Source of the DNA: Escherichia phage P479 | Sequence record: MW269952.1 | Direction: 5' to 3' (one strand) | DNA length: 64,000 nucleotides | In this document: positions 1-64,000 of the stretch, one piece after another | How positions within the stretch are numbered: position 1 is the first letter of the stretch | How the letters are laid out: each line of letters starts with the position of its first letter | Made by a program: the position numbers and the translations under genes | Notes under the pieces: model-generated | Databases searched by the model: none | Seen by the model: only the letters and a program-made list of their open reading frames with translations | What the model was told of the DNA's origin: nothing

Positions 1-118
1 CTTTTGTATCTGGTCCGCCTAAACATTGAGGAACAACATGGTGAGATTCTTTGTATCCAGTCAATTTTCTAGATTTGGCTCGGTTCATTAAATTCTCATA
101 TATTAAAGCATAATTCAT
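1..118 (-). CDS. HNH homing endonuclease, N-terminal part (gene continues beyond the left window edge)
   Basis: Manual translation of the - strand from ATG at 116-118: MNYALIYENLMNRAKSRKLTGYKESHHVVPQCLGGPDTK..., with the same ESHH-(V/I)-(V/I)-P-(K/Q)-C-(L/M)-GG motif as the HNH ORF at 59552-60226. Not in the ORF track because truncated. Confidence 0.5.
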   Translation of the reverse strand, partial: MNYALIYENLMNRAKSRKLTGYKESHHVVPQCLGGPDTK

Positions 119-121
119 TGT

Positions 122-376
122 ATGTCCTCTTTGGTGATATACTATATTTATACTCAAGTAGTGGAGATGTGGAACCCTATGAATAATATCGAAAAGATTT
201 TTCGTACAATCGAAGAAATTGAAAAACGTAAATGCTTTTTCTTCGGCGTATGGCCTTTAACCGATGGACGTATTGGCCTGGATGTAATGGACTATAAAGA
301 TGAAGACAAGGTCGATGGCGGTATCTTTAAATCCGCTCCAGAACTCTTGACCTTCTTGGAAGAACATTATGTATAA
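122..376 (+). CDS. hypothetical protein (true start possibly ATG at 167)
   Basis: ORF track, 84 aa; no recognisable motif. Confidence 0.35.
   Translation: MSSLVIYYIYTQVVEMWNPMNNIEKIFRTIEEIEKRKCFFFGVWPLTDGRIGLDVMDYKDEDKVDGGIFKSAPELLTFLEEHYV
145..152 (-). promoter_or_regulatory. T4-type late promoter (TATAAATA on - strand) upstream of the partial HNH gene
   Basis: + strand tatttata = TATAAATA on -, 27 nt upstream of the ATG at 118. Confidence 0.45.
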
Positions 377-584
377 CAAACACCATGAAGTTGAAGAAGA
401 AGCTTATAAAGAGCTTCAGAAACTGGTAGGGCAGAATATGTCTCCTGCTCTTATCAACAACCTGGCTGCACTGCGCAATGACCTCAATGAACGGTACAAG
501 GGCGAATATTATGTTGAATTCGTTCCGCTGACTGAAGTCATTGACCGATTTATCGTTAATGTCAAGGTGCATACCGTCCATTAA
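369..584 (+). CDS. hypothetical protein
   Basis: ORF track, 71 aa; overlaps the upstream stop in T4-like fashion. Confidence 0.35.
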   Translation: MYNKHHEVEEEAYKELQKLVGQNMSPALINNLAALRNDLNERYKGEYYVEFVPLTEVIDRFIVNVKVHTVH

Positions 585-622
585 CGCTTTAAAAATTTTA
601 TGTTATAATGGGGTCTAGGTCC
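585..622 (+). promoter_or_regulatory. middle-promoter-like element (variant MotA box cGCTTTA, 14 nt, TATAAT) with conserved downstream GGGGTCTAGGTCC
   Basis: Box at 585-591, TATAAT at 604-609, conserved core 610-622; member of the TATAATGG(T/G)TCTAG family seen at five sites in this window. Confidence 0.4.
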
Positions 623-656
623 TTTGGATAACCCCAATAACTAAGCGAGAAAAGAA

Positions 657-935
657 ATGTTTCCTACATATTCTGAAATTGTTAAAGTAGTTTTTAGTCA
701 GATTGTATCTGATTATCTATACGAAAGCGTCGACACGTCGACTGAACTAAAGGTGCATGGTCGTTTGTCTGCTATTCTGGAAATCATGTTCCCGGATGCA
801 GTTGATGCAATCACTGTTCAACTCACACCTGGTGCAGCATTTGCAATTGTTCCGTTTAAAATTGATAACCACATTTTGGCTATTTCATGCAAAATGGACT
901 TCCAGAAACAAACGGTAGTTGTCGAAGCAATTTAA
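657..935 (+). CDS. hypothetical protein
   Basis: ORF track, 92 aa; preceded by the promoter-like element at 585-622. Confidence 0.4.
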   Translation: MFPTYSEIVKVVFSQIVSDYLYESVDTSTELKVHGRLSAILEIMFPDAVDAITVQLTPGAAFAIVPFKIDNHILAISCKMDFQKQTVVVEAI

Positions 936-937
936 GT

Positions 938-966
938 GTTTACTTTCACCACGGATGGTGTATAAT
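938..966 (+). promoter_or_regulatory. T4-type early promoter (GTTTAC, 17 nt, TATAAT)
   Basis: gtttac 938-943, tataat 961-966; followed by the conserved leader cacatgaggaaaacaaaATG, which recurs at 11513-11536. Confidence 0.55.
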
Positions 967-995
967 GAATTTCATCAACACATGAGGAAAACAAA

Positions 996-1517
996 ATGAG
1001 TAATTTCTTTGAAGAAGGCAAGTTTTACAAGTTCGCATCTGAAAATGCCAAAAAACAGTTTATTGCCGGAGGCTGGGCAGCTAATTACCAAATTGCCAAA
1101 TACATCGGTATGACTCCGTTTGAAGTGAAAATTGTACCTGATACCGCGAGCGGTGGAAGAAAAGTTTGTGAGATACGTTTGATTGATGAAAATGATTTTG
1201 TGGATTTGGCAAAAATATCTGGTGCAGAAAACAGGCATCATGGAGCAATGTTTGTTTCTGCTGGTCCATTGTCTGATGAATTTGATTATTTCATCCGGGC
1301 AGAAGTTGGTGTTAAGCCAGAAGTTGAACCTGTGCCAGTGAAACTTGCATCAGTTTGGAAATTGCTTGTGGTTAAAAATGGCAAGATTGAGATTAACTCT
1401 CGTCATGTGTCAAAAGAGCGAGCGGAAGGCGAAGCAGAGCGTCTGTTAAACCGTGGTACTGCAGAAGATTGCTATATTATCAAAGGCGATATCACAAAAG
1501 CTTCTATCATTAAATAA
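996..1517 (+). CDS. hypothetical protein, 173 aa
   Basis: ORF track; strong RBS gaggaaaacaaaATG; no recognisable catalytic motif. Confidence 0.5.
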   Translation: MSNFFEEGKFYKFASENAKKQFIAGGWAANYQIAKYIGMTPFEVKIVPDTASGGRKVCEIRLIDENDFVDLAKISGAENRHHGAMFVSAGPLSDEFDYFIRAEVGVKPEVEPVPVKLASVWKLLVVKNGKIEINSRHVSKERAEGEAERLLNRGTAEDCYIIKGDITKASIIK

Positions 1518-1537
1518 GTAAAACAGGAGACAATCTG

Positions 1538-1783
1538 ATGCTTAGCGAAACCCCAATTACTGTTGAAGAGTTCCACGAAAAAGTGAAGGCATTTGCTCAA
1601 GCGATGATTAATCACGTATCAGAGCGATTCCCTGCTGCGACTTTGCAAGTTATTCAGGAATCTGCACGCAGTTTTATGATTGTCATTAATCCGAAAATTA
1701 CTCTAAAAGGTGGTGACCAGTTGACCCAACTGAAATTGGGTTCTGACGGTCTGGTTGAAGCGCAGCGAGTGTATATTCAATGA
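1538..1783 (+). CDS. hypothetical protein
   Basis: ORF track, 81 aa; RBS aggag upstream. Confidence 0.45.
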   Translation: MLSETPITVEEFHEKVKAFAQAMINHVSERFPAATLQVIQESARSFMIVINPKITLKGGDQLTQLKLGSDGLVEAQRVYIQ

Positions 1784-2115
1784 TGAATTTAATGGATATT
1801 TTTCAGGAAGCACTTAAAAATGATTTGGGTGACCATCGTAAGTTGGACCCGGAGACAGCTGCATTTATCAAAGTAACGCTTGCGAATGATGCTCTGTTTA
1901 AAAGTATTCACCCAAGTAATTATGATGCGGTTGTTATCACAGAAGCTCCTGTAGAAATTGGTGAGCGAATGTTTGGGGTGATTTTTGACGATAAGAAAAA
2001 ACGCTTCAGCGATGGTGATAGTATAATTACAACACATGTTAAGAGCATTACTAAATTGCGACATGAATTATATCGTGTTGAAACTATTAAAACCAATTAT
2101 CTCGTGGTGATGTAA
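1780..2115 (+). CDS. hypothetical protein
   Basis: ORF track, 111 aa; ATGA start/stop overlap with the upstream ORF. Confidence 0.45.
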   Translation: MMNLMDIFQEALKNDLGDHRKLDPETAAFIKVTLANDALFKSIHPSNYDAVVITEAPVEIGERMFGVIFDDKKKRFSDGDSIITTHVKSITKLRHELYRVETIKTNYLVVM

Positions 2116-2697
2116 ATGAAACCAACTACTGTTCTGCAAATCGCATACCTTGTATCTCAAGAATCCAAATGTTGCTCCTGGAAAGTGGGAGCTGTTATTG
2201 AAAAGAATGGTCGCATTATTTCTACAGGGTATAATGGTTCCCCTGCGGGTGGGGTTAACTGTTGCGAGCATGCGGAAGAGCAAGGTTGGTTACTGAATAA
2301 ACCTAAACCAGTTCTCATCCCTGGTCATAAGTCAGAATGCGTGAGATTCAGTCAGGTTGACCGTTTTGTATTGGCGAAAGCTCATCGCGAAGCTCATTCG
2401 GCCTGGTCAAAGAACAACGAAATTCATGCCGAGCTTAATGCGATTCTGTTCGCAGCCAGAATGGGTTCGTCAATTGAAGGCGCTACTATGTATGTGACGC
2501 TTTCTCCTTGCCCTGATTGTGCAAAGGCAATTTCTCAATCAGGAATCAAGAAATTGGTTTACTGTGAAACGTATGATAAGAATATTCCTGGTTGGGATGA
2601 TATCCTGAAGAACGCGGGAATTGAGGTGTTCAATGTGCCTAAGCGTAGTCTAGACAAATTGAACTGGGAAAACATTAACGAATTTTGTGGTGAATAA
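2116..2697 (+). CDS. cd: dCMP deaminase
   Basis: 193 aa; zinc-binding deaminase motifs CEHAE and PCPDC visible; recalled similarity to T4 Cd; synteny upstream of gene 31. Confidence 0.85.
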   Translation: MKPTTVLQIAYLVSQESKCCSWKVGAVIEKNGRIISTGYNGSPAGGVNCCEHAEEQGWLLNKPKPVLIPGHKSECVRFSQVDRFVLAKAHREAHSAWSKNNEIHAELNAILFAARMGSSIEGATMYVTLSPCPDCAKAISQSGIKKLVYCETYDKNIPGWDDILKNAGIEVFNVPKRSLDKLNWENINEFCGE

Positions 2698-2930
2698 TGA
2701 AATTTCGTCTAGTTAAGTTTTCAGGTCTGAACTCAAAAGGTGAAAACCTGGTAGCCTATTCAGTAGAATATAAAAAGTACTTTTTCTCTCGTTGGAAATC
2801 GTACTATAAATCCGAGTGGGTTCGCCCCGAAATGAACTATAAAACGGTGCCTATTCTTGAAAATTGCCATAGCCTATTAAGAGCTCTAAAAGAGCGTAAT
2901 GCAACAACCATTAAAACTGTTTTGGAATAA
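2697..2930 (+). CDS. hypothetical protein (positional equivalent of T4 31.2)
   Basis: ORF track, 77 aa; synteny between cd and 31. Confidence 0.4.
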   Translation: MKFRLVKFSGLNSKGENLVAYSVEYKKYFFSRWKSYYKSEWVRPEMNYKTVPILENCHSLLRALKERNATTIKTVLE

Positions 2931-2932
2931 TT

Positions 2933-3232
2933 ATGATTTTAACTGAACAAGAAACAATTCGTCTCCGTGAAAAAGTCAAGACTATTTTGTCTGTTGGTTT
3001 TCACGAAGTTCTGTTTGAAAAAGCAGATGGTAGCATCCGCCGTATGACTTGTACTCGTGACCTGGACCTGCTGCCGCATAAAGAAATCCAGACCCCTGGA
3101 CCAGAAGCCAATAAAGAACCAGTTAGCTATATCCGGGTATTTGATACCAAGCTTAATGAATGGCGTTCATTCTGTTTCAATAAATTGATTTCCGTGAATG
3201 GTCTGCAGACCGAGACTCTGCTTGTCCTTTAA
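2933..3232 (+). CDS. hypothetical protein (positional equivalent of T4 31.1)
   Basis: ORF track, 99 aa; synteny. Confidence 0.4.
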   Translation: MILTEQETIRLREKVKTILSVGFHEVLFEKADGSIRRMTCTRDLDLLPHKEIQTPGPEANKEPVSYIRVFDTKLNEWRSFCFNKLISVNGLQTETLLVL

Positions 3233-3287
3233 TGCTTCAAACGGTGCGTGTTATTATTAATACATGACCAAACAACATGGATTAAAT

Positions 3288-3611
3288 ATGGAATTACCAA
3301 TTAAAGCAGTAGGTGAATATATTATTTTGGTTTCTGAGCCAAAGCAAGCTGGTGATGAAGAAACTACGGCATCAGGTATCGTTATCGGAAAACTCCATCA
3401 GGGTGAAATCCCAGAGATGTGCGAAGTATTTTCGGTTGGTCCGGATGTTCCCGAAGGTTTCTGTGAAGTGGGTGATTTGACTCCTCTTCCGGTTGGCAAG
3501 ATTGCAAACGTTCCACATCCTCTGGTTGCTCTGGGACTTAAGCAGGCTAAAGAAGTTAAGCAGAAATTTGTGACCTGTCATTATAAAGCTGTTCCTTGTC
3601 TTTATAAGTAA
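3288..3611 (+). CDS. 31: co-chaperonin for GroEL (GroES analogue) gp31
   Basis: Translation ...[33 protein letters not shown]...[14 protein letters not shown] matches recalled T4 gp31. Start chosen at the internal ATG (MELPIK); the ORF-track start 3264 is the alternative. Confidence 0.8.
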
Positions 3612-3768
3612 AATTAGCGTTATAAATAATAATATGGATTGGCTGCCGGACCAGTTAGTTAACCGGAGAATCCTAAACGGTGGACTACAACTGAGAGACT
3701 TGCCGAAAGGAAGTGAAATTCAGAAGAACGTGTCCACCAAATATTCACCTCATATTGAGGCTTCTAAA

Positions 3769-4023
3769 ATGTCTTTAAACAAACAATTACAACACGCTCT
3801 TGAACTGCAACGCACTGCATGGAATAACGGTCACGAAAACTACGGCGCATCTATTGATGTTGAAGCCGAAGCACTGGAAATTCTGCAGTATTTCAAACAT
3901 CTTAACCCGATTCAAACCGACCTTCGTGCAGTGCTCGAAGCAAAAGATGAACTGAAATTTGCTAAGCCACTGGCATCTGCTGCCCGTAAAGCTGTTCGCC
4001 ATTTTGTCGTAACTCTGAAGTAA
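3769..4023 (+). CDS. rIII: rIII lysis-inhibition accessory protein
   Basis: About 84 aa from the internal ATG; position immediately downstream of gene 31 as in T4. Assignment by synteny and size. Confidence 0.5.
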   Translation: MSLNKQLQHALELQRTAWNNGHENYGASIDVEAEALEILQYFKHLNPIQTDLRAVLEAKDELKFAKPLASAARKAVRHFVVTLK

Positions 4024-4422
4024 TTTATTGGAGATTCACTGCCTTAGTGTGAGCTAAAATCGAGGAGCCGTCGAATTGTCTGATTAATGATTTGCGAATC
4101 ATTATAGTTTTAAGACCTCGGCAATTTTATGGTGTACCTCTTGAATGTTATTCTTATAGCGGCAAGTGCATGCTACCCCGAGGTGATGGCCAATCGGGAG
4201 TACGCCTCAAGGCCTATATATCCATCAGTATATATCTTATCCTCGAGAAATCGAACCCGGAACCTTTAAGCTAACGGTGTGCAACAGATAAGAGCTATAA
4301 GGTATGATGACGAGGTTTATGGTTATCCTGTCGTAAAATATCCGAAACCTAATGTTCCCTTCGAGGGCTTGCGCAGGCAATGTCAATAAGTCCTGCATTC
4401 TATTTTAAAGAGAATTTAATAT

Positions 4423-4581
4423 GGCTAAGAAAGAAGTTAAAGTTGTTGATGGCTCCTCCAAACGCGCTGGTTACAAGCGTGCGTCCAACAAGCGAATCAA
4501 TCAGGTGACTGATAAACTTCAGGCTCGTGCTCGTGCGGTATTGCGTGCCGATGCAGCTTGCTTTGGTAAGCCGAAAGCATA
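4423..4581 (+). CDS. small basic protein, 52 aa
   Basis: ATG at 4423 with upstream agag; MAKKEVKVVDGSSKRAGYKRASNKRINQVTDKLQARARAVLRADAACFGKPKA; followed directly by a terminator. Below the ORF-track size cutoff. Confidence 0.4.
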
Positions 4582-4587
4582 AGTTCA

Positions 4588-4615
4588 GGGACTCTTCGGA
4601 GTCCCTTTTTTATTT
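4588..4615 (+). terminator. rho-independent terminator
   Basis: ggactc-ttcg-gagtcc hairpin followed by a T-run (ttttttatttt). Confidence 0.7.
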
Positions 4616-4626
4616 TCCATAAAGGG

Positions 4627-4656
4627 GTTTACAACAGGGTTTGACCAGTACATAAT
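4627..4656 (+). promoter_or_regulatory. T4-type early promoter (GTTTAC, 18 nt, CATAAT) with conserved leader gattccatactgagtta
   Basis: gtttac 4627-4632, cataat 4651-4656; a near-identical cassette lies at 27629-27699. Confidence 0.55.
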
Positions 4657-4697
4657 GATTCCATACTGAGTTACCAAATAAAACACTGGAGAATAAA

Positions 4698-5066
4698 ATG
4701 AAAATCAATCTTAACTCATACATCAAAGGTAAAGACCACGACGGGTACAAAGCCATTGAAACTAAAGAAATGCAATGGCACTTGTATAAAGAACAATTTG
4801 AATTTGTTGGTTGCATGACTCCAGAAGGTCCTTCTGATGACTTCTCTTGGAAAATTATGGTAACAAACTTTTTTACTGGTGATACCTACGAACTGAAAAC
4901 TATCGTAACTGGTAAGATTCGTTGTAAGACCTATGAAGATGAAGAAACTGGTTATTCTGAAGATGTTACATGGTATCAAAATGGTCGCACCACTGCAGAC
5001 CTTCTGATTGAAAAAATGAAAGCTAAGGGTGAATTAAATTTAGATAATTGGATTAAAGTCGCATAA
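4698..5066 (+). CDS. hypothetical protein, 122 aa
   Basis: ORF track; RBS ggag upstream. Confidence 0.5.
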   Translation: MKINLNSYIKGKDHDGYKAIETKEMQWHLYKEQFEFVGCMTPEGPSDDFSWKIMVTNFFTGDTYELKTIVTGKIRCKTYEDEETGYSEDVTWYQNGRTTADLLIEKMKAKGELNLDNWIKVA

Positions 5067-5137
5067 AACAGTTTACTTTGGTACAGGTTATGATATTATA
5101 GACCTGTACCAACAAATGAAAACAACTGGAGAATAAA

Positions 5138-5503
5138 ATGAACTACATCAACTTTGAACGCAAATATGTTTCTAACTGCATCCCAGGTTCTTCTGAAGTT
5201 ATTTGCTTGTGGAAACATAAAAATGGTTCAGTGTGCGAAATTGAACAGTATATGACTCCTAACTACGTTTATATGCGATTTGAAAATGGTATCACCCTTT
5301 CAATCACTATGACTGGTTCAACCTTTAAAATTGCTTTAGATGATGATTTCCGTGAACGTGATTTAGGGACTCATCCTTGCTGGAATGGTGTTAATCGCAA
5401 GCTGTTGGTTAAAACTTGGATTCGTCACATCCTGAGCAACAAAGCAAAACCTGAACACCTGGAAGCAATCTTTGATGTAGTTCTTAATGAATTTGATATC
5501 TAA
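5138..5503 (+). CDS. hypothetical protein, 121 aa
   Basis: ORF track; RBS actggagaataaaATG is shared with the 4698 ORF. Confidence 0.5.
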   Translation: MNYINFERKYVSNCIPGSSEVICLWKHKNGSVCEIEQYMTPNYVYMRFENGITLSITMTGSTFKIALDDDFRERDLGTHPCWNGVNRKLLVKTWIRHILSNKAKPEHLEAIFDVVLNEFDI

Positions 5504-5539
5504 TCTTAAATGGGGCGAAAGCCCCTTGAGGAAAATACT

Positions 5540-5827
5540 ATGTTTATGACTACCTACTTTGATACACGCAAAAATTTCTGTGAAGTTGTTTTCTCTAAAA
5601 AAGGCCCTAATGTTCCTGCTGGGCGTGAACCAACTAAAGAATCCATTAAAAACTATGTGGATATAGTTTGCCCAGTTGAATTCAGGACTGTTAATGGATG
5701 TGATACCCTGGCAATCACCAAGCTTAGACGCGACATTGATATTGAACCAATTGCAGCACGTGAAATTAATTCGTCTGATATTAATGGCGGTAATGTTAAA
5801 TCACACGGTTTTCAGATGAGGTTCTAA
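5540..5827 (+). CDS. hypothetical protein
   Basis: ORF 5510-5827; internal ATG at 5540 has a better RBS (gagga). Confidence 0.4.
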   Translation: MFMTTYFDTRKNFCEVVFSKKGPNVPAGREPTKESIKNYVDIVCPVEFRTVNGCDTLAITKLRRDIDIEPIAAREINSSDINGGNVKSHGFQMRF

Positions 5828-6021
5828 TGCAACTATTCTTATCGCAAACTGTTCAGTTAAAAGGTGTGGGTATTCCTGGAATGATTTCTAAGGTTTTGCC
5901 TGCTTTTAAATTCGGTGGTATTGTAATTAAAGAAGCGTATCTAGTCTTGTGGGTTGATGGAACAGAAGACGTTCGCATGAGCGGTGAACTGTCTGTAATC
6001 AAATGTTTAAGGCGAGGATAA
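5827..6021 (+). CDS. hypothetical protein
   Basis: ORF track, 64 aa; coupled to the upstream stop. Confidence 0.35.
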   Translation: MQLFLSQTVQLKGVGIPGMISKVLPAFKFGGIVIKEAYLVLWVDGTEDVRMSGELSVIKCLRRG

Positions 6022-6022
6022 T

Positions 6023-6235
6023 ATGTTTAAGAAACTGATTCAGAAAATTTTGGGAACAGAAATGGTTGAAGTTACTTATTCAGTTATTGACCATAGTCCT
6101 TATCTTCAAGATAACAAAGAAAAAGTTATTAAAAAGATTATCCTTAAAAAGCATAACAGCTTATCTATTGAAGACCGTCTACCTGGTTATGGTCATTGGG
6201 CTGATGTAGATATTATCAGTGTCAAAGATGTCTGA
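6023..6235 (+). CDS. hypothetical protein
   Basis: ORF track, 70 aa. Confidence 0.4.
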   Translation: MFKKLIQKILGTEMVEVTYSVIDHSPYLQDNKEKVIKKIILKKHNSLSIEDRLPGYGHWADVDIISVKDV

Positions 6236-6686
6236 GTTAGAAATCAGAAGCAATTTCCCATGGCCGTCATGTGCATTAAGTAACTTTGCTAAATGGCCTT
6301 TTGTTATGGATGGCATCCAGTTTGGAGGTCTTGAAGGCTTCCTCCAAGGGTGCAAGGTGAGAAATAATGAACAACAAAAACGTATATTTGGGATGTCCGG
6401 ATTGGCCGCCCAGCAAAGTGGAAGAGCTTATGCAAGAGCTGCGGACCGTGGGACGCTTTTCTGGCGTGGAATTCCCTTTTCAAGATACTCTACAGCATGG
6501 AAAGAGTTGTATACAAATGCATATTTTGAAGCAGCGCTCCAAAACAAAGGATTCCGCGACGCATTACAAGCCACAAAGGGCAAAGTTTTAAAGCATTCGA
6601 TGGCGAGCCACCTTACTGTTCATGATACAATATTGACTGAACAAGAATTTATTGACATACTTAACCAATTGAGAGATGCATTATGA
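6228..6686 (+). CDS. NADAR-family (YbiA-like, DUF1768-type) protein; positional equivalent of T4 30.3
   Basis: Motif LSNFAKWPFVMDGIQFGGLEGFLQGCK matches the SNFA-WP...DG...E...K pattern of E. coli YbiA/NADAR as recalled; synteny in the 30.x cluster. Confidence 0.55.
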   Translation: MSELEIRSNFPWPSCALSNFAKWPFVMDGIQFGGLEGFLQGCKVRNNEQQKRIFGMSGLAAQQSGRAYARAADRGTLFWRGIPFSRYSTAWKELYTNAYFEAALQNKGFRDALQATKGKVLKHSMASHLTVHDTILTEQEFIDILNQLRDAL

Positions 6687-7531
6687 AACCCGTTATTTTA
6701 ACCGATATTGATGGCGTATGTTTGTCATGGCAGTCTGGCTTGCCTTATTTCGCTCAAAAATATAATTTACCCCTGGAACATATCCTTAAGATGATTCAGG
6801 ATGAAAAATTTGTGACCCCTGGTAAACTGTTCAATTGTGATGAAGAGTTAGGAGCGCAGTTAATTGAAAAATATAACTGTTCAGATTTTATTCGCTATTT
6901 GTCTCCTTACACAGATGCGTTAAGGGTTATTAATAACCTCAAAGAGCAATATGATTTTGTGGCTGTTACAGCCCTGGGTGATTCTATTGATGCTCGCCTG
7001 AATCGTCAATTCAACCTGAATGCTTTGTTCCCTGGGGCGTTTAAAGAAGTGATGATGTGTGGTCATACAGCCTCTAAAGAAGAGTTATTCCAGAAAGCGA
7101 AGACCAAATATAATGTCGTTTGTTATATTGATGACCTTGCACACCATTGCGACCATGCGAGTGAAATCCTTGAAGTCCCGGTTTATTGGATGGCTCGTGG
7201 TGAACGTGATGCTATTCCTAAAACAGCTTCCAAAGTTTTTAATTGGGACGATGTTGCTGGACAGCTTAAACTGAAACACAAAGATGAACCGGTCAAGCCA
7301 GAATACACCCCTGATGAACTCCGTAAACTGGACGAGCTGTTTCGTGAAACTCGCCGTCTTCAGCAGCAAATGCAGCAAGGCTGGCAGCCAGGTCAACCAT
7401 GGACTCCTGGATATAATCCAGCGTATCCATATCAATATAATCCAGCGTACCCATATCAATATGGTCCACGCGTAGGTACTGGCATTGAATATTGGTACAA
7501 TCAACCGACCGGTGGCCAAGGGGGTAATTGA
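6683..7531 (+). CDS. HAD-superfamily-like hydrolase with Q/P/Y-rich low-complexity C-terminal tail (positional equivalent of T4 30.2)
   Basis: N-terminal ILTDIDGV resembles the HAD phosphatase motif I (DxDG); C-terminus ...QQQMQQGWQPGQPWTPGYNPAYPYQYNPAYPYQYGPRVG... is encoded by a tandem 24-bp repeat. Confidence 0.5.
   Translation: MKPVILTDIDGVCLSWQSGLPYFAQKYNLPLEHILKMIQDEKFVTPGKLFNCDEELGAQLIEKYNCSDFIRYLSPYTDALRVINNLKEQYDFVAVTALGDSIDARLNRQFNLNALFPGAFKEVMMCGHTASKEELFQKAKTKYNVVCYIDDLAHHCDHASEILEVPVYWMARGERDAIPKTASKVFNWDDVAGQLKLKHKDEPVKPEYTPDELRKLDELFRETRRLQQQMQQGWQPGQPWTPGYNPAYPYQYNPAYPYQYGPRVGTGIEYWYNQPTGGQGGN
7414..7461 (+). repeat. tandem 24-bp direct repeat x2 (one mismatch) inside the 6683-7531 CDS
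   Basis: taatccagcgtatccatatcaata / taatccagcgtacccatatcaata; encodes the duplicated NPAYPYQY. Confidence 0.85.
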
Positions 7532-7809
7532 TGTTTGTCGTTCATACTATTTCAGACCATGGTCCAGTCACCACGATGGATTACGGTCATGTTAACCAGT
7601 TTATTCGTCATGTGAATCATAATTACTCGTTTGATATTAATCCGGCCAAGGATAACCCCATCTGGCGGGAATGTGTTGAACAAGGATTTATCTATGTTCA
7701 CTTCATGACTAAAATGAAACCAGATGGGGCGACTAAATTTGTGTTCACTTATCATAAGCGGTTGGATTTGCTTTTGGAAGATGTGGCATATAATAGAGCC
7801 AACGACTAA
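7528..7809 (+). CDS. hypothetical protein (positional equivalent of T4 30.1)
   Basis: ORF track, 93 aa; ATGA overlap with the upstream gene. Confidence 0.45.
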   Translation: MMFVVHTISDHGPVTTMDYGHVNQFIRHVNHNYSFDINPAKDNPIWRECVEQGFIYVHFMTKMKPDGATKFVFTYHKRLDLLLEDVAYNRAND

Positions 7810-7812
7810 GAG

Positions 7813-9351
7813 GTGATTATGATTTTAGATATTTTAAATGAAATTGCTGCAACCGATTCCACTAAAGAGAAACAAGCTATCCTGGAATCGTATTCTGACA
7901 ATGAAACCCTCAAACGTGTGTATCGTTTGACATATTCCAAAGGCATCCAGTTCTATATTAAGAAATGGCCAAAACCTGGGACAACGACTCAAAGCTTTGG
8001 TATGCTGAATATCGATGATATGCTTGACTTTATTGAATTCACATTAGCCTCTCGTAAATTAACAGGTAATGCTGCAATCGAGGAATTATCTGGCTATATT
8101 GCTGATGGTAAAAAAGCAGATGTTGAAGTCCTGCGGCGTGTTATGATGCGTGACCTGGAATGCGGGGCATCCGTATCAATTGCGAATAAGGTTTGGAAAG
8201 GTTTAATTCCTGAACAACCACAGATGCTCGCTTCTTCCTATGATGAAGCCGGTATTGCCAAGAACATTAAGTTCCCGGCCTTTGCGCAATTGAAAGCCGA
8301 CGGCGCTCGGTGTTTTGCAGAAGTTCGTGGCGATGAGTTGGATGATGTTCGATTGCTATCCCGAGCTGGTAACGAATACCTTAAGCTTGACCTCCTTAAA
8401 AAGGAATTGATTGAAGCTACCCGTGAAGCGCGTGAGAGGCATCCTGAGGGCGTTTTGATTGACGGCGAGTTAGTATATCATGAACAGAAAATAGCTCCAC
8501 AGAATGATGGTTTGGGTTTCCTTTTTGACGATTCAGATGAGATTGCTCCTGCAAAAGAAACCGCAGAATCAAGAACATTTTCGAATGGTATGGCAAACAA
8601 ATCATTAAAAGGAACCATTTCTGCAACAGAAGCTTCTTGCATGAAATTCCAGGTTTGGGATTATGTTCCACTGATTGAAGTCTATTCTGATGTTAAGATT
8701 CTCAATCCGTTGAAATACGATGTGCGTTTTGCTGTTCTGGAAAAGATGATTGCAGATAACGTGGTGCTACATGGTTTCGACCGCATGATTCTGATTGAAA
8801 ACCATGTTGTTAACAATCTCGATGAAGCGAAGGTTATCTATAAGAAATATGTGGATGAAGGTCTTGAAGGTATTATCCTTAAGAACATGGCATCGATTTG
8901 GGAAAACAAGCGCTCAAAGAACTTGTACAAGTTCAAAGAAGTAATTGACATTGCAATGGAAATCATTGGATATTACGAGCACGATAAAGACCCGAATAAG
9001 ATTGGCGGTGTTGTGCTTCGTTCTTCTTGTGGTAAGATTACAAATAACTGTGGTTCTGGTTTTAAAGACACAACTCAAGTTAAAGATAAGAAAACCAAAA
9101 AATGGGTTACTATTCCGATTGAGGAGCGTCATGAAATGGACCGTGAAGCCTTGATGGTTAAAGCCCGTAAAGGTGAATTGGTTGGAATGATTGCCGACTG
9201 TGAATGTAATGGTTGGTTGACTTCCGAGACTCGTAAAGATAATACGGTTGCATTGTTCCTGCCGATTATCAAAGGGTTCCGTTTCGATAAAGACCATGCA
9301 GACACATTCGAAGATGTATTTGGCGACTGGTCAAAGACCGGGTTAAAATAA
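7813..9351 (+). CDS. 30: ATP-dependent DNA ligase gp30
   Basis: 512 aa; N-terminus MILDILNEIAATDSTKEKQAILESY... matches recalled T4 ligase; adenylation motif KADG (AQLKADGAR) present. Confidence 0.9.
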   Translation: MIMILDILNEIAATDSTKEKQAILESYSDNETLKRVYRLTYSKGIQFYIKKWPKPGTTTQSFGMLNIDDMLDFIEFTLASRKLTGNAAIEELSGYIADGKKADVEVLRRVMMRDLECGASVSIANKVWKGLIPEQPQMLASSYDEAGIAKNIKFPAFAQLKADGARCFAEVRGDELDDVRLLSRAGNEYLKLDLLKKELIEATREARERHPEGVLIDGELVYHEQKIAPQNDGLGFLFDDSDEIAPAKETAESRTFSNGMANKSLKGTISATEASCMKFQVWDYVPLIEVYSDVKILNPLKYDVRFAVLEKMIADNVVLHGFDRMILIENHVVNNLDEAKVIYKKYVDEGLEGIILKNMASIWENKRSKNLYKFKEVIDIAMEIIGYYEHDKDPNKIGGVVLRSSCGKITNNCGSGFKDTTQVKDKKTKKWVTIPIEERHEMDREALMVKARKGELVGMIADCECNGWLTSETRKDNTVALFLPIIKGFRFDKDHADTFEDVFGDWSKTGLK

Positions 9352-9352
9352 C

Positions 9353-9374
9353 AAAAGGGCTTCGGCCCTTTTTT
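9353..9374 (+). terminator. rho-independent terminator after the ligase gene
   Basis: gggc-ttcg-gccc hairpin followed by tttttt. Confidence 0.65.
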
Positions 9375-9376
9375 AG

Positions 9377-9384
9377 TATAAATA
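9377..9384 (+). promoter_or_regulatory. T4-type late promoter TATAAATA upstream of alt
   Basis: tataaata 25 nt upstream of the alt ATG. Confidence 0.6.
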
Positions 9385-9409
9385 CATCATATTTTATAAG
9401 GAACCTATT

Positions 9410-11470
9410 ATGTCTGAACAATTAAATGAACTCTTTGACAAATATATCGAAGCCTTCGATTATCCTGTCATTAATATGAATCCGAAATACAAGGTCCCAC
9501 AGGTTTGGCAATTCGGTGTTCCTGGGACCAATTCTCTTATGGCCCGTTTGATGCAATTCACGGGCAAAGAAACAGTTAAACAATATAAACGCGGCGATGC
9601 AATTGCCGAGGTATTCCTGCTCTCCGGGACTTCACATGGCCATGCTGTTCCTCTGAAGGGTGGTCTAGGTGAAAAACCTCTTGATGCGATTAACCTGATT
9701 TTTGTTACAGTCTGGGAAAGCATTAAACTAGGCAAACCTGATGTAGTCTTGTTCCGTTTCCCATCCAAAAAGATGAAAGGGCAAGACCAAGCTGTTATTC
9801 GTATTATGAATCGACTGATTCAAATGAAAACCAGCGGGCGTTATCATGTTCTTCCAAATGCTTCTGGTCTCGGTAAAAAGAACGCATACGTAATTATGTA
9901 CAAAAAGGGTGTTGACCTGCTTTCGGTTGATGGTATGCCACCAGTCCCTGAGAAATATCAAAAAGTTGAAACTAAAGTTGGCGATGTATTCACCAATAAA
10001 GATACAGGTGCACAAGTCTCCAAACAAGAAATCGCAGCCGAAGTTCTGATTGACGCAGCAAACAAAAAGACCGATGCTGCTGTTGCCCAGAAAACTAAAA
10101 TAAGTCGCCGAGCTATTGCACAAGCCCAGTATGCTCCAAGTGATTCCGTGCCCGATGGCTGGGACGAAATTGATGCAGAAGCTGCTAAGTTTAGTCGACC
10201 GGCTACGGCAGAACTTATCGATGATTATGAAGAACTGGAAATTTTTGTTCGACCTTCCGAAACGAATACTATGGCTCGTATGCGCGCAGCAGATGAGGCT
10301 ATGCGAGCAAATGGTGTTTGGAAAGAAGAAATTCGTGTTGAAGACTCTGACCCAATTTTTAACCGTATGCATCGTGAACTTAAACGTGCCCCTGTTGGCA
10401 GTATGAAGCAGATGCAGATTTTTGCCGAATCATGTGCCGAGATTCTTAACCTTCGCAAAGCCGCATTTATCGAAAGAAAAATGAATGATGCTCCTCCTAA
10501 CCTGGATGCAGCCACTTATGCAGCCTCGCTCTGGGAAAAAGAATACACAAGCGCCATTCGTGTTGCAGTTAAAGACTTTGCCGAAGAAGCATCAGAAAAT
10601 ACTCTTAATTTCACAGCAGGATATACTGACAACCGTTTCCATTATGGCCAGCGAGAAGCAATTGCAGATTATTGTGGAGCAAACTATGCCGATATTAATA
10701 ATTATTTGATGGGCAAATATTATGAAGAAGAAGCTGAATTCCTAAATCTAGACAGAGTTGTCGAAACAATTAAGGAATTGGATTCGGCCTTTGAAATTGG
10801 ACATAAGTTGCCGCCTAATACAACTCTTTGGCGTGGTCAATATTTAAACGTTCCTACATTTGATAAAATTAAGAAATCTAAATTATTTTATTTCAGGAAC
10901 TATGTATCAACGTCGTTTAAACCGATTATCTTTGGTGGCTGGGTGGCGAACGTTGCTATGGCTGCAGTTCATCAGGACTATCGTGATGGGACATCTTTCC
11001 AGGCTGATGACGAAATTGTTTTACCAGATATGCCAGCTGTACGCCGCGACCATGTAATGATGCATGTTGGTTGGAAAATTTCTGGGGCGGACTTAATTAA
11101 CGTAATTGTTCCTGGGGAATTGTCAAGCAACCCGTCCGAGCAGGAAGTTATTCTTCCTCGTGGGACTGTAGTTAAGATTACCAAAATTACTGATGCTTCG
11201 TATCAAGGAAACGCGAACGTCAAAATGCTGGAAGCTGATATCCAGACTACGGACCAACTGGATGAAAATGCAGTTATCTATGATGGTGATGTGTTGATGG
11301 AAACTGGTGAGCTTGTCGTTTATCAGGGCGAGGAATCAGAAGAGCCAGTAGAATCTGTTGACTTTGCATCGTTTGCATCCTCTGGGGTGACGAAGAAAGT
11401 CAATCAAGGTCTTGGTATTCTTGCTAGTTGTATTAATTTGGAAGCTATTCCTCCTAAATTCCTTTCGTAG
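9410..11470 (+). CDS. alt: Alt-like ADP-ribosyltransferase (virion-packaged)
   Basis: 686 aa (T4 Alt about 680 aa); position adjacent to gene 30 as in T4; C-terminal block ...NVVLPGELSSNPSEQEVILPRGTVVKITKITDASY... resembles recalled T4 Alt. Confidence 0.75.
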   Translation: MSEQLNELFDKYIEAFDYPVINMNPKYKVPQVWQFGVPGTNSLMARLMQFTGKETVKQYKRGDAIAEVFLLSGTSHGHAVPLKGGLGEKPLDAINLIFVTVWESIKLGKPDVVLFRFPSKKMKGQDQAVIRIMNRLIQMKTSGRYHVLPNASGLGKKNAYVIMYKKGVDLLSVDGMPPVPEKYQKVETKVGDVFTNKDTGAQVSKQEIAAEVLIDAANKKTDAAVAQKTKISRRAIAQAQYAPSDSVPDGWDEIDAEAAKFSRPATAELIDDYEELEIFVRPSETNTMARMRAADEAMRANGVWKEEIRVEDSDPIFNRMHRELKRAPVGSMKQMQIFAESCAEILNLRKAAFIERKMNDAPPNLDAATYAASLWEKEYTSAIRVAVKDFAEEASENTLNFTAGYTDNRFHYGQREAIADYCGANYADINNYLMGKYYEEEAEFLNLDRVVETIKELDSAFEIGHKLPPNTTLWRGQYLNVPTFDKIKKSKLFYFRNYVSTSFKPIIFGGWVANVAMAAVHQDYRDGTSFQADDEIVLPDMPAVRRDHVMMHVGWKISGADLINVIVPGELSSNPSEQEVILPRGTVVKITKITDASYQGNANVKMLEADIQTTDQLDENAVIYDGDVLMETGELVVYQGEESEEPVESVDFASFASSGVTKKVNQGLGILASCINLEAIPPKFLS

Positions 11471-11472
11471 GG

Positions 11473-11502
11473 GTTTACAAGCACAAGGAAGTGCGATACA
11501 AT
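11473..11502 (+). promoter_or_regulatory. T4-type early promoter (GTTTAC, 18 nt, TACAAT)
   Basis: gtttac 11473-11478, tacaat 11497-11502; followed by the same leader cacatgaggaaaacaaaATG as at 976-998. Confidence 0.5.
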
Positions 11503-11533
11503 GTTCATATCAATTGCACATGAGGAAAACAAA

Positions 11534-11824
11534 ATGAAATCATCTTTTCGCTTTAATGGTCAGGAACTGGTAGTTGAGAATGTTATCCCGGCTTCAGAAG
11601 AGTTTGACAGCGCGGTGGGTAATGAACTGCGGCGCGTGTTTGGCGAAGATAAGAAGTTTGACCTTCGCCCTGTTGAAAACTTTGTAAATTCTGAACAAAC
11701 AGAAAATATTTTTAATGGTGTAGTAACTGGGCAACTTGAATCTGAAGCACCAATTGCAATTACAGTCTTTGCTAAGAAAGAAGTTGTAATGACTGCAGCA
11801 GGTTTCATTTCATTCCGCAAATAA
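11534..11824 (+). CDS. hypothetical protein (alt-downstream small ORF)
   Basis: ORF 11501-11824; internal ATG at 11534 with RBS gaggaaaacaaa. Confidence 0.45.
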   Translation: MKSSFRFNGQELVVENVIPASEEFDSAVGNELRRVFGEDKKFDLRPVENFVNSEQTENIFNGVVTGQLESEAPIAITVFAKKEVVMTAAGFISFRK

Positions 11825-11853
11825 AAAAGGGACCTTCGGGTCCCTTTCTTTTT
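11823..11853. terminator. bidirectional terminator hairpin (GGGACC-ttcg-GGTCCC) between the convergent 11534 ORF and gene 54
   Basis: Perfect 6-bp stem flanked by an A-run on the left and a T-run on the right. Confidence 0.7.
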
Positions 11854-12811
11854 ATAATATACGTTGACTTCCACCAGAGACTGTTCTCCCAGAACCAGTG
11901 AACGTATTGTACAGACTTGTTAATCCAGATTGAGCACCAGACAAGCGGCTCAATTTGGCAACTTCTGAGTTCAAGTTGTTATCTGAACTAATACCAGATA
12001 CACCCTTAATAACCTTATCTTCCAACCATTCCAATGCCGCAGCTCTTCCCACCGCACCAGTTGACATAACGCGATAAGCAAAAGTCACATCAAATGTAGC
12101 TATCTGATTATCCCCTTCATAGCTCAATTCAGGCGCAGATACACTTACAGGAACACAACCAGTTAACATAACAACCGTGTGCGGTAACCCATTACGTGAA
12201 TGAAGGTTAACCTGAATATCAGCTTCAACGTCTTCAGGCAAAGCCCTTAGCTGGGTAACTGGGTCCTGTACAGAGTTAACCCAATCGTTAAATGCTCTGA
12301 AGTTCCCTGCCTCTGAATCCATTCTAAAGCTCAATACCAACGGAGAATATTCTCTCCCGGTTATCTTGATATTTGGTGCATTATGGTTAAGGTCCATTTC
12401 GTAGTTCAATGTGTTATCCGGAAGCTTAACAGAGTGAACTAATAGACCAGCCGTTGGATATGCCATATTAAAGAAATCAAGTAGGTAAGTACCAACCTCA
12501 AATTCCCCCAATAATGATTGCACAACACGGTTACTCATTGCACCGATAAGATATTTGCTTATCCCTGATTTACGAATAAGCTTTTGTGTTCCGGCCGTAA
12601 CAAGAGTTGTTATCCCCTGAGTTAAGTCACCTTGTGTTAATCCGAACCAATCTGAGTTAACAGGAAGGTTACTGAATAATGCACCCCCGAACTGGTCCAG
12701 AAGATTCTGAGATTTGGAGGAAGGCGTGGTCGCGAAGACCACACTAAAAAGGTTATTCCTCTGCAAGTCGATATTAATCGCTTGTGTTTGAAATTCTTGT
12801 AAAGTAAACAT
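11852..12811 (-). CDS. 54: baseplate tail-tube initiator gp54
   Basis: 319 aa (T4 gp54 320 aa); synteny 54-48-29-28-27-51. Confidence 0.8.
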   Translation of the reverse strand: MFTLQEFQTQAINIDLQRNNLFSVVFATTPSSKSQNLLDQFGGALFSNLPVNSDWFGLTQGDLTQGITTLVTAGTQKLIRKSGISKYLIGAMSNRVVQSLLGEFEVGTYLLDFFNMAYPTAGLLVHSVKLPDNTLNYEMDLNHNAPNIKITGREYSPLVLSFRMDSEAGNFRAFNDWVNSVQDPVTQLRALPEDVEADIQVNLHSRNGLPHTVVMLTGCVPVSVSAPELSYEGDNQIATFDVTFAYRVMSTGAVGRAAALEWLEDKVIKGVSGISSDNNLNSEVAKLSRLSGAQSGLTSLYNTFTGSGRTVSGGSQRIL

Positions 12812-13905
12812 TAGAAACCTTCCGCATATAGTGAGCCACGGTTAAGCGTAATGATTTCACGGAAAGTGATTTCAAGTACAAAAGTCGATGGCAGGTTAGG
12901 AGCAATAGCTAATCCACCGAAATGACCATCCGGAGATTTATCGAATCTTATACTCTGAATCTGACACGGCCCAAATAGCTCCCCACGGCCATCGTATGAG
13001 CTTGTATCACCGAAGTTGCGGATATACCAGATGGTAGGGTTAGAGACCACCAGAACGTTCGTTAGGAAGCTTGTTATCTCTTCACCGAGCAACTTGCCGT
13101 CAAAGTTATCGATTGCTTCTTTTTTGAAGGTGGATTTATACCATGTGTCGATTTTATCTTTCAACTCGGAAGCAAACGAACTTTTACCGGTTTCCCCATA
13201 GGAATAATAGTTAAAAATCTCGTATATCTTCACTATCTGGATTAAGTCCTGGGCCGAACGTGGAGTCATTTCCCAGGTGTAAACTTTTGTCCTGTTATCC
13301 GGACCAGCATACATGCTTCGTGCGGTTGTGTAAATCTGTTCGCCATGGTCGGCCATTACACCGTTTGTAACTGATTCGAGTGCGCCGAAAACTGCAGTCG
13401 ATGCGATGTTACTAAGAATACCTGTAGCTGAGCCGCCCCCTTTCGTAATAAGAGATTCACCAACATCGTTGAATCGGTGTGATACGGATTCTACATCAGA
13501 CTTCGAACGAGGCAACAGGATATTTGCAACAGCGTTTGAATCAAAACTTTTACCTGTTGAGCCCGCCCCGGTTAATTTCGATTTAGCAAAAGATGTTAAA
13601 CTTTTAACCGGGTTAAATGAAGCACCATTGGAAACTTTCTTTAATGAAGTCAATTGGCTTGACCTATCTGAGCGTAATTCCGGAGATGTTCTTGAACTGA
13701 AATTGTATGCCGTGAATAACAGACCATTTTTATAAAGGTCATTAACTCGCATATCATCTGAAGAATCATTACCGGAAGCTCGTTCTGCTGGATATTGCGC
13801 CACAATAGTAGCTTGAGTCTGGGCAGCTTTTGACTGCCCAGCGGAGGTCTTAGAACCTCCGTTAAATAAACCCGCAATATCAATATCGAGTTCTTTTACT
13901 TTCAT
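12811..13905 (-). CDS. 48: baseplate tail-tube cap gp48
   Basis: 364 aa (T4 gp48 364 aa); synteny. Confidence 0.8.
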   Translation of the reverse strand: MKVKELDIDIAGLFNGGSKTSAGQSKAAQTQATIVAQYPAERASGNDSSDDMRVNDLYKNGLLFTAYNFSSRTSPELRSDRSSQLTSLKKVSNGASFNPVKSLTSFAKSKLTGAGSTGKSFDSNAVANILLPRSKSDVESVSHRFNDVGESLITKGGGSATGILSNIASTAVFGALESVTNGVMADHGEQIYTTARSMYAGPDNRTKVYTWEMTPRSAQDLIQIVKIYEIFNYYSYGETGKSSFASELKDKIDTWYKSTFKKEAIDNFDGKLLGEEITSFLTNVLVVSNPTIWYIRNFGDTSSYDGRGELFGPCQIQSIRFDKSPDGHFGGLAIAPNLPSTFVLEITFREIITLNRGSLYAEGF

Positions 13906-13913
13906 GTTATTCC

Positions 13914-15659
13914 TTAGTTAATTCTCGTGGCCTGTCTCATGCCAGGGGCAGGGGTTGAACTTTGAGGAGGCATATTGTATTGCGTCCTGGAAGTCTTCTG
14001 AATATTATTGACCGTGTTAATTTGTGCCTGAGCTGGTACATCCTTGTATTTATTTTCTTTGGCCTTCATGCCTTCGTCAACCTTCGCAGCTTGTTGTGCA
14101 TCCGGAGAAGTCTTAACATCCGGCGGTTTAACTTTCGGTTCGTCTTTGAACTTCTCGAGAGACTTATCAAGTTTTTCCAACAGGGCGCGCATATTCAGGT
14201 CTTTCGGAGCTCCACCTTTTGCCATAGCTGGGTCAGCTAATTGTTTTTCAATGTTAGCTCTCATTTCCATCGCATTCTTTTTATCGGTTGCGTCTGGCTT
14301 CATTAGGTTGTCAGCAGTTTGTGTCAAACGAATAATATCAGCCTGTGCTTTGTCACGCTTCTTGAAATAGTCCAGACGTTCTTCTTCCGGAAGGTCTCTG
14401 AAGCTTGTGTCAATCCCACCTGCGCGAAGCTGGTCAGCTTGTTCCTTGGTAAGGTTACCATATTTTTCGGCTTGATTAATTAGTTCAGGTTTATCCTTAT
14501 ACTTCTTATTCATCTTCTCTGCAGCTTCCATTGCTTCGGCCGAACGTTTGTCATGATATTTTGCTATCTTGGTTTGGTCTTCATCATCCAGAGTTGCCCC
14601 TGTATTTTGCTGATAAGACATCAAAGCTGAGGCTTCCACATTATCTGCTAAATCACCCATCCCAGGGATTTTGCTTAAGATAGCTGAAATCAGTTTCGAA
14701 ATACCAAGCATAAGAAGTTGAGCCATGTTCTTCGTTAAGTTGACCATCCCACGGATAATAGCTTCAGCTAATCCTAACCAGTTCCTTTCACTAAACATCG
14801 CTTCGGCGTTCTTAGCCCAGGTCATTAGTCCTTCAAGCAACGGTCCCCATTCTTTGAACTTATCATTAAATTCGGCCCATCCTTTTTCGAATTGCTTCAT
14901 GAAATATTGGAAGTAAACTCGTATCGCATCGATACCAAATACCAACAACAATAATCCACCAATAAGCTTGGCTGCTTCGGCTGCTGCCGTAATTGTATAT
15001 TTGAACAGCATTCCGGAGATTCGGTCAGCAACAGAAACCGATGCCTTAAATCCTTTTTCGGTTATCTTCGAAAGGGTATCAAGCTTATCACCAAGTGACC
15101 AGGTATTAGTCTCTTTACCTTCTGCATCGTTTTTTGGCTGTTCTGGTTCCGGAATGAAGTCAGCGTCGGGCTTTTGTTCTTCTGGCGGTATGAGCGCTGG
15201 AACGCTCGCTGTGGGCTTATTCTCTTCAGGCTCTGGTAGTGCATCCTCCACAGGTTTAAGGCTTTCAGAACCAGCCACAGGAGACGTGACGCCTATTTTA
15301 CCGCTTATCATTGCACTGAGTTTGTCGAGCTTATCCGAGAGAATATCCGTGAGGTTTTTAATCCCTTGTTGAGTCTTCTCGGTGGCTTCGGCCGTTAGTT
15401 CAACTCCGGCACTGATATCCTGGAGGACTCCATTGTTGGTCTGGATATTCTCAATAATCTGATTACCCTTATCCTCAATAGCTTCCGATACAAGTTCGGT
15501 TGCAGCCTGAGTATTTGTAAGGGTTGTGTTCAGATTCGATAATTCATCATTCTGTTCAGCAGAGAGGGCTTCCGCCCTCCTTTGTGGTGCTAATTCTTCG
15601 ATAAGCTTTTTATTAGGCCCACCGCGTCTGAAGCTTGTTTGTTCGGAGTTCTTATTCAT
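13914..15659 (-). CDS. 29: tail tape-measure protein gp29
   Basis: 581 aa (T4 gp29 about 590 aa); synteny. Confidence 0.8.
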   Translation of the reverse strand: MNKNSEQTSFRRGGPNKKLIEELAPQRRAEALSAEQNDELSNLNTTLTNTQAATELVSEAIEDKGNQIIENIQTNNGVLQDISAGVELTAEATEKTQQGIKNLTDILSDKLDKLSAMISGKIGVTSPVAGSESLKPVEDALPEPEENKPTASVPALIPPEEQKPDADFIPEPEQPKNDAEGKETNTWSLGDKLDTLSKITEKGFKASVSVADRISGMLFKYTITAAAEAAKLIGGLLLLVFGIDAIRVYFQYFMKQFEKGWAEFNDKFKEWGPLLEGLMTWAKNAEAMFSERNWLGLAEAIIRGMVNLTKNMAQLLMLGISKLISAILSKIPGMGDLADNVEASALMSYQQNTGATLDDEDQTKIAKYHDKRSAEAMEAAEKMNKKYKDKPELINQAEKYGNLTKEQADQLRAGGIDTSFRDLPEEERLDYFKKRDKAQADIIRLTQTADNLMKPDATDKKNAMEMRANIEKQLADPAMAKGGAPKDLNMRALLEKLDKSLEKFKDEPKVKPPDVKTSPDAQQAAKVDEGMKAKENKYKDVPAQAQINTVNNIQKTSRTQYNMPPQSSTPAPGMRQATRIN

Positions 15660-16170
15660 TTAGGAGTTCCATTATTTTCAGTAACCCCTTAACAGGACCA
15701 TTCGGACCCGGGATTGCTAATGTGCTTGTGATATCGTCTGCCCACTTAGCAACAAAAGCAGGCATATCCAGAAAGTCTGGAACATCTTCCCCGAGATAAA
15801 GGGTCTCCAGGAGATTGTCAACTGGTCCGAATTCTTCATACGGTTTATTGGAGCGGAATTTAAATGTCTTTCCTTGATAAGAAAATTCAAGGCGCTGACA
15901 GATATAAACAGCATCCAGCTTATATGTAAATCCATTAATCTCGCGTTTGTCTTTTAGCTTACCATTAAATTCCAGAAGATGTAAAGATACAAAGTCGGAT
16001 TCGGCTGCTGTAAGATTAGGGAATATCGATTGCATAATCTTTCTTAATGCAACATAAGGATTAGGTTCGTTTTTAATCAGATTGTGATGCTTGAGTCCAA
16101 GCTTGGGAACGTGAATCTCTTTATCACCCAGCTGTATTTTCTTCGTCGGCAGAATCAGTTTTAAGTTCAT
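15652..16170 (-). CDS. 28: baseplate hub distal subunit gp28
   Basis: ORF 15652-16212; start placed at internal ATG 16170 ([10 protein letters not shown]...) by recalled similarity to the T4 gp28 N-terminus; overlaps the 3' end of gene 27. Confidence 0.6.
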
Positions 16171-17293
16171 TTTTAACCTTCGGTGGTTCTTCAACTTCGA
16201 TAGGCTTACCATTGGTAAACATATAGAGGTTTGTAATTGATGTATTGTTACTCACTTCATGAATAACTTCGTCTACGTAAAAATCATATTTGAATTGGTT
16301 CTTAGGGTCAAAGAAATTTATCTTATCGCCCGGGGTTAATTCAAAGTTCCCGTATGTTTTGCAATGCGCGTAACCGTCATATTGTGACATGGTTATCAAT
16401 CGTTGTGCTTCCTCGAAACCATTTCGGTATGTATAATCTGCATAGCCACCGGAACGAGATACCAGAATACTGTTTTGTCCTTCCCCAAAAGTTATTCTGG
16501 TTGCGTTCTTATCAAGGAATGAATGCGCATACACGGTTGCGTTTTCGTATGGTTTTCTTGTGTGTTGGTTTGCCTTTGTTAACCATTCAAAATCGAAGGC
16601 TAAAGGAGTAGTCAGGTTTTGTACAAATTGACCAACCAATCGAGGTTCACCCACCACAAAATTAATTGGCTCTTGTGATGTTAACCATTCATAATCCTGG
16701 ATACTTATTCCATCAATATCTTCCCATACAAAAACAAATTTATCAGTTTCTACCGACAGGCCAACTTCCCTTATGAATTCCATATATTGGTTCATCGAAT
16801 CACACCATGGAACGTTAGGAGCATAAACGTTTATGCCGTTTATTGGTGGGGAAAGTAATGGTCTATCTTGATAAATTACCCCGGTCATTTCGACTAATGT
16901 TTCCTGTACGCTCGGGTAAAACATACGACTAAATTTCAAGTCTTCAATTTCGTGAATAGGAGCCAGCTGAATTGTAATTATGTTATCACCCTTTGAATCC
17001 ACGGAAACAGCAAAGTGTTTACTTCCATATATTCTGGATTGTGTTCGGTCGGAGTTAGCATTCTTAACGGAAATCTGAATAACCTGTTCACCATTCATTT
17101 TTGTATGCAGGTTTTTCGTATCATAGAATTGCAAGAGCCCCTCGTTTCTTCCATAAAGGGAATCACGCATGGTTAACGTTGTAAAGGTGGCAGCTAGTTC
17201 CACAAAACGGTGTTCAAGCCATGCATCATAATCTTCGTAAAGGCGGATGCTGATATTAGGAAAGCCTTCACGCTGCATAGATTTAACTGTCAT
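16124..17293 (-). CDS. 27: baseplate hub subunit gp27
   Basis: 389 aa (T4 gp27 391 aa); synteny. Confidence 0.8.
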
Positions 17294-18042
17294 TTTTTCA
17301 AGTCCTTCTCAACTAGTGATAAAGCAATACCTCGTTCAATAGGAATCATATGCATGATGCTATCTAGCGAATATTGATTCTTTACCAGCAAGTGGTTAAT
17401 TTGATAAAATACAAAGACTTCATCCGGGTTAAGGATAAGCTTAAAGACGTCAAGCAGGTCAGTATATTCGGTTTTGTGTTTTTCGCAGCAACCATATGTA
17501 AATGGGATATAAACTGAATGCATTTTCTTAAGGAGTGCTTCAAGGCTCTCTATATCAATTGCATCGATAACCTGCATCTTTGTTTCTTCGGGGAGGTCTT
17601 CCCAATTGTATTTTTGTTCCGAGTCTTCGACAGTCTGGATGGTGTTTAGAACAAGCTCCGACTTATCTTTATATTCCACTTCAGGGAACTTAAATTGTAT
17701 TTTTATCCCGGCGGTTTCCATTGTTGGATTTATCAATGGACCCTGATTCATGTTAAACAAAGTCTGCTTTGTCTTTTTACATTTTTGACATTCGAACGCT
17801 ACCGGGACTTTTGTCTTACCGATAGAGGAAGTGAATACCTTCAGGAATATGTAAGGCCTCCATGCTTTTGGATACTCTCCAAAATAATCTTCCAACAGTT
17901 CGTCTAATAATTGTTTTTGTTCTTCGACGGGTTTGTTGTTCATGTCGTTTCGCACAAGCAGTAAATCACGGTAATCAGCGACTGTAAACGGTTTGAAACG
18001 ATGAACTCCGTCTGGCATTTCACATCTTACGATATTGGCCAT
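17290..18042 (-). CDS. 51: baseplate hub assembly catalyst gp51
   Basis: 250 aa (T4 gp51 249 aa); synteny. Confidence 0.75.
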
Positions 18043-18066
18043 AGAATCCCCTTTTATCTTTATTGA

Positions 18067-18078
18067 TATTTATAAATA
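18067..18078. promoter_or_regulatory. overlapping divergent late promoters (TATAAATA on both strands) for genes 51 and 26
   Basis: tatttataaata: - strand TATAAATA at 18067-18074 (25 nt before the gene 51 ATG), + strand TATAAATA at 18071-18078 (17 nt before the gene 26 ATG). Confidence 0.6.
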
Positions 18079-18095
18079 CAGTAAAGGAGCAAATT

Positions 18096-18719
18096 ATGAC
18101 TTATGAATTTATTGTCCAAATTAAAAATAAAACTATAAATTGTAGGGCTTTTACCTTGCGCGAATACAAAGATTTGCTTCAGGCAAAATTAGAAAAGCGC
18201 ATGGAACCTGCAATAATTGAACTGCTTAATAAATGCACTGATGCTAAAGGGTTAAACAAACAGGAAGCCGAGCTGCTTCTTATTAATCTCTGGGCAAATA
18301 GTCTCGGAGCTGTTAACGTCGAGCATACATGGGTATGTGAGTGCGGAAAGGAACAAGATATTCCTGTGACTATAAGTCGCGCAAGCATCGTGGATGAGTC
18401 TGAGGTTATTCGTGATTTCGGGGCGTTTAAAATTAAATTCCGTTATCCTGGACTGTTTGAAGATGGCGATAAAGGAAAAATGATTGCTTGTTGTATCGAA
18501 TATATTATCACGGAAGGCGGTGAGCGTATCGTTGTTGATGACTTAAATGAGGCCGAAATCGAGGACCTGTACAATGCAATTACCCTCGATGATATAAATG
18601 CACTAACAGAAGAACTTCTCAAGCCACAGGTCCAAATGGCTATTCCTATCTCTTGCGAGTGTGGAGCACATTCTGTCCATGTAATTAAGGGGCTTAAAGA
18701 ATTCTTTAAGTTTATGTAA
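18096..18719 (+). CDS. 26: baseplate hub subunit gp26
   Basis: 207 aa from the internal ATG with RBS aaggag (T4 gp26 208 aa); synteny. Confidence 0.75.
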   Translation: MTYEFIVQIKNKTINCRAFTLREYKDLLQAKLEKRMEPAIIELLNKCTDAKGLNKQEAELLLINLWANSLGAVNVEHTWVCECGKEQDIPVTISRASIVDESEVIRDFGAFKIKFRYPGLFEDGDKGKMIACCIEYIITEGGERIVVDDLNEAEIEDLYNAITLDDINALTEELLKPQVQMAIPISCECGAHSVHVIKGLKEFFKFM

Positions 18720-19109
18720 ATGAATATAAACAAAATGTATAGCGATGTGTCTCCCGACTTATCTACAAGTTGGGATAAAGACGTTGCTAAAGTAACTGGT
18801 GCAAGGTCTGTTAAGAACAGTCTTTTGGGAATAATCACCACAAGAAAAGGGTCAAGGCCTTTTATGCCTGAATTTGGATGTGATATAAGTAATCAGCTTT
18901 TTGAGAATATCACTCCATTAATCACAGATACCATTAAACGCAACATCGTCTCCGCGGTGCGGAACTTTGAACCAAGGATAAGCAATCTGCAGGTTGCAGT
19001 TGTCCCTATGTATGATGATAACTCCATTATCGTAACGGTTCAGTTCAGCATTGTTGATGACCCTGATACCCTCGAACAAATCAGGATTCAGCTAAGTCAA
19101 AACGGTTAA
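18720..19109 (+). CDS. 25: baseplate wedge protein gp25 (gpW/lysozyme-like fold family)
   Basis: 129 aa (T4 gp25 132 aa); synteny between 26 and uvsY. Confidence 0.8.
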   Translation: MNINKMYSDVSPDLSTSWDKDVAKVTGARSVKNSLLGIITTRKGSRPFMPEFGCDISNQLFENITPLITDTIKRNIVSAVRNFEPRISNLQVAVVPMYDDNSIIVTVQFSIVDDPDTLEQIRIQLSQNG

Positions 19110-19146
19110 TGCTTTAATTTTATGGCTGTATAATGGTTCTAGACCC
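19107..19146 (+). promoter_or_regulatory. MotA-box middle promoter upstream of uvsY (equivalent of T4 P_uvsY)
   Basis: aTGCTTTA box 19109-19116, TATAAT 19129-19134, conserved GGTTCTAGACCC 19135-19146; the same position as the classical T4 uvsY middle promoter. Confidence 0.6.
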
Positions 19147-19162
19147 TTACATTGGATACATT

Positions 19163-19597
19163 ATGAAAACAGAGATTGAATATAAGTTAGAAGTCTTTCA
19201 GGATGAGTTGGATGCAGATTTAAAAATTGATGGTACACAACTTCAATATGAAACACAAAACAACGTTTTGTTGCATAGCAAATGGTTGAGATTGTATACT
19301 AACTGCAAGAAAGAAATAATGCGTCTTGAGATTCAGAAGAAAACTGCACTGAAAAAACGACTAGACCATTATACAGGAAGGGGTGACCCAGGGGAAGAAG
19401 TATGCATGGATGTATACGAGAAGTCAGAATTGAAAACAGTCATGGCCGCAGATTCAAGCGTGTTGAAGATTGATACTTCAATTCAGTATTGGGCACTGCT
19501 CCAGGACTTCTGTAGCGCTGCATTAGATGGTGTTAAGTCACGAAGTTTCGCACTTAAACATATGTTAGAAATAAGACAATTTGAGGCGGGCAAGTAA
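19163..19597 (+). CDS. uvsY: recombination mediator UvsY
   Basis: Translation ...DGTQLQYETQNNVLLHSKWLRLY...LQYWALLQDFCSAALDGVKSRSFALKHMLEIRQFEAGK matches recalled T4 UvsY; start at the internal ATG. Confidence 0.85.
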   Translation: MKTEIEYKLEVFQDELDADLKIDGTQLQYETQNNVLLHSKWLRLYTNCKKEIMRLEIQKKTALKKRLDHYTGRGDPGEEVCMDVYEKSELKTVMAADSSVLKIDTSIQYWALLQDFCSAALDGVKSRSFALKHMLEIRQFEAGK

Positions 19598-19830
19598 TGC
19601 GATATTCTATCGACGATGCGTTTAACCAAGACGAAGAGTTCGAAGAAGAAATTAAGTATATGATGAAGGAATGGAAATTGAATCGTGCAGATATTCGTAT
19701 CTGCGCTGACCACCCTTGTGGTGAAGATGTTATCTATGTTAAAGGTAAATTTGCGGGATACATCGATGATGCGTTCTATTCTCACAATATGGGAATAGAT
19801 ACTGGTATGAGATACTTTAAGGAAAATTAA
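19597..19830 (+). CDS. hypothetical protein (uvsY.-1 position)
   Basis: ORF track, 77 aa; ATGA overlap with the uvsY stop. Confidence 0.45.
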   Translation: MRYSIDDAFNQDEEFEEEIKYMMKEWKLNRADIRICADHPCGEDVIYVKGKFAGYIDDAFYSHNMGIDTGMRYFKEN

Positions 19831-19970
19831 ATGAAAAATATTAGTAAGATTCTCGACGAGATGGTTATCTCTGCAAACCGAATAACCGAAATTGTTAATG
19901 AGATGAAAGCTCGTGCTGCTATTATGAAGAACACTAAATAGATATGTAAGTTTAACTGAGGAGACAATCA

Positions 19971-20138
19971 TGTCAGATAAGATTTGTGTTGTCTGTAAAA
20001 CTCCAATCGATTCTGCATTGGTTGTGGATACAGACCAAGGTCCGGTGCATCCGGGCGCCTGTTATAATTATGTTCAGAGTTTGCCAGTTACGGAAAATAC
20101 AGAAGAGCAACTGAACGAGACCCAACTTTTAATTTAGC
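19971..20138 (+). CDS. small Cys-containing protein, 55 aa (uvsY.-2 position)
   Basis: ATG at 19971 with RBS gaggag; MSDKICVVCKTPIDS...HPGACYNY suggests a possible CxxC...C metal site. Below the ORF-track cutoff. Confidence 0.35.
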
Positions 20139-20194
20139 TAGTGTTGTTAACCATTTTTGGTTTTGCCCCTTCCTTTTGGTTGGGGCCTTTTTAT

Positions 20195-20422
20195 TTAGAA
20201 ATCTTCGTCTTCTTCGTCGTCCATATCCTCAAGCTCGGCGCGTTTACCGGCAAGAGCATCACGAACACTGATATCATCGGAATCTTTCAGTTCAGCTTCT
20301 TTGCTGCGTTTCTTATAATAGCCTTCCAACTCCTTCAGACCGTCCATGGTCTGACAGGAACCAATCTTAGCCATAAAGCCTTCAATTGATGCTTCGTACA
20401 TAATTTCTTCGAAGGATTTCAT
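20195..20422 (-). CDS. small acidic protein (positional equivalent of T4 UvsW.1)
   Basis: 75 aa with an acidic C-terminus (EDMDDEEDEDF); lies downstream of uvsW, separated from it by the HNH gene. Confidence 0.45.
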   Translation of the reverse strand: MKSFEEIMYEASIEGFMAKIGSCQTMDGLKELEGYYKKRSKEAELKDSDDISVRDALAGKRAELEDMDDEEDEDF

Positions 20423-21207
20423 TATATTTCCACCTGTTTAATAAATTTATCGACCATTTTCCCATAGTGTACTTTAGGATATCCAGCTTCGACAGCGATT
20501 TTGGTAAATCCCGTTACTTTAGGTTTATTGTTATTTATCCAAAGTAAAAATAACTCGTCATATAATAGCCAATGCGGATATTTTTTGGCATGAGTCTCTT
20601 TCCAATTTTTGGAATGGTCTTCACTTCTAAAAGATTTTTTAACACCTTTATTTGCCTTTCCCGCCTTAGAACATGTCGCATAATCACCCGCCTTGACAGG
20701 AGTAAATCCTTTCATAGCTTTAGATTTTTTGTCACGCGTTTCCTGAGACTGTTTGGACCCGGTGTTTTTTGCCCAGGCCTTTTCCAAAGCTTTTAATTTC
20801 GCGGGAGTGAATCCGACTTTTCGCATGGCGTCAATATGTATTTGGAGACGTTCTGCGGACCATTCATATGAACCATGATTATTACCCATCAAAGCTTCAC
20901 TAATTAAATGTGATGCCTTTTCTTTAAGCAGTGTAATGGTTCTTGAACTAACTTCTTTTAGGCGTCGACCGTTTGTCATACCAAATGCTGCGCGCCATAA
21001 TTTACCACCTTGTGCTTTTGCTAAAATAACATGAGCTAATATATGTTCACGAACTGTTAAAGCAACTAAATTATTAGGATGGTTGGAACCTCCAACCGAC
21101 TTTGGTATAATATGATGTATTTCAATTCGACAAGGAGCAGAGGTCTTTGTCCAACCCCTTGTCCTTGCATTTGAAATTAAATCATCGTAAATTTTTTGAT
21201 AATTCAT
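20422..21207 (-). CDS. HNH-family homing endonuclease (Mob-like)
   Basis: 261 aa; N-terminal EIHHIIPKSVGGSNHPNNLVALTVREH is an HNH motif; ATGA-type overlaps with both neighbours. Confidence 0.7.
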   Translation of the reverse strand: MNYQKIYDDLISNARTRGWTKTSAPCRIEIHHIIPKSVGGSNHPNNLVALTVREHILAHVILAKAQGGKLWRAAFGMTNGRRLKEVSSRTITLLKEKASHLISEALMGNNHGSYEWSAERLQIHIDAMRKVGFTPAKLKALEKAWAKNTGSKQSQETRDKKSKAMKGFTPVKAGDYATCSKAGKANKGVKKSFRSEDHSKNWKETHAKKYPHWLLYDELFLLWINNNKPKVTGFTKIAVEAGYPKVHYGKMVDKFIKQVEI

Positions 21208-22703
21208 AGTTCCACATGTTTCACTACATAGTTAAAACGTTCATCAGCATATCGTTGAATACGTTCAAGGCCGTGTTTAAGAAGATAGTTCAAATGAACA
21301 TATTTCTTTTTAGCGTTTGCTGATTTAGGACGGACCCCCATGTCGTCAACGATATCCCAAACATTTGCTTGCGATTTGGATGCGTGTTTTCGAAGTACAC
21401 GACCGATTGTTTGAAGGACAATTACCTTTGATTTTACACCGTGGGCGAAAATAATATGATGGAGGTTTTTAACGGAAATCCCCGTCGAGAATACACCGTA
21501 TGAAGCTACAACAATAATTCCCTTTCCATTCTCTGCCATGACCTTCAGAGCATTACGGGTTTCGGTATCGACTTCCCCAGAAACATAATACACTTTTTCA
21601 TGACCAGCTTCTTTAAGCATTTCAAACATCGATTTGCCGTGCTCGATATTCTTAAACATCAAAAAGACGTTTTCATCTTTTTTAGAAAGCTTGAGTGCAA
21701 GGTTTGTTACCCATTTATTTCGGCGTGTAGCTTTTGTAATTACCTTGATTTCATCCTGATAAGTTTTACCTTTCATTTTAACGGTGAATTCATCAGGGTA
21801 ACGAAGGAAAATACTATTTATTTTAAGGTCAGTAACCTGACCATCTTCCATCAATTTCGATGTTGATACTGGTTTAAAGATATCACCAAACAGACCCATA
21901 TATTGCATAAGGTTGGCTTTGCCATCACGGAGTGAACCTGACAGACCAAATTTAAACATGCAATTCGTAAGGCCTTCGATAACCGTCGAAATCGATTTAC
22001 CTGTAGCCATGTGGCATTCGTCATTCATAAACTGGCCAAACTGTTCAAACCATTCTTTAGGTTGTTTTACAGCCGTCTGATAAGTCGATACATAAATCAT
22101 CGCATCAGAATCGCGTTTAGTCCCAGAACGAATACCCAGACAAGCTGCACGAGGGAAAAGCCGATAATCAACAAAGTCATTAATCATCTGGTCAACAAGG
22201 GCCGTTGTAGGAACAAGGATAAGCACCTTGCCTTCATAGTTCTCGAGATAATATCGCGCCAGAAGCGCCTGGATGAGGCTTTTACCTGCAGACGTAGGTA
22301 AGTTCAGAATCTTTCTTCTGTTGACCAGACCATCATATACGGCGTCAGATTGATACCAATGGGGCGTTATCTTGGTATTGCCTGAATAGATTTCTTTTGA
22401 CTCGACCCATTTGTCGAATTCTTCGCGAGAGATTTCTTCTTTCTCGGTGATTTGCGGGTCAATCCAGAATGAATAACCAAACTGGTCAGCGAACTTTTTA
22501 ATTTGATTAACCAAACCGTATGGTAATTTACGATTGTAATCCAGGAGGCGGATTCGTCCGTCCCAAACTCCCTGCTTGAACTTTGGATTGAAGCGATAGT
22601 TTTCAGCTTCGAAGCTGAAGTAATCACGGAGTTCGTAGAAGATTCCATCTTCACATTCAACATGCACGTGACTAAAATTTAGAAAGTTGATTTTAATATC
22701 CAT
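21204..22703 (-). CDS. uvsW: UvsW DNA/RNA helicase
   Basis: N-terminus MDIKINFLNFSHVHVECEDG...LPTSAGKS (Walker A) and DECH box; matches recalled T4 UvsW. Confidence 0.85.
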   Translation of the reverse strand: MDIKINFLNFSHVHVECEDGIFYELRDYFSFEAENYRFNPKFKQGVWDGRIRLLDYNRKLPYGLVNQIKKFADQFGYSFWIDPQITEKEEISREEFDKWVESKEIYSGNTKITPHWYQSDAVYDGLVNRRKILNLPTSAGKSLIQALLARYYLENYEGKVLILVPTTALVDQMINDFVDYRLFPRAACLGIRSGTKRDSDAMIYVSTYQTAVKQPKEWFEQFGQFMNDECHMATGKSISTVIEGLTNCMFKFGLSGSLRDGKANLMQYMGLFGDIFKPVSTSKLMEDGQVTDLKINSIFLRYPDEFTVKMKGKTYQDEIKVITKATRRNKWVTNLALKLSKKDENVFLMFKNIEHGKSMFEMLKEAGHEKVYYVSGEVDTETRNALKVMAENGKGIIVVASYGVFSTGISVKNLHHIIFAHGVKSKVIVLQTIGRVLRKHASKSQANVWDIVDDMGVRPKSANAKKKYVHLNYLLKHGLERIQRYADERFNYVVKHVEL

Positions 22704-22731
22704 GATGATTCCAAGGTAATAAATATATCTA

Positions 22732-22739
22732 TATTTATA
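22732..22739 (-). promoter_or_regulatory. T4-type late promoter for uvsW
   Basis: + strand tatttata = TATAAATA on -, 29 nt upstream of the uvsW ATG. Confidence 0.55.
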
Positions 22740-22757
22740 CACTAACCGAGGTTCATC

Positions 22758-23423
22758 ATGATTGACAAGAACTACATTGAGGAAATTCGTGTCCTCGAGA
22801 AAAAAGAAGCCAAAGAAAAATTAGCCGAATATGCAGCATCACTTGGTGTTGATGTTAAGAAAACAAAAACCTTTGATAATATGTTGGCTGACCTGGAAGC
22901 AGGACTTAAAGCATTTGCTGACATGCCTATGCCTGATGATAATGAAGGCCTGAGCATCACTGACCTTATCGATGCCGATGATGAATTGTCAGGTGCTAAA
23001 TTTGATGGTGATGAGTCAGCTAAAGAAGAAGCTAAGCTCTTATTTGATGCTCCAACCGAAGCAAAGGTTGAAGTTGTTGAAATCGAAGAACCAGTTGTTG
23101 TGGTTGAAGAAGATGCTCCTTTTGTCGAAGAAAAGTTCGAAGCTGCTGTTGCTAAGGTTATCGAATCTGAAAAACCCGTATTTGCTCTGCCAAAAAACTT
23201 TAGCCCGAATTTAATGCTTATTGGTAAGAACCCTGGATTCTGCACTGTTCCATGGTGGATTTATCAGTGGATTGCCGAGACTCCAGATTGGAAAGAACGT
23301 CCAACTGCTTTCCCACATCCCACCGCACACCAAACTCTATTCAGTTTGATTTATTACATCAATCGTAATGGGTCTGTTCTAGTACGAGAAACTCGTAACT
23401 CATCTTTTGTCACTTTAAAATAA
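22758..23423 (+). CDS. Inh-like protein (positional equivalent of the T4 inhibitor of prohead protease)
   Basis: 221 aa (T4 Inh about 226 aa); lies directly upstream of hoc as in T4; acidic, Ala/Glu/Lys-rich N-terminal half. Confidence 0.4.
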   Translation: MIDKNYIEEIRVLEKKEAKEKLAEYAASLGVDVKKTKTFDNMLADLEAGLKAFADMPMPDDNEGLSITDLIDADDELSGAKFDGDESAKEEAKLLFDAPTEAKVEVVEIEEPVVVVEEDAPFVEEKFEAAVAKVIESEKPVFALPKNFSPNLMLIGKNPGFCTVPWWIYQWIAETPDWKERPTAFPHPTAHQTLFSLIYYINRNGSVLVRETRNSSFVTLK

Positions 23424-23432
23424 GGGTTTATT

Positions 23433-24566
23433 ATGGCTTATACCGTAACTATTGCTCCTTTGGCGGCTACGGCCGTTATTGGGGCAACAACAAATTTCAC
23501 TGCAACCGGTTCCGGTGCTGCAGCTGAAGGTACCGAATCATTTGTCTGGACCGTTGATGGCGTTCCTCAATCTTCTGTGACTGCTGCAATGGATTATGTC
23601 GCTGTTGGTCCAGCAGGCAGTAAGACTATTAAAGTTGTTGCAACCACCACTCCGGCAGACGGGGAACCGGAAACTGCTGAAGCTGAAACAACTTTAACTA
23701 TCCAGAATAAAACAATGCCGGCAATCACGCTGACTTTAGACCCGGCCTCTGTTACTAAAGAAATAGGGCAATCTCAAGTTGTTACTGCTAACGTGACAGG
23801 CGCTCCTTCTGGTGCAACAATCGCTTATGTTTGGAAACGAAATGCCGACGTAATCCCAGGACAAACTGGTAAAACAATCACCGTCACCGAATCGGCTGAA
23901 GCAAATTATACATTGAACTGTGAAGTTACTGTTTCAGCAGCAGATTATGATAATGGCACAGCAACTGAAGGTGCTGCTGTTATCTTTGTTAAGAAAACTA
24001 TGTCAGGTGTTTCTGTAACATTAACCCCAGAATCAATTAATGTTCCGGAAGACACCCCAGCCTCTTTTAAAGCGGATGTAGTCGGCGCACCGAGTGGAGC
24101 TACTTTTGCCTATTCTTGGAAGAAAGACGGTTCTCCTGTGGTTGGCAACACGGATACTCTAGCAATCGATACAAGCGCTGAAGGTTCACAGGTTATTGAA
24201 GTTTCTGTTGTGGTTTCGGCGACTGATTATAACCCGGCGACTGTCACAAAAACTGGTAATGTAACAGTCACGGCTAAAGTCGCACCAGTTCCAGATGGTG
24301 AACTACCTTACGTTCATCCGCTGCCAGTTCGTAATTCAGCTTATATCTGGTGTGGTTGGTGGGTTATGGACGAAATTCAGAAAATGACTCTTGCTGGACA
24401 AGACTGGAAAACTGATGCTCCAGATAGCCCGTATTATTTGCACCGATATACACTTCAAAAAATGATTACCGACTATCCAGAGGTTGATGTACAAGAATCT
24501 CGTAACGGTCGAATTATTCATCGCACCGCTTTAGAAGCTGGTATTATATACGATTACGTTTATTAA
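23433..24566 (+). CDS. hoc: Hoc, highly immunogenic outer capsid protein (Ig-like domains)
   Basis: 377 aa; repeated Ig-like segments; C-terminal ...GELPYVHPLPVRNSAYIWCGWWVMDEIQKMT...YYLHRYTLQKM...PEVDVQESRNG... matches recalled T4 Hoc. Confidence 0.85.
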   Translation: MAYTVTIAPLAATAVIGATTNFTATGSGAAAEGTESFVWTVDGVPQSSVTAAMDYVAVGPAGSKTIKVVATTTPADGEPETAEAETTLTIQNKTMPAITLTLDPASVTKEIGQSQVVTANVTGAPSGATIAYVWKRNADVIPGQTGKTITVTESAEANYTLNCEVTVSAADYDNGTATEGAAVIFVKKTMSGVSVTLTPESINVPEDTPASFKADVVGAPSGATFAYSWKKDGSPVVGNTDTLAIDTSAEGSQVIEVSVVVSATDYNPATVTKTGNVTVTAKVAPVPDGELPYVHPLPVRNSAYIWCGWWVMDEIQKMTLAGQDWKTDAPDSPYYLHRYTLQKMITDYPEVDVQESRNGRIIHRTALEAGIIYDYVY

Positions 24567-24568
24567 TT

Positions 24569-24598
24569 AAAAAGGGACCTTCGGGTCCCTTTGTTTTT
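24569..24598 (+). terminator. rho-independent terminator (GGGACC-ttcg-GGTCCC) after hoc
   Basis: Hairpin plus T-run. Confidence 0.7.
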
Positions 24599-24682
24599 AT
24601 GGTACTGTACAAACGTTGCCTGGCATAAAAACCCTGTTTACAAGTTAAAAATTCTATGATAGGATAGCTTCACTAACTCAAC

Positions 24683-24886
24683 ATGAGAATCATTATGGAT
24701 AAGGTTAAAGTACATTTTCTGCATGAATCTGGTATGACATTTATTGAAATCGCCAAGGTATTAGGCGGGACTGCTAAAGAGATGGCAAAGGCCTGGGTTG
24801 ATGTAGAACAAGCTAAAGCTAAATTTAAAACGAAAGAAAAGATTGTTTATCGTAAACGTTTGAATAACAAAAAGGTGAAGAAATGA
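24683..24886 (+). CDS. hypothetical small protein (24.3 position)
   Basis: ORF track, 67 aa; basic C-terminus. Confidence 0.4.
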   Translation: MRIIMDKVKVHFLHESGMTFIEIAKVLGGTAKEMAKAWVDVEQAKAKFKTKEKIVYRKRLNNKKVKK

Positions 24887-25146
24887 CATTCGCAGAAGAA
24901 CTACGTCAAATCGCAAAAGAATCCCAAGATAAAGTTGCAAATGACTTTATTGCTATATTCCGCAAAGTGGCAGTTGCCGCCGCTGAAAATGGCAAAGATG
25001 CTGTTAATATGGCAGTTTCTGAAAAAGAGTATGAAGAAGGAAACCGCGCAAAGATATCTGAATTTCTGCGAGCAGAAAAATTTACATCATTTACCTGGAA
25101 TTATGATTGGCAAGAAGCCAAGCCAATGCTGTATGTAAAATTCTGA
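24883..25146 (+). CDS. hypothetical small protein (24.2 position)
   Basis: ORF track, 87 aa; ATGA overlap. Confidence 0.4.
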   Translation: MTFAEELRQIAKESQDKVANDFIAIFRKVAVAAAENGKDAVNMAVSEKEYEEGNRAKISEFLRAEKFTSFTWNYDWQEAKPMLYVKF

Positions 25147-25150
25147 CCCT

Positions 25151-25190
25151 TTTTGCTTCAAATAAAAATGCGGTATAATGGTTCTAGACC
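25151..25190 (+). promoter_or_regulatory. MotA-box middle promoter upstream of rnlB
   Basis: TTTGCTTCA box 25151-25159, TATAAT 25173-25178, conserved GGTTCTAGACCCC 25179-25191. Confidence 0.55.
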
Positions 25191-25273
25191 CCTTTGCGAC
25201 TATTAATTCCTTTCAGAGAAAGTATAGTGGGTCTAATTTATAATGATATTTATAACATCAAAAGTGAGAGATT

Positions 25274-26281
25274 ATGTTTAAGAAATACAACAGCCTTGAA
25301 AATCACTATAACAACAAGTTCATTGAAAAGATTCGCCTGCAAGGCTTCACCAGCGGTGAATGGGTAGCTCGCGAGAAGATTCATGGTACCAACTTTTCAT
25401 TAATCATTGAACAAGACAATGTGACATGTGCGAAACGCACTGGACCTATCCTGCCTGCAGAAGATTTCTATGGTTATGAAATTGTACTAAAGAATTATGC
25501 TGATTCTATTAAATCTGTGCAGAAACTTTTGCAGGATATTAATTACCAGGCATACCAGATTTACGGTGAGTTTGCCGGGACAGGTATCCAGAAGAATGTG
25601 GATTACGGTGATAAAGATTTTTATGTATTTGATATCCGCGTTACTAAAGAAGATGGTTTTGAATCCGTCCTGACTGACACACTTATGGAAGCCTTTTGTA
25701 TTATTCATAAGTTTAAAGTTGCCCCGCGCCTGGCTACAGGTAGTTTTGAAGAATTAATTAAGCTACCTAATGACCTGGATTCTGTGGTCCCTGATTACAA
25801 TTTTACAGTGGATAACGCAGGATTGACTACAGCAAATACCACTGATTTTGATGCAAAGGTGGAAGGTAAAGTATTCACTGCTGAAGGATTTGTATTAAAA
25901 CCTGATGTTCCTGCATGGTTACCTAACGGCGAGCGTGTAGCGATTAAATGTAAGAACTCTAAATTCAGTGAAAAGAAAAAGTCTGATAAGCCTATTAAGG
26001 CTGCAGTGGTTCTGAGCCAAAATGATATGGATTTACTGTGGAATTTCACTGATTATGTGACTGTTAACCGTATCAACAATGTTATCAGTAAAATTGGGGA
26101 AGTAACACCGAAGGATTTTGGAAAGGTAATGGGGTTAACAGTTCAAGATATTCTGGAAGAAGCCGGGCGCGAAGGTCTTGAATTGTCCCTGACGGAAAAT
26201 CCTGTTGAAGTTAAAAAGCAACTCATCGCAAATGTAAGAGAAACATTAAGACATGTTTGGATTGCATTAGTTAGTGAATAA
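25274..26281 (+). CDS. rnlB: RNA ligase 2
   Basis: 335 aa; N-terminus [19 protein letters not shown]...[13 protein letters not shown] (ligase KxHGxN-type motif); matches recalled T4 Rnl2. Confidence 0.9.
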
Positions 26282-26283
26282 AA

Positions 26284-26312
26284 ATAAAGGGACCCGAAGG
26301 TCCCTTTTTTAA
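26284..26312. terminator. bidirectional terminator hairpin (GGGACC-cgaa-GGTCCC) between convergent rnlB and gene 24
   Basis: Hairpin with a T-run on + and an A-run on the other side. Confidence 0.7.
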
Positions 26313-27589
26313 TTTATTTCAGTCAGAACTTTAGGAAGTTTCACACCAAGCAGTACAGACATATCTGAACGTCCTGCCATCAAATCCATATTTGTTGCAT
26401 CAATAATACGAGCTTGTTTATCATCAGCAGTCACTGTATAAGGGTTAGCTGCTAACGCATAACGAACCATTAATGCAATAGACGGCTGCAAACTTTCTGG
26501 GTCAACGACAACTTTGAACGAACCAACATGTTCAGGGTCTTCCAGGTCAAGACCTTCGGTATAAGGTGCATAAAACAGTGAACCCACCATCTCTTTCCCA
26601 CCGAAATCTTCTTTAACACCAACAGTCACATAATCAAATGGAGTGTTCGTATCGCAATAAAGCGGTAGACCATTATCCAAGAAACCATACGCATTATCGG
26701 AGAGATATTTCTCATCTTGTGGACGATGCTTCAACCAACCGGAACCAGCCAAAACTGCAGCTACACGCGTAGAAGCAACAACGTATGTTGCGGTGTAAGA
26801 AGTTGCCCGCTGAATATGGGAGACCATCTCACACATGATTTCGTACAACTTGCGTGAAGCTTCCGGAGAGTTGGTATAAGACAGGTCAATCAGGCCATCA
26901 TCACAGAGCCCAGCAACTTTATAACGCTTGGAAACTGTTACCAGGGATTGCAGGATATCTTTGTTAATTTCATCAGCCATTTCGGTAGCTAACAGGTCTT
27001 CCAGGAAGTTTGGAGCGTCAAAACCGTTTGCTTCCAGGTCCTGGGCCAGTTCCACTGTAACAGTGCTTTTCAGCTTACGAGATTTAACCGGAGCATTCCA
27101 TTTGTTAACCAAAAATTTAGCTTCGGCAATTTCAACTTCCTGTGGTCCTTCAAAACGTTCGGTGATTGCAGCTTCGGACATAATACGGATGGTCAATTTA
27201 ACCATCGCTTCTTGAAGCTGGTCATACTCATCGCCCGTTGCTCCAGCAAATGGAGTTGCTACCAGCGCTTTATAAACTACATTTTCAAACTGGAACAAAT
27301 CGTCTTTAGCATAAACTGCGCCAGCAACAAAAACCGGAATGGTCGCACGGTCTTTTGCTGATACTGCACCAGAATAGGTTGCACCAGTCTGGAAAGATAA
27401 TTCATCTTGCTGAGTCAGGTATTTAAGACCGTATAATGCCGCCAGTGGCTGGGATGTGCGCTGTTGTGCTACTAAATCGGTGTAAATCAGTTTAGTCGTA
27501 GCTCTGGTTAAAGCTACTAGATTCGGTCGACCAATCGAAGAACTTGTGGTCGTGGTCGACTCTTTTAAGAGTTCGTTAATTTTAGCCAT
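26309..27589 (-). CDS. 24: capsid vertex protein gp24
   Basis: 426 aa (T4 gp24 427 aa); synteny next to gene 23. Confidence 0.85.
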   Translation of the reverse strand: MAKINELLKESTTTTSSSIGRPNLVALTRATTKLIYTDLVAQQRTSQPLAALYGLKYLTQQDELSFQTGATYSGAVSAKDRATIPVFVAGAVYAKDDLFQFENVVYKALVATPFAGATGDEYDQLQEAMVKLTIRIMSEAAITERFEGPQEVEIAEAKFLVNKWNAPVKSRKLKSTVTVELAQDLEANGFDAPNFLEDLLATEMADEINKDILQSLVTVSKRYKVAGLCDDGLIDLSYTNSPEASRKLYEIMCEMVSHIQRATSYTATYVVASTRVAAVLAGSGWLKHRPQDEKYLSDNAYGFLDNGLPLYCDTNTPFDYVTVGVKEDFGGKEMVGSLFYAPYTEGLDLEDPEHVGSFKVVVDPESLQPSIALMVRYALAANPYTVTADDKQARIIDATNMDLMAGRSDMSVLLGVKLPKVLTEIN

Positions 27590-27614
27590 TGCTATTTCCT
27601 TTTGTGATATACTT

Positions 27615-27622
27615 TATTTATA
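27615..27622 (-). promoter_or_regulatory. T4-type late promoter for gene 24
   Basis: + strand tatttata = TATAAATA on -, 26 nt upstream of the gene 24 ATG. Confidence 0.6.
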
Positions 27623-27628
27623 AAAGTT

Positions 27629-27658
27629 GTTTACAACCAGATTAAGATAAGACATAAT
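27629..27658 (+). promoter_or_regulatory. T4-type early promoter (GTTTAC, 18 nt, CATAAT), second copy of the 4627 cassette
   Basis: gtttac 27629-27634, cataat 27653-27658, followed by gattccatactgagtta as at 4657-4673. Confidence 0.55.
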
Positions 27659-27699
27659 GATTCCATACTGAGTTAACAAACAAAACCTGGAGTTTAAAA

Positions 27700-27981
27700 A
27701 TGAACAAAGCAACTTTCCTTCTGAACACCTTTAAAAATCTGGAAATTGAAGTTATTGCCTTGGTCAACAAATACCCAAATGGTGTTAATGGTAATGCTCT
27801 GAACAAACTAGTTAAAAAATATGAAAACTTAGCATATGACACTGATTTCTGGTGGAATGGTAATTATTCTACTCACACTAAAGATAAAAATTGTAACTGG
27901 TTGAAACTTCAAGAAAACAATGTTAACTTCAGAGACCTCATCAAGCGCCGGGTAGAAGTTCATTTAAATGGTATGGTATGA
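27700..27981 (+). CDS. hypothetical protein, 93 aa, inserted between late genes 24 and 23 on the opposite strand
   Basis: ORF track; own early-type promoter upstream and terminator downstream. Confidence 0.5.
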   Translation: MNKATFLLNTFKNLEIEVIALVNKYPNGVNGNALNKLVKKYENLAYDTDFWWNGNYSTHTKDKNCNWLKLQENNVNFRDLIKRRVEVHLNGMV

Positions 27982-27985
27982 AAAC

Positions 27986-28017
27986 AAGAAAGGGACCTCA
28001 AGGGTCCCTTTTTATTT
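27986..28017. terminator. bidirectional terminator hairpin (GGGACC-tcaag-GGTCCC) between the 27700 ORF and gene 23
   Basis: Hairpin followed by tttttattt. Confidence 0.7.
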
Positions 28018-28031
28018 AACTTAATCTAGGA

Positions 28032-29591
28032 TTAAATTCCTTTAACATATACGCGGCGGAAGTAACCGTTCAAGCCAAGGCTGTTAACGATGTCCGGCAT
28101 GCCGTTCTGAATGCGCTTGGTCGGAGCCTGAGCAGCAGGGTCAGCAAACGGGTTGATACCGATACCGTAACGGGTTTTGAAGCCCATAACCGGCTGGAAG
28201 TTTTTCGGGTCAGAACCACGCAGCGGGGTCAGTGCAACATATGGTGCGTAGTAGATACCAGCATCCATTTCGTTAGCGCCTTTGTAACCAATGGTGAAGT
28301 AATCTGCACGAGCATACTGGTCGATATAGACACGGTATTTGCCACCCAGAACACCAGCGAACACAGCTTTAGTGGTGTCAACGTTGAAACCTTTACCCAG
28401 ACCCTGAGCAGCATAACTAACAGAAGTATCAACAGCAGCCAGCACGTTAACTACGTTACGGGAAGCGATGATGAAGTTACCTGCACCACGACCGGTCTGA
28501 CGAGCGATTTCAGCGGCTTCTTTATCAATCTGGAACAGTAAAGCTTTGAAGCTTTCACCAGCCCAACGAGCACCACGGATATCAATCGGGTCCTGGAAGT
28601 CAAACACACCAGCTTTAGCACCAACGGTGTTGGTCATACCAGATTTACCAACCTGTGCGGAGTAGTTAATCCAATCGATAACTTCGCGGTTGATTTCCAG
28701 CATAATTTCGGTAGCCAGAATACCACTCAATTCGGCATCAGCATCCATACCGTGAACAGCGCGGAGGTCCTGTGCCAGTTCGATGGAGTAGCTTGCTTTC
28801 AGCTGACGGGATTTAGCTTCGATAACTTGTTTGTCGATGCGGAAGCCCATTTCGTTCCACGGGTTATCAGAGGAACCGTTAAAACCTTCTTGCAGTTCGG
28901 CGATGGAGGTAGCCATACCTTCAGCCAATTCAGCCAGCTGACCAGCTTCGAGCAGTTTGGTAACTTCAGCGTCAAGTTTAGCAGCATCGGTAGCAGCAGC
29001 ATCAACAGTTACAGCTTCAACAGCCTGGAAGTGTGCAGAACCGGTTGCTTCGAAGAAGTGAGAATAAATTTTACCAACTTCCAGAACTTTGCTTGCAGCC
29101 AGTGCTTCAAAAGTCTTAGCAGCGCCCTGACCAGAGAACATAGCGTTCGGAGCATACATCGGATGGAAAGCTTCTTTAGCACCAGATGCAACAGGGTCTT
29201 TACCGTATACTGCACGCAGTGCAAATACCTGGCCAGTCGGGTTGTTCAGAGGCTGTACGCCACAAATGTCAAACGCAATCAGATGCGGGATAGCACGACG
29301 AACCATACCCATAACTGCCGGCCCAATCTGAGTTACTGCACCAGAGGTCTGGCCAGCAGCAATATTGGTAGCATCATAACCATGGTCACCACCGATTTCA
29401 GCTTCGGTCAGGAAAGAACCAAATGCTTCGGAGATTTTTTCGTCACGGTATTCAGGAGCGGTCAGAATATCTTGTTCCTGGTTTTCAAAGATTTTAGCGA
29501 TGATAGCTTGTTTAGAAGCACCAACGATTTCCGGAAGAGCTTCGTTTTCCAGCAGAGCGGACCATTTTTGAACTAATGCATTCTTTTTCAT
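28032..29591 (-). CDS. 23: major capsid protein gp23
   Basis: 519 aa (T4 gp23 521 aa); synteny. Confidence 0.9.
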   Translation of the reverse strand: MKKNALVQKWSALLENEALPEIVGASKQAIIAKIFENQEQDILTAPEYRDEKISEAFGSFLTEAEIGGDHGYDATNIAAGQTSGAVTQIGPAVMGMVRRAIPHLIAFDICGVQPLNNPTGQVFALRAVYGKDPVASGAKEAFHPMYAPNAMFSGQGAAKTFEALAASKVLEVGKIYSHFFEATGSAHFQAVEAVTVDAAATDAAKLDAEVTKLLEAGQLAELAEGMATSIAELQEGFNGSSDNPWNEMGFRIDKQVIEAKSRQLKASYSIELAQDLRAVHGMDADAELSGILATEIMLEINREVIDWINYSAQVGKSGMTNTVGAKAGVFDFQDPIDIRGARWAGESFKALLFQIDKEAAEIARQTGRGAGNFIIASRNVVNVLAAVDTSVSYAAQGLGKGFNVDTTKAVFAGVLGGKYRVYIDQYARADYFTIGYKGANEMDAGIYYAPYVALTPLRGSDPKNFQPVMGFKTRYGIGINPFADPAAQAPTKRIQNGMPDIVNSLGLNGYFRRVYVKGI

Positions 29592-29612
29592 GTGTTGTAT
29601 AACCTTATTAAA

Positions 29613-30431
29613 TTAAGAAATTCGTGATGCTGCGAGAGCAGACAAGTCCGCGAAGGACAGGGTAGGCTTGGCGCCTTTTTCTTCAACTGCTTCTGAAATG
29701 TAATTCAGTGCCGCAGCATCGTCTACATTTTTATTTATAGCGGCTTCGGTGATTGGTTTGTCGGTGGGTTCTACCTGACCTTTAACCATTTCAACGATAG
29801 CGCCAATTTTGGTACCGAATGCATCAGAGTATTCCATGCCTTCTACCAGAGAACCAACTTTTTCTTTCTGAGATTCAGTCAGGTCTTTAGTTGCTTCAGT
29901 CAACGCAACTTCACGTTGGACATAATTGATATAAGCATCACGCTTAGAAACTTCTTCGAACAGGCTAGCGGTTTCTTCTTTCTGTTCAGCCAGTTCTTCC
30001 TGCATTTCTGCGACAACATCGACAGATTCTTCCGGAACAACAACGTTGTGCTCAACGAACAGTTCTTTCATGCCGGTGAACATGGATTCGAACAGGTCAG
30101 CTTTAATGCCACGGTCGACAGCCAGTTTATTTTCAGCAAGCCATTCTTTAGCAACGTGGTCCAGGAATTTAGCTGCAGATTCTTTCAGTTTTTTCTCTGC
30201 TTTTTCGTCGGATTCTTCTTTATTCTTTTCGACTTCTTCTTCAGCTTTTTCAGCGATGGCGTGAATGTGAGATTCTGCCAGTTTGATGGCGTGTTGCTTG
30301 ACGGTAGCTTCGAATACAGTGCCGAAGGTAGCTTTCGCTTCCGGGGACAAATTAACTGATTCGAAAATACTATCGAGAGCAACGGAAGCATCGATATTCT
30401 GAGCTTCGGCAATGAGTTGTTCTTTAAGCAT
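29613..30431 (-). CDS. 22: prohead core scaffold protein gp22
   Basis: 272 aa; acidic, coiled-coil-like composition; synteny. Confidence 0.85.
   Translation of the reverse strand: MLKEQLIAEAQNIDASVALDSIFESVNLSPEAKATFGTVFEATVKQHAIKLAESHIHAIAEKAEEEVEKNKEESDEKAEKKLKESAAKFLDHVAKEWLAENKLAVDRGIKADLFESMFTGMKELFVEHNVVVPEESVDVVAEMQEELAEQKEETASLFEEVSKRDAYINYVQREVALTEATKDLTESQKEKVGSLVEGMEYSDAFGTKIGAIVEMVKGQVEPTDKPITEAAINKNVDDAAALNYISEAVEEKGAKPTLSFADLSALAASRIS
29732..29739 (-). promoter_or_regulatory. candidate late promoter for gene 23 inside the 3' end of gene 22
   Basis: + strand tatttata = TATAAATA on -, about 140 nt upstream of the gene 23 ATG. Confidence 0.35.
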
Positions 30432-30460
30432 TTTGTAGTCCTGTTGTTAAGATATACATT

Positions 30461-30468
30461 TATTTATA
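30461..30468 (-). promoter_or_regulatory. T4-type late promoter for gene 22
   Basis: TATAAATA on -, 30 nt upstream of the gene 22 ATG, overlapping the gene 21 stop. Confidence 0.55.
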
Positions 30469-31102
30469 ACGTCTTTAAAGCCTCTGCGAGAGCCATAAAG
30501 GCGTCATCGGCACTGGTATCGGCAACAGCCGTTTGTGATTCTGTAATCTGCTTTGGTTTGACCCAAGCGTCCGGAGCACTTGGCCCCCATACTGCGTCTA
30601 CTCCAACCGTCAATTTAAAACCTTCATTAACGATGCTATAACCTTTTGCTGATTTAGTCAGGGAACCAAGTCCACGACTAGATACACCAGGAATCCAACC
30701 TGCTCTTATATTCGCAGCAAGTTTATCACCTGGGCCATGGTCGCCTTCGATAATACGAGCGCGGCCATATACATCATTCCCTTTCCACCACATTTCCTCG
30801 ATAATAATTGCCGCCTGCATAGGGTCAACGTTTGCACGAGGTGGATGGTTTAATTCTCCAAGAGACTGCTTGGTTTCAACCTGTTCGGCGATATAGTCCG
30901 CAACGGCTTTTTCCAAAATATGTTTAGGATAAAGTCGTTTATTACGGTTAACAACTTCAGCTTGTAGGAAAATACCTTCAATATAAAGTCCTGGCTTTAA
31001 ACCGCTGCTGGAACCATCATGAGATTCCAACATCGGTACACCATCTTTAATTTCGCCCGGTTGACCCCAGTGTTCGATTAGTAACTCTGGTTTCTGTTCC
31101 AT
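30464..31102 (-). CDS. 21: prohead protease gp21
   Basis: 212 aa (T4 gp21 212 aa); synteny. Confidence 0.85.
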   Translation of the reverse strand: MEQKPELLIEHWGQPGEIKDGVPMLESHDGSSSGLKPGLYIEGIFLQAEVVNRNKRLYPKHILEKAVADYIAEQVETKQSLGELNHPPRANVDPMQAAIIIEEMWWKGNDVYGRARIIEGDHGPGDKLAANIRAGWIPGVSSRGLGSLTKSAKGYSIVNEGFKLTVGVDAVWGPSAPDAWVKPKQITESQTAVADTSADDAFMALAEALKTL

Positions 31103-31530
31103 TAATCAAGTCCGAATGCTTTACGCTTAGCTCGAGCTTTTTTGCGCTTGCGCTCTGCTCTGATTTGCGTAGATGGGTTTGCTCTTTTCGTTTTAGTAGC
31201 CAGACGGGCAATTTGACGACGTTTAGCTTTAGAAAGACCAGTTGTTTGGAAAGCGTTACGCTTACGAGTAGCTCGGTCTTTTGTGCGGGTTAACTCACCG
31301 CGAGACGATACATGTTTAACGATAAATTCGTTAAGCTGAACACCTTCATTCAGAGCGCCGATAACCGTTGCTTTTTCGTATTCACCGGCTGCAAACATGT
31401 TTTCTACAATAATATTTATATCGTCTTTTTCTAAGGCTTCAGATAATGAATCAAATTGTCCCTGAGCTTCTTCGGAAACACTTTCGATGTTTTCAAGAGT
31501 TAATTCGTAATCATCAGGGATAATAAACAT
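31102..31530 (-). CDS. 68: prohead core protein gp68
   Basis: 142 aa; synteny between 67 and 21. Confidence 0.75.
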
Positions 31531-31784
31531 TATTCATCGTCCTCATCTTCATCGTCGTCGCCTTCGTCAGCGTCATCAGATTCTTTTTTGTCTTTCTTTT
31601 CTGCTTTACCGTCATCTTCATCTTCATCATCTTTAGGCTCTTCGCCTTCAATCATGATGGAACGTGCAATTTCAATCTTACGTTCTTCAATCAAACTACC
31701 GCATACTGGGCCAATGTTTTCAGCAAAATATTTGCGAACGGCTACGAGGTCGTTTGATTTAATGGCTTCAAATAAATCATCCAT
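31530..31784 (-). CDS. 67: prohead core protein gp67
   Basis: 84 aa with a highly acidic C-terminus; synteny. Confidence 0.75.
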
Positions 31785-33358
31785 TAGAAATCCTCTTCTT
31801 CTTCTTCAGGGTTTTGGAAACGAGCCTCTTTGGACTCCAATTCAATTTGCTTAGCTTCTTGATTAATTTCTTCATCAGACATCTGGAGGAAATCCTTCAT
31901 AGCCGTTTGATGCGAAATATATTTACCGATAAACGGTTCAGCCATCGTTAGCATATTGATTCTGCGTTCCATGATTTCTGCATCTTTCATTTCAGTGAAA
32001 TAGCTATCACGGTTGAACGTAACTTTAATATTATTTAGTTCCTTTTCCCATTCCTCTTCTGAAATAATTTTTTTCAGGATAAGGTTGGTTTTAAGTGGGT
32101 CGAGGAAAACTTCTTCAAATTTATTCTGTAGCTGTCGAATCCATTTAGAGAAATTCAATTCATCGCGAGTAATTGTCGCGCCCGCATCAAACATAACACC
32201 ACTGTTTTGGTCATTAGGGATACGAGATAATGGAATTCGGAGAGCCTGATATAGGTTGTTCTTAAACCAGCGAACATCGTCCATATCCGACATGCCTTGT
32301 GCACCCGGGAGTGTATCAACTTCAGTGACTGCTTTACCATCACGACGTTGCAACCAATAGTCTTCTGTCATTGACATGTTGTGCTGTTGGTTTTTGATTT
32401 TACCCGTAGTTGCATCATATACGACACGGTTTTTCATCGTGTTCATAATATGTTGCATGTGTGCTGCTGCTTTACGGGACGGCATATTCCCGGTATCGAT
32501 ATAAAAGACTCGGCGGTCCGGGGCACGAGTTATACGATAAATGACTAAAGCATCTTCTAATAGTTTTAATTGGTTTGCAGGTTTAATTGCTCGTTGCAAG
32601 TATCCGATGATATTCTTGCCACAACAATCAAGTAATCCAGAATGCGCATATACAATCGCCGCACGAGGAATTTTTATTTTAGTACCTGCTTCATATATAC
32701 GACCATCGGCACAATAACTTTCATGGCCAGTATCGTATACAAAATATTCTCTGTAACCGTCGACAATTTTTGTACCGTTTTCCATGCGTGTAACGATTTC
32801 ACGGATGAACTGGATTTGTCTTGGGTCAAGGCGACGAAGTTCTTGAACACCATCTTTAAGTTTTGATGGGTTGATAATTTTGTGGAAGAAAATTCGAGAA
32901 TCCACATACCAACGTTTAAAGTGGTCAGAACCTTTGCGCTCGAAATTAAGGAGGTTATTGACTTCCGAGAATTCTTCGAGGATTCGGTCTTTAATTTTCT
33001 GACTAAATTCGGTAGCATCAAGGTTAAGAGCTACAACATCTTTACCGTCTTCAAAAACGATAGCATCAGACACAATTTCTTGCACTGCGTTATCAACTTC
33101 ATAATTATTTAGTAAGTTGCGGTAGGTGTCAATTAATTCCCTGGTATTTTTTACTTCAGGTTCATTGCTCCCGAACATCTGTTGCATCAATGCATTATAC
33201 GGGACGTTTTGTTCTTGTGACTCAATTTCGCGAGCCCCATCATCAAACTTCGGCCCGGTCATTGACTCTAAATTATTTTTTTCTTGTTGCTTATATTCTT
33301 GTTCATCTTCTTTAGCCCAAGGCTTAAGAAAATTTAGTATTGTGTTAAAACCTGCCAT
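31784..33358 (-). CDS. 20: portal vertex protein gp20
   Basis: 524 aa (T4 gp20 524 aa); synteny. Confidence 0.9.
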
Positions 33359-33406
33359 TAGAGTCTCCGAAGTTTGGGAAATGAGGCCGAAGCCTCATAA
33401 TAACTT

Positions 33407-33414
33407 TATTTATA
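33407..33414 (-). promoter_or_regulatory. T4-type late promoter for gene 20
   Basis: TATAAATA on -, 49 nt upstream of the gene 20 ATG. Confidence 0.5.
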
Positions 33415-33415
33415 C

Positions 33416-33907
33416 TTATTCCCACCAGTCAATTGCGAACGTTGCTTCGAACGTTTCAATTTCGTTGTTTGAATCCCAATCCATCTGGACTTCCCCAACG
33501 TTGGTTGGCCACATGCCGGTAATAACAACTTCTTTCGTAATGGTCTTGCCATCACGATGGAACTGGCGGACAGTAGCGGTTTTCTTATAATCAGCAGGAG
33601 CTGCACCGGTGATTTCGTTAGTCATACCGTGACACAGATTTTGCCAATCAACAATTGCTTGACGAACTTTATGAGCATCGTCGTTATAAATCGTAATAGT
33701 CCAGTCATCAAATGTACGGTCGCCCGCAACGTTGATTTTACGGTTCATGTAACCGACAGGAACTTTTTCTACAATGCCTGCAGGCATCGGGGCTGCTTTA
33801 CAATGGAAAGCAAAGTTTTTGCCCAGGAATGGGATTTCGACTTCGAACAGGTTAGGGCGAGCAAAGTCGCCGGATTCGAAAGCGCGTGTGATATCGGTCA
33901 ACTCCAT
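33416..33907 (-). CDS. 19: tail tube protein gp19
   Basis: Start placed at the internal ATG (MELTDITRAFESGDFARPNLFEVEIP...), matching the recalled T4 gp19 N-terminus; 163 aa. Confidence 0.85.
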   Translation of the reverse strand: MELTDITRAFESGDFARPNLFEVEIPFLGKNFAFHCKAAPMPAGIVEKVPVGYMNRKINVAGDRTFDDWTITIYNDDAHKVRQAIVDWQNLCHGMTNEITGAAPADYKKTATVRQFHRDGKTITKEVVITGMWPTNVGEVQMDWDSNNEIETFEATFAIDWWE

Positions 33908-33959
33908 TAAGGAATCCTCTTTATAGACACAGGTTGCGTGAACGCGTCCCTGATGCATG

Positions 33960-33967
33960 TATTTATA
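33960..33967 (-). promoter_or_regulatory. T4-type late promoter for gene 19
   Basis: TATAAATA on -, 53 nt upstream of the gene 19 ATG. Confidence 0.55.
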
Positions 33968-34024
33968 CTAGGTAATATGATTCATCATCTCAAGATAATG
34001 GCTTCCCAGAATCAACCACAGGAG

Positions 34025-34075
34025 CCCGTAGAACCGATTATGCTTTTATTTATAACACTGTATAATGGTTCTACG
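34025..34075 (+). promoter_or_regulatory. middle-promoter-like cassette (TGCTTTTA box, TATAAT, GGTTCTA) enclosed by a perfect 10-bp inverted repeat, oriented antisense to gene 18
   Basis: Inverted repeat ccgtagaacc (34025-34034) / ggttctacgg (34066-34075); box 34040-34047; TATAAT 34060-34065. The - strand also carries TATAAATA at 34046-34053. Confidence 0.45.
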
Positions 34076-34107
34076 GTTTCTAACTGATTAATTCTAAGCG
34101 ATGATAA

Positions 34108-36087
34108 TTATTGTGGCCCAATCAGCTCATCGAAATTAGCACCGGTGCTTGTTGCTACGAAATTAAGCGTGATGTAGTTGATGCTGCGCGCCGGTTTGAA
34201 ATAAATGCTAGCAACAAACTCATTTCGGTCTATGACCGACGGGGTGTTGTTAGTAGTATCACAAACCACACGACCTTCATAAATGCCACCGAGCGCACGA
34301 ATACCATCCAAGTATTGAGAAGTTTCCATACGGAATGATGCACGAGTGAAGTTATCGTTAAGCTCAAACAGTTTATATTTGGATGCGTCACCGATATTTT
34401 TCTTCAGCATATTCGTAAGACGGCGAACGTTGATATGGTCCATCGGAGATGGAACTTTAGTTGCAGTCTTATCACCATACAGAACAAAACCATCACCACC
34501 TGCGAAACCAACAACCGGGTTGATAGCTTCCTGATACATGCGGTCACGTTGGGTCTGACGTGGTTCAACAGCCAATTTCAGAACGTTCAGAATCTGACCA
34601 CGATTATAACCTGCCGGAGACATCCAAGGCTGAGAAACATCATCAGTACGAGCACACAGTCCAGCCATATCAGCTGCCAGAGGAACCCAACGGTTAACGT
34701 CGTTATATTTATCATACTGATATTTATAGTTGCCATCAATCGCTGCATAAGTTGTGCTGATATTCATATTATCAGTATCAAATGCACCAGCACCTGTACG
34801 CCAGTCAATCAGGTTATCCACTGCACGGGTCAGAGGAACGTTAACCAACAGACCTTTCGGCGGGGAAATGAATGCCAAGCAATCCTGACGTTCGTCAGCA
34901 ATAGAAACTACGTGCTTCTGAACAGTGGAAGCGGTCGCATCACCTTCACCAGCACAAGCACCAGCGATAAGCAGGTTGATATGCAGAGCTTCACGGTCAG
35001 CGAACAGGTCCCAACCTTGCATCAAATCACCAGCGGTAATCTTATCGTTTGCAGAAATACCGCCAGACAGATTGATGATACCACTGAAGCCTACAGGCCA
35101 GTTGCGAGATGTTGCATAGATGTAGTTGGAAGTACCTTTTGCAAAGTAGTCATCCAGGTAAATGTTATTACCATAAACATCTTTTTCGCCCTGCTTAGTA
35201 GACAAAACAACGTTTTCGACGATTGCACCATCGCGGCGAACGATAATAGCATATTGGTTTTCGGTCTGAGGACCATAGTTAAACACCGCACGAGCTATAG
35301 AAGCGCGGGAACCACCACCAGGGAAAATATCCAGATTTGCAGTTGCGCCTTTTTCAAATTCAGCTTTGGATACGATTTCAACTTCAAGAGTCGAACCAAT
35401 TTCACCAGGATAAAGAGCAACAACACCCGGCATTGCATATTTTGCCAATGATGCCTGGAATTCCAGAGAAGTAATTGCTTCTTCACTGTTTTCTGCTTCA
35501 GTCAACAGAATGCCAGAATCGGTAACAATTTTTCCGACAGTGATGGTACCAGATACACCGGAAGAAGTGGTCGTAACTTCTGCAGTCCATGCACTGCCCA
35601 AATTAGGATACTGATTAATAGTTTTAGCAAATGCAATAATCTTATTGGTAGGAATAAAGATTGCCAGAATTTTACCATCAACATCGACCTTGGTCACACG
35701 GCCAGCTGGTTCAACAACAGTCTGGTTGTGTTTAACCTGAATAACATCACCGACAGCATAGTTTGTACCAGCAGTTACGATGGTAGTTTCAATATTGCCA
35801 GCAATAGGGGATGCGTTTTTAGCTTCGTCACGGTTAACAACACGTACAGTACGGAGGTCATTACCATATTGCAGGAAGTTCATCCCACTCATAAAGTAAT
35901 CTGCTGTTTCATTATTCGGACCACCAAACAAATCAACAAGTTCAACTTCGTTTGTAATCTGAGTTACCTGGAAAGCTGGGCCCCACTGGAATTTACCAAC
36001 CAGCGCCGCACGACCCGTCGCGTTACGAACAACAGTGCTTTGGACCGTTGTTTCTTTGAGCTCAATGCCCGGGGATAATAAAGCCAT
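34108..36087 (-). CDS. 18: tail sheath protein gp18
   Basis: 659 aa (T4 gp18 659 aa); synteny. Confidence 0.9.
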   Translation of the reverse strand: MALLSPGIELKETTVQSTVVRNATGRAALVGKFQWGPAFQVTQITNEVELVDLFGGPNNETADYFMSGMNFLQYGNDLRTVRVVNRDEAKNASPIAGNIETTIVTAGTNYAVGDVIQVKHNQTVVEPAGRVTKVDVDGKILAIFIPTNKIIAFAKTINQYPNLGSAWTAEVTTTSSGVSGTITVGKIVTDSGILLTEAENSEEAITSLEFQASLAKYAMPGVVALYPGEIGSTLEVEIVSKAEFEKGATANLDIFPGGGSRASIARAVFNYGPQTENQYAIIVRRDGAIVENVVLSTKQGEKDVYGNNIYLDDYFAKGTSNYIYATSRNWPVGFSGIINLSGGISANDKITAGDLMQGWDLFADREALHINLLIAGACAGEGDATASTVQKHVVSIADERQDCLAFISPPKGLLVNVPLTRAVDNLIDWRTGAGAFDTDNMNISTTYAAIDGNYKYQYDKYNDVNRWVPLAADMAGLCARTDDVSQPWMSPAGYNRGQILNVLKLAVEPRQTQRDRMYQEAINPVVGFAGGDGFVLYGDKTATKVPSPMDHINVRRLTNMLKKNIGDASKYKLFELNDNFTRASFRMETSQYLDGIRALGGIYEGRVVCDTTNNTPSVIDRNEFVASIYFKPARSINYITLNFVATSTGANFDELIGPQ

Positions 36088-36116
36088 TTTGAGTCCTCTA
36101 ATAGTTTGCTTTACTT

Positions 36117-38423
<2,307 letters not shown>

Positions 38424-38427
<4 letters not shown>

Positions 38428-39299
38428 AATGGTACCCTATTTTTTCTTGGGGCTGGAGGTGTTGGGTCAACCGGTACAGGAATATCCTGCGAGTAGGTTT
38501 GAACAGATTCACCTTGCCAGTCTTCTTGGTCGACGTCTCGTGGAACGGCTTCCGAATCAACAGATTCGAAATTACCTTCCGGTGCAAGCTCTCTAGAATT
38601 TGCAAAGAAGTCAAGATAGATAGTACGGATTTCCCCTGCTACTTCCTTGACTGGTGGATATAACCAACCGTTGACTTCGAACATAATGGACCATTCGAGT
38701 CTACGGCGAGTCATTGCATCACCTTCAATTTGCTCATCCATAGCAATGGACTGGAGCACGATTCTTATATCACGTTCGAACGTAATTTCATTCGTATAAA
38801 GTTCAGTGATAGTTGTATTAAAATGTGGTTGGAAGTAAGGCATGATTTGTTCGATAATCTGGAACATATCATCTTGATGTCTTGTATATATTCCAAGTTC
38901 GAAAATCATTTTGACCGGCACAGGAGAATATTGAGATATCTGCTTGCGGGGGTCGTTATTAGCAAATCGCGCCTGTGTGTGATTCTGGAGAGCCGTTTTA
39001 TATTGCCCGTTATACATCAAGTCAACCATATGTAGGTTCATACGGGGCAATACGGTCTCGATTTTAGCCTTCTGAGCAGCACGTTCTTGTGGTGTCATGT
39101 CAGGAGTAGGTGTATTCTGAATAGCGGTCCATTTTCCAAGCTGCATCATGAATTTTTCTTTTGAAGCATAAGAAATAGGGACCTTAATATATTTAAGTCC
39201 AGTGTCTTCTCTGGTTCTGGCCACTTGTACATGGGAAAATAAATCGCCCATTAAAACGATATAGCGACGCAGAGACGAATTATAAAAATGCCCAAACAA
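38424..39299 (-). CDS. 15: tail sheath stabiliser / tail completion protein gp15
   Basis: N-terminus [22 protein letters not shown]... matches recalled T4 gp15. Confidence 0.85.
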
Positions 39300-39342
39300 A
39301 GTAACCTCCAGGCGCCCAATTCGGGCGCATTAATAAATGTAT

Positions 39343-40128
39343 TTATTCATCAAAGAAACTATCGTCAAAGCTATCCTGTTTTGTCTTAGGAGGAGCCTCA
39401 AGCCCACGGCCATTCTGCACAAAATATGGTTTAACATATTCAGCTGCTTCTGCGTTAATCTCATCAGATTCTGCATAAGGGATATCGCTGATATCTGTAA
39501 GGCCATCGATATTGTGGATTGGTTGTAAATCGAGCTCGCTGAATTCTGAAATATTAATACCTTCATTCCGTTGCAATTCAGGTTTAAGTTCTTCCCCGGA
39601 GTAAATGTATTTGCTCGCGGTGATTTTACGAATGGCGTTTTGACCTACCTGATAGAATGGGTCGTAAGGTTGTACCCAGGTTATCTCGAACAGACTGTTA
39701 TCAAGAGGGAAATAAATCAAATCCCCGGCAATAGGTTCAGTCCCATTGCATTGGTGTTTAAACAGATTAGGGTTAATCGATACTGTGATTTCATCGTTCA
39801 CAGACATACCCCATTTACTAAAGATAGAACCATCACCCTGATATGCGTCAAACGTATCCAGATAACCTGCAAATTTCCATGCTTTATCAAATTTACTCTG
39901 GAGGTCTTCACCGAATAACAAATCCGGTTTAACAAATTGTCTTGGGATATAATAGAGAGACATTCCGCGCATCTGAATACTTTCAGCAACAATAGCATCA
40001 GCTAAAGTCTGGGTATTTTCATGATGCATAAAGTTGACATAAGGGTTCAATATCTCTGTAGCATTGGTATTGTCATACCCGGTCCCGTCTTCGAGCCGGG
40101 CGAATAATCTTGAGTCATAAGTAGCCAT
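39343..40128 (-). CDS. 14: neck protein gp14
   Basis: 261 aa (T4 gp14 256 aa); synteny. Confidence 0.8.
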
Positions 40129-41066
40129 TAGCCCACCAATATAGGAGTCGGTGCATCCAGCAAGTCAAGTTCTTCGCGAAGACGTTCTTTTTCCATACGA
40201 GCTTCTTCGATTAAACGGACACCATCAACTGTGACGCCACCTGGCATCATCATCCCCTGGTGTTTAGCCAATACGTTGCCGTTAACTTCCTTAACAAGCG
40301 CCGTGGCATAGTCTTTCACCCAACGGTTGTTGTATGCACCATCTTGAAGTCCAAGGTCCTCACCGGCTCTCATACCGCTTATTCTGCGCGCTGGGTTATC
40401 CCACTGTGCACCAGCATTCCACGGATTATCACAATCAGCCGAAGCAAAACCATAGCCAGCTGTATTGCCTACCATTGAATCCACACCGTTATATGATTTG
40501 GTATAAACTTCAATTACAATCACATCTCCCTGACGGAAGTTGCCCATAATTTTGAGTTGTTCAGTATCGTCATTATACCAATAATCTGGCAGCGGAACCA
40601 TCAGGTCTTGCATCATTGAACGGTATTGCATAAGCTGTGTAAAATAACCAAGGTCTGCACCAAAAGCATTTGGGCCAAAGCTGTTACATGAGCTACCCAT
40701 TCCACCGTTAATCCCAGCAAGTCCCAGAACGAAATCTGTGAACCACGGATATGTGGCTTGTCCGTCCATCGAAGTTAATGAACCGACGTTAGTACGAATA
40801 ATCTGCGTTACTGCAAAAATATTACGGCCTTTTAAATCGAAAACACCATCGCGGAATTTCTGCTGTGAAACTTCATCATGGCCAATATAAAAAGCCTGAT
40901 AACCTTTGTTATAACCATTATAGTGATATTCGCCATATAATTCTAATGCGCGCTGGATGCAATCATAAACCTGTTCGGTCGTAACTTCGATATTCGTGAT
41001 TGGAGCACCAAGACGGCGAAGGATTGCATCTTTTAATTGTTTCGGGTTGTATGATTCAGTTGCCAT
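40128..41066 (-). CDS. 13: neck protein gp13
   Basis: 312 aa (T4 gp13 309 aa); synteny. Confidence 0.8.
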
Positions 41067-41084
41067 ATGTTTTCCTCTTTACTG

Positions 41085-41092
41085 TATTTATA
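41085..41092 (-). promoter_or_regulatory. T4-type late promoter for gene 13
   Basis: TATAAATA on -, 19 nt upstream of the gene 13 ATG. Confidence 0.5.
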
Positions 41093-41094
41093 CG

Positions 41095-41116
41095 AAAAAA
41101 GGGCCGAAGCCCTTTT
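41095..41116 (-). terminator. rho-independent terminator after wac
   Basis: gggc-ttcg-gccc hairpin flanked by A/T runs (aaaaaagggccgaagccctttt). Confidence 0.6.
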
Positions 41117-41117
41117 A

Positions 41118-42749
41118 TTATGGTGCTGGATTTAATGTCACAAATGTTGACAAAAGAACCCATGCATTATCAACTAGAACATACGGGAGACCATCGGCCA
41201 CAGGAGCAACAGGAGGCCTTTTGGCGAGCTCTGTTTCTAAGGCTGATACTTTACCTTCTAAAGTAGTTATCTTCGCCTCGGCCTCATCCAGGCGACCAGG
41301 GAGCGGAGTTACTGTACCTTCAAGGGTTGTCACACGAGTGGTTAATGGTGCAATTTTTGCAGTATCAAGTTTAATTGCATCAATCTCGGTTTCAGCATCG
41401 ATAATTTCAGTCCAGGTTCCTTGCTTGCGACCATATAACTTATTGTCCAATGGTGCATCGTTCAGCTTGGACGCCATCAACATATCCAAGTTAATTACAA
41501 CAGGAAGAACACCACGTTCAGCCACAGTAGCACCGTTAGGGTTTGTACCATTCATCTGACTAGTTAAAGTCAAAATAGAACCTTTCATACCAGTGTTATT
41601 TGTACCAATTTCAGCTTGTACATCCTGGAGACCTGATGCAGTTTCGTTAGCCAGCGTAGTGGTTGCATTCAACTTATACGTGATAGTGTTTGGCTCTGGA
41701 GATTGCTCTGTACCGATTCTCTGAGAAAGCCATGCAGTGGTACCACGCAAACCGGAACTTGAATCCTGGCCAACAACAACCTGTAATCCATTGACATCCG
41801 CTCGTAAAGCACTGATTCGACCATTAATTGTCAATGGCTCCAGTGCTGTTCCAATATCAGCTTCAACCTTAGTGAGTCTTGGTTTGATATTCGCAATATC
41901 TGTTTCATTGACCGAAACACGCCCACCAAGATTTTCAACGCGGGTTGTAATTGCAATCCCTGTACCAAAACCAATAGCTTCTTGAATGTTGGCAATATCT
42001 TCGTCAATTTCGACTGCTTTACCATCAAGAGTATTCAGTCTAACAAATACAGCCGGTTTACCTATTGCTAAAGTAGACTCACCTAATTCTTCGCGAATTT
42101 TAATTACTTTTACGTTAAGAGAACCAACATCAGAATCATGGTAATTGTCCTCAAGAGTCTTAATACGAACTCCATGAGCAACAATAGCCGAACTGTTATC
42201 GATGATGCGGCGTTTCATGCCTTTTGACGGATTGCCGATAACCTGGAGACCATTTATATCTTGGTCAACATACTGGCCTAATTCATTTTTAATCCACACA
42301 AGGTCATTACGAACTGTGCGATAATATGAATCAGTTAACGGGTCATAAGCACCAACATCTTCTTTTAAATTTTTAAGGCCTTCGGATGTTTCGCTTGACA
42401 GTAATTCGGTATTAAATTGACGTTCATCAAGGTCAAGAATATCCGTACGGTTTTTTTCAATTTGTTTAACAACTTCCGTGTTAGTTGTTATATCCAAAGC
42501 TTCCTGGATATTATTGACGTTATCAATAATTTCGTTGATTTTTTCTTTAGATGTATTTGAGTTGTCGTCGAGTGTATCTACGTTTGTTTGAACGCTCACC
42601 GCAGCGGCGTTCAAATTACCATCATGACCATATTTGGTACTGGCCGCAGTCATACAATCGCCGTTTTGTATCCAACGAATTCTCTGTTGACCTTCGTCTG
42701 GAATACCGATGCTATACGGCAGTTCTTTGAGACTGAGTTTATTAATCAT
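41118..42749 (-). CDS. wac: fibritin (whiskers/collar), coiled-coil with C-terminal foldon
   Basis: C-terminus ...DGLPYVLVDNAWVLLSTF resembles the recalled T4 foldon; N-terminus ...LKELPYSIGIPDEGQQRIRWIQNG similar to T4 Wac; start at the internal ATG. Confidence 0.8.
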   Translation of the reverse strand: MINKLSLKELPYSIGIPDEGQQRIRWIQNGDCMTAASTKYGHDGNLNAAAVSVQTNVDTLDDNSNTSKEKINEIIDNVNNIQEALDITTNTEVVKQIEKNRTDILDLDERQFNTELLSSETSEGLKNLKEDVGAYDPLTDSYYRTVRNDLVWIKNELGQYVDQDINGLQVIGNPSKGMKRRIIDNSSAIVAHGVRIKTLEDNYHDSDVGSLNVKVIKIREELGESTLAIGKPAVFVRLNTLDGKAVEIDEDIANIQEAIGFGTGIAITTRVENLGGRVSVNETDIANIKPRLTKVEADIGTALEPLTINGRISALRADVNGLQVVVGQDSSSGLRGTTAWLSQRIGTEQSPEPNTITYKLNATTTLANETASGLQDVQAEIGTNNTGMKGSILTLTSQMNGTNPNGATVAERGVLPVVINLDMLMASKLNDAPLDNKLYGRKQGTWTEIIDAETEIDAIKLDTAKIAPLTTRVTTLEGTVTPLPGRLDEAEAKITTLEGKVSALETELAKRPPVAPVADGLPYVLVDNAWVLLSTFVTLNPAP

Positions 42750-42757
42750 TTTGGTCC

Positions 42758-44308
42758 TTAGTAATGAATTTTGATAATATAGTTTAAAGACATATTCCAT
42801 GGGCGAGTTTCATAACCAATAAGACCTTCACGGTTTAATGTACCTAAAGCATCTCTGCCGCCACCGAGTTCAAATCCATCGTTAGTAAAATATGAAGCGT
42901 TATCCCAGTCTGCATATTTTCTTGTGCCCAGATAACCCTGATAAACTGATGCACCAAATGGAGCTTCGTTACGTTGGTATTCACCCCAACCACCCGCGTG
43001 TTTATGATATGACATTTGCTGAGCTTGTACACCACCGACCCATGAACCATCACAACCAACACCCAAACGGTCTTTACCATAACCATCTTGGCCGCGGTTA
43101 TTCAGAATATGTCCACCGGTACCAGCACCACGAACAAACAAACCACGCATATCAGGAATACCGACGTTGGTCCAATCGCCACCGAAACGAGTTCCAACAG
43201 TATTTCGATAGTCAGGGAATTGGTCACCATTAACGGTGCCACCATGGCACATAATCCAACCAGGAGGAGCACTATCACCTGCAAACATCATCACGGTTCC
43301 GACAGGAACACGTTCAGAAGCATAACGCTGTGTAGAAAGTAATTCGCCACCCATGTGAGCTGTATTGGAATCAAAATTACCGGTGGAAATATAATCTAAA
43401 GAAAGACTTCCATTAATTCGTTGACCGCCGCGAGTGTTAATTACATCAGCGTTCCAAGCCAGCGCGCCTGCACCATCGCCGCCGGGAGCAACCCCTGCCT
43501 GAGTAGTTAATCTAACAACACCGCGAATATCGGTTGTAGCACCACGACCATTAAGAGTTGCTCCGGTTACCGCAACACCATCAGCACTGTTATTAATCTC
43601 TGACTGAGTACCAAGACGAATAATCCCCGCGCGGTCTTGTGTTGCTGTACGAGCATTTAAACCAGCCGGAGAAATTGCTACACCATCACCCAAAGTTCCT
43701 GCTTGTACTTCAGCATTTGTGGCAATTCGTACTAAACCGGAAACAGTTTGTGTGGCAGTTGAATAAGTCGGAAGAGCTGCTGTTGCCTTACCAATTGCCA
43801 GAGCAACTTTCAACGGAGACATAGCTGTTGTGTCGTCTGTACCAGCTAAAGCCGCATCCTCGGTACTAATACGAAGAACGCCCAAATTATTTTCGGTACC
43901 GACACGAACAGTAAAAACATCATCAATTGTTGCTTTTAATGAAGATGGAACAATAGCCGCATCGGTTACTGTCCCGGCAATTGCTTCAGCATCGGTTGCA
44001 TAACGGGTAATACCTACATAAGTTTCTGTGGCTTGCGTAGGGATGTCTAAACGAGCTTTTAAGGTTGCTGGAGTAACTGCAGAGTCTGGACTAATACCAT
44101 CAATAACTTCTTGTGTGGTGGCTAGTCTGATGAGTCCTGCAGTCGTTTCGGAAGAGGCTGGGATATATCCATCTAACGCAATTTTATTAAGAGACCCTAA
44201 AGCCTCTTGTACGTTGGTAACAGTCGACGGGAAGGCTGTCCCCGTCGGGTCGAACGTTTTATATTCGGATTTATCGCTAATGTGTTTTAGCGTGTTAGTC
44301 GTTGTCAT
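42758..44308 (-). CDS. 12: short tail fibre protein gp12
   Basis: 516 aa; C-terminal ...HKHAGGWGEY...TRPWNMSLNYIIKIHY matches recalled T4 gp12. Confidence 0.85.
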   Translation of the reverse strand: MTTTNTLKHISDKSEYKTFDPTGTAFPSTVTNVQEALGSLNKIALDGYIPASSETTAGLIRLATTQEVIDGISPDSAVTPATLKARLDIPTQATETYVGITRYATDAEAIAGTVTDAAIVPSSLKATIDDVFTVRVGTENNLGVLRISTEDAALAGTDDTTAMSPLKVALAIGKATAALPTYSTATQTVSGLVRIATNAEVQAGTLGDGVAISPAGLNARTATQDRAGIIRLGTQSEINNSADGVAVTGATLNGRGATTDIRGVVRLTTQAGVAPGGDGAGALAWNADVINTRGGQRINGSLSLDYISTGNFDSNTAHMGGELLSTQRYASERVPVGTVMMFAGDSAPPGWIMCHGGTVNGDQFPDYRNTVGTRFGGDWTNVGIPDMRGLFVRGAGTGGHILNNRGQDGYGKDRLGVGCDGSWVGGVQAQQMSYHKHAGGWGEYQRNEAPFGASVYQGYLGTRKYADWDNASYFTNDGFELGGGRDALGTLNREGLIGYETRPWNMSLNYIIKIHY

Positions 44309-44973
44309 TACGATACTCGCTTATAATGGTAAAGTGAAATTGCGCCATTTGCTGTGCCACCTGATAATGTCTGGGTTGAAGTTCCAAGATATTCCCATGA
44401 ACCATAACCACCGCGCGGTTGCTGTGTAATAGTCTGGCTAAGCGTACAACCATATTGAGTGAAAGGTACAAAATTATGGTTTTGGTAGTCGTTATATGTA
44501 ATATTTAATATAGACTGGTCCACACTATCAATTGCAGAGCTTGACACAATTAAACTATCAGCAACAGCCGTCAGCAAAGCATCGTTAACCTTGGAAGCAA
44601 CTAATACAGCCGAATCCCCGACAATAACCTCGACCGGAATACCAAAAATGAAAAATAAAACAGTATCACCGACCCCTGCGCCAGAAATAGACCCGGTGAA
44701 TTTAATTTTATCCGACTGACTAATTGCCGCAGGAGAAAGGTTATTCGTATTAGTAATTACACTGCCAACCGGAAGCTCATATCGAAACGCAATATCATCT
44801 ATTGCGCTCTGAACTGTTGGATAAAAAATACCCTCGGTTGTTTGTGTTGCGGATGGGCCGCCGATTGCTCGTTGACCCATGACAGCCGTAATATTTTTTG
44901 ATGTATTTTGAAATTCTAAGTAACTAGCAAGGCGGGAAATTACTCCAGCCTTTTTATTCGTTAATGTTTTCAT
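44308..44973 (-). CDS. 11: baseplate wedge / short-fibre attachment protein gp11
   Basis: 221 aa (T4 gp11 219 aa); synteny. Confidence 0.8.
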   Translation of the reverse strand: MKTLTNKKAGVISRLASYLEFQNTSKNITAVMGQRAIGGPSATQTTEGIFYPTVQSAIDDIAFRYELPVGSVITNTNNLSPAAISQSDKIKFTGSISGAGVGDTVLFFIFGIPVEVIVGDSAVLVASKVNDALLTAVADSLIVSSSAIDSVDQSILNITYNDYQNHNFVPFTQYGCTLSQTITQQPRGGYGSWEYLGTSTQTLSGGTANGAISLYHYKRVS

Positions 44974-46784
44974 TAAGCAATCCTTACCCAGCGATGAGCA
45001 ATCAAATATGGAGGCATTGTATAAACCGGTTGAGCTTGAGGGTCTTGCGCCTGATTAATAGTGGCTTTGTCTTCTCTGTATTTGGTATAGGCTGGACCTT
45101 GTGCATCTGGGTCTACCTGACAACCGCCAACAACAATCGGACCATTATCATCAACAACCAAAACTTTCTCATCGGTTTCAAGTTTAGGTACGTTTATATC
45201 TTTAATATGAACTTCAACACTACCACCTGTGCCACCCGCTGTCGCTTGTGGGTTACCACCAGAATCCAGGTCATTATTGTTTGTATGGAAGTTTGAGGCA
45301 GGGTCATCAGACCAGGCAACGATTACACGTTCTTTCAAACGTTTCCATGAACCGAATCCCATATAAGTAACCGGGTTATTCGGGTTAACCGTATTTTCGT
45401 AAATTGTACCAACCGGATAGAATAATTCAAAGATAGCGCCAACAGAAGATGGAACAACTTCCTGAAGACCGACAGGTTCAACGTTTGGTGCAAACGGATT
45501 ATCAAAATCTGTAATACGTACACGACCAGTTAGGCTCAATGTATTTCCCTGAGAAACATAAAGAGTGTCAGTCTCATCACGGATTTCATCCATGGTCATA
45601 GTTGTGCCGATATCGTTATTGTACCAAATGACCGACAGAATATCACCGTCTTCAAATTCACGATAAATGCTAATACCTTCGATGCGGTTGTCATCATCAA
45701 ATTGCAGCAAATAATCCTGGGTCGATTCAGACCAGCTACCACCATTTGCACTACATTCTGCAGCAGTAGAACCTTGTGCACCTTCGCAATAAAATACTGG
45801 AGTTCCTGCAGTCCCGGCTTGGTGTTGTAAAATACTGTTAATGAATACCTGACATGCGTTTGGGTTAATTGGACTACCCGGAGAAATACCAAGTTCTTCA
45901 ATTGTAAAGGTGTGTTTGGATGTCAAATCTGTAACAATCAAAGAACCATTAATTGTTGTTTCTTTGGTCCTGTCCTGACTACGAACAAGTACATCACGAC
46001 GATTATACGAACTACGCCATTGCGCAATACCATCATTAAATGTTCGGATGATAACCGTATCACCTTCGGCACATGGCATTTTCAAACGGATACTTTTGCC
46101 GTCAAGCGCAACAATTTCGCCAGGGTTTGCACCAGGGGAACCAAATTCAGCATTCACCGGGTCGAAAATATCATCTTTACCATAAAACAGGTCGTTACCA
46201 CGATGTTTGACTTCTAAGTTCGATACGCTATACGGAATAGCACCAAACACATTGATAAAGTCAGTTTGTCCTTCGGTAGCAATAAACTGTTGGGATGCAA
46301 CTGTAGCAACGTCATTATTTGAAATTTTATCGACTTGTTTATTATCGATATATTCCCAACGACCTGGTGAACAATATACAAGTTCAAGGTCAGCTAAGTT
46401 GCGTTTAATTTCTACTGGATTTGGTGAGCCTTTAATAGTATCCCCGACTGCAGGAACAATTGTCACCGGGTTGATTTGCCAAGTAGCAAACACGTCACGC
46501 AAGCGAATTACATAATTGTATTCTTGAGTTGTTCCTTTCGGGAGGACGACTCGAACTGCACCGGCTGATGTATCGATGGTATAGCTTCGACCCATAACAG
46601 CAGACAACTCGGTGCCTTCTTGTGTAGTCCAAGTTTTCCACGCACCAGCCGCATGAGGATTTTCACCGTCACCCAGCTGATAATAAAGGTCGTCAAAGTT
46701 ATTGTTTATTTTTTGACCGCCGAGACGAAGGTAATCACCAGTACCATCATCAACCATATTGCCAATTTTTAAATTCTGTTTCAT
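44973..46784 (-). CDS. 10: baseplate wedge protein gp10
   Basis: 603 aa (T4 gp10 602 aa); synteny. Confidence 0.85.
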   Translation of the reverse strand: MKQNLKIGNMVDDGTGDYLRLGGQKINNNFDDLYYQLGDGENPHAAGAWKTWTTQEGTELSAVMGRSYTIDTSAGAVRVVLPKGTTQEYNYVIRLRDVFATWQINPVTIVPAVGDTIKGSPNPVEIKRNLADLELVYCSPGRWEYIDNKQVDKISNNDVATVASQQFIATEGQTDFINVFGAIPYSVSNLEVKHRGNDLFYGKDDIFDPVNAEFGSPGANPGEIVALDGKSIRLKMPCAEGDTVIIRTFNDGIAQWRSSYNRRDVLVRSQDRTKETTINGSLIVTDLTSKHTFTIEELGISPGSPINPNACQVFINSILQHQAGTAGTPVFYCEGAQGSTAAECSANGGSWSESTQDYLLQFDDDNRIEGISIYREFEDGDILSVIWYNNDIGTTMTMDEIRDETDTLYVSQGNTLSLTGRVRITDFDNPFAPNVEPVGLQEVVPSSVGAIFELFYPVGTIYENTVNPNNPVTYMGFGSWKRLKERVIVAWSDDPASNFHTNNNDLDSGGNPQATAGGTGGSVEVHIKDINVPKLETDEKVLVVDDNGPIVVGGCQVDPDAQGPAYTKYREDKATINQAQDPQAQPVYTMPPYLIAHRWVRIA

Positions 46785-47653
46785 TATACCGGTACTCCGA
46801 TTGTTTGGGCGGAAATTACTTTAATAGCGAGCTTCATGGCAGTGGGTGAGCTTATAGCCGCCTGAATGATATCCTGGTTATCAATTCTAAAATCGATGGC
46901 ATATATCTCATCTTCTTCATTAGTTTGTCCACGTCTGATTACAGCGTATTCTGTGCTATATACCTTGCGGTCCTTAAGGTCGATGTAAAGTAATATTTCT
47001 GATGCTTTGTATTTAGTTTCGTCTGTTGAAATAGCTGTCAGCATCAATTTGATAGTTTTATAATCTGCGCGGAAAGCAAGTGGAATATCACGAACAACCG
47101 AGCTCATATTGTATGTTTTGTCGAGCAATACAGATTGGTTGCCAAACATACTTTCAATTTTGTAGTCCCAGGTCCCTACACCGTTAGCATCGTCAATACA
47201 CCACAATGTAATTTTTGTATAAGGCTGAGTAAATTTCATTTTGTTCGTTGCAGCAGTCAGGAATGAATCCGTGCCTTGTAGTTCAACTTCCAAAGGCAAC
47301 GAGGTGGATAATGAACCATTGGAGTTAATAAAGATAACACCTTCGCCTGCTTTACCTTTTGCAATTCTTGCGGTGATAACACCTTCGGCAGTATTGACAT
47401 CTCGCATAGAACCGAGAGCAACAGTTGAGTTCCATTCGATGATATTTGTGGCTTTTTGATAGTAGCCAGTCGCATGAAGTACCTGGGAGTTTTCTCCATT
47501 GTTCACAGAGTACAGACGCTGGTCGCCGAATGTATTATACAAACTGTCTAAATCCACGTTCAGTTTACGACCGCCTTCATATAGAATATCACCGGTGCTG
47601 GCGTTACCAATCTCGCCGATGTCTACTAATAATTTTGGGGTTTGATTAATCAT
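46784..47653 (-). CDS. 9: baseplate wedge / long-tail-fibre socket protein gp9
   Basis: 289 aa (T4 gp9 288 aa); synteny. Confidence 0.85.
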   Translation of the reverse strand: MINQTPKLLVDIGEIGNASTGDILYEGGRKLNVDLDSLYNTFGDQRLYSVNNGENSQVLHATGYYQKATNIIEWNSTVALGSMRDVNTAEGVITARIAKGKAGEGVIFINSNGSLSTSLPLEVELQGTDSFLTAATNKMKFTQPYTKITLWCIDDANGVGTWDYKIESMFGNQSVLLDKTYNMSSVVRDIPLAFRADYKTIKLMLTAISTDETKYKASEILLYIDLKDRKVYSTEYAVIRRGQTNEEDEIYAIDFRIDNQDIIQAAISSPTAMKLAIKVISAQTIGVPV

Positions 47654-47680
47654 AGGTAAGCCTCGTTATTGATATAGCTA

Positions 47681-47688
47681 TATTTATA
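47681..47688 (-). promoter_or_regulatory. T4-type late promoter for gene 9
   Basis: TATAAATA on -, 28 nt upstream of the gene 9 ATG. Confidence 0.55.
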
Positions 47689-47692
47689 GAAT

Positions 47693-47716
47693 AAAAAAGG
47701 GACCCGAAGGTCCCTT
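47693..47716 (-). terminator. rho-independent terminator (GGGACC-cgaa-GGTCCC) after gene 8
   Basis: Hairpin directly after the gene 8 stop, followed on - by a T-run. Confidence 0.65.
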
Positions 47717-47717
47717 G

Positions 47718-48722
47718 CTAGAATTCAAAAATAATGTTAACTTCTTCTGTCTGGTCCATTGCACGAATAATCGGTGGGCGGTTTTCCATATAAATCATTT
47801 CCCCGGAATGACGGTCTAAATCAATTGCATCGTAGTATTCTTTGATTGCTTTGATATTTGGGTCATTAGGATGTACTTTAACTTCAAGTGGGTTGGATAT
47901 AATCGACAGCTGGCGGAAGCCTTTGTTCCCCGGGAGACTGAACTCTGGGAAATAAATGGAATCCATAAATGCTTTAAATCTGATTGTATATCCTTTGATT
48001 CTGTATATTAAACCGAAATCATCTTGTTGCCAGCTGATATTGTCTTTGTAGCCCCAACGTGATGGGTCTTCTTCGATTTCTTCAGGCCATGGAACAACAA
48101 TATATTCGTTAGTACAACGGTTGATGGATACATCAGGTGGAATCTCATACAAATATTCCCAGAGATAACCATCGCCCATATCGACTCGTCCTTCTGTATC
48201 ACCAGTCCCAGCTGGAGCTCTCGTCGAGTTATATTCTGCAGTCCATTTACCACCGAGTTTTAAACACTCTTCTTTATTGATAATAGAATAAATGGAGCAA
48301 GTCCCAACATCAGGAACGTCTACACAACGATAAACCATCCAACCTTTACCAACATCAGTTCGGTTATACGGAGCACTGTTAGCTACAACAATTTCCCCTA
48401 CTTGGAAGTTAAGCGGATTAGGATATCTGATATCGCCCCAGTCTTTACGTGGGACAACACAATCAAGCATTGACTTATAAACTTTGACTGCACCCATCAT
48501 ATTTGTCCAAGTATCTTCAACACCTTGCGCTGTGTCAACCGGATAAGGAGGGGCGAACCCCGGGTCATTCTCATTCGAAGCCCAGGGTTCAGCGCGCCCA
48601 AATGTTACATACATCGTATTCTGGTCGGGCTCGTTACCAATCATTTTATAAAAGTTATACATTTTTTCAGTTCGAAATTTCGAGGTAATTATCGAACGAT
48701 AAACTACAGATGAATTATTCAT
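47718..48722 (-). CDS. 8: baseplate wedge protein gp8
   Basis: 334 aa (T4 gp8 334 aa); synteny. Confidence 0.85.
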   Translation of the reverse strand: MNNSSVVYRSIITSKFRTEKMYNFYKMIGNEPDQNTMYVTFGRAEPWASNENDPGFAPPYPVDTAQGVEDTWTNMMGAVKVYKSMLDCVVPRKDWGDIRYPNPLNFQVGEIVVANSAPYNRTDVGKGWMVYRCVDVPDVGTCSIYSIINKEECLKLGGKWTAEYNSTRAPAGTGDTEGRVDMGDGYLWEYLYEIPPDVSINRCTNEYIVVPWPEEIEEDPSRWGYKDNISWQQDDFGLIYRIKGYTIRFKAFMDSIYFPEFSLPGNKGFRQLSIISNPLEVKVHPNDPNIKAIKEYYDAIDLDRHSGEMIYMENRPPIIRAMDQTEEVNIIFEF

Positions 48723-51700
48723 TTACCTTTACCTGTGTTGGGTCTTTCGGGTCGCGTGGATTACCAATATCATCCTTAAGACGTTGATTAACCAAATTGC
48801 GCCAGTTAGCAAAAGTCACGGCGGACTGGTCAAACAATGGACTGTATTTTTTACGACGTTCAGACGGGAGAGTCCCATGAAAATCTGAAAAATCGTTTTC
48901 GGCATCATAATCTGCCGGTAATGGGAACGGTAAACCTGCGTTAGGAGCAATATTATATACTGCTTCGCCTGTAACAGCATTATGCTCAATGTTTCCATCG
49001 GCTCCAATAACTGCGATACGGTCACACCATTCTGACGGAATACCCGACGACCAACGATAGTTGTTCAGTTTATTGATAATGGTTTCTGTGTGTTTTAATG
49101 ACAGACCAGCATTAACAAACATTGTCAATAATGTAATTCCAACGAATCCAAATCCAACCGGATGAACAAATCGCAATACGTCATTACGATAACGAGATGT
49201 CGGGAGACTTGATTTAATGGTCATTACATAGTAAGAACGATTTCGGTTGATATAATCGATGTTATTGCTAAGTAATTCTTTCCCGCGAACGCCCTGAACA
49301 ATCATGCCTTCAAAGGAAGTCCTTTCGGATTTAATTTCTTGCCCAACAATAAAGCGACCAAGCAAGTTATGAATTGTGATACGCCATCTCAATTTACCCT
49401 GTTTGTAGTCACGCTCCATATAGGTAACGTTACTGCGGCCAGTTGGTGTGTAAATTGTTTGCCCAACAATATCTTCGCTGATATTATCAGATTCGACGAT
49501 TATGTCATACTCGGTTCCGTTCTTGGATTCAATATCGATTTCAACGTCTTCATTATATAACAATTTGAATAAAAACTTATAGGATGCTTCAGTCCCCTTG
49601 GTTGCCCAAAAATCAGACTGTCTTGCTTCAAAGAAACGAACTACTTCGTCCCGCTTGGTCTTTGACAAATATATATTTCTTTTGTACATTTCACTCCAAA
49701 GGTATTCCCATGCATCTTCCTCGCGTGGGTACTGGTTGCGAATCAAGTTCAAAAGGTTGTTATAATATGTGCCAGAACCATCACTGATAAACTGTAAATA
49801 ATATTCACAGAATTTTTCGAAGTTGCTATCCTGGAGCAAATAACTATCCGGAACCATCTTTGTTAAAAGAGGACGCAAGTCCGGGTCTTTCTCTTGTTCA
49901 TCATTATCCGGGGTCCATGGAATATCATGTTCCTGGTTCTGTAATTCTGCAGTGAACATAACTTCTTTCGGTTTCCAGATTAATCTAACTTCATCACGCA
50001 TACGATAGTCGAATTCAAAATAACCAATAAGCTCACCAGTATTTTTATGTAACATAATACCCGAGGCATATTTTTTAAAGCCATTGAATTCGATGTTAGG
50101 AGAAGTAACTTTCACTTGACCTTTATTCCAGTATTCGTGCACAATACGTTCAGGGGATGAACCACCAAAGGTATCGATAATCTTTTGATACAGCATGTCA
50201 TTATATACAACCAGAGCTTTGTCTGATGTAGTAATCCAGCAACGAGTATCATCACGGCGAGACCAGTTAAAGAACGGTTCTGCGTAATATGACATACGTC
50301 CAGGTTTAAACTCTTCCCAACCTGAATCTTTATTTGACCTAAAACTCATCATCAAATAATGCTTGTCATGTATCCATTGTTCATCATACACATATTTGAC
50401 TGCTTCGTTAACTTCTTCAGGATACTTAGCGGGGAGTTCGGTATCTGGCTCAACGGAATAACGGAAGTTACTTGAACTGATAAAAAGTTCAATTCCATCA
50501 GTTGACATGCTTGTGTAACCATGTTCAATACGGCGACGTTCATCCTCTGTATTACCAAAAACTCGTGTCCATGTATCGGTATCGGTATTTAATTTATAAA
50601 CGCCCTTTGATAATGAATCGACAACATTTTCAGGCTTAGTCGGGTCTTGACGTTCTTCCTTTACTTCACCCGTGATTAATGCAAACACTTCACCGTCAAT
50701 TGAATCCATCTTGTAACAAACAGCTTTTGGGTTGCCGCTTATTGTGCTATATCCAGCTTCAAATAATTTTTCACCGAATGTTGGGGAGTTAGGGTCGTTA
50801 TCAATTGGAGCATCAGAAGATTTAGCTTTGTATACACGGTCGCGGCCAGCAACGTAAATCATGGAATCGGTCGTAGTAATTGCTTCGGCAATTGTTGAGA
50901 TATATGCCGGAAGTCTTGCGTATGTGCCAAATATTTCAATATCAAATCCGAGATTAATATCCGAACCAATTTTTGCAAATGTTATATCTTGAGAACTGAA
51001 TCGAACATCATCAGCAGACCATCTTATGTCACTTGATTTACGACCGTAAAAAATTCGGTCATACCCGAGTACGTAAGTTGTCGTATTTGATTGATAATAA
51101 ATCGTGCGCGATACCGGGTTACCGATACGGTCATTAAACAATTTTACATAATACCAGTTCTGCCCTTTATCATTGGAGACTTTGACAGTTGTCTGGAATC
51201 GTTCAAACAAATACAGTACACCACCGAGTTCAGCAATCATCGTACGATTAACATCGTTACACACTGGCTGAATACTACCCTGAATTTCATGGTATTGGTC
51301 TTCTTTTAATACATAGTTTGAAATTGAAGACAAATGAGAATAAGCAGGAGTAAAGCTAAAATCTTCAGACATCAACGATGCCATAATTGCATCATTATTA
51401 AAGTTGATATAAGCCTGATTATTGTTTGTGAATTTTTCTTCGATGAATTTATTTGTTAATGTAAACTCACGCATGTGTTCAAATGTGTATGCGTTAGTTG
51501 CAAAGGTTTCAAATTCTTCGGTATAAACCCAATCAGATTGTTCAAAACCCATTGCTGCAACAGCAACACGCATTTTGTAAAATGATACTGGACGAATAAA
51601 ATCTTGTTCGAACCATTCATTGTCTGGAGTATAACCTAAATTCCTCCATAACAGATTTTCTTCTGGAATAGCAACACCATTTTCTTTTGTCGGAGCAATC

Positions 51701-51813
51701 TCAACAAAATAATAAAAGTTGGCGCCAACATTATCCCATTTTATGCTAACCTGGTTAGCAGATAGTTTATCAATCCGTAAGCTGGTTACATAAGGGGCTT
51801 TAACACTCATCAT
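48715..51813 (-). CDS. 7: baseplate wedge initiator gp7
   Basis: Start at the internal ATG (MMSVKAPYVTSLRIDKLSANQV...) matching the recalled T4 gp7 N-terminus; about 1032 aa as in T4. Confidence 0.85.
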   Translation of the reverse strand: MMSVKAPYVTSLRIDKLSANQVSIKWDNVGANFYYFVEIAPTKENGVAIPEENLLWRNLGYTPDNEWFEQDFIRPVSFYKMRVAVAAMGFEQSDWVYTEEFETFATNAYTFEHMREFTLTNKFIEEKFTNNNQAYINFNNDAIMASLMSEDFSFTPAYSHLSSISNYVLKEDQYHEIQGSIQPVCNDVNRTMIAELGGVLYLFERFQTTVKVSNDKGQNWYYVKLFNDRIGNPVSRTIYYQSNTTTYVLGYDRIFYGRKSSDIRWSADDVRFSSQDITFAKIGSDINLGFDIEIFGTYARLPAYISTIAEAITTTDSMIYVAGRDRVYKAKSSDAPIDNDPNSPTFGEKLFEAGYSTISGNPKAVCYKMDSIDGEVFALITGEVKEERQDPTKPENVVDSLSKGVYKLNTDTDTWTRVFGNTEDERRRIEHGYTSMSTDGIELFISSSNFRYSVEPDTELPAKYPEEVNEAVKYVYDEQWIHDKHYLMMSFRSNKDSGWEEFKPGRMSYYAEPFFNWSRRDDTRCWITTSDKALVVYNDMLYQKIIDTFGGSSPERIVHEYWNKGQVKVTSPNIEFNGFKKYASGIMLHKNTGELIGYFEFDYRMRDEVRLIWKPKEVMFTAELQNQEHDIPWTPDNDEQEKDPDLRPLLTKMVPDSYLLQDSNFEKFCEYYLQFISDGSGTYYNNLLNLIRNQYPREEDAWEYLWSEMYKRNIYLSKTKRDEVVRFFEARQSDFWATKGTEASYKFLFKLLYNEDVEIDIESKNGTEYDIIVESDNISEDIVGQTIYTPTGRSNVTYMERDYKQGKLRWRITIHNLLGRFIVGQEIKSERTSFEGMIVQGVRGKELLSNNIDYINRNRSYYVMTIKSSLPTSRYRNDVLRFVHPVGFGFVGITLLTMFVNAGLSLKHTETIINKLNNYRWSSGIPSEWCDRIAVIGADGNIEHNAVTGEAVYNIAPNAGLPFPLPADYDAENDFSDFHGTLPSERRKKYSPLFDQSAVTFANWRNLVNQRLKDDIGNPRDPKDPTQVKVNE

Positions 51814-51841
51814 GGTTTCCTTAAAAAGCCTCCGAAGAGGC

Positions 51842-53788
51842 TTATAGTGTAATTGGTTCAAGGTCAATCTTTGTATATTGCGGACGAAGGTCATTCTCAA
51901 ATACAATCAGTGAACCATCTTGCGTGTATATATTATCTTGGTTAGGACTTGCATAAAGTTCGATTGATTGAACTTCAAAGCGGTCGGAGGTCAATCCAAT
52001 CGCAGCGATATCCCAAAAAATATAATCAGAGTAATAGTCAATTTCGCCAATTGCGTAATAAACTGTTTGGTCAGCCGGAGCTTCCATTTTATTAAAGTCA
52101 TCTTGCAGGTAAGGCTGGATGTTTACATTTTCAATAACATCGCCTGGACGGAATGGACCAATTACCATTTTACCATCACCACGAGAATCTTTATCAGTTG
52201 CAACAATGCGAACGTTATAGGCTTCACCCGTGGTCGGAACAAATTCAAATTCACTTGATTCGACTGAACGGTTGCCATACTGGTTATAGTATTTAATGCC
52301 GGATTCTGGAGTCTTAAAGAAGTTCAGGACTTCACGCACCATCGAAATGGTTGCAGATGAACCAAGAATACTATGGTCAGTATTATCCACATACGTAAGC
52401 ATTTTTGACTTAGCAAAACTTCTGTTAAAGATTTCAACTTCATCGATATAATAACGGTCAATCTGATTAATGATTTGTGCTTGCAGCCATTGTTCAGATT
52501 CTTGTAATTTGTTCAGCGCATAAGATACTTTGATATTATGTTTAAGGAACAAATAATCCGGAGAAATTACCGAGGGTGTAATTGTTGATACGTTGAACTC
52601 ACTAAGATAGTTCTGGATGTCCTCACGCTGCACTGCAGTGAGATACAAACCCGATTTAGGCTTAACTGATATAAACGCATACCCAGGCTTATTTGCGTCT
52701 GTAAACGTCTGTACGGCTTGCACGATTGAGCCAAATCTTTCGGATACAAAGGTATCATAATCTGTTCCGGTGACAGCACGCATCTGCGCTTCACGTTTAA
52801 CAACAGCCAGTTCACGGATACGTTCGATATCTTCTGGGTCACCACCGCCATCGGCACCGACATAATCAGGGTCGTCATTGTAGTTTTCAGTAATTTTATC
52901 CACTGTGATATAAGACAAAGTATCGGCATAACTGAAATCAACAGCACCGTTTGCATCGGCCCCTGAGGTACGAAGATATTCAATAACAATTGTCGAATCT
53001 TGCACAGGTTTGAGACCGCCAATATAGTTGGCTTCCATAACGCCGCCGGCTACGGATTTGGTGGATTCACCTTCACCAAAGAAAAATTCAGTATAGCCAT
53101 CGATTGTTTCACGCATATAAAATATGGTGGAGGTCGAACCAGCATGGACCATTGATTTGTTCGTCCAGTCAACCCACTCAACACCGTTCACATATAACTT
53201 AACTTCTTTGCGGTCGATATCCGGGTCGCGAATAAGAATAGGTTGTTTCGGGTCATATAAAAGTTCTGTACGAATAATACGGCCCTGGGCTAGAGATACA
53301 ATCGGAAGGTATTGGTTGTTAATATCTTTAACCGCAATAACGTTTTCCGTGGTAACAAAAACATAAGGGTCAGCTGATGTATCACGAGCATATGCCAGGA
53401 ATTTAGTTCCTCGTGGGATTTCAATATTCGATGGTTGCAGAGCATGAGAACATGTCAACATAACCGAAGTCTTTGCGGCCGAACGTGAAGATGGAAGATA
53501 TCCATTATCCTGTGCTGCCTGAACAACCGAAGACCTTAAGTTTGCAGTTCCGATAAATGATTCATAAACTGCCGTGTTAGCAAACTGCTGCATATACAAT
53601 GTATTATATGCAAGCATGTCAATCAGGATATTCATTCGCGAACCTACGAAATCATAATCCTTAAATTCATCCTGGCTTGATAACCAGTCGATGATATTCT
53701 TTTTAATTTCTTCAAACGTAGCTCCCACAAATACTTTTGGGATAGCGTTAACGGTTCTTGTTAATTGGTAATTCGTAGGAGTAGCCAT
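51842..53788 (-). CDS. 6: baseplate wedge protein gp6
   Basis: 648 aa (T4 gp6 660 aa); synteny. Confidence 0.85.
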   Translation of the reverse strand: MATPTNYQLTRTVNAIPKVFVGATFEEIKKNIIDWLSSQDEFKDYDFVGSRMNILIDMLAYNTLYMQQFANTAVYESFIGTANLRSSVVQAAQDNGYLPSSRSAAKTSVMLTCSHALQPSNIEIPRGTKFLAYARDTSADPYVFVTTENVIAVKDINNQYLPIVSLAQGRIIRTELLYDPKQPILIRDPDIDRKEVKLYVNGVEWVDWTNKSMVHAGSTSTIFYMRETIDGYTEFFFGEGESTKSVAGGVMEANYIGGLKPVQDSTIVIEYLRTSGADANGAVDFSYADTLSYITVDKITENYNDDPDYVGADGGGDPEDIERIRELAVVKREAQMRAVTGTDYDTFVSERFGSIVQAVQTFTDANKPGYAFISVKPKSGLYLTAVQREDIQNYLSEFNVSTITPSVISPDYLFLKHNIKVSYALNKLQESEQWLQAQIINQIDRYYIDEVEIFNRSFAKSKMLTYVDNTDHSILGSSATISMVREVLNFFKTPESGIKYYNQYGNRSVESSEFEFVPTTGEAYNVRIVATDKDSRGDGKMVIGPFRPGDVIENVNIQPYLQDDFNKMEAPADQTVYYAIGEIDYYSDYIFWDIAAIGLTSDRFEVQSIELYASPNQDNIYTQDGSLIVFENDLRPQYTKIDLEPITL

Positions 53789-53796
53789 TTTATTTC

Positions 53797-54090
53797 CTAT
53801 TTTATAAAGACTTTTGATGAGGCTTGAGCCACAGTATCACCACATGAAATTGGGTCTGCCATTTGAACAGCTTTCTTACCGGTAACAAATACTTTTGATG
53901 TGCGCGGTTGTGTTACTCCGCCGTGAGTTTCATATGGTTTTTTAATTTCGGTATGCTCGGTAATAGGGTCTCCGGCAACTAACACCGGAATTCCCCCGGT
54001 GAATACTTTACCTTGAGTTGCATTAATTACAGTCGGTGGCCATGCTTCGTGGCCTGCTGTAACACATTGATTGAAACTTAATCCAGCCAT
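53797..54090 (-). CDS. 5.4: PAAR-repeat spike-tip protein gp5.4
   Basis: 97 aa; position downstream of gene 5; size equal to T4 gp5.4. Confidence 0.7.
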
Positions 54091-54611
54091 TAATCCCTCG
54101 CGTATACGTATGAACGCAGTTTATCTGCCCATCTTGACCAGTTGCCAACGATAGTTTTTGTGTAAACTTTTGTCATTGTTTTTCTTACTGGAGCAGGAGG
54201 TGGGTCGGTCTCATTACCTGCACGGCTATTACTGCCGCCAGAGCTCCCTGTGTCTCCACCAGAGCTCTCTTCTTGAAAGTCATAGGTCAGGGTTACCGTG
54301 TATGAAAAGACCTTCTGGAGGCTCGCTGGGGCCCTCCAGAGATACAATTGAGTACTCTTATCGGTAGGAAGGTCTTCCCATGAACCGGCAGTTTTGAATT
54401 CATCATTAAGCCGATATTTAAGTGCATCATCTGCGAATCCGAACACGGATTCGTAAACACCATAAAGATGATTCTCCTCAACATTAACGCCAGGGGTGGC
54501 CTCATATTCAGTTATATTTATTTCGACTAATGTTTCGTTTGTTTCTAATTGAGCTGTAAACGTAACATCGATTGAGGCTCCTTCCATGGAGTCTCCTAAG
54601 TCAGTGCTCAT
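54090..54611 (-). CDS. hypothetical protein (gene 5.1 position)
   Basis: ORF 54090-54671; start at the internal ATG placed just after the gene 5 stop. Confidence 0.45.
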
Positions 54612-54621
54612 TGGAAGTATA

Positions 54622-56364
54622 TTAGCCAATGTCAATCCTCGAACCATCAATAGTATATTGACCAGATGCAATAGAACTCATTGTTGACATTGTTTCGGAC
54701 CAATTGCCAGCCACGGTCATATCAACGTTTCCATTAACGGACCATTTGACATTACCATTTACCGTATAATCATGGTTACCTTCGACAAGAGTTTTTGCGT
54801 CACCTTTAACAGTTATTTCAGCATTACCTTCGACCAGAATACTTACATTACCTTTGACAATAATTGTACCGTCACCTTCAATGGTTTTGGTTTCATTCCC
54901 ACGAATATGAATGCTTTCGTTTCCATCGGTCTGACGACGAACGTTAGCCATATTGTAATAGGTTTCATCACCACCAACGTTGACTTTATTATTACCACCA
55001 ACATAAGTACTCGAATCACCCTGGGTCATATAATAACCATCAGCTACAGTCTTCGAAGTCTTACGACCATCCGGTGCAACTTCCTCGTAGGAACCGGTCG
55101 GGTGAATCAGTCGATAACGTTCTTGTCCAGGGGTGTTATCGAATTCCTGAACATGTCCGCCTTCAGTTTGCATTGTCTGCACATAAGGATATTCGCCCTT
55201 GTAACTGGATTCTGGCTCTTTAAATAGAATCCTCGTATCTTCTGGAGTCCACGGGTCGGCTGGGTCAGAATTTGTAGGGGCTGCAAAGGTTTGAATCATC
55301 CTATATGAACGTCCTTTAAATGACATTTCTTTAGGGGCCATAATACCATATGATTCCATGTTACCTGTGAGGATAATCATTGATACCCTTGATGCACGGC
55401 CTTTAGTTTGGTTAAACCATACAGAATCACGAGCGGCATCAAATGCTTTCTTATAATCTCCGGCTAACATTGCAGCGAGCATCGTTTTAAATTTAGCAAG
55501 CCCACTCAATCCCATTTGGAAAGCCATGTTTTCAAGAGCCATTTGTCTCGAACGGTTTTCTTTATTGTAAACTGGACCCACAACACTATGCCGGCCTATA
55601 TCGTTTTGTACTTTTTTAAGGTCTTCTTGGAATAATTTAGAGGCCTCGTCCATTGATATTGCACCAGGGTTACCTTTAACTTCACGACCTATTTGATTAG
55701 ATAATATTTTGTTTATCTGATTCATATCTCTAATAGGTTGTGGTGCAATTAAGTGTCCTATACCTATAGTAGGATAACCTTCGGTGTCCCAATATACTTT
55801 CAAACGAAGACCTTCATCACGGTGAAGCATATTTTCAATTGTGAAATTAGGATTATCATCTGGCTTAACTTGACTCAAATCAAGGCCATCGGGGTTAATA
55901 CCAAGGTCAAGGTTTGCATCCTGAATTACGTTCGAAGTTGCATCATAACCGACCTCACCGCCTCGGTTGAGCGCAGCAGCATCATTACCTACATAAAGTG
56001 GATATTGTCCTGTTGGGTCAGAGAATCCTTCGTTGGGATTTGCTTTTTGTCTTGAGGCTGAACCATATGTACCAATAACAAGCCCGTTGAGTTTCCACTT
56101 GTCTAAAAAGTGACCATATACTTGAGTCCCTGGCACCATACCGGTCATTGCAGTTTGAATACCAGAAACTGATGCAGATGATGTTGGCATCAATACAGAC
56201 ATCCATGGCAGGTCTTCAGTTCTGATACCTTTTACAGGCCCTTGCGATTTCTCATATGGATGCATACCCCATACACGAACACGAACACGACCTTGTTGAA
56301 GTGGGTCCATTCGGTCTTCGACAACACCGACGAACCAACTTACATTATCTGACATATTAATCAT
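54622..56364 (-). CDS. 5: baseplate central spike with tail lysozyme domain gp5
   Basis: 580 aa (T4 gp5 575 aa); C-terminal beta-helix repeats (VxGxxxxxV-type periodicity); synteny. Confidence 0.85.
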   Translation of the reverse strand: MINMSDNVSWFVGVVEDRMDPLQQGRVRVRVWGMHPYEKSQGPVKGIRTEDLPWMSVLMPTSSASVSGIQTAMTGMVPGTQVYGHFLDKWKLNGLVIGTYGSASRQKANPNEGFSDPTGQYPLYVGNDAAALNRGGEVGYDATSNVIQDANLDLGINPDGLDLSQVKPDDNPNFTIENMLHRDEGLRLKVYWDTEGYPTIGIGHLIAPQPIRDMNQINKILSNQIGREVKGNPGAISMDEASKLFQEDLKKVQNDIGRHSVVGPVYNKENRSRQMALENMAFQMGLSGLAKFKTMLAAMLAGDYKKAFDAARDSVWFNQTKGRASRVSMIILTGNMESYGIMAPKEMSFKGRSYRMIQTFAAPTNSDPADPWTPEDTRILFKEPESSYKGEYPYVQTMQTEGGHVQEFDNTPGQERYRLIHPTGSYEEVAPDGRKTSKTVADGYYMTQGDSSTYVGGNNKVNVGGDETYYNMANVRRQTDGNESIHIRGNETKTIEGDGTIIVKGNVSILVEGNAEITVKGDAKTLVEGNHDYTVNGNVKWSVNGNVDMTVAGNWSETMSTMSSIASGQYTIDGSRIDIG

Positions 56365-56996
56365 AATGCCTTCCTCTGTTTTAAAATATTTTTAACTATG
56401 GAAATATTATGCTCACATATATTTCGATTGAATTGGTAAAAATCAAATCCTAACTTTTTAATATGTCGAGACACATAACGGGTTTCAACCGACGTTGGTA
56501 TAAACCCCATGTTCTTAGTTATTGTCTGCTCATTTTCAAAATGCTTTTTAAGCTTATCAGAAAGAATCTTCTTTTTCTCTTCTGAACATTTTTTGCCATA
56601 ATTTGGTGCATTTACTCCATGCTGGTCTCGCTTTTTTCCATACATGGGATTATTTTTACCTGAGTTATTTGCACTCATAATATCTTTAGTTTTCTGGCTA
56701 TGTTTTCGACCTTTAAAGTTATCATGTTTTAAAAATCCACCGGAGCCGCCTGGTTTTAAATTGTATGAGTTTTCATTAAGAACAACAAGTTCCTTTTCAA
56801 GTTCATACATTTCTTGTTTGGAATCAACAAATTTTAATATTTCTTTTTTGAAATTTTCAATGCCATATTTTAGTATGGCACGTTTAATTAATTTACCTGA
56901 GCCCATATATCCATCATCCATATTTGATGTACTATGCGCCCCGATATAAAATTTGCCGTTAATATTATTGGTTATTTTATATACATAATAAAACAT
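56361..56996 (-). CDS. GIY-YIG homing endonuclease (Seg-like) inserted between genes 53 and 5
   Basis: N-terminus YYVYKITNNINGKFYIGAHS is a GIY-YIG motif; NUMOD3-like repeats (NPMYGKK, NAPNYGKK); start and stop overlap the neighbouring genes. Confidence 0.75.
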   Translation of the reverse strand: MFYYVYKITNNINGKFYIGAHSTSNMDDGYMGSGKLIKRAILKYGIENFKKEILKFVDSKQEMYELEKELVVLNENSYNLKPGGSGGFLKHDNFKGRKHSQKTKDIMSANNSGKNNPMYGKKRDQHGVNAPNYGKKCSEEKKKILSDKLKKHFENEQTITKNMGFIPTSVETRYVSRHIKKLGFDFYQFNRNICEHNISIVKNILKQRKAL

Positions 56997-57598
56997 TAGA
57001 GTGCCTTTTCCATTTCACGGATTAATGCCGAAATAAATGATTCGATATCATTAGGGTCGATTATCTTTATTTCTCGTTTATATTCATTTTTACGAATAGC
57101 ATCTTCATAGATATCTACTGCAGCTAATGGACCTTCATATTGTGGGTACAATTTATTCTTATCACCTTTATCATACCAGGTGTACGGATTATCAGGATAA
57201 GAAACAAGATTCCAGAATTTTTCACCATCTTCATTTACATGATAAAGAACCTGATTACCACCTATATTCGAATAGCGTTGAATTGATGCCTGATACGATG
57301 ATTCTTGTGAACATATCCAACCATAATACGGGTCATAGATATCATTAAGCATAAGGAGAACCCAATAGAGTTGAGTATTACCATAGAGCTGATATGCAAG
57401 TTCTTCAGGTCTTGGAGCTCCAGCGATGTAATATGTTTTCGGTGTATAATTAACCGCAACCTTATCAAAATAGGCGCGATAGTTTCTGAAGATGTCAGTC
57501 ATTGGGATGCTTAAGACGTCTTCTTTCGTTAATGATGCCGAGTTTTTTCTGATTGTTTTAGCATCATAATCAATTGGGTTAAAAAATGAAAAAAGCAT
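56996..57598 (-). CDS. 53: baseplate wedge protein gp53
   Basis: Start at the internal ATG (MLFSFFNPIDYDAKT...) matching the recalled T4 gp53 N-terminus. Confidence 0.8.
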   Translation of the reverse strand: MLFSFFNPIDYDAKTIRKNSASLTKEDVLSIPMTDIFRNYRAYFDKVAVNYTPKTYYIAGAPRPEELAYQLYGNTQLYWVLLMLNDIYDPYYGWICSQESSYQASIQRYSNIGGNQVLYHVNEDGEKFWNLVSYPDNPYTWYDKGDKNKLYPQYEGPLAAVDIYEDAIRKNEYKREIKIIDPNDIESFISALIREMEKAL

Positions 57599-57610
57599 AA
57601 AGCCTCCATT

Positions 57611-57618
57611 TATAAATA
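57611..57618 (+). promoter_or_regulatory. T4-type late promoter for gene 4
   Basis: tataaata 28 nt upstream of the gene 4 ATG, with RBS aggagg. Confidence 0.55.
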
Positions 57619-57646
57619 AGTATATCAATATTTATTAGGAGGCTAT

Positions 57647-58099
57647 ATGGCATACTCCGGGAAATGGCAACCTAAAAACGTTGCAAAGTACAAAGGAGAC
57701 TGGAAGAAAATTACCTACAGGTCAAACTGGGAAAAATTTGTATTTAACTGGTTGGATAATCATCCAGATGTGGTGCAATGGGGGTCAGAGACCGTTATCA
57801 TTCCATATTTTAGTAATGCGGATGGTAAAAAACGCAGGTATTACATGGATATGTGGGTAAAATTTTCAAATGGTCAACAATTTTTCTTTGAGGTTAAACC
57901 CAAAAAGGAAACAAGACCTCCAGCAAAACCAGTTAATACGACCGCTGCGAGCAAGAAGAGATTTATGAACGAAATGTATGTTTGGGCTGTTAATTCGGAT
58001 AAATGGAAAGCCGCTCAAGCTGTAGCTGATAAAATGGGCATCCAATTTAGATTGATTACTGAAGATGCACTTAGGAAAATGGGTTATAAGGGTTTATAA
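57647..58099 (+). CDS. 4: head completion protein gp4
   Basis: 150 aa; MAYSGKWQPKNVAKYKGDWKKITYRSNWEKF... matches recalled T4 gp4; divergent from gene 53 as in T4. Confidence 0.75.
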   Translation: MAYSGKWQPKNVAKYKGDWKKITYRSNWEKFVFNWLDNHPDVVQWGSETVIIPYFSNADGKKRRYYMDMWVKFSNGQQFFFEVKPKKETRPPAKPVNTTAASKKRFMNEMYVWAVNSDKWKAAQAVADKMGIQFRLITEDALRKMGYKGL

Positions 58100-58746
58100 T
58101 GTATACGGTATATCAAATAACAAATAAAATTAATAACAAAATTTACATCGGTGTGCACAAAACCGACAATATCGATGACAAGTATATGGGCACAGGGAAA
58201 TTAATATTAAAAGCTCATAAAAAATATGGTATTGAAAATTTTCAAAAGGATATTTTATTTGTTTTTGATTCCATCAATGAATCAGAGAACGAAAATTTAG
58301 CCTTTGCTAAAGAGGCTGATTTAGTCGACCAAGAATTTGTTAATCGGCCCGACACGTACAACATTGATTTGGGTGGTAGAGGCGGTCGCGGCCGCTCCGC
58401 TTCTGTTAGAAAACGTATTGGTGATGCCCAGCGAGGAAAACCTGGTAAAAAACCATCAAAAGAATCTCGTTTAAAAATGAGTTTGGCACACAAGGGTAAA
58501 AAATTATCCGAAGAACATAAGATAAAAATTGGCAATGCTGGCCGTGGTAAAAAGCGTCCTGAAAGTGCAAATGAAGCGGTTAGACAACATTTATTAGGGG
58601 TTCCTCGTAAAGAAGAACATAAAAATAATATGAGAATTGGTTTTCTAAATACACCTACCAAAATATGTCCACACTGTGGATTAGAATGCAAACCAGCCCC
58701 ATTTAAAAGATGGCATGGCGATAATTGCAAAGCGAGGAAAGGATGA
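58099..58746 (+). CDS. GIY-YIG homing endonuclease (Seg-like) inserted between genes 4 and 2
   Basis: N-terminus [19 protein letters not shown] is a GIY-YIG motif; NUMOD3-like repeats; C-terminal CPHCG...HGDNC zinc-finger-like; overlaps the gene 4 stop and gene 2 start. Confidence 0.75.
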
Positions 58747-59570
58747 GTATTTTTACATTTATCAATGAATCTGCAGATAAACCAGGTCCGAAACCCAGTA
58801 AATCAGAACAACAATGGGTTGAAATAGGGGTTGAATTTTATACAGCAAAAGAAAAGGGAATGACCTCGAAGAAGTTTGCTGAAGAGAAAGGAATCAACTA
58901 TTCGACCTTTACCAAAAGCATGTCAAGATATCATTCGAGAATTCAGACTGCTTATAAAGTATCCAAGCTCAAAAAGAAACCTGCCGGTAAACTTACGAAG
59001 GCTGAACGTCAGCTGATAATGGTGAATAGCTTTAGAAAGAGCATAAGAGATAAGATTGCTAACGAAGGCGCTGCAAGCAACACCAAATCTGCCAGATGGT
59101 TCGCTGAGACAATTAAGAAATCAGTTCGTGGTCACGTAACGGCTAAACCTCAACCGGGTAAGATTTATGCTTATATCTATGATGCAAAGCATAAGGATAC
59201 TCTTCCGTACTGGGATAAATATCCGTTAATCATTTATCTTGGGCTAGGTAAGCACAATTTGATGTATGGTTTGAACTTGCACTATATTCCACCGAAGGCA
59301 CGTCAAGAGTTCCTTGAGGAACTTCTTAAGCAATATGCTAATACTCCTACGATTACGAACAAGACTCATCTGAAGATTGATTGGTCAAAGGTGAAGGGAT
59401 TTAAAGGGGCTGACCAGATGATTAAAGCATATATACCTGGCAATATAAAAGGTACTATTACTGAAATCAAGCCCAGCGACTGGGCAAACGTTGTATTACT
59501 CCCCCTTCAGCAGTTTTTTTCAAAAGGCAAAAGATTTTCTTCACAGAAAGTATGGAGAAATTCACTTTGA
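58743..59570 (+). CDS. 2: DNA end protector protein gp2
   Basis: About 275 aa from the internal ATG (T4 gp2 274 aa); synteny 4-2-3-1. Confidence 0.75.
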
Positions 59571-60226
59571 ATTATCAGTTTATATATTCATCGTTAATTG
59601 AAAGGGCCCGTAACAGGGCCCTGATTTCATATAAAGAATCTCATCACATCATTCCGAAATGTATGGGCGGTTCAAATGCTCCGGATAACCTAGTCGATTT
59701 GACTCCCGAAGAACATTATGTAGCCCATCAACTATTGGTTAAAATATATCCTACAAATCCAGGTTTAAGTTTTGCTGCCACATCTATGAGCCAGTCAAGC
59801 AAGTATTTGAAACGCAATAATAAATTATTTGGCTGGTTAAGACGCAGACACGCTGACAATATTTCTAAAAGCCAAACCGGTAAAGTTTACTTTAATAATG
59901 GTGTCAAATCGATAAAACTATTTCCATGGGAAGATGTTCCGGATGGGTTTGTCAAAGGAAGACATTACAGTCCAACCAAGGGTACAAAACATTCTCGCAA
60001 TAATGGACATTTTAAAAATAAAGAGATTCAGGATGAATTGAGAAAGCGCCGGTGGGAAAAAGATAGGCAAGAAATGTGTAAAAACTTCGGAGTTGATACC
60101 ATCGAGCAAGCTCGAGAGTTGGTCCTAGCATATAAAAAGGAATTGCATCCTCGATACTGGGTAAAGCCAATGTTGGAACGTTATCCGTTTATGACTAAGC
60201 TAAGACTTAACACATTAATAAAATAA
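59552..60226 (+). CDS. HNH-family homing endonuclease (Mob-like) inserted between genes 2 and 3
   Basis: [30 protein letters not shown] motif; paralogous to 20422-21207 and to the partial gene at 1-118; overlaps the gene 2 3' end. Confidence 0.7.
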
Positions 60227-60261
60227 TCTATTATCGGTCAGTGTTATTGGTATGGACAAAA

Positions 60262-60298
60262 GGTCTAGAACCATTATAACACTGATTGTTTTAAAGCA
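60262..60298 (-). promoter_or_regulatory. middle-promoter-like element on - strand (TGCTTTA box, TATAAT, GGTTCTAGACC), antisense to the upstream HNH gene
   Basis: Reverse complement reads tttgctttaaaacaatcagtgtTATAATggttctagacc, with the same box-to-TATAAT spacing as the other family members. Confidence 0.4.
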
Positions 60299-60311
60299 AA
60301 CAAGGCGCACT

Positions 60312-60911
60312 ATGTCAGGTTTATATAATCAAACTAACACGACTAACTTTATATTAGAGGTAAGCGATTCAAACCTCACACAGACCTTTAAACTCAACGT
60401 TCAAGACGTTACCCTCCCAGGAGTTCACATTCCTGTGACGGATGTCCCTGGGGGAACACAAGGTATAAATCGCTCCAGTCTTCCTGGTAGTACAATAGAA
60501 TTCGACCCGCTGATTGTTAACTTTCTGTGTGACAAAGACCTAAGAGCGTGGCTTGACATCTATAAATGGATGCTCTCGCTCAACAACTACATCACACACG
60601 AATCAAAAGCATGGCATCCGAAAGGTCGTCCCGAAGCGGTCACGCTTCATATCTTAGATAACAACAAGGACAAAATTGTCATGTCAATCCATTACTATGG
60701 AGCATGGCCGTCCGACCTGTCAGAGATTCAGTATTCATATAAAGAAGATTCTGACCCGGCCATCAATGCAACAGCGACTTTTAACTTTAAGTCTTTTGCT
60801 GTAGAAATTGATGGTATAATAATAGAAGGTAGACCACAGATTGATAGTAATGCAACAATGCAACAGGAAATCAGGTCTAAGTCAATGCATCCATCTATGA
60901 GAAACGTATGA
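60312..60911 (+). CDS. 3: tail completion / sheath terminator protein gp3
   Basis: ORF 60252-60911; start placed at the internal ATG 60312 (uncertain); synteny between 2 and 1. Confidence 0.6.
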   Translation: MSGLYNQTNTTNFILEVSDSNLTQTFKLNVQDVTLPGVHIPVTDVPGGTQGINRSSLPGSTIEFDPLIVNFLCDKDLRAWLDIYKWMLSLNNYITHESKAWHPKGRPEAVTLHILDNNKDKIVMSIHYYGAWPSDLSEIQYSYKEDSDPAINATATFNFKSFAVEIDGIIIEGRPQIDSNATMQQEIRSKSMHPSMRNV

Positions 60912-61584
60912 AATTAATTGCGATTGTGGGTAAAAAACGCAGTGGTAAAGATACGACTGCTGATTATGTTATTAGTCAAAACGGAACAAAGTGGCAGCTT
61001 GCAGGTCCGATTAAAGAAGCGCTTTATAAAGCGTGGATTCGTCAAGACCTGCCACACAATTTGACCCTGGAAAATTTTGATGGACAAGGTTACGACCGTG
61101 AAAAAACCTTAATAATGAACAACACCGAAGCTTATATTCTTCTGGTTGATGCTCTTGAATGGTTGAAACAACAATACAATCTTGACCTTCCGAATCCGGA
61201 TATGGTTCGTAAAATTATTGAATTTCACACACTAAATAATGTTGAGCCCTGGACAGTTAGACGTTTCATGCAGACCCTTGGAACTGATATTGTTTGTACA
61301 GAGTTCGACAGCATGTTTTGGATTAAAACTTTTGCCTGCGACTATCTTGACAACCTCTATTCTGGATATAAATATTACGTTGTCCCAGATGTTCGCCAAA
61401 AGAACGAACTTGATTCGCTTCGGGCGATGGGTGCTACAATAATCTTTGTAGAACGCGATGAAGCAAATCATTCTACTGATACACACATTACGGAAGCTGG
61501 ACTTCCACCACTAGCTAGTGACATTGTTATTAAAAACGATGGCACACTCGAAGAACTTTTTGATAAAATTAATAAGGTAATATA

Positions 61585-61585
<1 letters not shown>
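60908..61585 (+). CDS. 1: deoxynucleoside monophosphate kinase gp1
   Basis: MKLIAIVGKKRSGKDTTADYV... P-loop; ...VPDVRQKNELDSLRAMGATIIFV...THITEAGLP... matches recalled T4 gp1. Confidence 0.85.
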
Positions 61586-62276
<691 letters not shown>

Positions 62277-62315
62277 TGTACAAATGAGTGTAGGTGCAGT
62301 ATTATGTTCCTACAC
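62277..62315 (+). promoter_or_regulatory. promoter-containing stem-loop cassette (TGTACA, 17 nt, TATTAT; stem gtgtagg/cctacac)
   Basis: -35-like tgtaca 62277-62282, -10-like tattat 62300-62305 in the loop of a 7-bp stem (62288-62294 / 62309-62315). Confidence 0.5.
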
Positions 62316-62336
62316 CAACGAACAAACGGAGTTAAT

Positions 62337-62669
62337 ATGAACATCAAAACTTACAACGAGTTTTTAGCCGAATCCGCCATCAATGAGACCAAATCAATTG
62401 ATGATAGTGAAGGCTCTCTGAAATTTGGTTTAACCAAAAATGCAGATGGTGTTTTCTTTCAGATTGGTAATGAACGTTTTCAAACGTCCAAATATTCCAA
62501 AGCTGCAGTTGAAGCTGTCCTGAAATCTGGTGGCAAGTGGAAAGGCAAAGAAGGTACTAAAGAAATTGGTATCGCTGTTGACGGTGGTATGGCTTATTTT
62601 AAAATTGGCGATGAACAATTTATTATGTCTGCTCGCGGACGTAAAGAACTGGCAAAACTTTATAAATAA
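62337..62669 (+). CDS. internal-protein-like small protein 1 (CTS-like N-terminus MNIKTYNEFLAE)
   Basis: Internal ATG with RBS ggag; N-terminus fits the T4 capsid targeting sequence pattern ending in a hydrophobic-x-E cleavage motif; internal repeat FFQIGNERF / YFKIGDEQF. Confidence 0.55.
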   Translation: MNIKTYNEFLAESAINETKSIDDSEGSLKFGLTKNADGVFFQIGNERFQTSKYSKAAVEAVLKSGGKWKGKEGTKEIGIAVDGGMAYFKIGDEQFIMSARGRKELAKLYK

Positions 62670-62677
62670 GGTTTCTT

Positions 62678-62950
62678 ATGAAAACTTTCAATGAATTTTT
62701 CAACGAGTCCCAACTGAACGAAGAAGTAAAAATTAGTAAAGCAGTCAAAGCTATGATTGACAATATCAATCACCTGTATAGCATTGACTTAACTGACCAT
62801 ATAACAATTGGCAACAAACGCAACTTTTTCGCGTTTGACATTTCAGAACTTGACCAGAACCAAATTAATAACATTGAGCGATTTGCCAATGACAAGGGTC
62901 TCCGTCATGAGACAGCTGGTTATAAAAAATATGCAATTTATCTAAAATAG
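62678..62950 (+). CDS. internal-protein-like small protein 2 (CTS-like N-terminus MKTFNEFFNE)
   Basis: ORF track, 90 aa; CTS-like N-terminus. Confidence 0.55.
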   Translation: MKTFNEFFNESQLNEEVKISKAVKAMIDNINHLYSIDLTDHITIGNKRNFFAFDISELDQNQINNIERFANDKGLRHETAGYKKYAIYLK

Positions 62951-62958
62951 GATTTCAA

Positions 62959-63258
62959 ATGCAAACTTTTCATGAATTTTTGGTAGAAAACAATTACCTG
63001 GCAGAAGCAAAAACCTGGCCTCTGGGTCTTCAGAAGAAAAACACCTACAAATGGGTTGACTTCAAAGGTAAAGGCGACGCTGAAGACTTTGACCAGCTAC
63101 GCAAAAATGGTTATACCTTCCTTGACTCCAACTATAACAAAATTACCTCTTTTAGTCAGAAGTCAAGCATTGCCTTCATTGAAACTGGTAAGAACTCTCC
63201 TAAAGATATTTCTGACGACTTCGCCGCTTATGGTGTAATTCGTGGTTCAAAAATGTAA
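62959..63258 (+). CDS. internal-protein-like small protein 3 (CTS-like N-terminus MQTFHEFLVE)
   Basis: ORF track, 99 aa; CTS-like N-terminus. Confidence 0.55.
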   Translation: MQTFHEFLVENNYLAEAKTWPLGLQKKNTYKWVDFKGKGDAEDFDQLRKNGYTFLDSNYNKITSFSQKSSIAFIETGKNSPKDISDDFAAYGVIRGSKM

Positions 63259-63266
63259 AAATGTAA

Positions 63267-63304
63267 TGTACACGATGGGATAGTTGCAGTATAATTATCC
63301 CATC
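63267..63304 (+). promoter_or_regulatory. promoter-containing stem-loop cassette (TGTACA, 17 nt, TATAAT; stem gatgggata/tatcccatc)
   Basis: 9-bp perfect stem 63274-63282 / 63296-63304 with loop gttgcagTATAAT. Confidence 0.55.
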
Positions 63305-63321
63305 AACTACTGGAGCTACTA

Positions 63322-63600
63322 ATGAAAACTTATCAAGAATTTATTAACGAATCAATTAATCACCCGGATATGCTGGAAGACCTGAAAGGACATCTGATGG
63401 TTAAGGCCCGACCGGTTGATGGTGGCGCATTTGAGTTGTTTCTTGTTAAAGGCGAAAACGGTCCTGATAACAAGAAAGTTTCAGCAATGATGTTGACTAA
63501 AGGTTACAAAGTCAGTTCTTCCTGGAATGCTCCATTCACTTACGCGGTAAGCCCTCGTGAACTGAAAAAAGTTAAAGCTGGACAATATACAAAAATTTAG
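63322..63600 (+). CDS. internal-protein-like small protein 4 (CTS-like N-terminus MKTYQEFINE)
   Basis: ORF track, 92 aa; first ten residues nearly identical to the recalled T4 CTS MKTYQEFIAE; RBS ggag. Confidence 0.6.
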   Translation: MKTYQEFINESINHPDMLEDLKGHLMVKARPVDGGAFELFLVKGENGPDNKKVSAMMLTKGYKVSSSWNAPFTYAVSPRELKKVKAGQYTKI

Positions 63601-63601
63601 T

Positions 63602-63639
63602 GTACGTGATGGGATAGTTGCAGTATGATTATCCCATCA
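63602..63639 (+). promoter_or_regulatory. promoter-containing stem-loop cassette (TGTACG, 17 nt, TATGAT), third copy
   Basis: Same 9-bp stem (63609-63617 / 63631-63639) and loop gttgcagtatgat as the 63267 copy. Confidence 0.5.
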
Positions 63640-63657
63640 ACTACTGAGGAGAATAAA

Positions 63658-63843
63658 ATGAAACGTTGTGAATTAATTAGAAATGCTACTGCCCTTGTTG
63701 CTGTTACCGCTTTTGGTTTTAGCATGTTTGCTGGCTTTATGTTGAATATGCTTTCAACTTCTGAGAATATAATCTCTTTAGTAGTTGCATTTTTAATTGG
63801 TTCAATCTCTTTCGTTATGGATAAAATCTCCAAAGGTGAGTAA
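63658..63843 (+). CDS. small predicted membrane protein (about 61 aa, two hydrophobic segments)
   Basis: Internal ATG with RBS gaggag; hydrophobic stretches ALVAVTAFGFSMFAGFML and IISLVVAFLIGSISFV. Confidence 0.45.
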   Translation: MKRCELIRNATALVAVTAFGFSMFAGFMLNMLSTSENIISLVVAFLIGSISFVMDKISKGE

Positions 63844-63844
63844 A

Positions 63845-64000
63845 ATGTATAAAGTGTATGCGGATTATCAGGCAAATCCATCTGAAAAACCAGATTGTCA
63901 AATTGGGTGGGCGCATGACACCCTGCTTGAAGCGGTAAATGAAGCACAGAAATTAGGATATAGTTATGTAGATATTGTTCAACCTAGTGGAACAGTTATT
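63845..64000 (+). CDS. hypothetical protein, 5' part (continues beyond the right window edge)
   Basis: ATG at 63845; open to the end of the window (MYKVYADYQANPSEKPDCQIGW...). Confidence 0.35.
   Translation, partial: MYKVYADYQANPSEKPDCQIGWAHDTLLEAVNEAQKLGYSYVDIVQPSGTVI

Follow-up and report, generated by a model that had tools for sequence, protein, structure and literature searches.

The analysed window comprises 64,000 nucleotides of Escherichia phage P479 (MW269952.1), a T4-like phage of the genus Gaprivervirus, in which two Seg-like GIY-YIG homing endonuclease genes (hereafter HEG1 and HEG2) are lodged between structural genes in the order 5-HEG1-53 / 4-HEG2-2:

54622-56364, minus strand: gene 5 (baseplate hub / tail lysozyme), its ATG overlapping the HEG1 TGA
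56361-56996, minus strand: HEG1, Seg-like GIY-YIG homing endonuclease gene (211 aa), between genes 53 and 5
56996-57598, minus strand: gene 53 (baseplate wedge; Pfam Phage_gp53, 7e-74), its TAA overlapping the HEG1 ATG
57647-58099, plus strand: gene 4 (head completion, 150 aa), a foreign allele from 57666 onward
58099-58746, plus strand: HEG2, Seg-like GIY-YIG homing endonuclease gene (215 aa), between genes 4 and 2
58743-59570, plus strand: gene 2 (DNA end protector), its ATG overlapping the HEG2 TGA
59552-60226, plus strand: a third homing endonuclease gene (HNH / MobB-like, 224 aa), inserted at the gene 2 stop codon

A preliminary description of this DNA had placed two GIY-YIG reading frames with NUMOD3 repeats at 56361-56996 (minus strand) and 58099-58746 (plus strand), and both coordinates and family matches were borne out; its wording that they lie on either side of gene 4 needs amending, as HEG1 does not adjoin gene 4 and gene 53 (annotated as 603 nt in relatives) intervenes. 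The start and stop overlaps that it had noted with the neighbouring genes could be read directly from the sequence at all four junctions, as TAATG where each endonuclease gene begins (gp53 stop / HEG1 start, 56994-56998, minus strand; gp4 stop / HEG2 start, 58097-58101) and as ATGA where each one ends (HEG1 stop / gp5 start, 56361-56364; HEG2 stop / gp2 start, 58743-58746). The HEG1 3' end (56361-56380, minus strand; GAGGAAGGCATTATGA) restores both the gene 5 Shine-Dalgarno sequence and the ATGA overlap, and has its homologue, at empty sites, in the 3' terminus of gene 53 (GGAGAAGGCNYTATGA), with an AAGGCA microhomology at each end of the insert; likewise, the HEG2 3' end contains the gene 2 Shine-Dalgarno sequence (GAGGAAAGG). 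Since the endonuclease genes thus supply the ribosome-binding site and ATGA of the gene downstream, the expression of genes 5 and 2 would be left undisturbed.

HEG1 passed the Pfam cut-offs for SegE_GIY-YIG (PF19835; 27.0 bits, cut-off 25) and GIY-YIG (24.3, cut-off 22.6), with NUMOD3 at 47.9 bits, and matched PHROG 314 ‘homing endonuclease’ at 5e-49. HEG2 matched the same PHROG at 2e-53 and NUMOD3 at 24.2 bits (cut-off 20.4), while its scores for GIY-YIG (21.1, slightly under the cut-off of 22.6) and PF19835 (21.1) fell below threshold. A 40-sequence HEG2 family profile matched the I-TevI catalytic domain (1LN0) at E=1.5e-5, and the best three PDB matches of the HEG2 AlphaFold model (pLDDT 89.8; strands 2-9, 15-21 and 48-56) were I-TevI catalytic domains (probability 0.99-1.00, with E only 7e-3 to 1e-2; target-normalised TM-score 0.53-0.60), at a sequence identity of only ~21-25%. 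In HEG1 the catalytic domain (~aa 1-90, 56727-56996) is followed by a NUMOD3 match (aa 96-125, 56622-56711) and by ~60 C-terminal residues that presumably bind DNA; in HEG2 it (~aa 1-95, 58099-58383) is followed by helical NUMOD3-like repeats (~aa 100-185) and by a C-terminal module (CPHCG...KRWHGDNCK, aa 189-211, 58663-58731) that looks like a zinc finger. Between the two proteins, the first 61 residues are 62% identical and the rest is unalignable, so the earlier view of the genes as diverged paralogues stands for the catalytic domain only.

The characteristic residues are in place in both proteins: by alignment, Y6, Y17-I18-G19, E67 and N79 in HEG1 (tripeptides YVY, 4-6, and YIG, 17-19), and Y5, Y16, G18, E72 and N88 in HEG2 (tripeptides TVY, 3-5, and YIG, 16-18), the latter set invariant across 40 homologues. 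The GIY-YIG superfamily is marked by two such tripeptides, 10-11 residues apart, on a three-stranded sheet. HEG2 E72 and N88 align with I-TevI E75 and N90, the catalytic Glu and Asn to which HEG1 E67 and N79 correspond. Both proteins share with I-TevI the catalytic fold, the GIY, YIG, Glu75 and Asn90 equivalents and the modular succession of catalytic domain, linker and DNA-binding domain; unlike I-TevI, which sits in the T4 td intron, they are not intron-borne and have no residue aligned with Arg27. In the HMMER alignment R27, which in this superfamily opens helix 1, stands opposite HEG2 N24, within a loop bearing an insertion, and the subfamily (40 homologues) has no invariant Arg; conserved H20, Y29, K34 and K42 are candidates for the missing position. 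This gap is not evidence of inactivation, because the whole subfamily is without the Arg, including T4 SegC, which lacks the Arg27 equivalent and is active (activity: PMC2988022); the map of the active site is to that extent a partial one.

Among T4 proteins, SegC is also the closest to HEG1 (45.9% identical over aa 2-135) and shares its catalytic signature (Y..Y.G.H.T.N.DDGYMGSG...KYGI.NF...E...YN..GG). Like HEG1, it carries NUMOD3, and its gene, located two genes after gene 5, is promoter-less, overlaps the upstream ORF and is part of the late baseplate operon in which HEG1 is also found (PMC2988022). The two differ in insertion site (5.1|5.3 for segC, 53|5 for HEG1), in the extent of the upstream overlap (20 bp versus 1 nt, TAATG) and in the C-terminal DNA-binding region, which gives a weak I-TevI_DNA-bd match in SegC and none in HEG1.

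Late promoter matches were found upstream of genes 4 and 53, as a divergent pair spanning 57611-57636:

57611-57618, plus strand: late promoter match TATAAATA for gene 4, the only exact match in 54.5-61 kb
57629-57636, minus strand: late promoter match AATAAATA for gene 53, matching the consensus at 7/8 positions

By analogy with the known T4 late-promoter consensus these sites probably act as promoters, and the gene 53 site is an exact TATAAATA in Dhakavirus relatives. Neither endonuclease gene has a late-promoter match of its own (54.5-61 kb), sigma-70-like matches were in no excess over shuffled sequence, and no convincing terminator was found between HEG1 or HEG2 and their neighbours. The proposal that both are free-standing homing endonuclease genes inside late operons is thereby supported, and the layout suggests that they are co-expressed with their operon neighbours. 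In T4, the lack of a promoter combined with overlap has been described for segC, segF, segG and mobE (PMC2988022). The last of these, an HNH gene (HEG1 and HEG2 being GIY-YIG) at nrdA/nrdB, has a similar UAAUGA-type stop/start overlap with the essential gene before it, which has been interpreted as a translational coupling that restricts how much endonuclease is made (PMC2988022).

A comparison with insertion-free relatives, as the preliminary description had proposed, turned up empty gp53/gp5 and gp4/gp2 junctions (VR20, VR25, P8, RZ and others), at which the flanking genes meet directly in ATGA overlaps. Both endonuclease genes are missing in most Gaprivervirus relatives, which are viable isolates, and all presence/absence combinations occur among close relatives; across 50,697 phage records we found five full-length close copies of HEG1 and two of HEG2. 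Mosaicism is evident across the whole region. On the earlier suggestion that their embedding makes the genes hard to lose, the comparison bears weakly: most relatives have clean empty sites, and in phage FB (Dhakavirus) one endonuclease copy is frameshifted and persists as DNA. The FB copy agrees with such genes being easier to inactivate than to delete and, together with the many empty sites, fits a cycle of invasion, decay and loss.

Purifying selection on HEG1 and HEG2 is strong (omega about 0-0.08): HEG2 differs from its PSD2001 counterpart by 21 synonymous and 0 nonsynonymous changes (neutral probability 3e-15; omega 0-0.01), and HEG1, compared with the IME540 copy, has an omega of 0.08, similar to gp53 and gp5. 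The frameshift in FB would suit a reading of the genes as decaying pseudogenes, or as ancient fixed genes repeatedly lost in relatives, but we hold this to be extremely improbable: neither ORF is interrupted, conservation extends to the motif residues, and omega lies far under 1. Moreover, near-identical copies stand in flanks diverged by 15-25%, which vertical descent with loss cannot explain. The two findings that the preliminary description had named as telling against its view, mutated catalytic residues or identical insertions in every relative, were not borne out, since the motifs are intact under purifying selection and most relatives lack the insertions.

These copies belong to a sharply delimited unit:

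56368-57033, minus strand: HEG1 transferred cassette (~660 nt), comprising all but the final few bases of the HEG1 ORF together with the 26-37 nt that end gene 53

The cassette has 0 mismatches to PSD2001 over 56368-57022 (655 nt; flanks 6-11% different) and 0 to Dhakavirus KIT01 over 56371-57033, where gp53 differs at 153/602 positions (25%) and gp5 at 148/1000 (15%); over the entire ORF, HEG1 and the KIT01 copy show 3/636 mismatches. Across 55 pairwise comparisons of 11 genomes or contigs, mean divergence was 0.3% for HEG1 and 10.7% for the flanks, one of the 11 carriers belonging to the other genus (flanks 15-25% diverged), and the DNA of gene 53 was not conserved among carriers. A near-identical cassette in such diverged flanks indicates that HEG1 has spread by recent horizontal transfer. 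The exact protein was found on 15 contigs, in 15/15 at 53|5, and metagenomic HEG2 homologues (65-67% identity) lie likewise at gp4|gp2; that each lineage keeps to its own junction in diverged phages is consistent with the earlier suggestion that the two have different target sites.

The genes may alternatively be kept for a benefit to the phage (excluding competitors' markers, promoting recombination or amplification nearby, or DNA-binding regulation) rather than being purely selfish, a reading that overlaps with homing and would accord with selection as strong as that on the essential neighbours. A 2026 paper reports that T4-type SegB aids immune evasion (PMC13096335). We nevertheless deem a retention of this kind unlikely, as most Gapriverviruses are viable without either gene, one copy is frameshifted, and the identical-cassette pattern is what self-propagation predicts.

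The preliminary description had missed that HEG2 is coupled to a foreign allele of gene 4, with which it forms a larger unit:

57666-58746, plus strand: mobile module (variant gene 4 allele and HEG2, 1081 nt), defined by sequence identity among carriers

Compared with VR20, gene 4 is 100% identical up to 57665 and then ~71% identical to 58098, and this sharp breakpoint (57665/57666) is common to all Gaprivervirus carriers of the module. Throughout its length the module is identical in L027, L029 and L031 (0/1081 mismatches), with gp53 10-12% and gp2 2.5-4% different. The variant allele occurs in 6 records (5 phages) among the 50,697, every one with an inserted ORF at 4|2, and the exact HEG2 protein, found on 8 contigs, is always accompanied by the 150-aa variant gp4. 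Since the HEG2 unit is flanked on both sides by conserved sequence, its pattern could arise from module recombination without a nuclease-made break; T4-like phages do recombine heavily, and the region is mosaic throughout. As an account of both loci, ordinary homologous recombination between co-infecting phages, with the endonucleases as passengers that no longer cut these sites or never did, seems to us quite improbable, for it leaves unexplained why in 11 backgrounds and two genera the identical block consists of precisely the endonuclease ORF and 26-37 further nt, and why an inert ORF should show 0/21 nonsynonymous changes.

The data directly support what the genes are, that their motifs are intact and the selection on them purifying, that the junctions are precise, that the insertions vary in presence, and that defined blocks have been transferred horizontally. 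HEG1 and HEG2 are, at a probability we put at roughly 0.85, functional free-standing homing endonuclease genes akin to the seg genes of T4, and they spread by intronless homing. For nuclease activity, target positions and the timing and level of expression, we infer the following course. Both genes would be transcribed late, as promoter-less passengers of essential operons (53-HEG1-5..., 4-HEG2-2...), and weakly translated through termination-reinitiation at the TAATG overlap. When a relative with an empty site infects the same cell, the enzyme would cut that relative's allele near 53|5 or 4|2, and double-strand-break repair on the endonuclease-carrying template would transfer the gene to the cleaved genome. 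As the cassette in which HEG1 moves is tight (~660 nt), cleavage is predicted no more than a few tens of bases from its junction. HEG2 would move only together with the ~430-nt foreign gene 4 allele; as this is too diverged (71% identity) for homology, repair would have its resolution point in the conserved sequence around the start and promoter of gene 4.

In T4, SegF/gene 56 and SegG/gene 32 provide cases of intronless homing with localized marker exclusion and co-conversion. As with HEG2 and the variant gene 4, a neighbouring essential allele is co-inherited there with a free-standing Seg gene (PMC2988022); unlike in those systems, the HEG2 partner is a 29%-diverged, near-whole-gene swap with one fixed breakpoint, recognised by comparative genomics and not by crosses. 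We tentatively extend the homing reading, as a possibility on the doubtful side, to an obligately linked two-gene drive, whereby the nuclease would target the common allele of the essential gene 4 and exchange nearly all of it for its own resistant, 29%-diverged version. The 5-53-4-2-3 segment would then be a hotspot in which at least five endonuclease lineages (HEG1, HEG2, the RZ-type 242-aa ORF, an HNH ORF that precedes gene 4 in UPEC07, and the HNH gene at 2|3), in competition or in cooperation, redistribute essential morphogenesis genes among phage genera.

Mosaicism and marker exclusion in T4-like phages are driven in large part by free-standing homing endonucleases, whose experimental study has, to our knowledge, so far been confined to the T4 set. 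HEG1 and HEG2 are ordinary examples of this well-known type of mobile element and do not alter the accepted picture of its workings. What they add is unusually clean natural evidence (a 0.66-kb cassette identical in two genera, and a 1.08-kb endonuclease and essential-gene module with a single breakpoint), with boundaries that point to the expected cleavage sites; carriers and empty relatives form ready donor/recipient pairs for work on homing and exclusion. In therapeutic phage cocktails, co-infecting relatives will, on the homing reading, exchange the HEG1 and HEG2 segments.

Several endonuclease genes are clustered here around essential structural genes, at places where nucleotide identity changes sharply, and GIY-YIG and HNH genes have exchanged DNA-binding modules. 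In all three respects the region resembles the endonuclease genes at boundaries of genetic exchange, and the ‘HEG islands’, of Barth, Dunham and Seed (2023, PMC10448857); it differs in that the conserved blocks there exceed 10 kb, whereas those here measure 0.66 and 1.08 kb and gene 53, between HEG1 and HEG2, is not conserved between carriers. The third endonuclease gene (59552-60226), overlooked in the preliminary description, starts 19 nt within gene 2, and comparison of occupied and empty junctions places its insertion precisely at the gene 2 stop codon. A Pfam search of its product gave nothing at E<0.01; it matches PHROG 655 (4e-56), carries an HNH motif (HHIIPK...DNLV...EHYVAH) and has a VR25 homologue annotated as MobB-like.

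The 7-kb query around HEG1 and HEG2, the two Seg-like GIY-YIG/NUMOD3 endonuclease genes of this T4-like phage (genus Gaprivervirus, VR7/SP18 group), matched 587 phage records, with PSD2001, P8, P896, VR25 and VR7 as the best matches (identity 90-97%) and a coverage of <=91% in every matching record. The region is arranged as follows:

54622-56364 (-), gene 5
56361-56996 (-), HEG1, 211 aa
56996-57598 (-), gene 53
between gene 53 and gene 4, divergent promoter region, 48 nt
57647-58099 (+), gene 4 (head completion protein)
58099-58746 (+), HEG2, 215 aa
58743-59570 (+), gene 2
59552-60226 (+), HNH / MobB-like homing endonuclease gene, 224 aa, inserted precisely at the stop codon of gene 2; followed by gene 3, then gene 1

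The start/stop overlaps with the flanking genes claimed in the preliminary description were found to be exact (TAATG for gp53/HEG1 and gp4/HEG2; ATGA for HEG1/gp5 and HEG2/gp2), and the comparison that it proposed with relatives lacking the inserts recovered empty sites with direct ATGA overlaps in the gene 53/gene 5 and gene 4/gene 2 pairs. The empty 53/5 site reads GGAGAAGGCNYTATGA, while in the window gene 53 ends into HEG1 as GGAAAAGGCACTCTAATG and HEG1 into gene 5 as GAGGAAGGCATTATGA, so that the last ~13 nt of HEG1 duplicate the displaced gene 53 end; AAGGCA microhomology flanks the insert at both ends. HEG2 ends in GCGAGGAAAGGATGA, the corresponding empty-site sequence being GGATGGAAAGGATGA. 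At these junctions, either insertion preserves the translation signals of the downstream essential gene.

All presence/absence combinations were seen among close relatives: HEG1 together with HEG2 (PSD2001), HEG1 alone (P896), HEG2 alone (P8), the HNH gene alone (VR25, VR7), the HNH gene with a second, different ORF of HNH type that precedes gene 4 (UPEC07), an unrelated 242-aa ORF at the 4/2 site (RZ, DK-13, fPSFA) and no insert (VR20, VR26, SP18 and about a dozen more). The 5-53-4-2-3 segment is an insertion hotspot. Insertions common to all relatives, which the preliminary description had set against mobility, were not what we found: occupancy is mixed and many sites are empty. Among the 50,697 records of the phage collection, 5 contain a full-length close copy of HEG1 and 2 one of HEG2; the window's set of three endonuclease genes is complete in no record (0/50,697). 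Homologues of HEG1 and HEG2 had previously been deposited, annotated in part as homing endonucleases.

Between the window and PSD2001, HEG1 shows 0 mismatches over 655 nt (56368 to 57022), whereas the flanks carry 32 mismatches in 500 nt (gene 5) and 51 in 474 nt (gene 53). In KIT01 (a Dhakavirus, i.e. another genus) 3 of the 636 nt of HEG1 differ, each lying at the extreme 3' end, with a shared identical block at 56371-57033, while 153 of 602 positions differ in gene 53 and 148 of 1000 in gene 5. The exact HEG1 protein is encoded in 15 public contigs, always (15/15) between genes 53 and 5, and in 55 pairwise comparisons of 11 HEG1 copies the mean divergence was 0.3% (maximum 0.6%) for the gene and 10.7% (maximum 26.7%) for its flanks. 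Such near-identical copies in far more diverged flanks rule out vertical descent, and HEG1 is a recently transferred cassette of 0.66 kb that moved across genera. Other Dhakaviruses harbor an older version (83.5% identity, IME540), and vB_EcoM_FB (L016:2501-3137) has a Dhakavirus-type HEG1 at the 53/5 junction in which a 1-nt indel shortens the ORF to 513 nt, a degenerating copy. Thus, with transferred copies, an older version, the FB frameshift and many empty sites, every stage of the homing-element life cycle is represented.

HEG2 differs in carrying a neighbor along. Between the window and relatives free of endonuclease genes, identity is 100% across the promoter region and nt 1-19 of gene 4, about 71% at the nucleotide level (78% for the protein) in the rest of gene 4 and again about 97% from the first base of gene 2. 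This variant gene 4 allele was found in only six records (five phages) of the phage collection; its carriers there all share an identical left breakpoint, and 6/6 have an ORF inserted at the 4/2 site (HEG2 or the RZ-type ORF). In addition, all 8 contigs with the exact HEG2 protein have it preceded by this 150-aa variant gp4. The HEG2 module (allele plus HEG2, 57666-58746, 1081 nt) was recovered without a mismatch from three contigs that differ from the window by 10-12% in gene 53, and a second haplotype (31 synonymous site differences) comes from a contig with a gene 53 almost identical to that of the window, so the module moves as a unit between backgrounds. HEG2 and a foreign essential-gene allele are obligately linked, in a mobile unit of 1.08 kb. 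We propose that a break near the 4/2 junction would leave the recipient without usable homology within the diverged gene 4; because repair would then resolve upstream, in the conserved gene 4 start/promoter region, nearly the whole of gene 4 would be co-transferred. The linkage is similar to what has been described for SegF/gene 56 and SegG/gene 32, localized marker exclusion with co-conversion. Several endonuclease genes clustered where identity changes sharply beside essential genes, as here, match a theme of Barth et al. 2023 (PMC10448857).

As to the donor, a sampled genus was rejected, the variant allele lying at much the same distance (72-76%) from every other gene 4 allele of the collection. 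Metagenomic T4-like phages encode HEG2 homologues (65-67% identity), also at the 4/2 site, and the gp4 signature residues that these carriers have in common with the window (such as KW.PKN near the N-terminus and GYKG at the C-terminus) are shared only with metagenomic phages carrying HEG2-like genes, which suggests that the module came into Gaprivervirus from a T4-like lineage of the metagenomic type. In Pfam, gene 4 itself (57647-58099, +) has a match to the N-terminal domain of TnsA-like endonucleases (1e-21); therefore, the essential gene dragged by HEG2 is nuclease-like itself. The 242-aa ORF of RZ (L006:3365-4093; also in DK-13, and in fPSFA at L010:2299-3027) is unrelated and lies beside the same variant gene 4 allele (~90% identical). 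Its sole domain match is a weak one, to the DUF4379 treble-clef zinc-finger, and its end is the native gp4 C-terminus (...GWKG), with GGATGGAAAGGATGA retained. It may belong to another nuclease family, as a rival for the 4/2 site.

The preliminary description had assigned GIY-YIG N-termini and NUMOD3-like repeats to both proteins. HEG1 is above all Pfam cut-offs (NUMOD3, SegE_GIY-YIG, GIY-YIG); for HEG2 this stands for NUMOD3, and its GIY-YIG score falls slightly short (21.1 bits vs the cut-off of 22.6). Both match PHROG 314 'homing endonuclease' (HEG1 5e-49, HEG2 2e-53). Single-sequence searches of PDB sequences with either protein gave nothing relevant, so a family profile (40 homologues) was needed to match the I-TevI catalytic domain (1LN0, E=1.5e-5). 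The AlphaFold model of HEG2 is confident (pLDDT 89.8), and its three best PDB matches are I-TevI catalytic domains (prob 0.99-1.00, with E only 7e-3 to 1e-2).

Five residues are invariant in the 40-sequence alignment, Y5, Y16, G18, E72 and N88 (HEG2 numbering); they align with Y6, Y17, G19, E75 and N90 of I-TevI and correspond to Y6, Y17, G19, E67 and N79 in HEG1. These motif residues are therefore retained (Tyr, Gly, Glu, Asn), where mutated catalytic residues had been named as a sign of pseudogenes. I-TevI Arg27 has no aligned residue in HEG1, HEG2 or the whole subfamily, T4 SegC included; as SegC is listed among active enzymes (PMC2988022), we did not take this as evidence of decay. SegC is also the closest characterised relative of HEG1, and its gene belongs to the same operon, where it lies two genes farther down. 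The claim that the two are diverged paralogues holds for the catalytic domain (62% identity, residues 1-61), with no alignable sequence thereafter, and the pair is best described as paralogous in the catalytic domain with different DNA-binding halves. The HEG2 C-terminus is a zinc-finger-like module (CPHCG...KRWHGDNCK), which HEG1 lacks.

Both genes are under strong purifying selection. All 21 positions that distinguish HEG2 from the PSD2001 copy are synonymous (neutrality probability 3e-15), and the P8 copy shows 23 synonymous and 1 nonsynonymous differences (omega, the selection measure, 0-0.01 for these copies). For HEG1 vs the 16% diverged Dhakavirus IME540 copy omega is 0.08, close to genes 53 and 5, with 22 of 25 amino-acid changes in the C-terminal half. 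The earlier observation is confirmed and its interpretation essentially right: HEG1 and HEG2 are real Seg-like homing endonuclease genes of a well-known kind, intact and spreading horizontally, with predicted cleavage activity. The present analysis adds the precise extent of both mobile units (0.66 kb, 1.08 kb), the passage of HEG1 from one genus to another, the obligate association between HEG2 and foreign gene 4, the third endonuclease gene and the 5-53-4-2-3 hotspot.

In 54.5-61 kb the T4 late promoter has a single exact match (TATAAATA), which precedes gene 4 by 28 nt (57611-57618, +). The opposite strand carries AATAAATA at 57629-57636, 30 nt upstream of gene 53, where Dhakavirus relatives have an exact TATAAATA. 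The same scan gave no late-promoter match belonging to HEG1 or HEG2. Sigma-70-like promoters (26 vs 22.5 in shuffled sequence) and intrinsic terminators (5 hairpins vs 4.3) showed no excess and were therefore not counted as evidence. Hairpins hiding ribosome-binding sites have been described for some T4 endonuclease genes; no signal of such masking was found for HEG1, HEG2, genes 5 and 2 (z -0.25 to +0.60). HEG1 and HEG2 thus have the look of late-operon passengers with no promoter of their own, and we infer that they would be translated by coupling and co-expressed with these operons. A promoter-less, coupled arrangement has been described for T4 segC, segF, segG and mobE, UAAUGA overlap included (PMC2988022).

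The third endonuclease gene (the HNH gene) has its ATG 19 nt within gene 2: the empty 2/3 junction reads ...GAGAAATTCATAATCTATT, and the filled one ...GAGAAATTCAC[insert]TAATCTATT. It is present in VR25, VR7, UPEC07, TH22, TH55 and fPSFA, absent from VR20, PSD2001 and RZ, and has an omega of 0.10 vs the UPEC07 copy. Neither this ORF nor its VR25 homologue matched Pfam (NCBIfam gave sub-threshold matches only), and a literature search for VR7 and 'homing endonuclease' found no paper. The HNH + NUMOD3 ORF of UPEC07 (L005:2935-3642) occupies the 53/4 promoter region, ahead of gene 4, and its C-terminal module (CEHCG...YKRWHGENCK) matches the HEG2 C-terminus, which points to an exchange of DNA-binding domains among endonuclease genes of the GIY-YIG and HNH families; a module common to both fits the themes of the paper by Barth et al. 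(PMC10448857).

About 50 nt into the window's HNH ORF, a G+C-rich 7-bp hairpin (AGGGCCC GTAACA GGGCCCT, 59603-59622, +) lies in a 124-nt region that folds better than shuffled sequence (z=-2.9). A regulatory or terminator-like element has been reported for mobE, and this one could be such an element of the HNH gene. Two further HNH-type homologues of the ORF were noted in the window: a 261-aa one at 20422-21207 (-), which begins in an ATGA overlap with the stop codon of a 512-aa UvsW-like helicase ORF (21204-22742), and one cut by the window start (5-121, -). Finally, a metagenomic T4-like contig with a HEG2 homologue at the 4/2 site encodes a 202-aa ORF (L012:4478-5086), without a Pfam match, directly after gene 2, i.e. 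in the position of the window's HNH gene.

What the first reader, a model, noticed from the sequence alone, without database searches (positions are those of the whole stretch)
60262..60298. Same promoter-like core on the minus strand between the HNH endonuclease gene and gene 3, directed antisense into the HNH gene
Seen: the reverse complement reads tttgctttaaaacaatcagtgtTATAATggttctagacc. The element lies between the HNH stop (60226) and the proposed gene 3 start (60312) and points leftwards, opposite to the local 2-HNH-3 transcription direction. Inference: either an antisense regulator of the homing endonuclease or a relic that marks the insertion junction of the mobile HNH gene.
Basis: partly seen in the sequence, partly recalled or inferred. 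Interest (0 to 1): 0.5.

Follow-up and report, generated by a model that had tools for sequence, protein, structure and literature searches.

The report
Conserved backward-facing T4-type middle promoter
The flagged sequence is a near-perfect T4-type "middle" promoter facing backwards between tail gene 3 and the gene upstream of it; it is older than the mobile HNH gene next to it, is kept in many T4-like phages including T4 itself, and probably makes an antisense RNA that nobody seems to have studied.

Summary
On the minus strand, 60301-60262 reads GTTTGCTTTA-N13-(TGt)TATAAT-GGTTCTAGACC. That is a MotA box, 13-bp spacing, an extended -10 and a perfect -10, the signature of a T4 MotA/AsiA middle promoter. 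The window is a Gaprivervirus (VR7/SP18-like T4 relative).

With a weight matrix built from mapped T4 middle promoters it scores 21.0 bits, the only strong hit on that strand (next 13.5).

Relatives without the HNH gene keep the 85-bp spacer unchanged apart from two base substitutions outside the promoter. The HNH insertion (about 59565-60223) ends 40 bp or more away. So the element is neither a junction relic nor an HNH-specific regulator.

An orthologous backward promoter lies upstream of gene 3 in at least 11 lineages, including T4 (75965-75993, 24.6 bits) and RB69. The boxes are conserved and the spacer varies.

T4, RB69 and Gaprivervirus share a second backward site in the srd/modA spacer. 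Neither is among T4's 58 mapped middle promoters. RB69's copy appears only in a 2006 supplementary prediction list.

Best reading: a real promoter starting near 60266 that makes a non-coding antisense RNA opposing rightward read-through in the middle period. Activity and role are inferred, not shown.

The parts
60292..60301 (-). MotA box GTTTGCTTTA. The 9-nt consensus (a/t)(a/t)TGCTT(t/c)A is matched perfectly at 60300-60292. Its complement directly abuts the gp3 Shine-Dalgarno.
   Evidence: Sequence. Consensus from Hinton 2010, PMC2988021. The T-G-C-T core is kept in 11-13 of 13 lineages.
60279..60291 (-). 13-nt spacer AAACAATCAGTGT, ending in the extended -10 TGn (TGT, 60281-60279).
   Evidence: Spacing of 12+/-1 is required. 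The spacer sequence varies between lineages (4-8 of 13 identical per position) while its length stays 11-13.
60273..60278 (-). -10 hexamer TATAAT.
   Evidence: Each position is identical in 12-13 of 13 lineages.
60262..60272 (-). Discriminator plus start region GGTTCTAGACC. Predicted start is the A at 60266, 7 nt after the -10. This core is shared with the PuvsY and PrnlB homologues.
   Evidence: Exact 17-mer repeats. In T4 PnrdC.7 (TATAATGGTTCT-A) and PuvsY the mapped start is 7 nt after the -10.
59471..60266 (-). Predicted non-coding antisense transcript across the HNH gene. Its 3' end is unknown. The first terminator-like hairpin on this strand is at 59485-59471, inside the gene 2 3' end.
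   Evidence: Inference from the promoter. Terminator-like site. No conserved antisense ORF.
60235..60288 (+). Strong stem-loop in the sense (4-2-HNH-3) RNA. Its 3' arm is the complement of the -10 and start region.
   Evidence: -25.2 kcal/mol, z = -4.4. A hairpin in the same position but with different sequence is seen in Dhakavirus, RB69 and T4.
60224..60235 (+). Conserved block TAATCTATTATC, comprising the stop codon used by HNH here and by gene 2 in HNH-less relatives plus 9 nt. Function unknown.
   Evidence: Conserved as TAAT(T)CTATTATC in T4, Dhakavirus and Gaprivervirus, and nearly so in RB69.
59565..60223 (+). Inserted Mob-type HNH homing-endonuclease cassette. The ORF 59552-60226 borrows its start region and its stop codon from the gene 2 3' end.
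   Evidence: Alignments with SP18 (no HNH) and VR7. 48-58% identity to the N-terminal regions of T4 MobB and MobE. Homologues of 62-65% identity occupy the same site in Dhakavirus L016 and Serratia phage X20.
60302..60314 (+). gp3 Shine-Dalgarno AAGG (60302-60305) and ATG (60312-60314), back-to-back with the MotA box.
   Evidence: The distance from MotA box to ATG is 10-14 nt in most lineages.
19129..19145 (+). Paralogous copy of the exact core at the uvsY promoter homologue. In T4 this promoter is the oriF promoter.
25174..25190 (+). Paralogous copy of the exact core upstream of the rnlB-like ORF (25274-26281).

Best explanation
The element is an ancestral, functional MotA/AsiA-dependent ('middle') promoter. 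It sits back-to-back with the gene 3 ribosome-binding site and fires leftwards, against the 4-seg-2-HNH-3 direction.

Proposed mechanism:
1. A few minutes after infection, AsiA-remodelled sigma70 RNA polymerase binds the TGn/TATAAT and MotA binds the TTTGCTTTA box.
2. Transcription starts at about 60266 and produces an untranslated RNA. This RNA is antisense to the 3' part of the upstream gene: HNH in this phage, gene 2 in relatives without HNH.
3. Most likely role: during the prereplicative period this convergent transcription and the antisense RNA dampen or truncate rightward read-through transcripts that would otherwise express late genes 4 and 2 too early (and, incidentally, the HNH gene).
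4. The brake lifts when middle promoters shut off and the late promoter before gene 4 (TATAAATA, 57611-57618) takes over.

Shown here: the promoter anatomy, its statistical strength, its orientation, its independence from the HNH insertion, and its conservation across genera.
Inferred: activity in vivo, MotA dependence, transcript length and the regulatory role.
For: Anatomy:
- MotA box, 13 bp, TGn, TATAAT, matching the consensus in Hinton 2010.
- 21.0 bits on a matrix from mapped T4 middle promoters.
- In T4, 22 of 23 sites scoring 18 bits or more on the early/middle strand are mapped promoters.

Conservation:
- At least 11 distinct lineages have a 10.7-24.6-bit site on the antisense strand upstream of gp3. 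The sense strand of the same spacers scores -7 to +7.
- The boxes are conserved and the spacer sequence is not.
- T4's orthologue (75965-75993, + strand, 24.6 bits) scores as high as the best known promoter, PuvsY.

Genome-wide specificity:
- The 'wrong' strand of T4 has only two sites above 15 bits, the 2/3 spacer and the srd/modA spacer.
- The same two top that strand in the Gaprivervirus TH22.
- The srd/modA site is also present in RB69 and VR7.

Cofactors: VR7 encodes motA and asiA.

Independence from HNH.

Non-coding product: no conserved antisense ORF.

Plausibility of read-through: T4 early repEA/repEB transcripts run the same way upstream, per the AF158101 annotation. No + strand late promoter lies between 57618 and gp3.
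Against: - No transcript data are available for this phage.
- The T4 orthologue is absent from the 58 experimentally mapped middle promoters. Reviews state that all early and middle T4 transcripts are counterclockwise. It may have been tested and found silent, or simply never tested.
- The spacer, and the element with it, is lost where gp2 abuts gp3 (L025-L028), so it is dispensable in some lineages.
- In Gaprivervirus and Dhakavirus the -10 lies inside a strong sense-strand hairpin, which could account for part of the local conservation.
- The HNH insertion moves the antisense RNA's original target, gene 2, about 660 nt away in several lineages without obvious harm. This argues against a precise base-pairing target.
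Confidence: 0.5

Rival explanations
1. The promoter is real, but its job is DNA-level. It would form an R-loop or primer for replication or recombination, as the middle promoters PuvsY (oriF) and P34i (oriG) do, rather than regulate by antisense.
For: - It shares the post -10 sequence with PuvsY in the same genome: an identical 17-mer in the window, TCTAAGTCC in T4, and the same pattern in RB69-like and CC31-like lineages.
- P34i/oriG is a precedent for a middle promoter lying antisense inside a late gene (annotation).
- The two backward T4 sites lie 3-5 kb from oriE and oriA and point towards them.
Against: [quoted passage not shown]
- Downstream A+T content is unremarkable and does not even distinguish the known origins.
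- The co-variation of the start region with PuvsY is not significant over 8 lineages (p = 0.17).
Confidence: 0.15
2. The conservation serves the sense-strand RNA, for example the hairpin after gene 2, a processing site, or gene 3 translation control. On this view the resemblance to a promoter on the other strand is incidental.
For: - A strong stem-loop follows gene 2 in the sense RNA in every lineage folded (z = -3.2 to -4.4; T4 -1.7).
- The MotA-box complement abuts the gp3 Shine-Dalgarno.
- The conserved TAATCTATTATC block is unexplained.
Against: - In T4, RB69 and CC31-like phages the hairpin lies entirely outside the -10 and the MotA box, yet both boxes are conserved.
- The conserved positions are exactly those read by sigma70 region 2 and MotA, at the required 11-13 bp spacing, while the bases between them drift.
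- The same architecture recurs in the unrelated srd/modA spacer.
Confidence: 0.12
3. A chance sigma70-like match with no function.
For: AT-rich phage DNA yields many weak -10/-35 matches; 28 were found against 23.7 expected in the local region.
Against: - 21 bits, unique on its strand.
- Orthologous sites in at least 11 lineages.
- Exact 17-mer repeats occur far above expectation.
Confidence: 0.04
4. One reading: a dedicated antisense regulator of the homing endonuclease, or a relic marking the HNH insertion junction.
For: In this phage the predicted RNA does run antisense through the HNH gene.
Against: - The promoter is base-for-base identical in HNH-less relatives, and orthologues exist in phages without this HNH.
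- The junction is 40 bp or more away, at the gene 2 stop codon.
Confidence: 0.04

Closest known systems
T4 MotA/AsiA-dependent middle promoters, especially PuvsY, PnrdC.7 and P1
   Same: MotA box, 12+/-1 bp spacing, TGn and TATAAT. The post -10 sequence (TATAAT-GGTTCTA..) is as in PnrdC.7 and PuvsY. The score lies within the top third of mapped promoters.
   Different: It points opposite to every one of the 58 mapped T4 middle promoters as I extracted them (all read from the counterclockwise strand). It has no gene downstream, only the antisense of gene 2 or HNH.
T4 P34i / oriG
   Same: A middle promoter embedded among late genes and transcribing antisense to a late gene. Its product is a non-coding RNA.
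   Different: P34i has the usual counterclockwise polarity, lies inside a coding region and has proven origin activity. Origin activity was not tested for this element.
RB69 predicted middle promoter Pm:79256 (Nolan et al. 2006, Virol J 3:30, additional file 4)
   Same: This is the direct orthologue: + strand, between RB69 genes 3 and 2, HMM score 16.3.
   Different: It is only a line in a supplementary prediction table. It is not discussed or tested, and its conservation across genera was not noted.
PeSL cassettes (promoter-early stem-loop) of T4-type phages; recalled from my own knowledge of Arbiol et al. 2010, not checked here
   Same: A short promoter-plus-hairpin module with near-identical copies at several places in one genome.
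   Different: Those carry early promoters and flank variable ORFs. This is a middle promoter at a fixed, syntenic position, and only about 17 nt are repeated.

Membership tests
T4-type MotA/AsiA middle promoter | MotA box (a/t)(a/t)(a/t)TGCTTtA centred near -30 | tested here: met
   GTTTGCTTTA at 60301-60292. This is 9 of 10 positions, and a perfect match to the 9-nt form.
T4-type MotA/AsiA middle promoter | Excellent sigma70 -10 (TAtaaT), often with extended -10 TGn | tested here: met
   TGT-TATAAT at 60281-60273.
T4-type MotA/AsiA middle promoter | 12+/-1 bp between the MotA box and the -10 | tested here: met
   13 bp here; 11-13 bp in all 13 lineages.
T4-type MotA/AsiA middle promoter | The phage encodes MotA and AsiA | tested here: met
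   The genes are not in the window. The close relative VR7 (93% identity in this region) has annotated motA and asiA.
T4-type MotA/AsiA middle promoter | MotA- and AsiA-dependent transcript start in infected cells or in vitro | not testable with these tools
   A T4 dRNA-seq start-site table exists (bioRxiv 10.1101/2024.04.04.588121; 150 starts, 22 antisense) but is not held as text.
T4-type MotA/AsiA middle promoter | Same polarity as early genes. This is a stated generalisation, not a mechanistic requirement. | tested here: not met
   It is on the opposite strand to all other strong sites in the window, T4 and TH22 (review statement).
R-loop replication origin (oriF/oriG type) | Middle promoter plus a downstream DNA-unwinding element | tested here: inconclusive
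   The promoter is present. Downstream A+T is 70% (90th-95th percentile in the window), but this measure does not separate the known T4 origins from background.
R-loop replication origin (oriF/oriG type) | Persistent RNA-DNA hybrid, or autonomous replication of a cloned fragment | not testable with these tools
   This needs an experiment.
Homing-endonuclease insertion scar or cassette component | Present only with, and adjacent to, the inserted gene | tested here: not met
   The spacer is the same apart from two substitutions, and the promoter identical, in HNH-less SP18 and VR20. The junction is 40 bp or more away.
Known RNA family (Rfam) | Match to a curated covariance model | tested here: not met
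   Only sub-threshold noise in 59400-60500.

The most novel reading that the evidence does not exclude
T4-like phages may keep a small, conserved class of backward-facing middle promoters, so far unstudied. There are two per genome, in the gene 2/3 spacer and the srd/modA spacer.

Both have an unusually complete consensus and share a start-region motif (TATAAT-GGTTyTAGGTCC, +1A) with the oriF promoter PuvsY.

They would be timed antisense switches. One would shut off the toxic early ADP-ribosyltransferase genes modA and modB. The other would gate late genes 4 and 2, which sit in the early orientation.

Alternatively, they could supply clockwise R-loop primers near oriA and oriE.

Either reading would overturn the textbook rule that all prereplicative T4 transcription runs counterclockwise.
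Probability: 0.3. Interest if true: 0.7.

Novelty: new member of a known kind. Interest (0 to 1): 0.5.

Why it matters
T4 is the reference system for timed phage transcription. Reviews state that every early and middle transcript runs one way.

A consensus-grade MotA promoter facing the other way is conserved from T4 to RB69, Dhakavirus, Gaprivervirus and beyond, and it is paired with a second one antisense to modA. This points to deliberate antisense or convergent transcription in the middle period, a regulatory layer missing from current T4 maps.

It can be tested directly with dRNA-seq data that already exist and with simple -10 mutants.

For annotation, it shows that the HNH gene here is an intruder next to an older control element, not the reason that element exists.

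Tried and rejected
- Rfam scan of 59400-60500: only noise.
- BLAST of the whole element against T4 and the window, to find a longer repeated cassette: only the ~17-nt core recurs.
- Search for a conserved antisense ORF in gene 2 (T4, RB69, SP18, Dhakavirus): none at a shared position.
- Fold of the predicted antisense RNA 5' region in the window: not significant (z = -0.7).
- Test of lineage-specific co-variation between the start regions of this promoter and PuvsY: striking in four lineages, but the permutation test over eight gives p = 0.17, so the claim is dropped to 'suggestive'.
- A+T-rich unwinding element downstream: uninformative.
- A late promoter on the sense strand of the spacer: none; the nearest TATAAATA is at 57611.
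- Literature: seven full-text searches found no description of a clockwise middle promoter or of an antisense RNA at genes 2/3. Miller 2003 and Vaiskunaite 1999 are not held. The T4 dRNA-seq start-site table is not held.
- The generic sigma70 scan did not list the element, because its -35 region is a MotA box and not TTGACA.

Full report
**What the window is**

Region 57-62 kb is the T4-type block gp53 (minus strand), then on the plus strand gp4, a GIY-YIG seg-like ORF, gp2, a Mob-type HNH, gp3, gp1, 57A and 57B. Megablast places it in Gaprivervirus at 93-98% identity to VR7, VR25, TH22 and SP18. The plus strand of the window corresponds to the counterclockwise, early/middle strand of T4.

**Checking the observation**

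The quoted string is present on the minus strand at 60262-60300. It is more than a -10 core:
- GTTTGCTTTA (60301-60292) matches the MotA box (a/t)(a/t)TGCTT(t/c)A.
- A 13-bp spacer ending in TGn follows.
- Then comes TATAAT (60278-60273).

These features and the 12+/-1 bp spacing define T4 middle promoters (Hinton 2010, PMC2988021).

Statistics:
- TGCTT-N12-16-TATAAT occurs 6 times against 0.46 expected, five on the plus strand and this one on the minus strand.
- The 17-mer TATAATGGTTCTAGACC occurs three times exactly, at the uvsY promoter homologue (19129), upstream of rnlB (25174) and here.

**Scoring against real promoters**

I rebuilt T4 (AF158101) and extracted the 58 mapped middle promoters from Hinton's Table 1. 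I built a weight matrix from the 37 that aligned cleanly.
- Known promoters score up to 24.0 bits (PuvsY).
- On the T4 early/middle strand, 22 of 23 sites scoring 18 bits or more coincide with a mapped start. The matrix was trained on these promoters, so this mainly shows that false hits at such scores are rare.
- The window element scores 21.0 bits. The next minus-strand hit scores 13.5.

**Relation to the HNH gene**

Alignment with SP18 (no HNH) and VR7 (with HNH) puts the insertion at about 59565-60223.
- The HNH ORF starts inside the gene 2 3' end and reuses the old gene 2 stop codon.
- The whole 85-bp spacer to the right is the same in HNH-less phages except for two substitutions (60253 and 60306). 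The promoter itself is identical.
- Homologous HNH genes (62-65% identity) occupy the same site in a Dhakavirus contig (L016) and in Serratia phage X20. This is typical homing into a conserved target.
- The element therefore predates the insertion.

The ATG at 60252 is a private base change, and VR7 has a frameshifting indel downstream of it. So gp3 starts at 60312 and the element is intergenic.

**Conservation**

I examined gp3-anchored loci from T4, RB69, Dhakavirus, X20 and 44 IMG/VR contigs.
- At least 11 distinct lineages have a site of 10.7-24.6 bits on the antisense strand within 150 nt upstream of gp3. The sense strand of the same DNA scores -7 to +7.
- Across 13 representatives, the TGCT core of the MotA box is kept in 11-13 and each -10 position in 12-13. 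The first eight spacer positions agree in only 4-8. Spacer length stays 11-13. This is the conservation pattern of a promoter.
- The site is absent where gp2 abuts gp3 (L025-L028) and in RB49-like contigs. It is weak in 44RR-like Aeromonas phages.

The T4 orthologue lies at 75965-75993 on the plus (clockwise) strand: TAATGCTTTA-13-TATAAT-GGGTCTAAGTCC, 24.6 bits. That is at least as good as any mapped T4 middle promoter.

**A second backward promoter**

On the clockwise strand of T4 only two sites exceed 15 bits: the 2/3 spacer, and 11863-11890 in the srd/modA spacer (24.0 bits), which points antisense into modA. The next best scores 14.3.
- The srd/modA site is conserved in RB69 and in VR7.
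- In the complete genome of the Gaprivervirus TH22, the early/middle strand has 33 sites of 15 bits or more. The other strand has 5, and the top two are again the 2/3 and srd/modA spacers.

**What is known**

- Hinton's list has no promoter between P1 (75393) and PrnlB (109763), and none at 11.9 kb.
- Geiduschek and Kassavetis state that all early and middle transcripts are counterclockwise.
- Kreuzer and Brister state that there is no middle-mode promoter near oriE.
- Nolan et al. 2006 list RB69 Pm:79256 (+, score 16.3) and Pm:12081 (+, 7.9) in a supplementary table. These are the two orthologues, and the text does not comment on them.
- A recent T4 dRNA-seq study reports 150 phage transcription starts, 22 of them antisense, but the table is not available to me.

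The element is thus a predicted but unstudied member of a known promoter class.

**Surroundings**

- In the sense RNA a strong hairpin follows the gene 2/HNH stop: -25.2 kcal/mol, z = -4.4 in the window.
- Comparable hairpins with different sequences occur in Dhakavirus and RB69, and a weaker one in T4.
- In Gaprivervirus and Dhakavirus the hairpin's 3' arm includes the complement of the -10. In T4 and RB69 it lies wholly downstream of the predicted antisense start. The hairpin therefore cannot explain conservation of the promoter boxes.
- The only plus-strand late promoter consensus near here is before gp4 (57611-57618). Late gp3 mRNA must therefore pass through the spacer.
- No conserved ORF lies on the antisense strand, and no Rfam family matches.

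**Mechanism**

Shown: a consensus middle promoter with the correct cofactors encoded by a close relative. It is oriented against the local operon, is conserved, and predates the HNH gene.

Inferred: it fires in the middle period from about 60266 and produces a non-coding RNA antisense to HNH and gene 2.

My preferred role is a timed brake on prereplicative read-through into late genes that happen to lie in the early orientation.
- T4 annotation shows early repEA/repEB transcription heading the same way just upstream.
- The sister site opposite modA, an early gene, would fit the same antisense shut-off logic.

Weaknesses:
- There are no RNA data.
- The T4 site is absent from the mapped lists.
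- The site has been lost in one lineage.
- The HNH insertion is tolerated although it displaces the original target.

The main rival is an oriF-like R-loop function. It is prompted by the start-region motif shared with PuvsY. That co-variation is not statistically significant (p = 0.17), and the A+T test is uninformative.

**Verdict**

It is a new, conserved, oddly oriented member of the MotA middle-promoter class and is of moderate interest.

Noticed in passing
T4 AF158101 11863-11890 (+); RB69 NC_004928 ~12081-12122 (+; L090 782-823); VR7 L091 ~1657-1700; TH22 147998-147971: A second conserved backward-facing consensus middle promoter lies in the srd/modA spacer and points antisense into modA. 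It carries the same TATAAT-GGTTCT/GAATCT start-region motif. It is not in the list of mapped T4 middle promoters.
   Followed up: partly
window 19129-19145 (+), 25174-25190 (+), 60262-60278 (-); also 34061-34073 (+), 604-620 (+): The post -10 sequence GGTTCTAGACC is shared by a subset of middle-type promoters (uvsY, rnlB, 2/3 antisense, 18/19 spacer). T4 has the analogous TCTAAGTCC at PuvsY, the 2/3 spacer and the srd/modA spacer, and TCTAAGCCC at PnrdC.7. The reason for this conserved start region is unexplained. Lineage-specific co-variation is suggestive but not significant (p = 0.17).
   Followed up: partly
window 34026-34076: In the gene 18/19 spacer a plus-strand middle-like promoter (34038-34066, 12.0 bits) overlaps a minus-strand late promoter TATAAATA (34047-34054). 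It is flanked by a 10-bp inverted repeat, CCGTAGAACC / GGTTCTACGG.
   Followed up: no
window 58099-58746: A GIY-YIG seg-like ORF sits between gp4 and gp2. It is absent from SP18 and VR7, where gp4 abuts gp2. Gene 2 is therefore flanked by two different homing-endonuclease genes in this phage.
   Followed up: partly
window 59552-59570 and 60220-60226: The HNH ORF overlaps the last codons of gene 2 and ends on what is the gene 2 stop codon in HNH-less relatives. Gene 2 gains one extra C-terminal residue (..WRNSL instead of ..WRNS). Homologous HNH genes occupy the identical site in Dhakavirus L016 and Serratia phage X20.
   Followed up: yes
window 60224-60235: The block TAATCTATTATC, directly after the gene 2/HNH stop, is conserved from T4 to Gaprivervirus for no identified reason. 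It may be an RNA processing site next to the hairpin, or part of the homing target.
   Followed up: no
window 60794-60820 (+): An 18.5-bit middle-type promoter inside the 3' end of gp3 is the likely counterpart of T4 P1, driving gene 1 (dNMP kinase).
   Followed up: no
window 60252: The upstream in-frame ATG that extends the gp3 ORF to 219 aa is a single-base difference private to this genome (AAG in SP18 and VR7). It would mislead automatic gene callers.
   Followed up: yes

Follow-up and report, generated by a model that had tools for sequence, protein, structure and literature searches.

What kind of locus would give a similar beginning to several proteins whose remaining parts show no resemblance? 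The question is raised by four adjacent plus-strand open reading frames, with verified coordinates, in the 64-kb stretch of DNA analysed here (the window):

62337..62669, plus strand: ORF1, 110 aa; N-terminus MNIKTYNEFLAE, tag MN-IKTYNEFLAE; second phi-x-Glu site INE17; phrog_3966, a function-unknown family
62678..62950, plus strand: ORF2 = Ip9, 90 aa; N-terminus and tag MKTFNEFFNE; second site LNE15; phrog_7673 'internal head protein', E 1.7e-56
62959..63258, plus strand: ORF3, 99 aa; N-terminus and tag MQTFHEFLVE; second site LAE16; phrog_2667 'internal head protein' family, E 2e-21
63322..63600, plus strand: ORF4, 92 aa; N-terminus and tag MKTYQEFINE; possible second site MLE19; a lineage-restricted orphan

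The preliminary description had interpreted these proteins as packaged, processed and injected cargo, most plausibly directed against host defences. Overall this interpretation is supported, and those of its elements that can be checked all hold. It is probable, though short of certain, that the array, at a hypervariable locus equivalent to that of ipI, is where a T4-like phage encodes four of its internal (injected) proteins.

Gene neighbourhood of the array

The source phage is a Gaprivervirus (VR7/SP18-like, Tevenvirinae), in which the array lies between two genes that bound the locus:

61821..62276, plus strand: 57B, left boundary; Pfam PF23474 Acb1, E 1.5e-59; annotated 57B in VR7 and T4
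63658..63843, plus strand: trna.4 homologue, right boundary; phrog_1692, E 1.2e-32; in synteny with VR7 and T4

Genes run here in the order 4-2-3-1-57A-57B-[array]-trna.4, syntenic with VR7 and T4. In T4, 57B adjoins ipI, as the preliminary description had stated, and the T4 order 57B-ipI-trna.4 is equalled here. The array thereby occupies one of the two ip loci, the other being the e/denV region; the second ip locus of VR7 carries ip10, ORF127c and ip7. By its Pfam assignment, 57B is itself an Acb1-family anti-CBASS phosphodiesterase. No RNA family was found in an Rfam search of positions 61500-64000.

The genes for head assembly that an internal protein would call upon are located elsewhere in the window:

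29616..31784, minus strand: prohead core genes 22, 21, 68 and 67, located by tblastn with VR7 proteins
30467..31102, minus strand: gp21 prohead protease; tblastn with VR7 gp21, 98.6% over 212 aa

The window thus encodes all of gp21, gp22, gp67 and gp68. The first is the enzyme expected to cut off the tags, and the scaffold core of gp22/gp67/gp68 is the presumed binding partner of the tag.

The shared N-terminus

The capsid targeting sequence (CTS) was reportedly defined by Mullaney and Black in 1996. Translated in all six frames, the 64 kb has four matches to the pattern [KQ]T[YF]xEF, each at one of the four N-termini; first-order Markov resamplings of the window average 0.125 matches and never exceed 1. 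Shine-Dalgarno sequences precede all four tagged starts. With a looser pattern, a single false hit appears in the window, at an internal Met of gp27 (16795, minus strand).

Experiments on the IPIII tag have assigned targeting to an aromatic residue at position 4 together with Phe at 7, and cleavage to a hydrophobic residue at 8 together with Glu at 10 (PMC9026906). In all four proteins position 4 is Tyr or Phe and position 7 is Phe, in ORF1 only if counted from Ile3; position 8 (P3) is hydrophobic and position 10 (P1) is Glu, the sites being LAE, FNE, LVE and INE. A second phi-x-Glu site follows 5-9 residues downstream in every one of them. T4 IPI is comparable, with phi-x-Glu at FKE6 and a cut after ITE19, and removal of those 19 residues fits its 76-residue mature form (PMC3012670). 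The N-terminus of IPI is MKTFKEFTSTTTPVSTITE, and the sequence MKTYQEFIAE, ascribed beforehand to all three T4 internal proteins, belongs to IPII and IPIII only. The tag of ORF4 is identical to theirs at 9 of 10 positions.

The expectation that the four ORFs open with a T4-type CTS and then diverge was thus borne out, by the motif count as by the dissimilarity of the bodies. That each begins directly with the tag is true of ORF2-4 but not of ORF1, in which two extra residues (MN) come first. MKTY is the start in all 10 other clusters of ORF1 homologues, and the Ile, with a start two codons upstream, is peculiar to this lineage. In ORF2 the P3 residue is Phe and not Ile or Leu, and LNE lies five residues further on. 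The extension of ORF1 and the Phe of ORF2 are details that count against the proposed explanation.

The bodies of the four proteins

When the bodies, less their first 10 residues, were compared by BLASTP with each other and with T4 IPI, IPII and IPIII, no similarity was found (best E 0.08-0.6, in a database of seven sequences). Searched by sequence against Pfam, NCBIfam and PDB, none of the four proteins gave a match above threshold. ORF1-3 differ from close relatives by 9-22 synonymous and 1-6 non-synonymous codons, a pattern by which they are judged to be real genes under purifying selection, and homologue families reach across several genera. The wider search for described homologues of the bodies had a divided outcome: ORF2 is Ip9 and ORF3 falls in an internal head protein family, ORF1 belongs to a family without assigned function, and ORF4 is an orphan of its lineage. 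The examination of folds was similarly uneven, giving a prediction for ORF1, while the structure model of ORF3 was so poor that a fold search with it was uninformative.

The body of ORF1 is predicted to consist of two tandem beta4-alpha (beta-beta-beta-beta-alpha) repeats arranged as a pseudo-dimer, with a fold of Whirly/PUR-like type; among the top structural matches of the model, most bind single-stranded nucleic acids. A BFVD fold search returned its own homologue only. Among the records listed, ORF1 is labelled "hypothetical" with the exception of one "profilin", and it is nowhere named or annotated there as an internal protein. Profile comparison gave no support to a resemblance, past the tag, of ORF1 to the N-terminal part of Kuttervirus gp085. 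Overlapping the last codons of ORF1 is a further candidate element:

62661..62668, plus strand: match to the T4 late-promoter consensus TATAAATA, 10 nt before the start of ORF2; a candidate only

The match, which close relatives retain, is produced by the codons TAT AAA TAA where ORF1 ends in LYK, a C-terminus specific to this lineage.

The body of ORF2 is widespread. Its VR7 counterpart is annotated 'Ip9, similar to RB32 Ip9', and Ip9 occurs in 193 phage records. The same body, untagged, is a stand-alone gene in a 45-kb coliphage, vB_Eco_AMO_3701M, that has no ip locus. In Kuttervirus it forms the C-terminal domain of a protein (gp085 in aagejoakim), and the Sajous1 orthologue of that protein was detected in virions. 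Kuttervirus moreover has a three-gene array of its own with CTS-like N-termini, and in Sajous1 the proteins gp214, gp215 and gp216 have LEE, FKE and LKE as candidate sites for tag removal of the gp21 type. Three proteins with similar N-termini from that other phage family were all detected in purified virions (PMC10892097), which hints at a shared tagging logic in Ackermannviridae.

ORF127c, located in the second VR7 ip locus, is a paralogue of ORF3 with 33% identity over the full length (E 1e-15). ORF4 forms a single 90% cluster among 5.8 billion proteins and is present in 17 phage records with identities of 95% or more; it is 'hypothetical' in every annotated row among those listed and is not annotated as an internal protein in them. 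An exhaustive HMMER search with ORF4 returned its own cluster and two long repetitive proteins only, the latter judged spurious (the one inspected matched via a repeat of about 25 residues).

Cassette turnover and PeSL-type elements

In 31 related loci the gap between 57B and trna.4 holds 0-5 genes, in agreement with the claim that the locus is hyperplastic. These loci contain 13 tagged body families that have no detectable mutual similarity and share one tag, which demonstrates directly the cargo swapping that the preliminary description had proposed. Even where 57B is 99% identical, entire cassettes differ between phages: two of them (L006 and L007) lack ORF4, and in one (L007) ORF3 is replaced. 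Ip5 and Ip6 occupy the same gap in relatives. A likeness of the Ip6 body to untagged 58-aa ORFs that stand just after 57B elsewhere was too weak to be retained (24% over 41 aa, E ~7e-4 in a tiny database).

The borders of the variable genes are marked by three elements of PeSL type, in which an early-promoter consensus overlaps a stem-loop:

62277..62317, plus strand: element 1, preceding ORF1-3; TGTACA-N17-TATTAT at 62277-62305, stem-loop ~62285-62317 (fold -14.8 kcal/mol, z -1.6)
63250..63312, plus strand: element 2, left copy of a 63-nt direct repeat; TGTACA-N17-TATAAT at 63267-63295, stem-loop ~63274-63304 (z -3.1)
63584..63646, plus strand: element 3, right copy of the repeat, 87% identical, preceding trna.4; promoter-like TGTACG-N17-TATGAT at 63601-63629, stem-loop ~63607-63639 (z -4.5)

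Element 1 was identified by a promoter scan and a motif search, with the consensus of PMC4122927. The 64 kb contains three elements of this type, against 0.1 expected, and all of them lie in the ip locus; the direct repeat flanks ORF4 on both sides. ORF4 is accordingly a lineage-restricted orphan in a cassette bracketed by PeSL repeats, a detail that is new here, and the presence of cassettes varies among relatives. T4 ipI is also bracketed by early-promoter consensus sites. The arrangement of repeats and borders suggests that recombination takes place at the PeSL sites.

Probable packaging, delivery and function

From this combination of features we infer that the four proteins are packaged, cleaved and injected, and that they act against host defence. 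Expression of the precursors would start at phage early-type promoters, probably supplemented by late read-through; T4 produces its internal proteins abundantly at both stages (PMC6071114). The N-terminal decapeptide would bind the prohead scaffolding core, enclosing the protein at head assembly, and gp21 would cut after the Glu of the hydrophobic-x-Glu motif, at position 10 or, in ORF1, 12, and possibly a second time 5-9 residues further on. This would yield the mature protein, predicted at about 8-10.7 kDa, which would be ejected along with the DNA when the next host is infected, ahead of any phage gene expression. For a cut at the first or the second site, the predicted mature forms begin SAINET or TKSIDD in ORF1 (10674 or 10160 Da), SQLNEE or EVKISK in ORF2 (9301 or 8730 Da), NNYLAE or AKTWPL in ORF3 (10114 or 9409 Da) and SINHPD or DLKGHL in ORF4 (9068 or 8030 Da). 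Acting at that moment, injected proteins would decide whether the phage survives first-line defences. Cassettes would be swapped between phages, the PeSL repeats and the conserved tag-coding DNA supplying the homology for recombination. A literature search found no virion proteomics, cleavage or injection results for these four proteins or for any Gaprivervirus.

To our knowledge, the only injected proteins with known targets are T4 Ip1, Ip2 and Ip3. Each of these inhibits a different GmrSD type IV restriction enzyme (Silas 2025; PMC12373910 and PMC3012670). By analogy with them (PMC12373910), the likeliest role of the four proteins would be to neutralise first-line host defences, with a separate target for each. 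The targets may be other than GmrSD. Similarity to IPI* in sequence or fold, as would mark an IPI*-like GmrSD inhibitor, was not found, and ten other ip genes gave no inhibition of new GmrSD variants (PMC12373910). In addition, tblastn of the complete VR7 genome gave no match to T4 gp42 or beta-glucosyltransferase, so that the DNA of this lineage may not be glucosyl-hmC and GmrSD may not be its relevant enemy.

A bolder and rather unlikely extension treats the T4-type tag as a delivery system that crosses phage families, Straboviridae and (in diverged form) Ackermannviridae, and the bodies as portable counter-defence modules. Such modules would move between three formats, as tagged small proteins, as untagged early genes and as C-terminal domains of a large packaged carrier, and the Ip9 body is seen in all three. 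If this were true, one or more of the proteins of the array would have a mode of action new for injected phage proteins; ORF1, for instance, might bind single-stranded nucleic acid and not inhibit a type IV restriction enzyme.

The nature of the packaged proteins may alternatively be generic, whereby they would balance charge, condense DNA or help ejection without being specific anti-defence effectors. Basic pI values (9.1-9.9) are predicted for three of the four mature forms, the Whirly/PUR-like model of ORF1 has its nucleic acid-binding matches, and charge balancing has long been ascribed to the T4 internal proteins (PMC6071114). Yet ORF2 is not basic (pI 6.8) if cut at Glu10 only, and all three T4 proteins proved to be specific inhibitors (PMC12373910). 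Since a generic role also leaves unexplained the 13 mutually dissimilar body families at one locus and the differences in gene presence between phages with 99% identical flanks, we consider it improbable.

Lower still is the probability that one or more members of the array, with ORF1 and ORF2 the likeliest candidates, act solely in the cytoplasm early in infection, their tag being a relic kept as recombination homology or as a translation-initiation region. Every cassette is driven by early-promoter consensus sites, ORF1 has no canonical start Met at its tag and carries the extension, ORF2 has its Phe at P3, and the Ip9 body can stand alone untagged. Tagless IPIII, supplied in the host cell, still rescues infection (bioRxiv 10.1101/2022.04.14.488369). 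In spite of these points, the tag is conserved at the level of protein, with K4, T5, Y6, F9 and E12 invariant in the ORF1 family across homologues that are 50-70% divergent, and the T4 internal proteins are likewise made early and yet packaged (PMC6071114). As for a shared N-terminus that is coincidental, or ORFs that are not genes, the small size of the ORFs and the confinement of ORF4 to its lineage are what could be said for it, and its probability is negligible: it is refuted by four motifs in place of 0.125, all at ORF starts with Shine-Dalgarno sequences, by the excess of synonymous over non-synonymous changes in ORF1-3 and by the spread of homologue families over several genera.

Comparison with known systems

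The principle of injected anti-defence cargo is already known, and novelty is the main weakness of what had been claimed: the T-even internal proteins have been described as diverse defence proteins that share only the CTS (PMC3012670), and ORF2 is the named Ip9. New here are the orphan ORF4 in its PeSL-bracketed cassette, the formats of the Ip9 body and the Kuttervirus three-gene CTS-like array. The value of the locus lies in specific candidates, the Whirly/PUR-like ORF1, the orphan ORF4 and the widespread Ip9 body, and in adding four anti-defence candidates with clean predictions of the mature form. They lend themselves to targeted screens against defence systems in wild strains of E. coli and Shigella, and to engineering the host range of T4-like phages for therapy.

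Phage P1 also loads its head with proteins, DarA, DarB and Hdf, which are injected and protect the incoming DNA (PMC12810830), although they are unrelated to those described here and have no T4-type N-terminal tag. Kuttervirus gp085 bears its variable domain at the C-terminus of a conserved packaged carrier, while here an N-terminal tag is set on free-standing small proteins. The PeSL cassettes of T4-type phages (PMC2839356, PMC4122927) share the early-promoter consensus set within a stem-loop, the position in a hyperplastic region where variable genes meet their borders, and the direct repeats that bracket a gene present or absent among close relatives; the variant found here is lineage-specific, TGTAC-N13-TGCAGTATNAT with the stem GATGGGATA/TATCCCATC. 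The polymorphic T-even ip genes (Ip5 to Ip12 and others) represent the same phenomenon, and ORF2 is one of them, whereas ORF1 and ORF4 are unnamed as internal proteins among the records listed. That polymorphism is attributed to Repoila 1994 in PMC3012670 and PMC12373910. Compared to T4 itself, the bodies are dissimilar in sequence to IPI, IPII and IPIII, four tandem genes take the place of one, ORF1 has its two-residue extension, and the lineage may be without glucosyl-hmC DNA. The four proteins share with the T4 internal proteins the ipI locus, the logic of the decapeptide (positions 4, 7, 8 and 10), the protease and scaffold genes, a similar size and the early-promoter cassettes.

Tagged genes at the ipI locus

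Four consecutive genes of the window, lying in tandem on the + strand, open with a version of the T4-type capsid targeting sequence (CTS, here the tag), the decapeptide that the prohead protease gp21 is expected to remove. Their coordinates and tag-like N-termini agree with the preliminary description:

62337-62669, + strand, ORF1, 110 aa, start MNIKTYNEFLAE
62678-62950, + strand, ORF2, 90 aa, start MKTFNEFFNE
62959-63258, + strand, ORF3, 99 aa, start MQTFHEFLVE
63322-63600, + strand, ORF4, 92 aa, start MKTYQEFINE

In a six-frame translation of the whole window, the pattern [KQ]T[YF]xEF has exactly four matches, each of them the N-terminus of one of these genes, whereas Markov resamplings of the window yield 0.125 matches on average and never more than 1. 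The four bodies had also been said to diverge completely after the tag, and once the first ten residues are removed BLASTP indeed detects no similarity among them, nor to T4 IPI, IPII or IPIII. Comparison of ORF1-3 with close relatives gives 9-22 synonymous and 1-6 non-synonymous codon differences; purifying selection of this kind marks them as real genes. A search of Rfam gave no family for the array region.

Over its final 2.5 kb the window is 92-98% identical to phages of Gaprivervirus, such as PSD2001, UPEC01, VR7, VR20 and SP18, a genus placed in the Tevenvirinae of the Straboviridae. The gene order is 4, 2, 3, 1, 57A, 57B, array, trna.4, trna.3; since the same 57B/trna.4 gap is filled in T4 by the single gene ipI, the array occupies the ipI locus beside 57B, as had been proposed. 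The genes bearing on its surroundings and on tag removal are:

61821-62276, + strand, 57B, directly upstream of the array, Acb1-family anti-CBASS phosphodiesterase (PF23474, E 1.5e-59)
30467-31102, - strand, gp21 protease; core genes 22, 68 and 67 as well as 20, 23, 24 and inh are also in the window

The putative injected-protein locus thus lies directly beside a gene already known for counter-defence. In many records, 57B homologues still bear the name "RNA ligase" or "hypothetical".

Tag and cleavage residues

Experiments with the IPIII decapeptide assign a role in targeting to positions 4 and 7 and one in cleavage to positions 8 and 10, and a change of position 10 to Asp blocks cleavage while packaging is kept (PMC9026906). 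ORF1-4 all carry an aromatic residue at 4, Phe at 7, a hydrophobic residue at 8 and Glu at 10; the ORF4 tag shares 9 of its 10 residues with that of IPII/IPIII, and the P3 residue of ORF2 is Phe, not Ile or Leu. The tag MKTYQEFIAE, attributed earlier to all three T4 internal proteins, is correct for IPII and IPIII but not for IPI, which starts MKTFKEFTSTTTPVSTITE. A second hydrophobic-x-Glu site follows 5-9 residues downstream in each protein (INE17, LNE15, LAE16 and MLE19 in ORF1 to ORF4, respectively). T4 IPI is similar in this respect, having one such site at FKE6 and being cut after ITE19, and the loss of its 19 N-terminal residues fits a mature form of 76 residues (PMC3012670). ORF1 has Ile at the position of the start Met in 10/10 other homologue clusters, its own start lying two codons upstream (MN-IKTY). 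ORF1-4 are probably tag-bearing packaged proteins.

Cassette architecture and promoters

In the motif TGTAC-N13-TGCAGTATNAT, an early-promoter consensus of T4 type is merged with a stem-loop that has the -10 element in its loop. Three copies of the motif occur in the 64 kb, all at the array locus, against 0.1 copies expected by chance:

62277-62317, + strand, PeSL-type (promoter stem-loop) element 1, motif at 62277, before ORF1-3
63250-63312, + strand, PeSL-type element 2, motif at 63267, before ORF4
63584-63646, + strand, PeSL-type element 3, motif at 63601, before trna.4

The three elements fit the description of the PeSL cassettes of T4-type phages (PMC2839356, PMC4122927). T4 ipI is likewise bracketed by early-promoter consensus sites, and synthesis of the T4 internal proteins is abundant both early and late (PMC6071114).

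ORF4 is flanked on both sides by a 63-nt direct repeat, 87% identical. It differs from its counterparts in VR7, UPEC01 and VR20 (locus L005) by two codons only, both non-synonymous, while its neighbours show up to 22 synonymous differences against VR7 and VR20, though only 1-5 codons differ against UPEC01; this near-invariance suggests that the ORF4 cassette has spread or been transferred recently. The ribosome-binding site and the tag-coding DNA together form a 37-nt repeat, 65-81% identical from gene to gene, which could act as a further recombination substrate.

A perfect T4 late-promoter box, TATAAATA, lies at 62661-62668 on the + strand, overlapping the ORF1 stop 10 nt before the ORF2 start, and is kept in close relatives. 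It is too near ORF2 for a leader and so might serve ORF3 instead. After position 20000 the + strand has only two more copies, one at 57611 ahead of gene 4 and one at 61367 within gene 1.

Cargo swapping between relatives

Across 28 loci around 57B homologues in viral contigs, together with VR7, UPEC01 and T4, the 57B-trna.4 gap varies in length between 269 and 1686 bp and in content between 0 and 5 genes. The majority of the genes start with the tag, and those that do so represent 13 body families, with no similarity detectable from one family to another. Even where 57B is 99% identical to that of the window, phages differ by whole genes: VR7 and VR20 have an additional Ip6 after ORF4 and UPEC01 an additional tagged ORF there, L006 is devoid of ORF4, and L007 is devoid of ORF4 and has another tagged gene in place of ORF3. 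The proposed swapping of cargo behind a common tag is thereby seen directly. In Salmonella phage STP4-a an ORF1 homologue stands between the endolysin gene and denV and an ORF3 homologue after 57B; either ip locus can house the same cargo.

The second ip locus of VR7, beside denV (56728-57648; L034 16729-17649), contains ip10, ORF127c, which is a paralogue of ORF3 (33% identical), and ip7, which starts MLTYQEF. Counting this locus, gp61.1 and the five ORFs at the 57B locus, VR7 has nine tag-bearing ORFs. gp61.1, a conserved protein of 54-55 aa encoded beside the primase gene and thus at neither ip locus, starts with a tag-like decapeptide (MKTFKEFIKE in T4, L044 1967-2131; MKTFKDFINE in VR7, L038 17857-18024). 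An untagged ORF of 57-59 aa, starting MESASSVAIEV... or MEHGVSMNIEV..., lies about 33 nt after 57B in several related phages (L009, L012, L013, L015, L016 and L018); its homology to the Ip6 body was considered and dropped, the match (24% over 41 aa) being too weak.

The bodies and their distribution

As to described homologues of the bodies, two of the four belong to families named "internal head protein": ORF2 (phrog_7673, E 1.7e-56), called Ip9 in VR7 and RB32 and present in 193 of 50,697 phage records, and ORF3 (phrog_2667, E 2e-21), whose predicted structure is too weak for interpretation. ORF1 (phrog_3966) and ORF4 (phrog_15565) fall into function-unknown families and are "hypothetical" in all annotated records among the matches listed, except for one in which ORF1 is "profilin". 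Pfam, NCBIfam and PDB sequence searches of ORF1-4 returned nothing significant. ORF4 is an orphan: among 5.8 billion proteins it has a single 90% cluster, and it occurs in 17 phage records, none below 95% identity. Exhaustive searching of 1.84 billion representatives with HMMER added no credible homologue.

The Ip9 body also occurs elsewhere. In the 45-kb coliphage vB_Eco_AMO_3701M it is found untagged, as a free-standing protein of 72 aa that corresponds to positions 20-90 of the Ip9 profile (E 2.3e-25). In Kuttervirus aagejoakim (Ackermannviridae) it forms the C-terminal domain of gp085, a protein of 755 aa whose residues 678-737 correspond to profile positions 16-75 (E 2.4e-8 by profile, 2e-10 pairwise):

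PQ474795.1 39094-39312 (L035 2504-2722), untagged Ip9-body ORF, early region of the coliphage
NC_049503.1 74277-76544 (L036 473-2740), Kuttervirus gp085, Ip9 body at the C-terminus
NC_049503.1 74277-77369 (L040 24277-27369), three Kuttervirus tag-like genes
MW021757.1 151641-154897 (L045 4642-7898) and L043 1501-3888, further Kuttervirus tag-like genes

gp085 and the next two genes start MAIPSFLNFLEES, MKPFIEYFKEQ and MKGFPDFLKEA; in 150 kb of this genome, no other gene matches a loose version of the tag. The phage has a portal, core, protease, scaffold and capsid module of T4 type, with a protease 36% identical to gp21. When purified Sajous1 virions were analysed by LC-MS/MS, the orthologues of the three proteins, gp214, gp215 and gp216, were represented by 196, 32 and 20 spectra (PMC10892097, Table 6). 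Among orthologues of gp085, identity is 77-83% from residue 1 to about 654-680, and the C-terminal domains that follow are unrelated. A literature search combining "capsid targeting" with Ackermannviridae terms found no linking paper and no description of the three-gene array, and a 2024 Ackermannviridae review makes no mention of internal or injected proteins. As a lead rather than a demonstration, this suggests a second phage family with a diverged tag system and a polymorphic C-terminal cargo domain.

Function, targets and comparison with known systems

By analogy with the T-even proteins, ORF1-4 are somewhat more probably anti-defence effectors than not, yet GmrSD-type enzymes are a rather doubtful guess at their targets. 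Ip1, Ip2 and Ip3 block GmrSD enzymes, each a different one, and at least ten further ip genes are known; PMC12373910, from which these statements come, also reports that ten ip genes set against new GmrSD variants yielded no target. The complete relative VR7 has alc, denA, denB and gene 56, and tblastn at E 1e-3 or better finds no match in it to T4 gp42 dCMP hydroxymethylase or beta-glucosyltransferase, so its DNA may not be the glucosyl-hmC that GmrSD attacks; cytosine modification in the VR7 lineage may differ from that of T4, and the target class is best not fixed on GmrSD. At the gene-42 position VR7 has a 167-aa ORF devoid of a Pfam match.

T-even internal proteins are already described, in PMC3012670 (citing Repoila 1994), as diverse defence proteins with only the tag in common, and the reading in the preliminary description is therefore right for a kind of locus that is known. 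The array finding is solid and useful, yet no surprise to a specialist; what it adds to the known T-even systems is ORF1 and ORF4 as unannotated candidate internal proteins, together with a predicted Whirly/PUR-like fold for ORF1.

What the first reader, a model, noticed from the sequence alone, without database searches (positions are those of the whole stretch)
62277..63639. Three copies of a promoter-in-stem-loop cassette (TGTACA, 17 nt, TATAAT-like hexamer inside a hairpin loop) punctuating the internal-protein array
Seen: at 62277-62315, 63267-63304 and 63602-63639 a -35-like TGTAC(A/G) is followed after exactly 17 nt by TATTAT, TATAAT or TATGAT. In each case the -10-like hexamer sits in the loop of a 7-9-bp perfect stem (gtgtagg/cctacac once, gatgggata/tatcccatc twice), with loop sequence (g)ttgcagtat-at conserved. 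The two 9-bp-stem copies are about 95% identical over 50 bp and sit just upstream of the RBS of ORF 4 and of the membrane-protein ORF. Inference: these resemble the mobile promoter/stem-loop cassettes reported for hyperplastic regions of T4-type genomes and could serve both as early promoters and as short homology patches that let cargo genes be swapped by recombination.
Basis: partly seen in the sequence, partly recalled or inferred. Interest (0 to 1): 0.65.

Follow-up and report, generated by a model that had tools for sequence, protein, structure and literature searches.

The report
Early-promoter/hairpin cassettes flanking internal-protein genes
Three short repeats, each a promoter-like sequence wrapped in a hairpin, separate the small injected "internal protein" genes of a T4-like coliphage and mark where related phages have gained or lost these genes; the element type has been described since 1994, so this is a clean new example rather than a discovery.

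Summary
TGTAC(A/G)-N17-TATNAT occurs three times in 64 kb (0.07 expected). In each copy the -10-like hexamer lies in the loop of a perfect 7-10 bp stem. The third copy starts at 63601, not 63602, and the two 9-bp-stem copies are 88% identical over 50 nt (97% over the 39-nt core), not about 95%.

The window is a Gaprivervirus (VR7/SP18-like, about 98% to PSD2001). The locus is 57B(Acb1) - four genes with capsid-targeting leaders - trna.4.

In 14 genomes, ten of the fourteen kinds of gene junction that differ between genomes carry this cassette. An eleventh (N|C) has the same architecture with a different stem, one has a promoter-less hairpin, and two (B|E, B|J) have none. The left edge of the cassette follows the upstream gene and the right edge follows the downstream gene, around a shared core. 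The window's third copy is such a chimera, matching loss of one gene relative to TH41 or VR7.

T4 has the same architecture on both sides of ipI, with compensatory stem changes. T4 ipI and trna.4 RNAs are early class.

These are the IP-locus promoter/stem-loop repeats of Repoila 1994, later called PeSL-like (Arbiol 2010, Comeau 2014). Promoter activity and the role of the hairpin remain untested. The hairpin has no U-tract and lies upstream of the predicted start.

The parts
62277..62336 (+). Cassette 1, at the 57B(Acb1)|ORF A junction. -35-like TGTACA is at 62277-62282, followed by a 17-nt spacer and -10-like TATTAT at 62300-62305. The stem is 62288-62294 / 62309-62315. The predicted start is near A62312, inside the 3' arm. 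GGAG is at 62328-62331 and the ATG at 62337.
   Evidence: It is present at the same junction in all 14 genomes. Relatives have longer or compensated stems (TH44 10 bp, RZ 9 bp).
63250..63321 (+). Cassette 2, at the ORF E|ORF F junction. An A-rich, UP-like tract lies at 63250-63266 and includes an 8-nt tandem duplication, AAATGTAA x2. -35-like TGTACA is at 63267-63272 and -10 TATAAT at 63290-63295. The stem is 63274-63282 / 63296-63304. The predicted start is near A63302. GGAG is at 63312-63315 and the ATG at 63322.
   Evidence: (10/12 match to the sigma-70 consensus).
63586..63657 (+). Cassette 3, at the ORF F|trna.4-like junction. -35-like TGTACG is at 63601-63606 and -10 TATGAT at 63624-63629. 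The stem is 63608-63616 / 63630-63638 (10 bp if 63607/63639 are counted). The predicted start is near A63636. GAGGAG is at 63646-63651 and the ATG at 63658. It is a chimera: the left half matches the cassette that follows F in other genomes, and the right half matches the cassette that precedes trna.4.
62337..62669 (+). ORF A, 110 aa, starting MNIKTYNEFLAE, a leader like a capsid-targeting sequence. It is the fixed first gene of the array.
   Evidence: phrog_3966. Present in 14/14 genomes.
62678..62950 (+). ORF B (ip9-like internal head protein, 90 aa). It lies 8 nt after A, with no cassette between them.
   Evidence: phrog_7673, internal head protein, E = 1.7e-56.
62959..63258 (+). ORF E (internal-head-protein family, 99 aa). 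It lies 8 nt after B, with no cassette between them. E is absent in VR26, RZ and MN01 and is a pseudogene in SP18.
   Evidence: phrog_2667.
63322..63600 (+). ORF F (92 aa, starting MKTYQEFINE). It is a variable cargo gene bracketed by cassettes 2 and 3, which start 334 bp apart.
   Evidence: F is absent in EAWsc9, ECML359, VR26, RZ and MN01. In TH44 it follows gene J instead of E.
63658..63843 (+). The trna.4-like small membrane protein (61 aa), which forms the fixed right border of the array.
   Evidence: phrog_1692. Its leader CAACTACTGAGGAGAATAAAATGAAACG is identical to the leader in T4.
62661..62668 (+). T4-type late-promoter motif TATAAATA within the last codons of ORF A. It would give late transcripts that read through cassettes 2 and 3.
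   Evidence: 22 matches in the window against 4.7 expected. Conserved in 14/14 genomes at the A|B junction.
5072..5117 (+). A fourth cassette with the same architecture, at another locus between the 30.8 and 30.7 homologues. It reads TTTACT-16 nt-TATTAT, with the -10 in the loop of the stem GGTACAGGT/ACCTGTACC, followed by CAAC.
   Evidence: (-17.4 kcal/mol, z = -5.4).

Best explanation
These are the Gaprivervirus versions of the repeated early-promoter/stem-loop cassettes that flank internal-protein (IP) genes in T-even phages. They are PeSL-like elements. Each cassette is about 55-70 bp and fills the space between the stop codon of one small gene and the ribosome-binding site of the next.

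(1) Promoter (inferred). Host sigma-70 RNA polymerase would use an A-rich tract formed by the Lys-rich last codons and the stop codon of the upstream gene. It would then use a T4-type -35 ((G)TGTAC, compare T4 GTTTAC), a 17-bp spacer and a TATAAT-like -10. It would start about 7 nt downstream at the A of CCCATCAAC. This would give the downstream gene its own early transcript with a leader of about 20 nt.

(2) Hairpin (existence and conservation shown, role inferred). The predicted start lies inside the 3' arm, so the hairpin is absent from the cassette's own transcript. It can form only in RNA reading through from upstream or in single-stranded DNA. Such upstream RNA would come from an earlier cassette or from the late promoter at 62661. 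The hairpin has no U-tract. My best guess is that it attenuates, insulates or protects the 3' end of upstream messages, and that it raises slippage or recombination between neighbouring copies.

(3) Recombination patch (shown by comparison). The shared core ATGGGATA...TAT(A/G)ATTATCCCATCAACTACTG, often extended by the conserved leader-coding start of the next gene, gives 12-73 nt of exact identity between copies about 290-334 bp apart. Homologous exchange or replication slippage within it deletes, inserts or swaps single promoter-plus-gene modules without breaking expression. The window's F|trna.4 cassette is the product of such an event.
For: The motif and the hairpins are non-random. The window is a Gaprivervirus and the locus is 57B-IP array-trna.4.

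Fourteen genomes show nine gene orders. The cassette is present at junction types E|F, F|I, F|K, F|C, J|F, J|I, J|K, I|C, K|C and I|N. It is absent from the junctions A|B, B|E and B|J, whose 8-nt spacers are nearly the same in every genome; A|B is the only one of these whose gene neighbours never change.

In 34 aligned cassettes, variation left of the core is explained by the upstream gene (normalised mutual information, MI/H, about 0.8-0.9, against 0.3-0.6 for the downstream gene). Variation right of the core is explained by the downstream gene (about 0.9). Polymorphic sites within the core track neither side strongly.

Alignment of window/PSD2001/SP18 against TH41 (plus gene I, 310 bp) and VR7 (plus gene K, 289 bp) places both indel ends inside the repeat. 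The crossover points differ between the window and SP18.

T4 has the same architecture at 57B|ipI (stem GATGAGGTA/TACCTCATC) and at ipI|trna.4, and the trna.4 leader is identical. Relative to the Gaprivervirus stem, the T4 57B|ipI stem carries two fully compensatory pair changes in the same register. Six other genera have GTTTAC-N17-TACTAT with stems of their own. Of 22 cassettes, 19 fold with shuffle p <= 0.063, and there are at least 9 different stem sequences.

The -10 polymorphisms (TATAAT, TATGAT, TACAAT, TATTAT, TAATAT, TACTAT) always keep T1, A2 and T6.

In T4 time-course data the ipI and trna.4 RNAs are early class while the upstream 57B RNA is middle class (PMC9697503 supplement).

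The literature describes this element kind. See Arbiol 2010 (PMC2839356), including its account of Repoila 1994, and Comeau 2014 (PMC4122927).
Against: No transcription start has been mapped for this phage. The -35 is a poor sigma-70 match (TGTACA 4/6, TGTACG 3/6, and TATACG after gene J in relatives), and there is no TGn extended -10. The third copy scores only 8/12 and was not called by the consensus scan.

The hairpin is followed by AACUACUG, not a U-run, so canonical intrinsic termination is not supported. RNAalifold finds no column-wise consensus structure across genera because the arms sit in different registers.

Exact identity between neighbouring copies is often only 12-25 nt. That is short for efficient T4 recombination: Arbiol 2010, citing Singer 1982, describes T4 recombination as needing only patches under 50 bp.

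Replacement of E by J directly after B (VR26, RZ, MN01) has no cassette at its left boundary. The direction of each event (deletion or insertion) cannot be told.
Confidence: 0.8

Rival explanations
1. The cassettes are ordinary early promoters copied along with their genes when IP genes duplicated and diverged. The shared sequence reflects common descent and promoter constraint only, the hairpin is incidental, and the cassettes play no part in rearrangement.
For: All cargo genes share a homologous leader (MKTYxEF), which is consistent with an old duplication. The promoter-like features are conserved.
Against: The left and right cassette edges assort independently, with the upstream and the downstream gene respectively. 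The same gene F is preceded by E or by J and followed by C, I or K, and each case has a correspondingly chimeric cassette. Cargo genes are far more diverged than the cassette cores: families are below 50% protein identity, while the cores are nearly identical. Stems differ between cassettes and genera yet stay paired. Other early-type promoters in the same window (939, 4627, 11474, 24637) have no such stem.
Confidence: 0.08
2. The hairpins are primarily transcription terminators or RNA-processing sites for the upstream gene, and the -35/-10-like hexamers are chance features of AT-rich loops.
For: PeSL stem-loops of RB49/phi1 reduced downstream lacZ expression as strongly as rrnB T1 (PMC2839356). 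In relatives the E|J junction holds a related stem, GGGGATA/TATCCCC, with a T5 run and no -10.
Against: There is no U-tract after any of the three stems, and the terminator scan calls none of them. The -35/-10 spacing of 16-18 nt, the invariant T1/A2/T6 of the -10 and the CATCAAC start region persist across seven genera while the stem sequence changes. T4 ipI RNA is early class although the upstream 57B RNA is middle class, which requires a promoter between them.
Confidence: 0.07
3. The hairpins are structure-specific recombination sites, like attC sites of integrons, cut and joined by a dedicated phage or host enzyme. On this reading the IP array is an integron-like gene-cassette system.
For: Structure is conserved while sequence varies between cassette types. 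The modules are single genes about 290-334 bp apart. Arbiol 2010 drew the integron analogy and detected mini-circles for RB49/phi1. In TH57, gene F is flanked by two half-mismatched stems that would form one compensated stem if joined.
Against: Crossover points are not fixed. The window switches within the loop, SP18 switches 3' of the -10, and polymorphic core sites show intermediate linkage to both flanks. That pattern fits homology-driven exchange. No integrase-like gene lies in the locus. The TH57 pattern is a single case.
Confidence: 0.04
4. The inverted repeat around the -10 is an operator for a dimeric DNA-binding regulator that switches these promoters off or on.
For: A palindrome centred on the -10 is a classical operator arrangement.
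Against: The palindrome sequence differs within one genome (GTGTAGG versus GATGGGATA, and GGTACAGGT at 5072) and between genera, with compensatory changes. This fits base-pairing rather than a sequence-specific protein.
Confidence: 0.01

Closest known systems
IP-locus flanking repeats of T-even phages (Repoila, Tetart, Bouet & Krisch 1994, EMBO J 13:4181). I could not read this paper here. It is known to me through its description in PMC2839356 and from memory of its abstract.
   Same: The genomic position is the same, between 57B and trna.4. The cargo is the same: small ORFs with the conserved capsid-targeting leader. The architecture is the same: a T4-type early promoter with an overlapping inverted repeat on both sides of each ORF. 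The proposed role, shuffling of IP genes, is also the same. T4's own copies read here are homologous, with an identical trna.4 leader and a stem differing by compensatory pairs.
   Different: The -35 here is (G)TGTAC or GTATAC instead of GTTTAC, and the -10 is TATAAT/TATGAT/TATTAT instead of TACTAT. There is no TGn. The stem sequence is specific to the genus. This cassette was found in only 34 phage records, all of those listed Gaprivervirus, with 1-4 copies each.
PeSLs (promoter-early stem-loops) of RB49/phi1 (Arbiol et al. 2010, PMC2839356) and of PST/T4 and nt-1/KVP40 (Comeau et al. 2014, PMC4122927)
   Same: Both are composite elements: an AT-rich tract, a sigma-70-type -35/N17/-10, a stem-loop and then an SD and start codon. 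Both are intergenic, lie in hyperplastic regions and sit next to indels. The stem overlaps the -10, which is one of the common RB49 subclasses. Here, as in RB49/phi1, single-ORF indels are bounded by two cassettes.
   Different: There is no sequence homology to RB49 PeSLs, which have G-run/C-run stems and a near-perfect TTGACA. Arbiol et al. themselves call the T-even IP elements analogues, not homologues. In the PST/T4 set the stem lies upstream of the promoter. Terminator activity, promoter activity and mini-circles were shown for RB49/phi1 but have not been tested for these elements.
Integron attC sites
   Same: Both have short imperfect palindromes bounding single-gene cassettes, with structure more conserved than sequence.
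   Different: attC sites are promoter-less and are recombined at a fixed position by an integrase acting on the folded strand. Here each cassette carries a promoter, crossover points vary, and no integrase is present.
Rho-independent terminators
   Same: Both have a stable stem-loop just after a stop codon.
   Different: These elements have no downstream U-tract. Genuine terminators in the same window have one (AAAGGGACC-TTCG-GGTCCCTTT plus a T-run, five copies; also 4588-4615).

Membership tests
T-even IP-locus promoter/inverted-repeat elements (Repoila 1994) | Located in the IP locus between 57B and trna.4, on both sides of ORFs that carry the conserved capsid-targeting leader | tested here: met
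   Gene order and PHROG/Pfam assignments. Leaders MNIKTYNEF, MKTFNEF, MQTFHEF and MKTYQEF.
T-even IP-locus promoter/inverted-repeat elements (Repoila 1994) | T4-type early promoter sequence with an overlapping inverted repeat | tested here: met
   T4's own elements have the same layout and partly identical sequence.
T-even IP-locus promoter/inverted-repeat elements (Repoila 1994) | Number, order and identity of the flanked ORFs vary between related phages | tested here: met
   Nine gene orders in 14 genomes.
PeSL (Arbiol 2010 / Comeau 2014) | Sigma-70-like -35 and -10 separated by about 17 nt, with an AT-rich region upstream | tested here: met
   The -35 match is weak (3-4 of 6 to TTGACA, 5 of 6 to T4 TTTACA). 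An AAAAAT tract lies 5-14 nt upstream of the -35 (5-6 nt in most cassettes; 13-14 nt in the window's copy 2, owing to its 8-nt duplication).
PeSL (Arbiol 2010 / Comeau 2014) | Stable stem-loop within or next to the promoter | tested here: met
   dG of -14.8 to -21.2 kcal/mol, z of -2.4 to -4.8.
PeSL (Arbiol 2010 / Comeau 2014) | Intergenic, starting at the upstream stop codon and ending with the SD and start codon of the downstream ORF | tested here: met
PeSL (Arbiol 2010 / Comeau 2014) | Preferentially at insertion, deletion or replacement boundaries between close relatives | tested here: met
   One counter-example: the B|E versus B|J replacement.
PeSL (Arbiol 2010 / Comeau 2014) | Demonstrated strong promoter activity | not testable with these tools
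   Only indirect support: T4 ipI and trna.4 RNAs are early class.
PeSL (Arbiol 2010 / Comeau 2014) | The stem-loop acts as a terminator or attenuator | tested here: inconclusive
   The stem is present, but there is no U-tract and the terminator scan makes no call. A reporter assay is needed.
PeSL (Arbiol 2010 / Comeau 2014) | Formation of excised mini-circles | not testable with these tools
   Needs inverse PCR on infected cells or virion DNA.
PeSL (Arbiol 2010 / Comeau 2014) | Sequence homology to the RB49/phi1 consensus (TTGACA, G-run loop C-run) | tested here: not met
   The stems are GATGGGATA and GTGTAGG, and the -35 is TGTAC. These are analogues, as Arbiol et al. state for T-even IP elements.
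Rho-independent terminator | GC-rich stem followed directly by a U-run | tested here: not met
   The stems are followed by AACGAACA or AACTACTG, and the scan makes no call.
Rfam RNA families | Match to any curated covariance model | tested here: not met
   No hit at E <= 1 in 61500-64000.
T4 middle (MotA) or late promoter | MotA box (a/t)(a/t)TGCTT(t/c)a at -30, or TATAAATA at -10 | tested here: not met
   Neither motif is present in the three cassettes. TATAAATA occurs separately at 62661.

The most novel reading that the evidence does not exclude
The hairpin, not the homology, may be the active element. The cassettes would then be structure-specific sites, attC-like or cut as cruciforms or hairpins by a phage nuclease. 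They would excise and integrate single promoter-plus-gene circles, making the internal-protein array an integron-like system that lets T4-type phages trade injected anti-defence proteins. Two observations hint at this: stems covary across genera, and in TH57 gene F is flanked by two half-mismatched stems that would form one compensated stem in a circle.
Probability: 0.05. Interest if true: 0.75.

Novelty: new member of a known kind. Interest (0 to 1): 0.25.

Why it matters
Internal proteins are injected with the DNA, and at least one of them (T4 IPI) disarms a host restriction system. The next gene upstream, 57B, is the anti-CBASS enzyme Acb1. A built-in way to swap single, self-expressing IP genes would let these phages change their counter-defence set quickly. 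The 14-genome comparison gives a clear natural record of such swaps, with breakpoints resolved to a few nucleotides. That record is useful for annotating Gaprivervirus genomes, including correcting ORF starts called inside the cassettes. It is also useful for engineering, because the cassettes are natural landing pads for cargo. The mechanism itself is not new.

Tried and rejected
- **Rfam scan of 61500-64000 at E <= 1:** no hit.
- **RNAalifold on 16 cassettes from seven genera:** no consensus structure, because the stems sit in different registers relative to the -35/-10. I therefore used per-sequence folds with shuffles and direct comparison of arms.
- **Terminator reading:** rejected as the main function. 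There is no U-tract and the scan makes no call.
- **Middle or late promoter reading:** rejected. The motifs are absent.
- **Operator reading:** rejected. The palindrome sequence is not conserved.
- **Experimental T4 start sites:** the T4 genome review (PMC150520) and Repoila 1994 (PMC395341) are not held. The GenBank T4 records carry no promoter features at this locus. A 2026 preprint reports 150 T4 TSSs by dRNA-seq, but its TSS table is not among the held supplements.
- **Exact-pattern scan of IMG/VR for the core:** only three contigs. From their contig lengths (170,336 and 170,822 nt) I take two to be VR20 and VR25; this was not checked by sequence. The third has the same stem upstream of a gene-31-like ORF.
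- **Test of the 5072 cassette as an indel boundary:** the nearby SP18 insertion (30.6A) is instead bounded by terminator hairpins upstream of a different promoter.
Full report
**1. The observation**

The pattern TGTACR-N17-TATNAT occurs exactly three times in the 64-kb window, all on the + strand: 62277-62305, 63267-63295 and 63601-63629. Dinucleotide shuffles give 0.07 expected matches, and none of 100 shuffles reached three.

The sequence shows the stems directly:
- gtgtagg/cctacac at 62288-62294 / 62309-62315
- gatgggata/tatcccatc at 63274-63282 / 63296-63304
- gatgggata/tatcccatc at 63608-63616 / 63630-63638

In each case the -10-like hexamer lies in the loop. The 31-nt stem-loop of copy 2 recurs once, in copy 3, with a single mismatch, the A-to-G change in the -10. 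As RNA the three regions fold at -14.8, -17.3 and -21.2 kcal/mol, with z = -2.4, -3.2 and -4.8.

Two corrections are needed. Copies 2 and 3 are 88% identical over 50 nt from the -35, 93.5% over 46 nt and 97% over the 39-nt core.

**2. Where the window comes from**

The region is 98% identical to Escherichia phage PSD2001 and 92-98% identical to TH41, UPEC01, VR7, VR20 and SP18, all Gaprivervirus (Tevenvirinae). The gene order is as follows.

| Coordinates | Gene |
|---|---|
| 60908-61585 | gene 1 (dNMP kinase) |
| 61585-61821 | 57A |
| 61821-62276 | 57B, which is Acb1 (PF23474, E = 1.5e-59) |
| 62337-62669 | A |
| 62678-62950 | B |
| 62959-63258 | E |
| 63322-63600 | F |
| 63658-63843 | trna.4-like membrane protein (C) |

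A, B, E and F are small ORFs whose N-termini resemble the T4 capsid-targeting leader. B and E match PHROG 'internal head protein' families. This is the locus that holds ipI in T4.

The three cassettes fill the 57B|A, E|F and F|C intergenic spaces. The A|B and B|E spaces are only 8 nt long and have no cassette.

**3. Comparison with relatives**

I fetched the locus from 13 Gaprivervirus genomes, clustered the ORFs into families and read every junction. With the window included, the 14 genomes show nine gene orders between 57B and trna.4 (C).

| Genomes | Gene order |
|---|---|
| window, PSD2001 | A B E F C |
| SP18 | A B (E pseudogene) F C |
| UPEC01, TH41 | A B E F I C |
| VR7, VR20, TH57 | A B E F K C |
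| TH44 | A B E J F I C |
| EAWsc9, ECML359 | A B E J I C |
| VR26 | A B J K C |
| RZ, MN01 | A B J I N C |

Ten of the junction types that differ between genomes carry the same cassette of about 55 nt: E|F, F|I, F|K, F|C, J|F, J|I, J|K, I|C, K|C and I|N. The N|C junction has a cassette of the same architecture but a different stem, GGTCTAG/CTAGACC. The E|J junction has a promoter-less hairpin with a T-run.

The 5' end of the cassette goes with the upstream gene:
- TGTACAC after E
- TGTACGT after F
- GTATACGC after J
- GTGTACTTTT after I and K

The 3' end goes with the downstream gene:
- GGAGCTACTA before F in most genomes
- GGAGACCAC or GGAGACAAC before I
- GGAGACAAC before K
- AGGAGAATAAA before C
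- AGGGTCAAAAA before N

In a MAFFT alignment of 34 cassettes I computed normalised mutual information (MI/H) between each variable column and the flanking gene. For columns left of the core, MI/H with the upstream gene is about 0.8-0.9, against 0.3-0.6 with the downstream gene. For columns right of the core, the downstream gene explains about 0.9. The few polymorphic core positions track neither side strongly.

The window's F|C cassette is therefore a chimera: an F-type left end joined to a C-type right end. Aligning it with TH41 (which has gene I, plus 310 bp) and VR7 (which has gene K, plus 289 bp) puts both ends of the indel inside the repeat. SP18 has the same F|C adjacency but switches further to the right, 3' of the -10. 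The window switches within the loop. Crossover points are therefore not fixed.

Exact identity between neighbouring copies ranges from 12 to 73 nt. The longer runs include the conserved leader-coding start of the next gene.

One event does not fit. In VR26, RZ and MN01, gene J follows B directly across the 8-nt B|E-type spacer, so that boundary has only microhomology.

**4. The same architecture elsewhere**

T4 itself has two such elements.
- 57B|ipI reads GTTTACATACTGATGAGGTAGTGATACTATTACCTCATCAAAA, with stem GATGAGGTA/TACCTCATC and -10 TACTAT in the loop.
- ipI|trna.4 reads GTTTACATAGGGTTTTAGCTGTGATACTATTACCCTATCAACTACTGAGGAGAATAAAATG.

The trna.4 leader is identical to that in the window. 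Compared with the Gaprivervirus stem GATGGGATA/TATCCCATC, the T4 57B|ipI stem differs at two pairs, both fully compensated (A-T for G-C and G-C for A-T), in the same register.

Mosigvirus, Jiaodavirus, Moonvirus, Kanagawavirus and Gualtarvirus loci also show GTTTAC-N17-TACTAT (or TATGAT) with stems of their own, followed by (T)ATCAA. Of 22 cassettes folded with 300 dinucleotide shuffles each, 19 have p <= 0.063, and at least nine different stem sequences occur.

RNAalifold gave no column-wise consensus because the arms lie in different registers. The evidence for selection on pairing is therefore the per-element statistics and the in-register compensations, not an alignment-wide covariation score.

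Within the window, a scan for T4-type promoters found a fourth promoter-in-hairpin cassette at 5072-5117. It also found several early-type promoters (939, 4627, 11474, 24637) that have no stem. The hairpin is therefore not a by-product of the promoter consensus.

**5. How it most likely works**

*Promoter (inferred).* Several features point to a promoter:
- The spacing is conserved at 16-18 nt.
- T1, A2 and T6 of the -10 are invariant through all polymorphisms.
- An AAAAAT tract lies 5-14 nt upstream of the -35 (5-6 nt in most cassettes; 13-14 nt in the window's copy 2, because of its 8-nt duplication). It is formed by the Lys-rich last codons and the stop codon of otherwise unrelated genes.
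- The CATCAAC start region is conserved.
- The position is about 20-30 nt ahead of an SD.

In a T4 time-course dataset, ipI and trna.4 RNAs are early class while the upstream 57B RNA is middle class. This requires promoters at the homologous T4 positions (PMC9697503 supplement).

Some features weaken the case. The -35 is weak, there is no TGn, and copy 3 has TGTACG/TATGAT.

*Hairpin (existence shown, role inferred).* The predicted start, 7 nt after the -10, falls inside the 3' arm. The cassette's own transcript therefore lacks the hairpin. Only read-through RNA or single-stranded DNA can fold it. Read-through RNA would come from an upstream cassette or from the late-promoter motif TATAAATA at 62661-62668.

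There is no U-tract, and the terminator scan makes no call. I therefore favour attenuation, insulation or 3'-end protection of upstream messages, together with stimulation of slippage between copies. I rate this part at only about 0.4.

*Recombination (shown by comparison).* This is covered in section 3. Crossovers are scattered through the core, which fits homology-driven exchange or replication slippage rather than a site-specific enzyme.

**6. What is already known**

Arbiol et al. 2010 defined PeSLs in RB49/phi1. A PeSL has an AT-rich tract, a sigma-70-like promoter, a stem-loop that often lies between the boxes or overlaps the -10, and then an SD and start codon. PeSLs are concentrated in hyperplastic regions next to ORFs that differ between relatives. 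Promoter activity, terminator activity and mini-circles were demonstrated for them.

The discussion in that paper states that Repoila et al. [quoted passage not shown] These were based on T4 early promoters with weaker, AT-richer stems, and are analogues rather than homologues of RB49 PeSLs. Comeau et al. 2014 extended PeSLs to PST/T4 (TTTACW-N17-TAYWAT) and to nt-1/KVP40, and again pointed to the IP locus.

The elements in this window meet every sequence-level criterion of that kind and are homologous to T4's ipI-flanking copies. They fail only the criterion of homology to the RB49 consensus. Their promoter, terminator and mini-circle activities are untested. I found no paper describing them specifically for VR7-like phages.

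By blastn, this cassette occurs in 34 phage records, all of those listed Gaprivervirus, with 1-4 copies each. In addition, one IMG/VR T4-like contig has the same stem upstream of a gene-31-like ORF.

**7. Verdict**

The finding is a new member of a known kind. It gives a tidy natural record of cassette-bounded gene swapping in an anti-defence locus, but no new principle. I score interest at 0.25.

The most novel reading still open is a structure-specific, integron-like mechanism. I give it about 5%, because the crossover points vary.

Noticed in passing
window 5072-5117: A fourth promoter-in-hairpin cassette, not listed in the finding. It reads GTTTACT-16 nt-TATTAT, with the -10 in the loop of GGTACAGGT/ACCTGTACC (-17.4 kcal/mol, z = -5.4), followed by CAAC and an SD. 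It lies between homologues of T4 30.8 and 30.7.
   Followed up: partly
window 4588-4700 and 27623-27686: A second family of repeated early promoter plus leader (GTTTACAAC...CATAATGATTCCATACTGAGTTACC..., 78% identical over 64 nt) with no overlapping stem. At 4588-4615 a separate terminator (GGGACTCTTCGGAGTCCC plus a T-run) lies just upstream. In VR7, SP18, TH57 and VR26 the same leader follows a promoter with the GGGATA/TATCCC stem (for example L003:7654), so promoters and leaders appear to be mosaic.
   Followed up: partly
L021 (SP18) about 490-515 and 876-900, corresponding to window about 4588-4620: SP18 and three other relatives carry an extra gene (30.6A, about 380 bp) inserted between two near-identical terminator hairpins (GACTC-TTCG-GAGTC plus a T-run). 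Terminator hairpins also appear to mark indel ends.
   Followed up: partly
window 63251-63266: An 8-nt tandem duplication, AAATGTAA AAATGTAA, between the stop codon of ORF E and the -35 of cassette 2. It is shared only with SP18. In the other genomes the stop codon abuts TGTACA. The duplication shifts the A-tract by 8 nt relative to the -35.
   Followed up: no
L005:4260-4305, L006:4264-4308, L012:4264-4308 (E|J junction): A promoter-less relative of the cassette: GGGGATAATTATCCCC followed by TTTTTAT. This is a canonical-looking terminator built from nearly the same arms (GGGATA/TATCCC).
   Followed up: no
L009 (TH57) 4758-4812 and 5092-5145: Gene F is flanked upstream by a stem with a G.T mismatch (3' arm TATCTCATC) and downstream by a stem with an A.C mismatch (5' arm GATGAGATA). 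Joined in a circle, these two halves would form a fully compensated A-T pair. That is the pattern expected after a circular F module integrates, but it is a single case.
   Followed up: no
window 62661-62668: The T4 late-promoter motif TATAAATA lies within the last codons of ORF A and is conserved in all 14 genomes. It would drive late transcription of B, E and F through the hairpins. The motif is strongly enriched in the window (22 matches against 4.7 expected).
   Followed up: partly
window 62304 and 63625: The -10 variants TATTATG and TATGAT create in-frame ATGs. ORF callers use them to extend ORF A (121 aa instead of 110 aa, as annotated in PSD2001, VR7, SP18 and VR26) and trna.4 (72 aa instead of 61 aa) into the cassettes. 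These are probable misannotations.
   Followed up: partly
window 58099-58746 and 59552-60226: Two ORFs resembling homing endonucleases flank gene 2. The first has GIY-YIG and NUMOD3 motifs. The second has an HNH-like HHIIPK...N...H motif but no Pfam hit, and lies where VR7 has a MobB-like gene. Their presence varies among relatives.
   Followed up: partly
window 61821-62276: Gene 57B, immediately upstream of the IP array, is the anti-CBASS phosphodiesterase Acb1 (PF23474, E = 1.5e-59). The cassette-bounded array therefore sits next to a known counter-defence gene.
   Followed up: partly
L025:2560-2640 (IMG/VR contig of 165.8 kb): An identical stem, GATGGGATA/TATCCCATC, around TATAAT lies upstream of a gene-31-like (GroES-like) ORF in another T4-like phage. 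The stem-promoter unit therefore also occurs outside IP loci and outside the sampled Gaprivervirus isolates.
   Followed up: no
window 11820, 24565, 26280, 27983, 47690: Five copies, in either orientation, of a terminator-like repeat, AAAGGGACC-TTCG-GGTCCCTTT, with flanking A/T runs (family D1).
   Followed up: no
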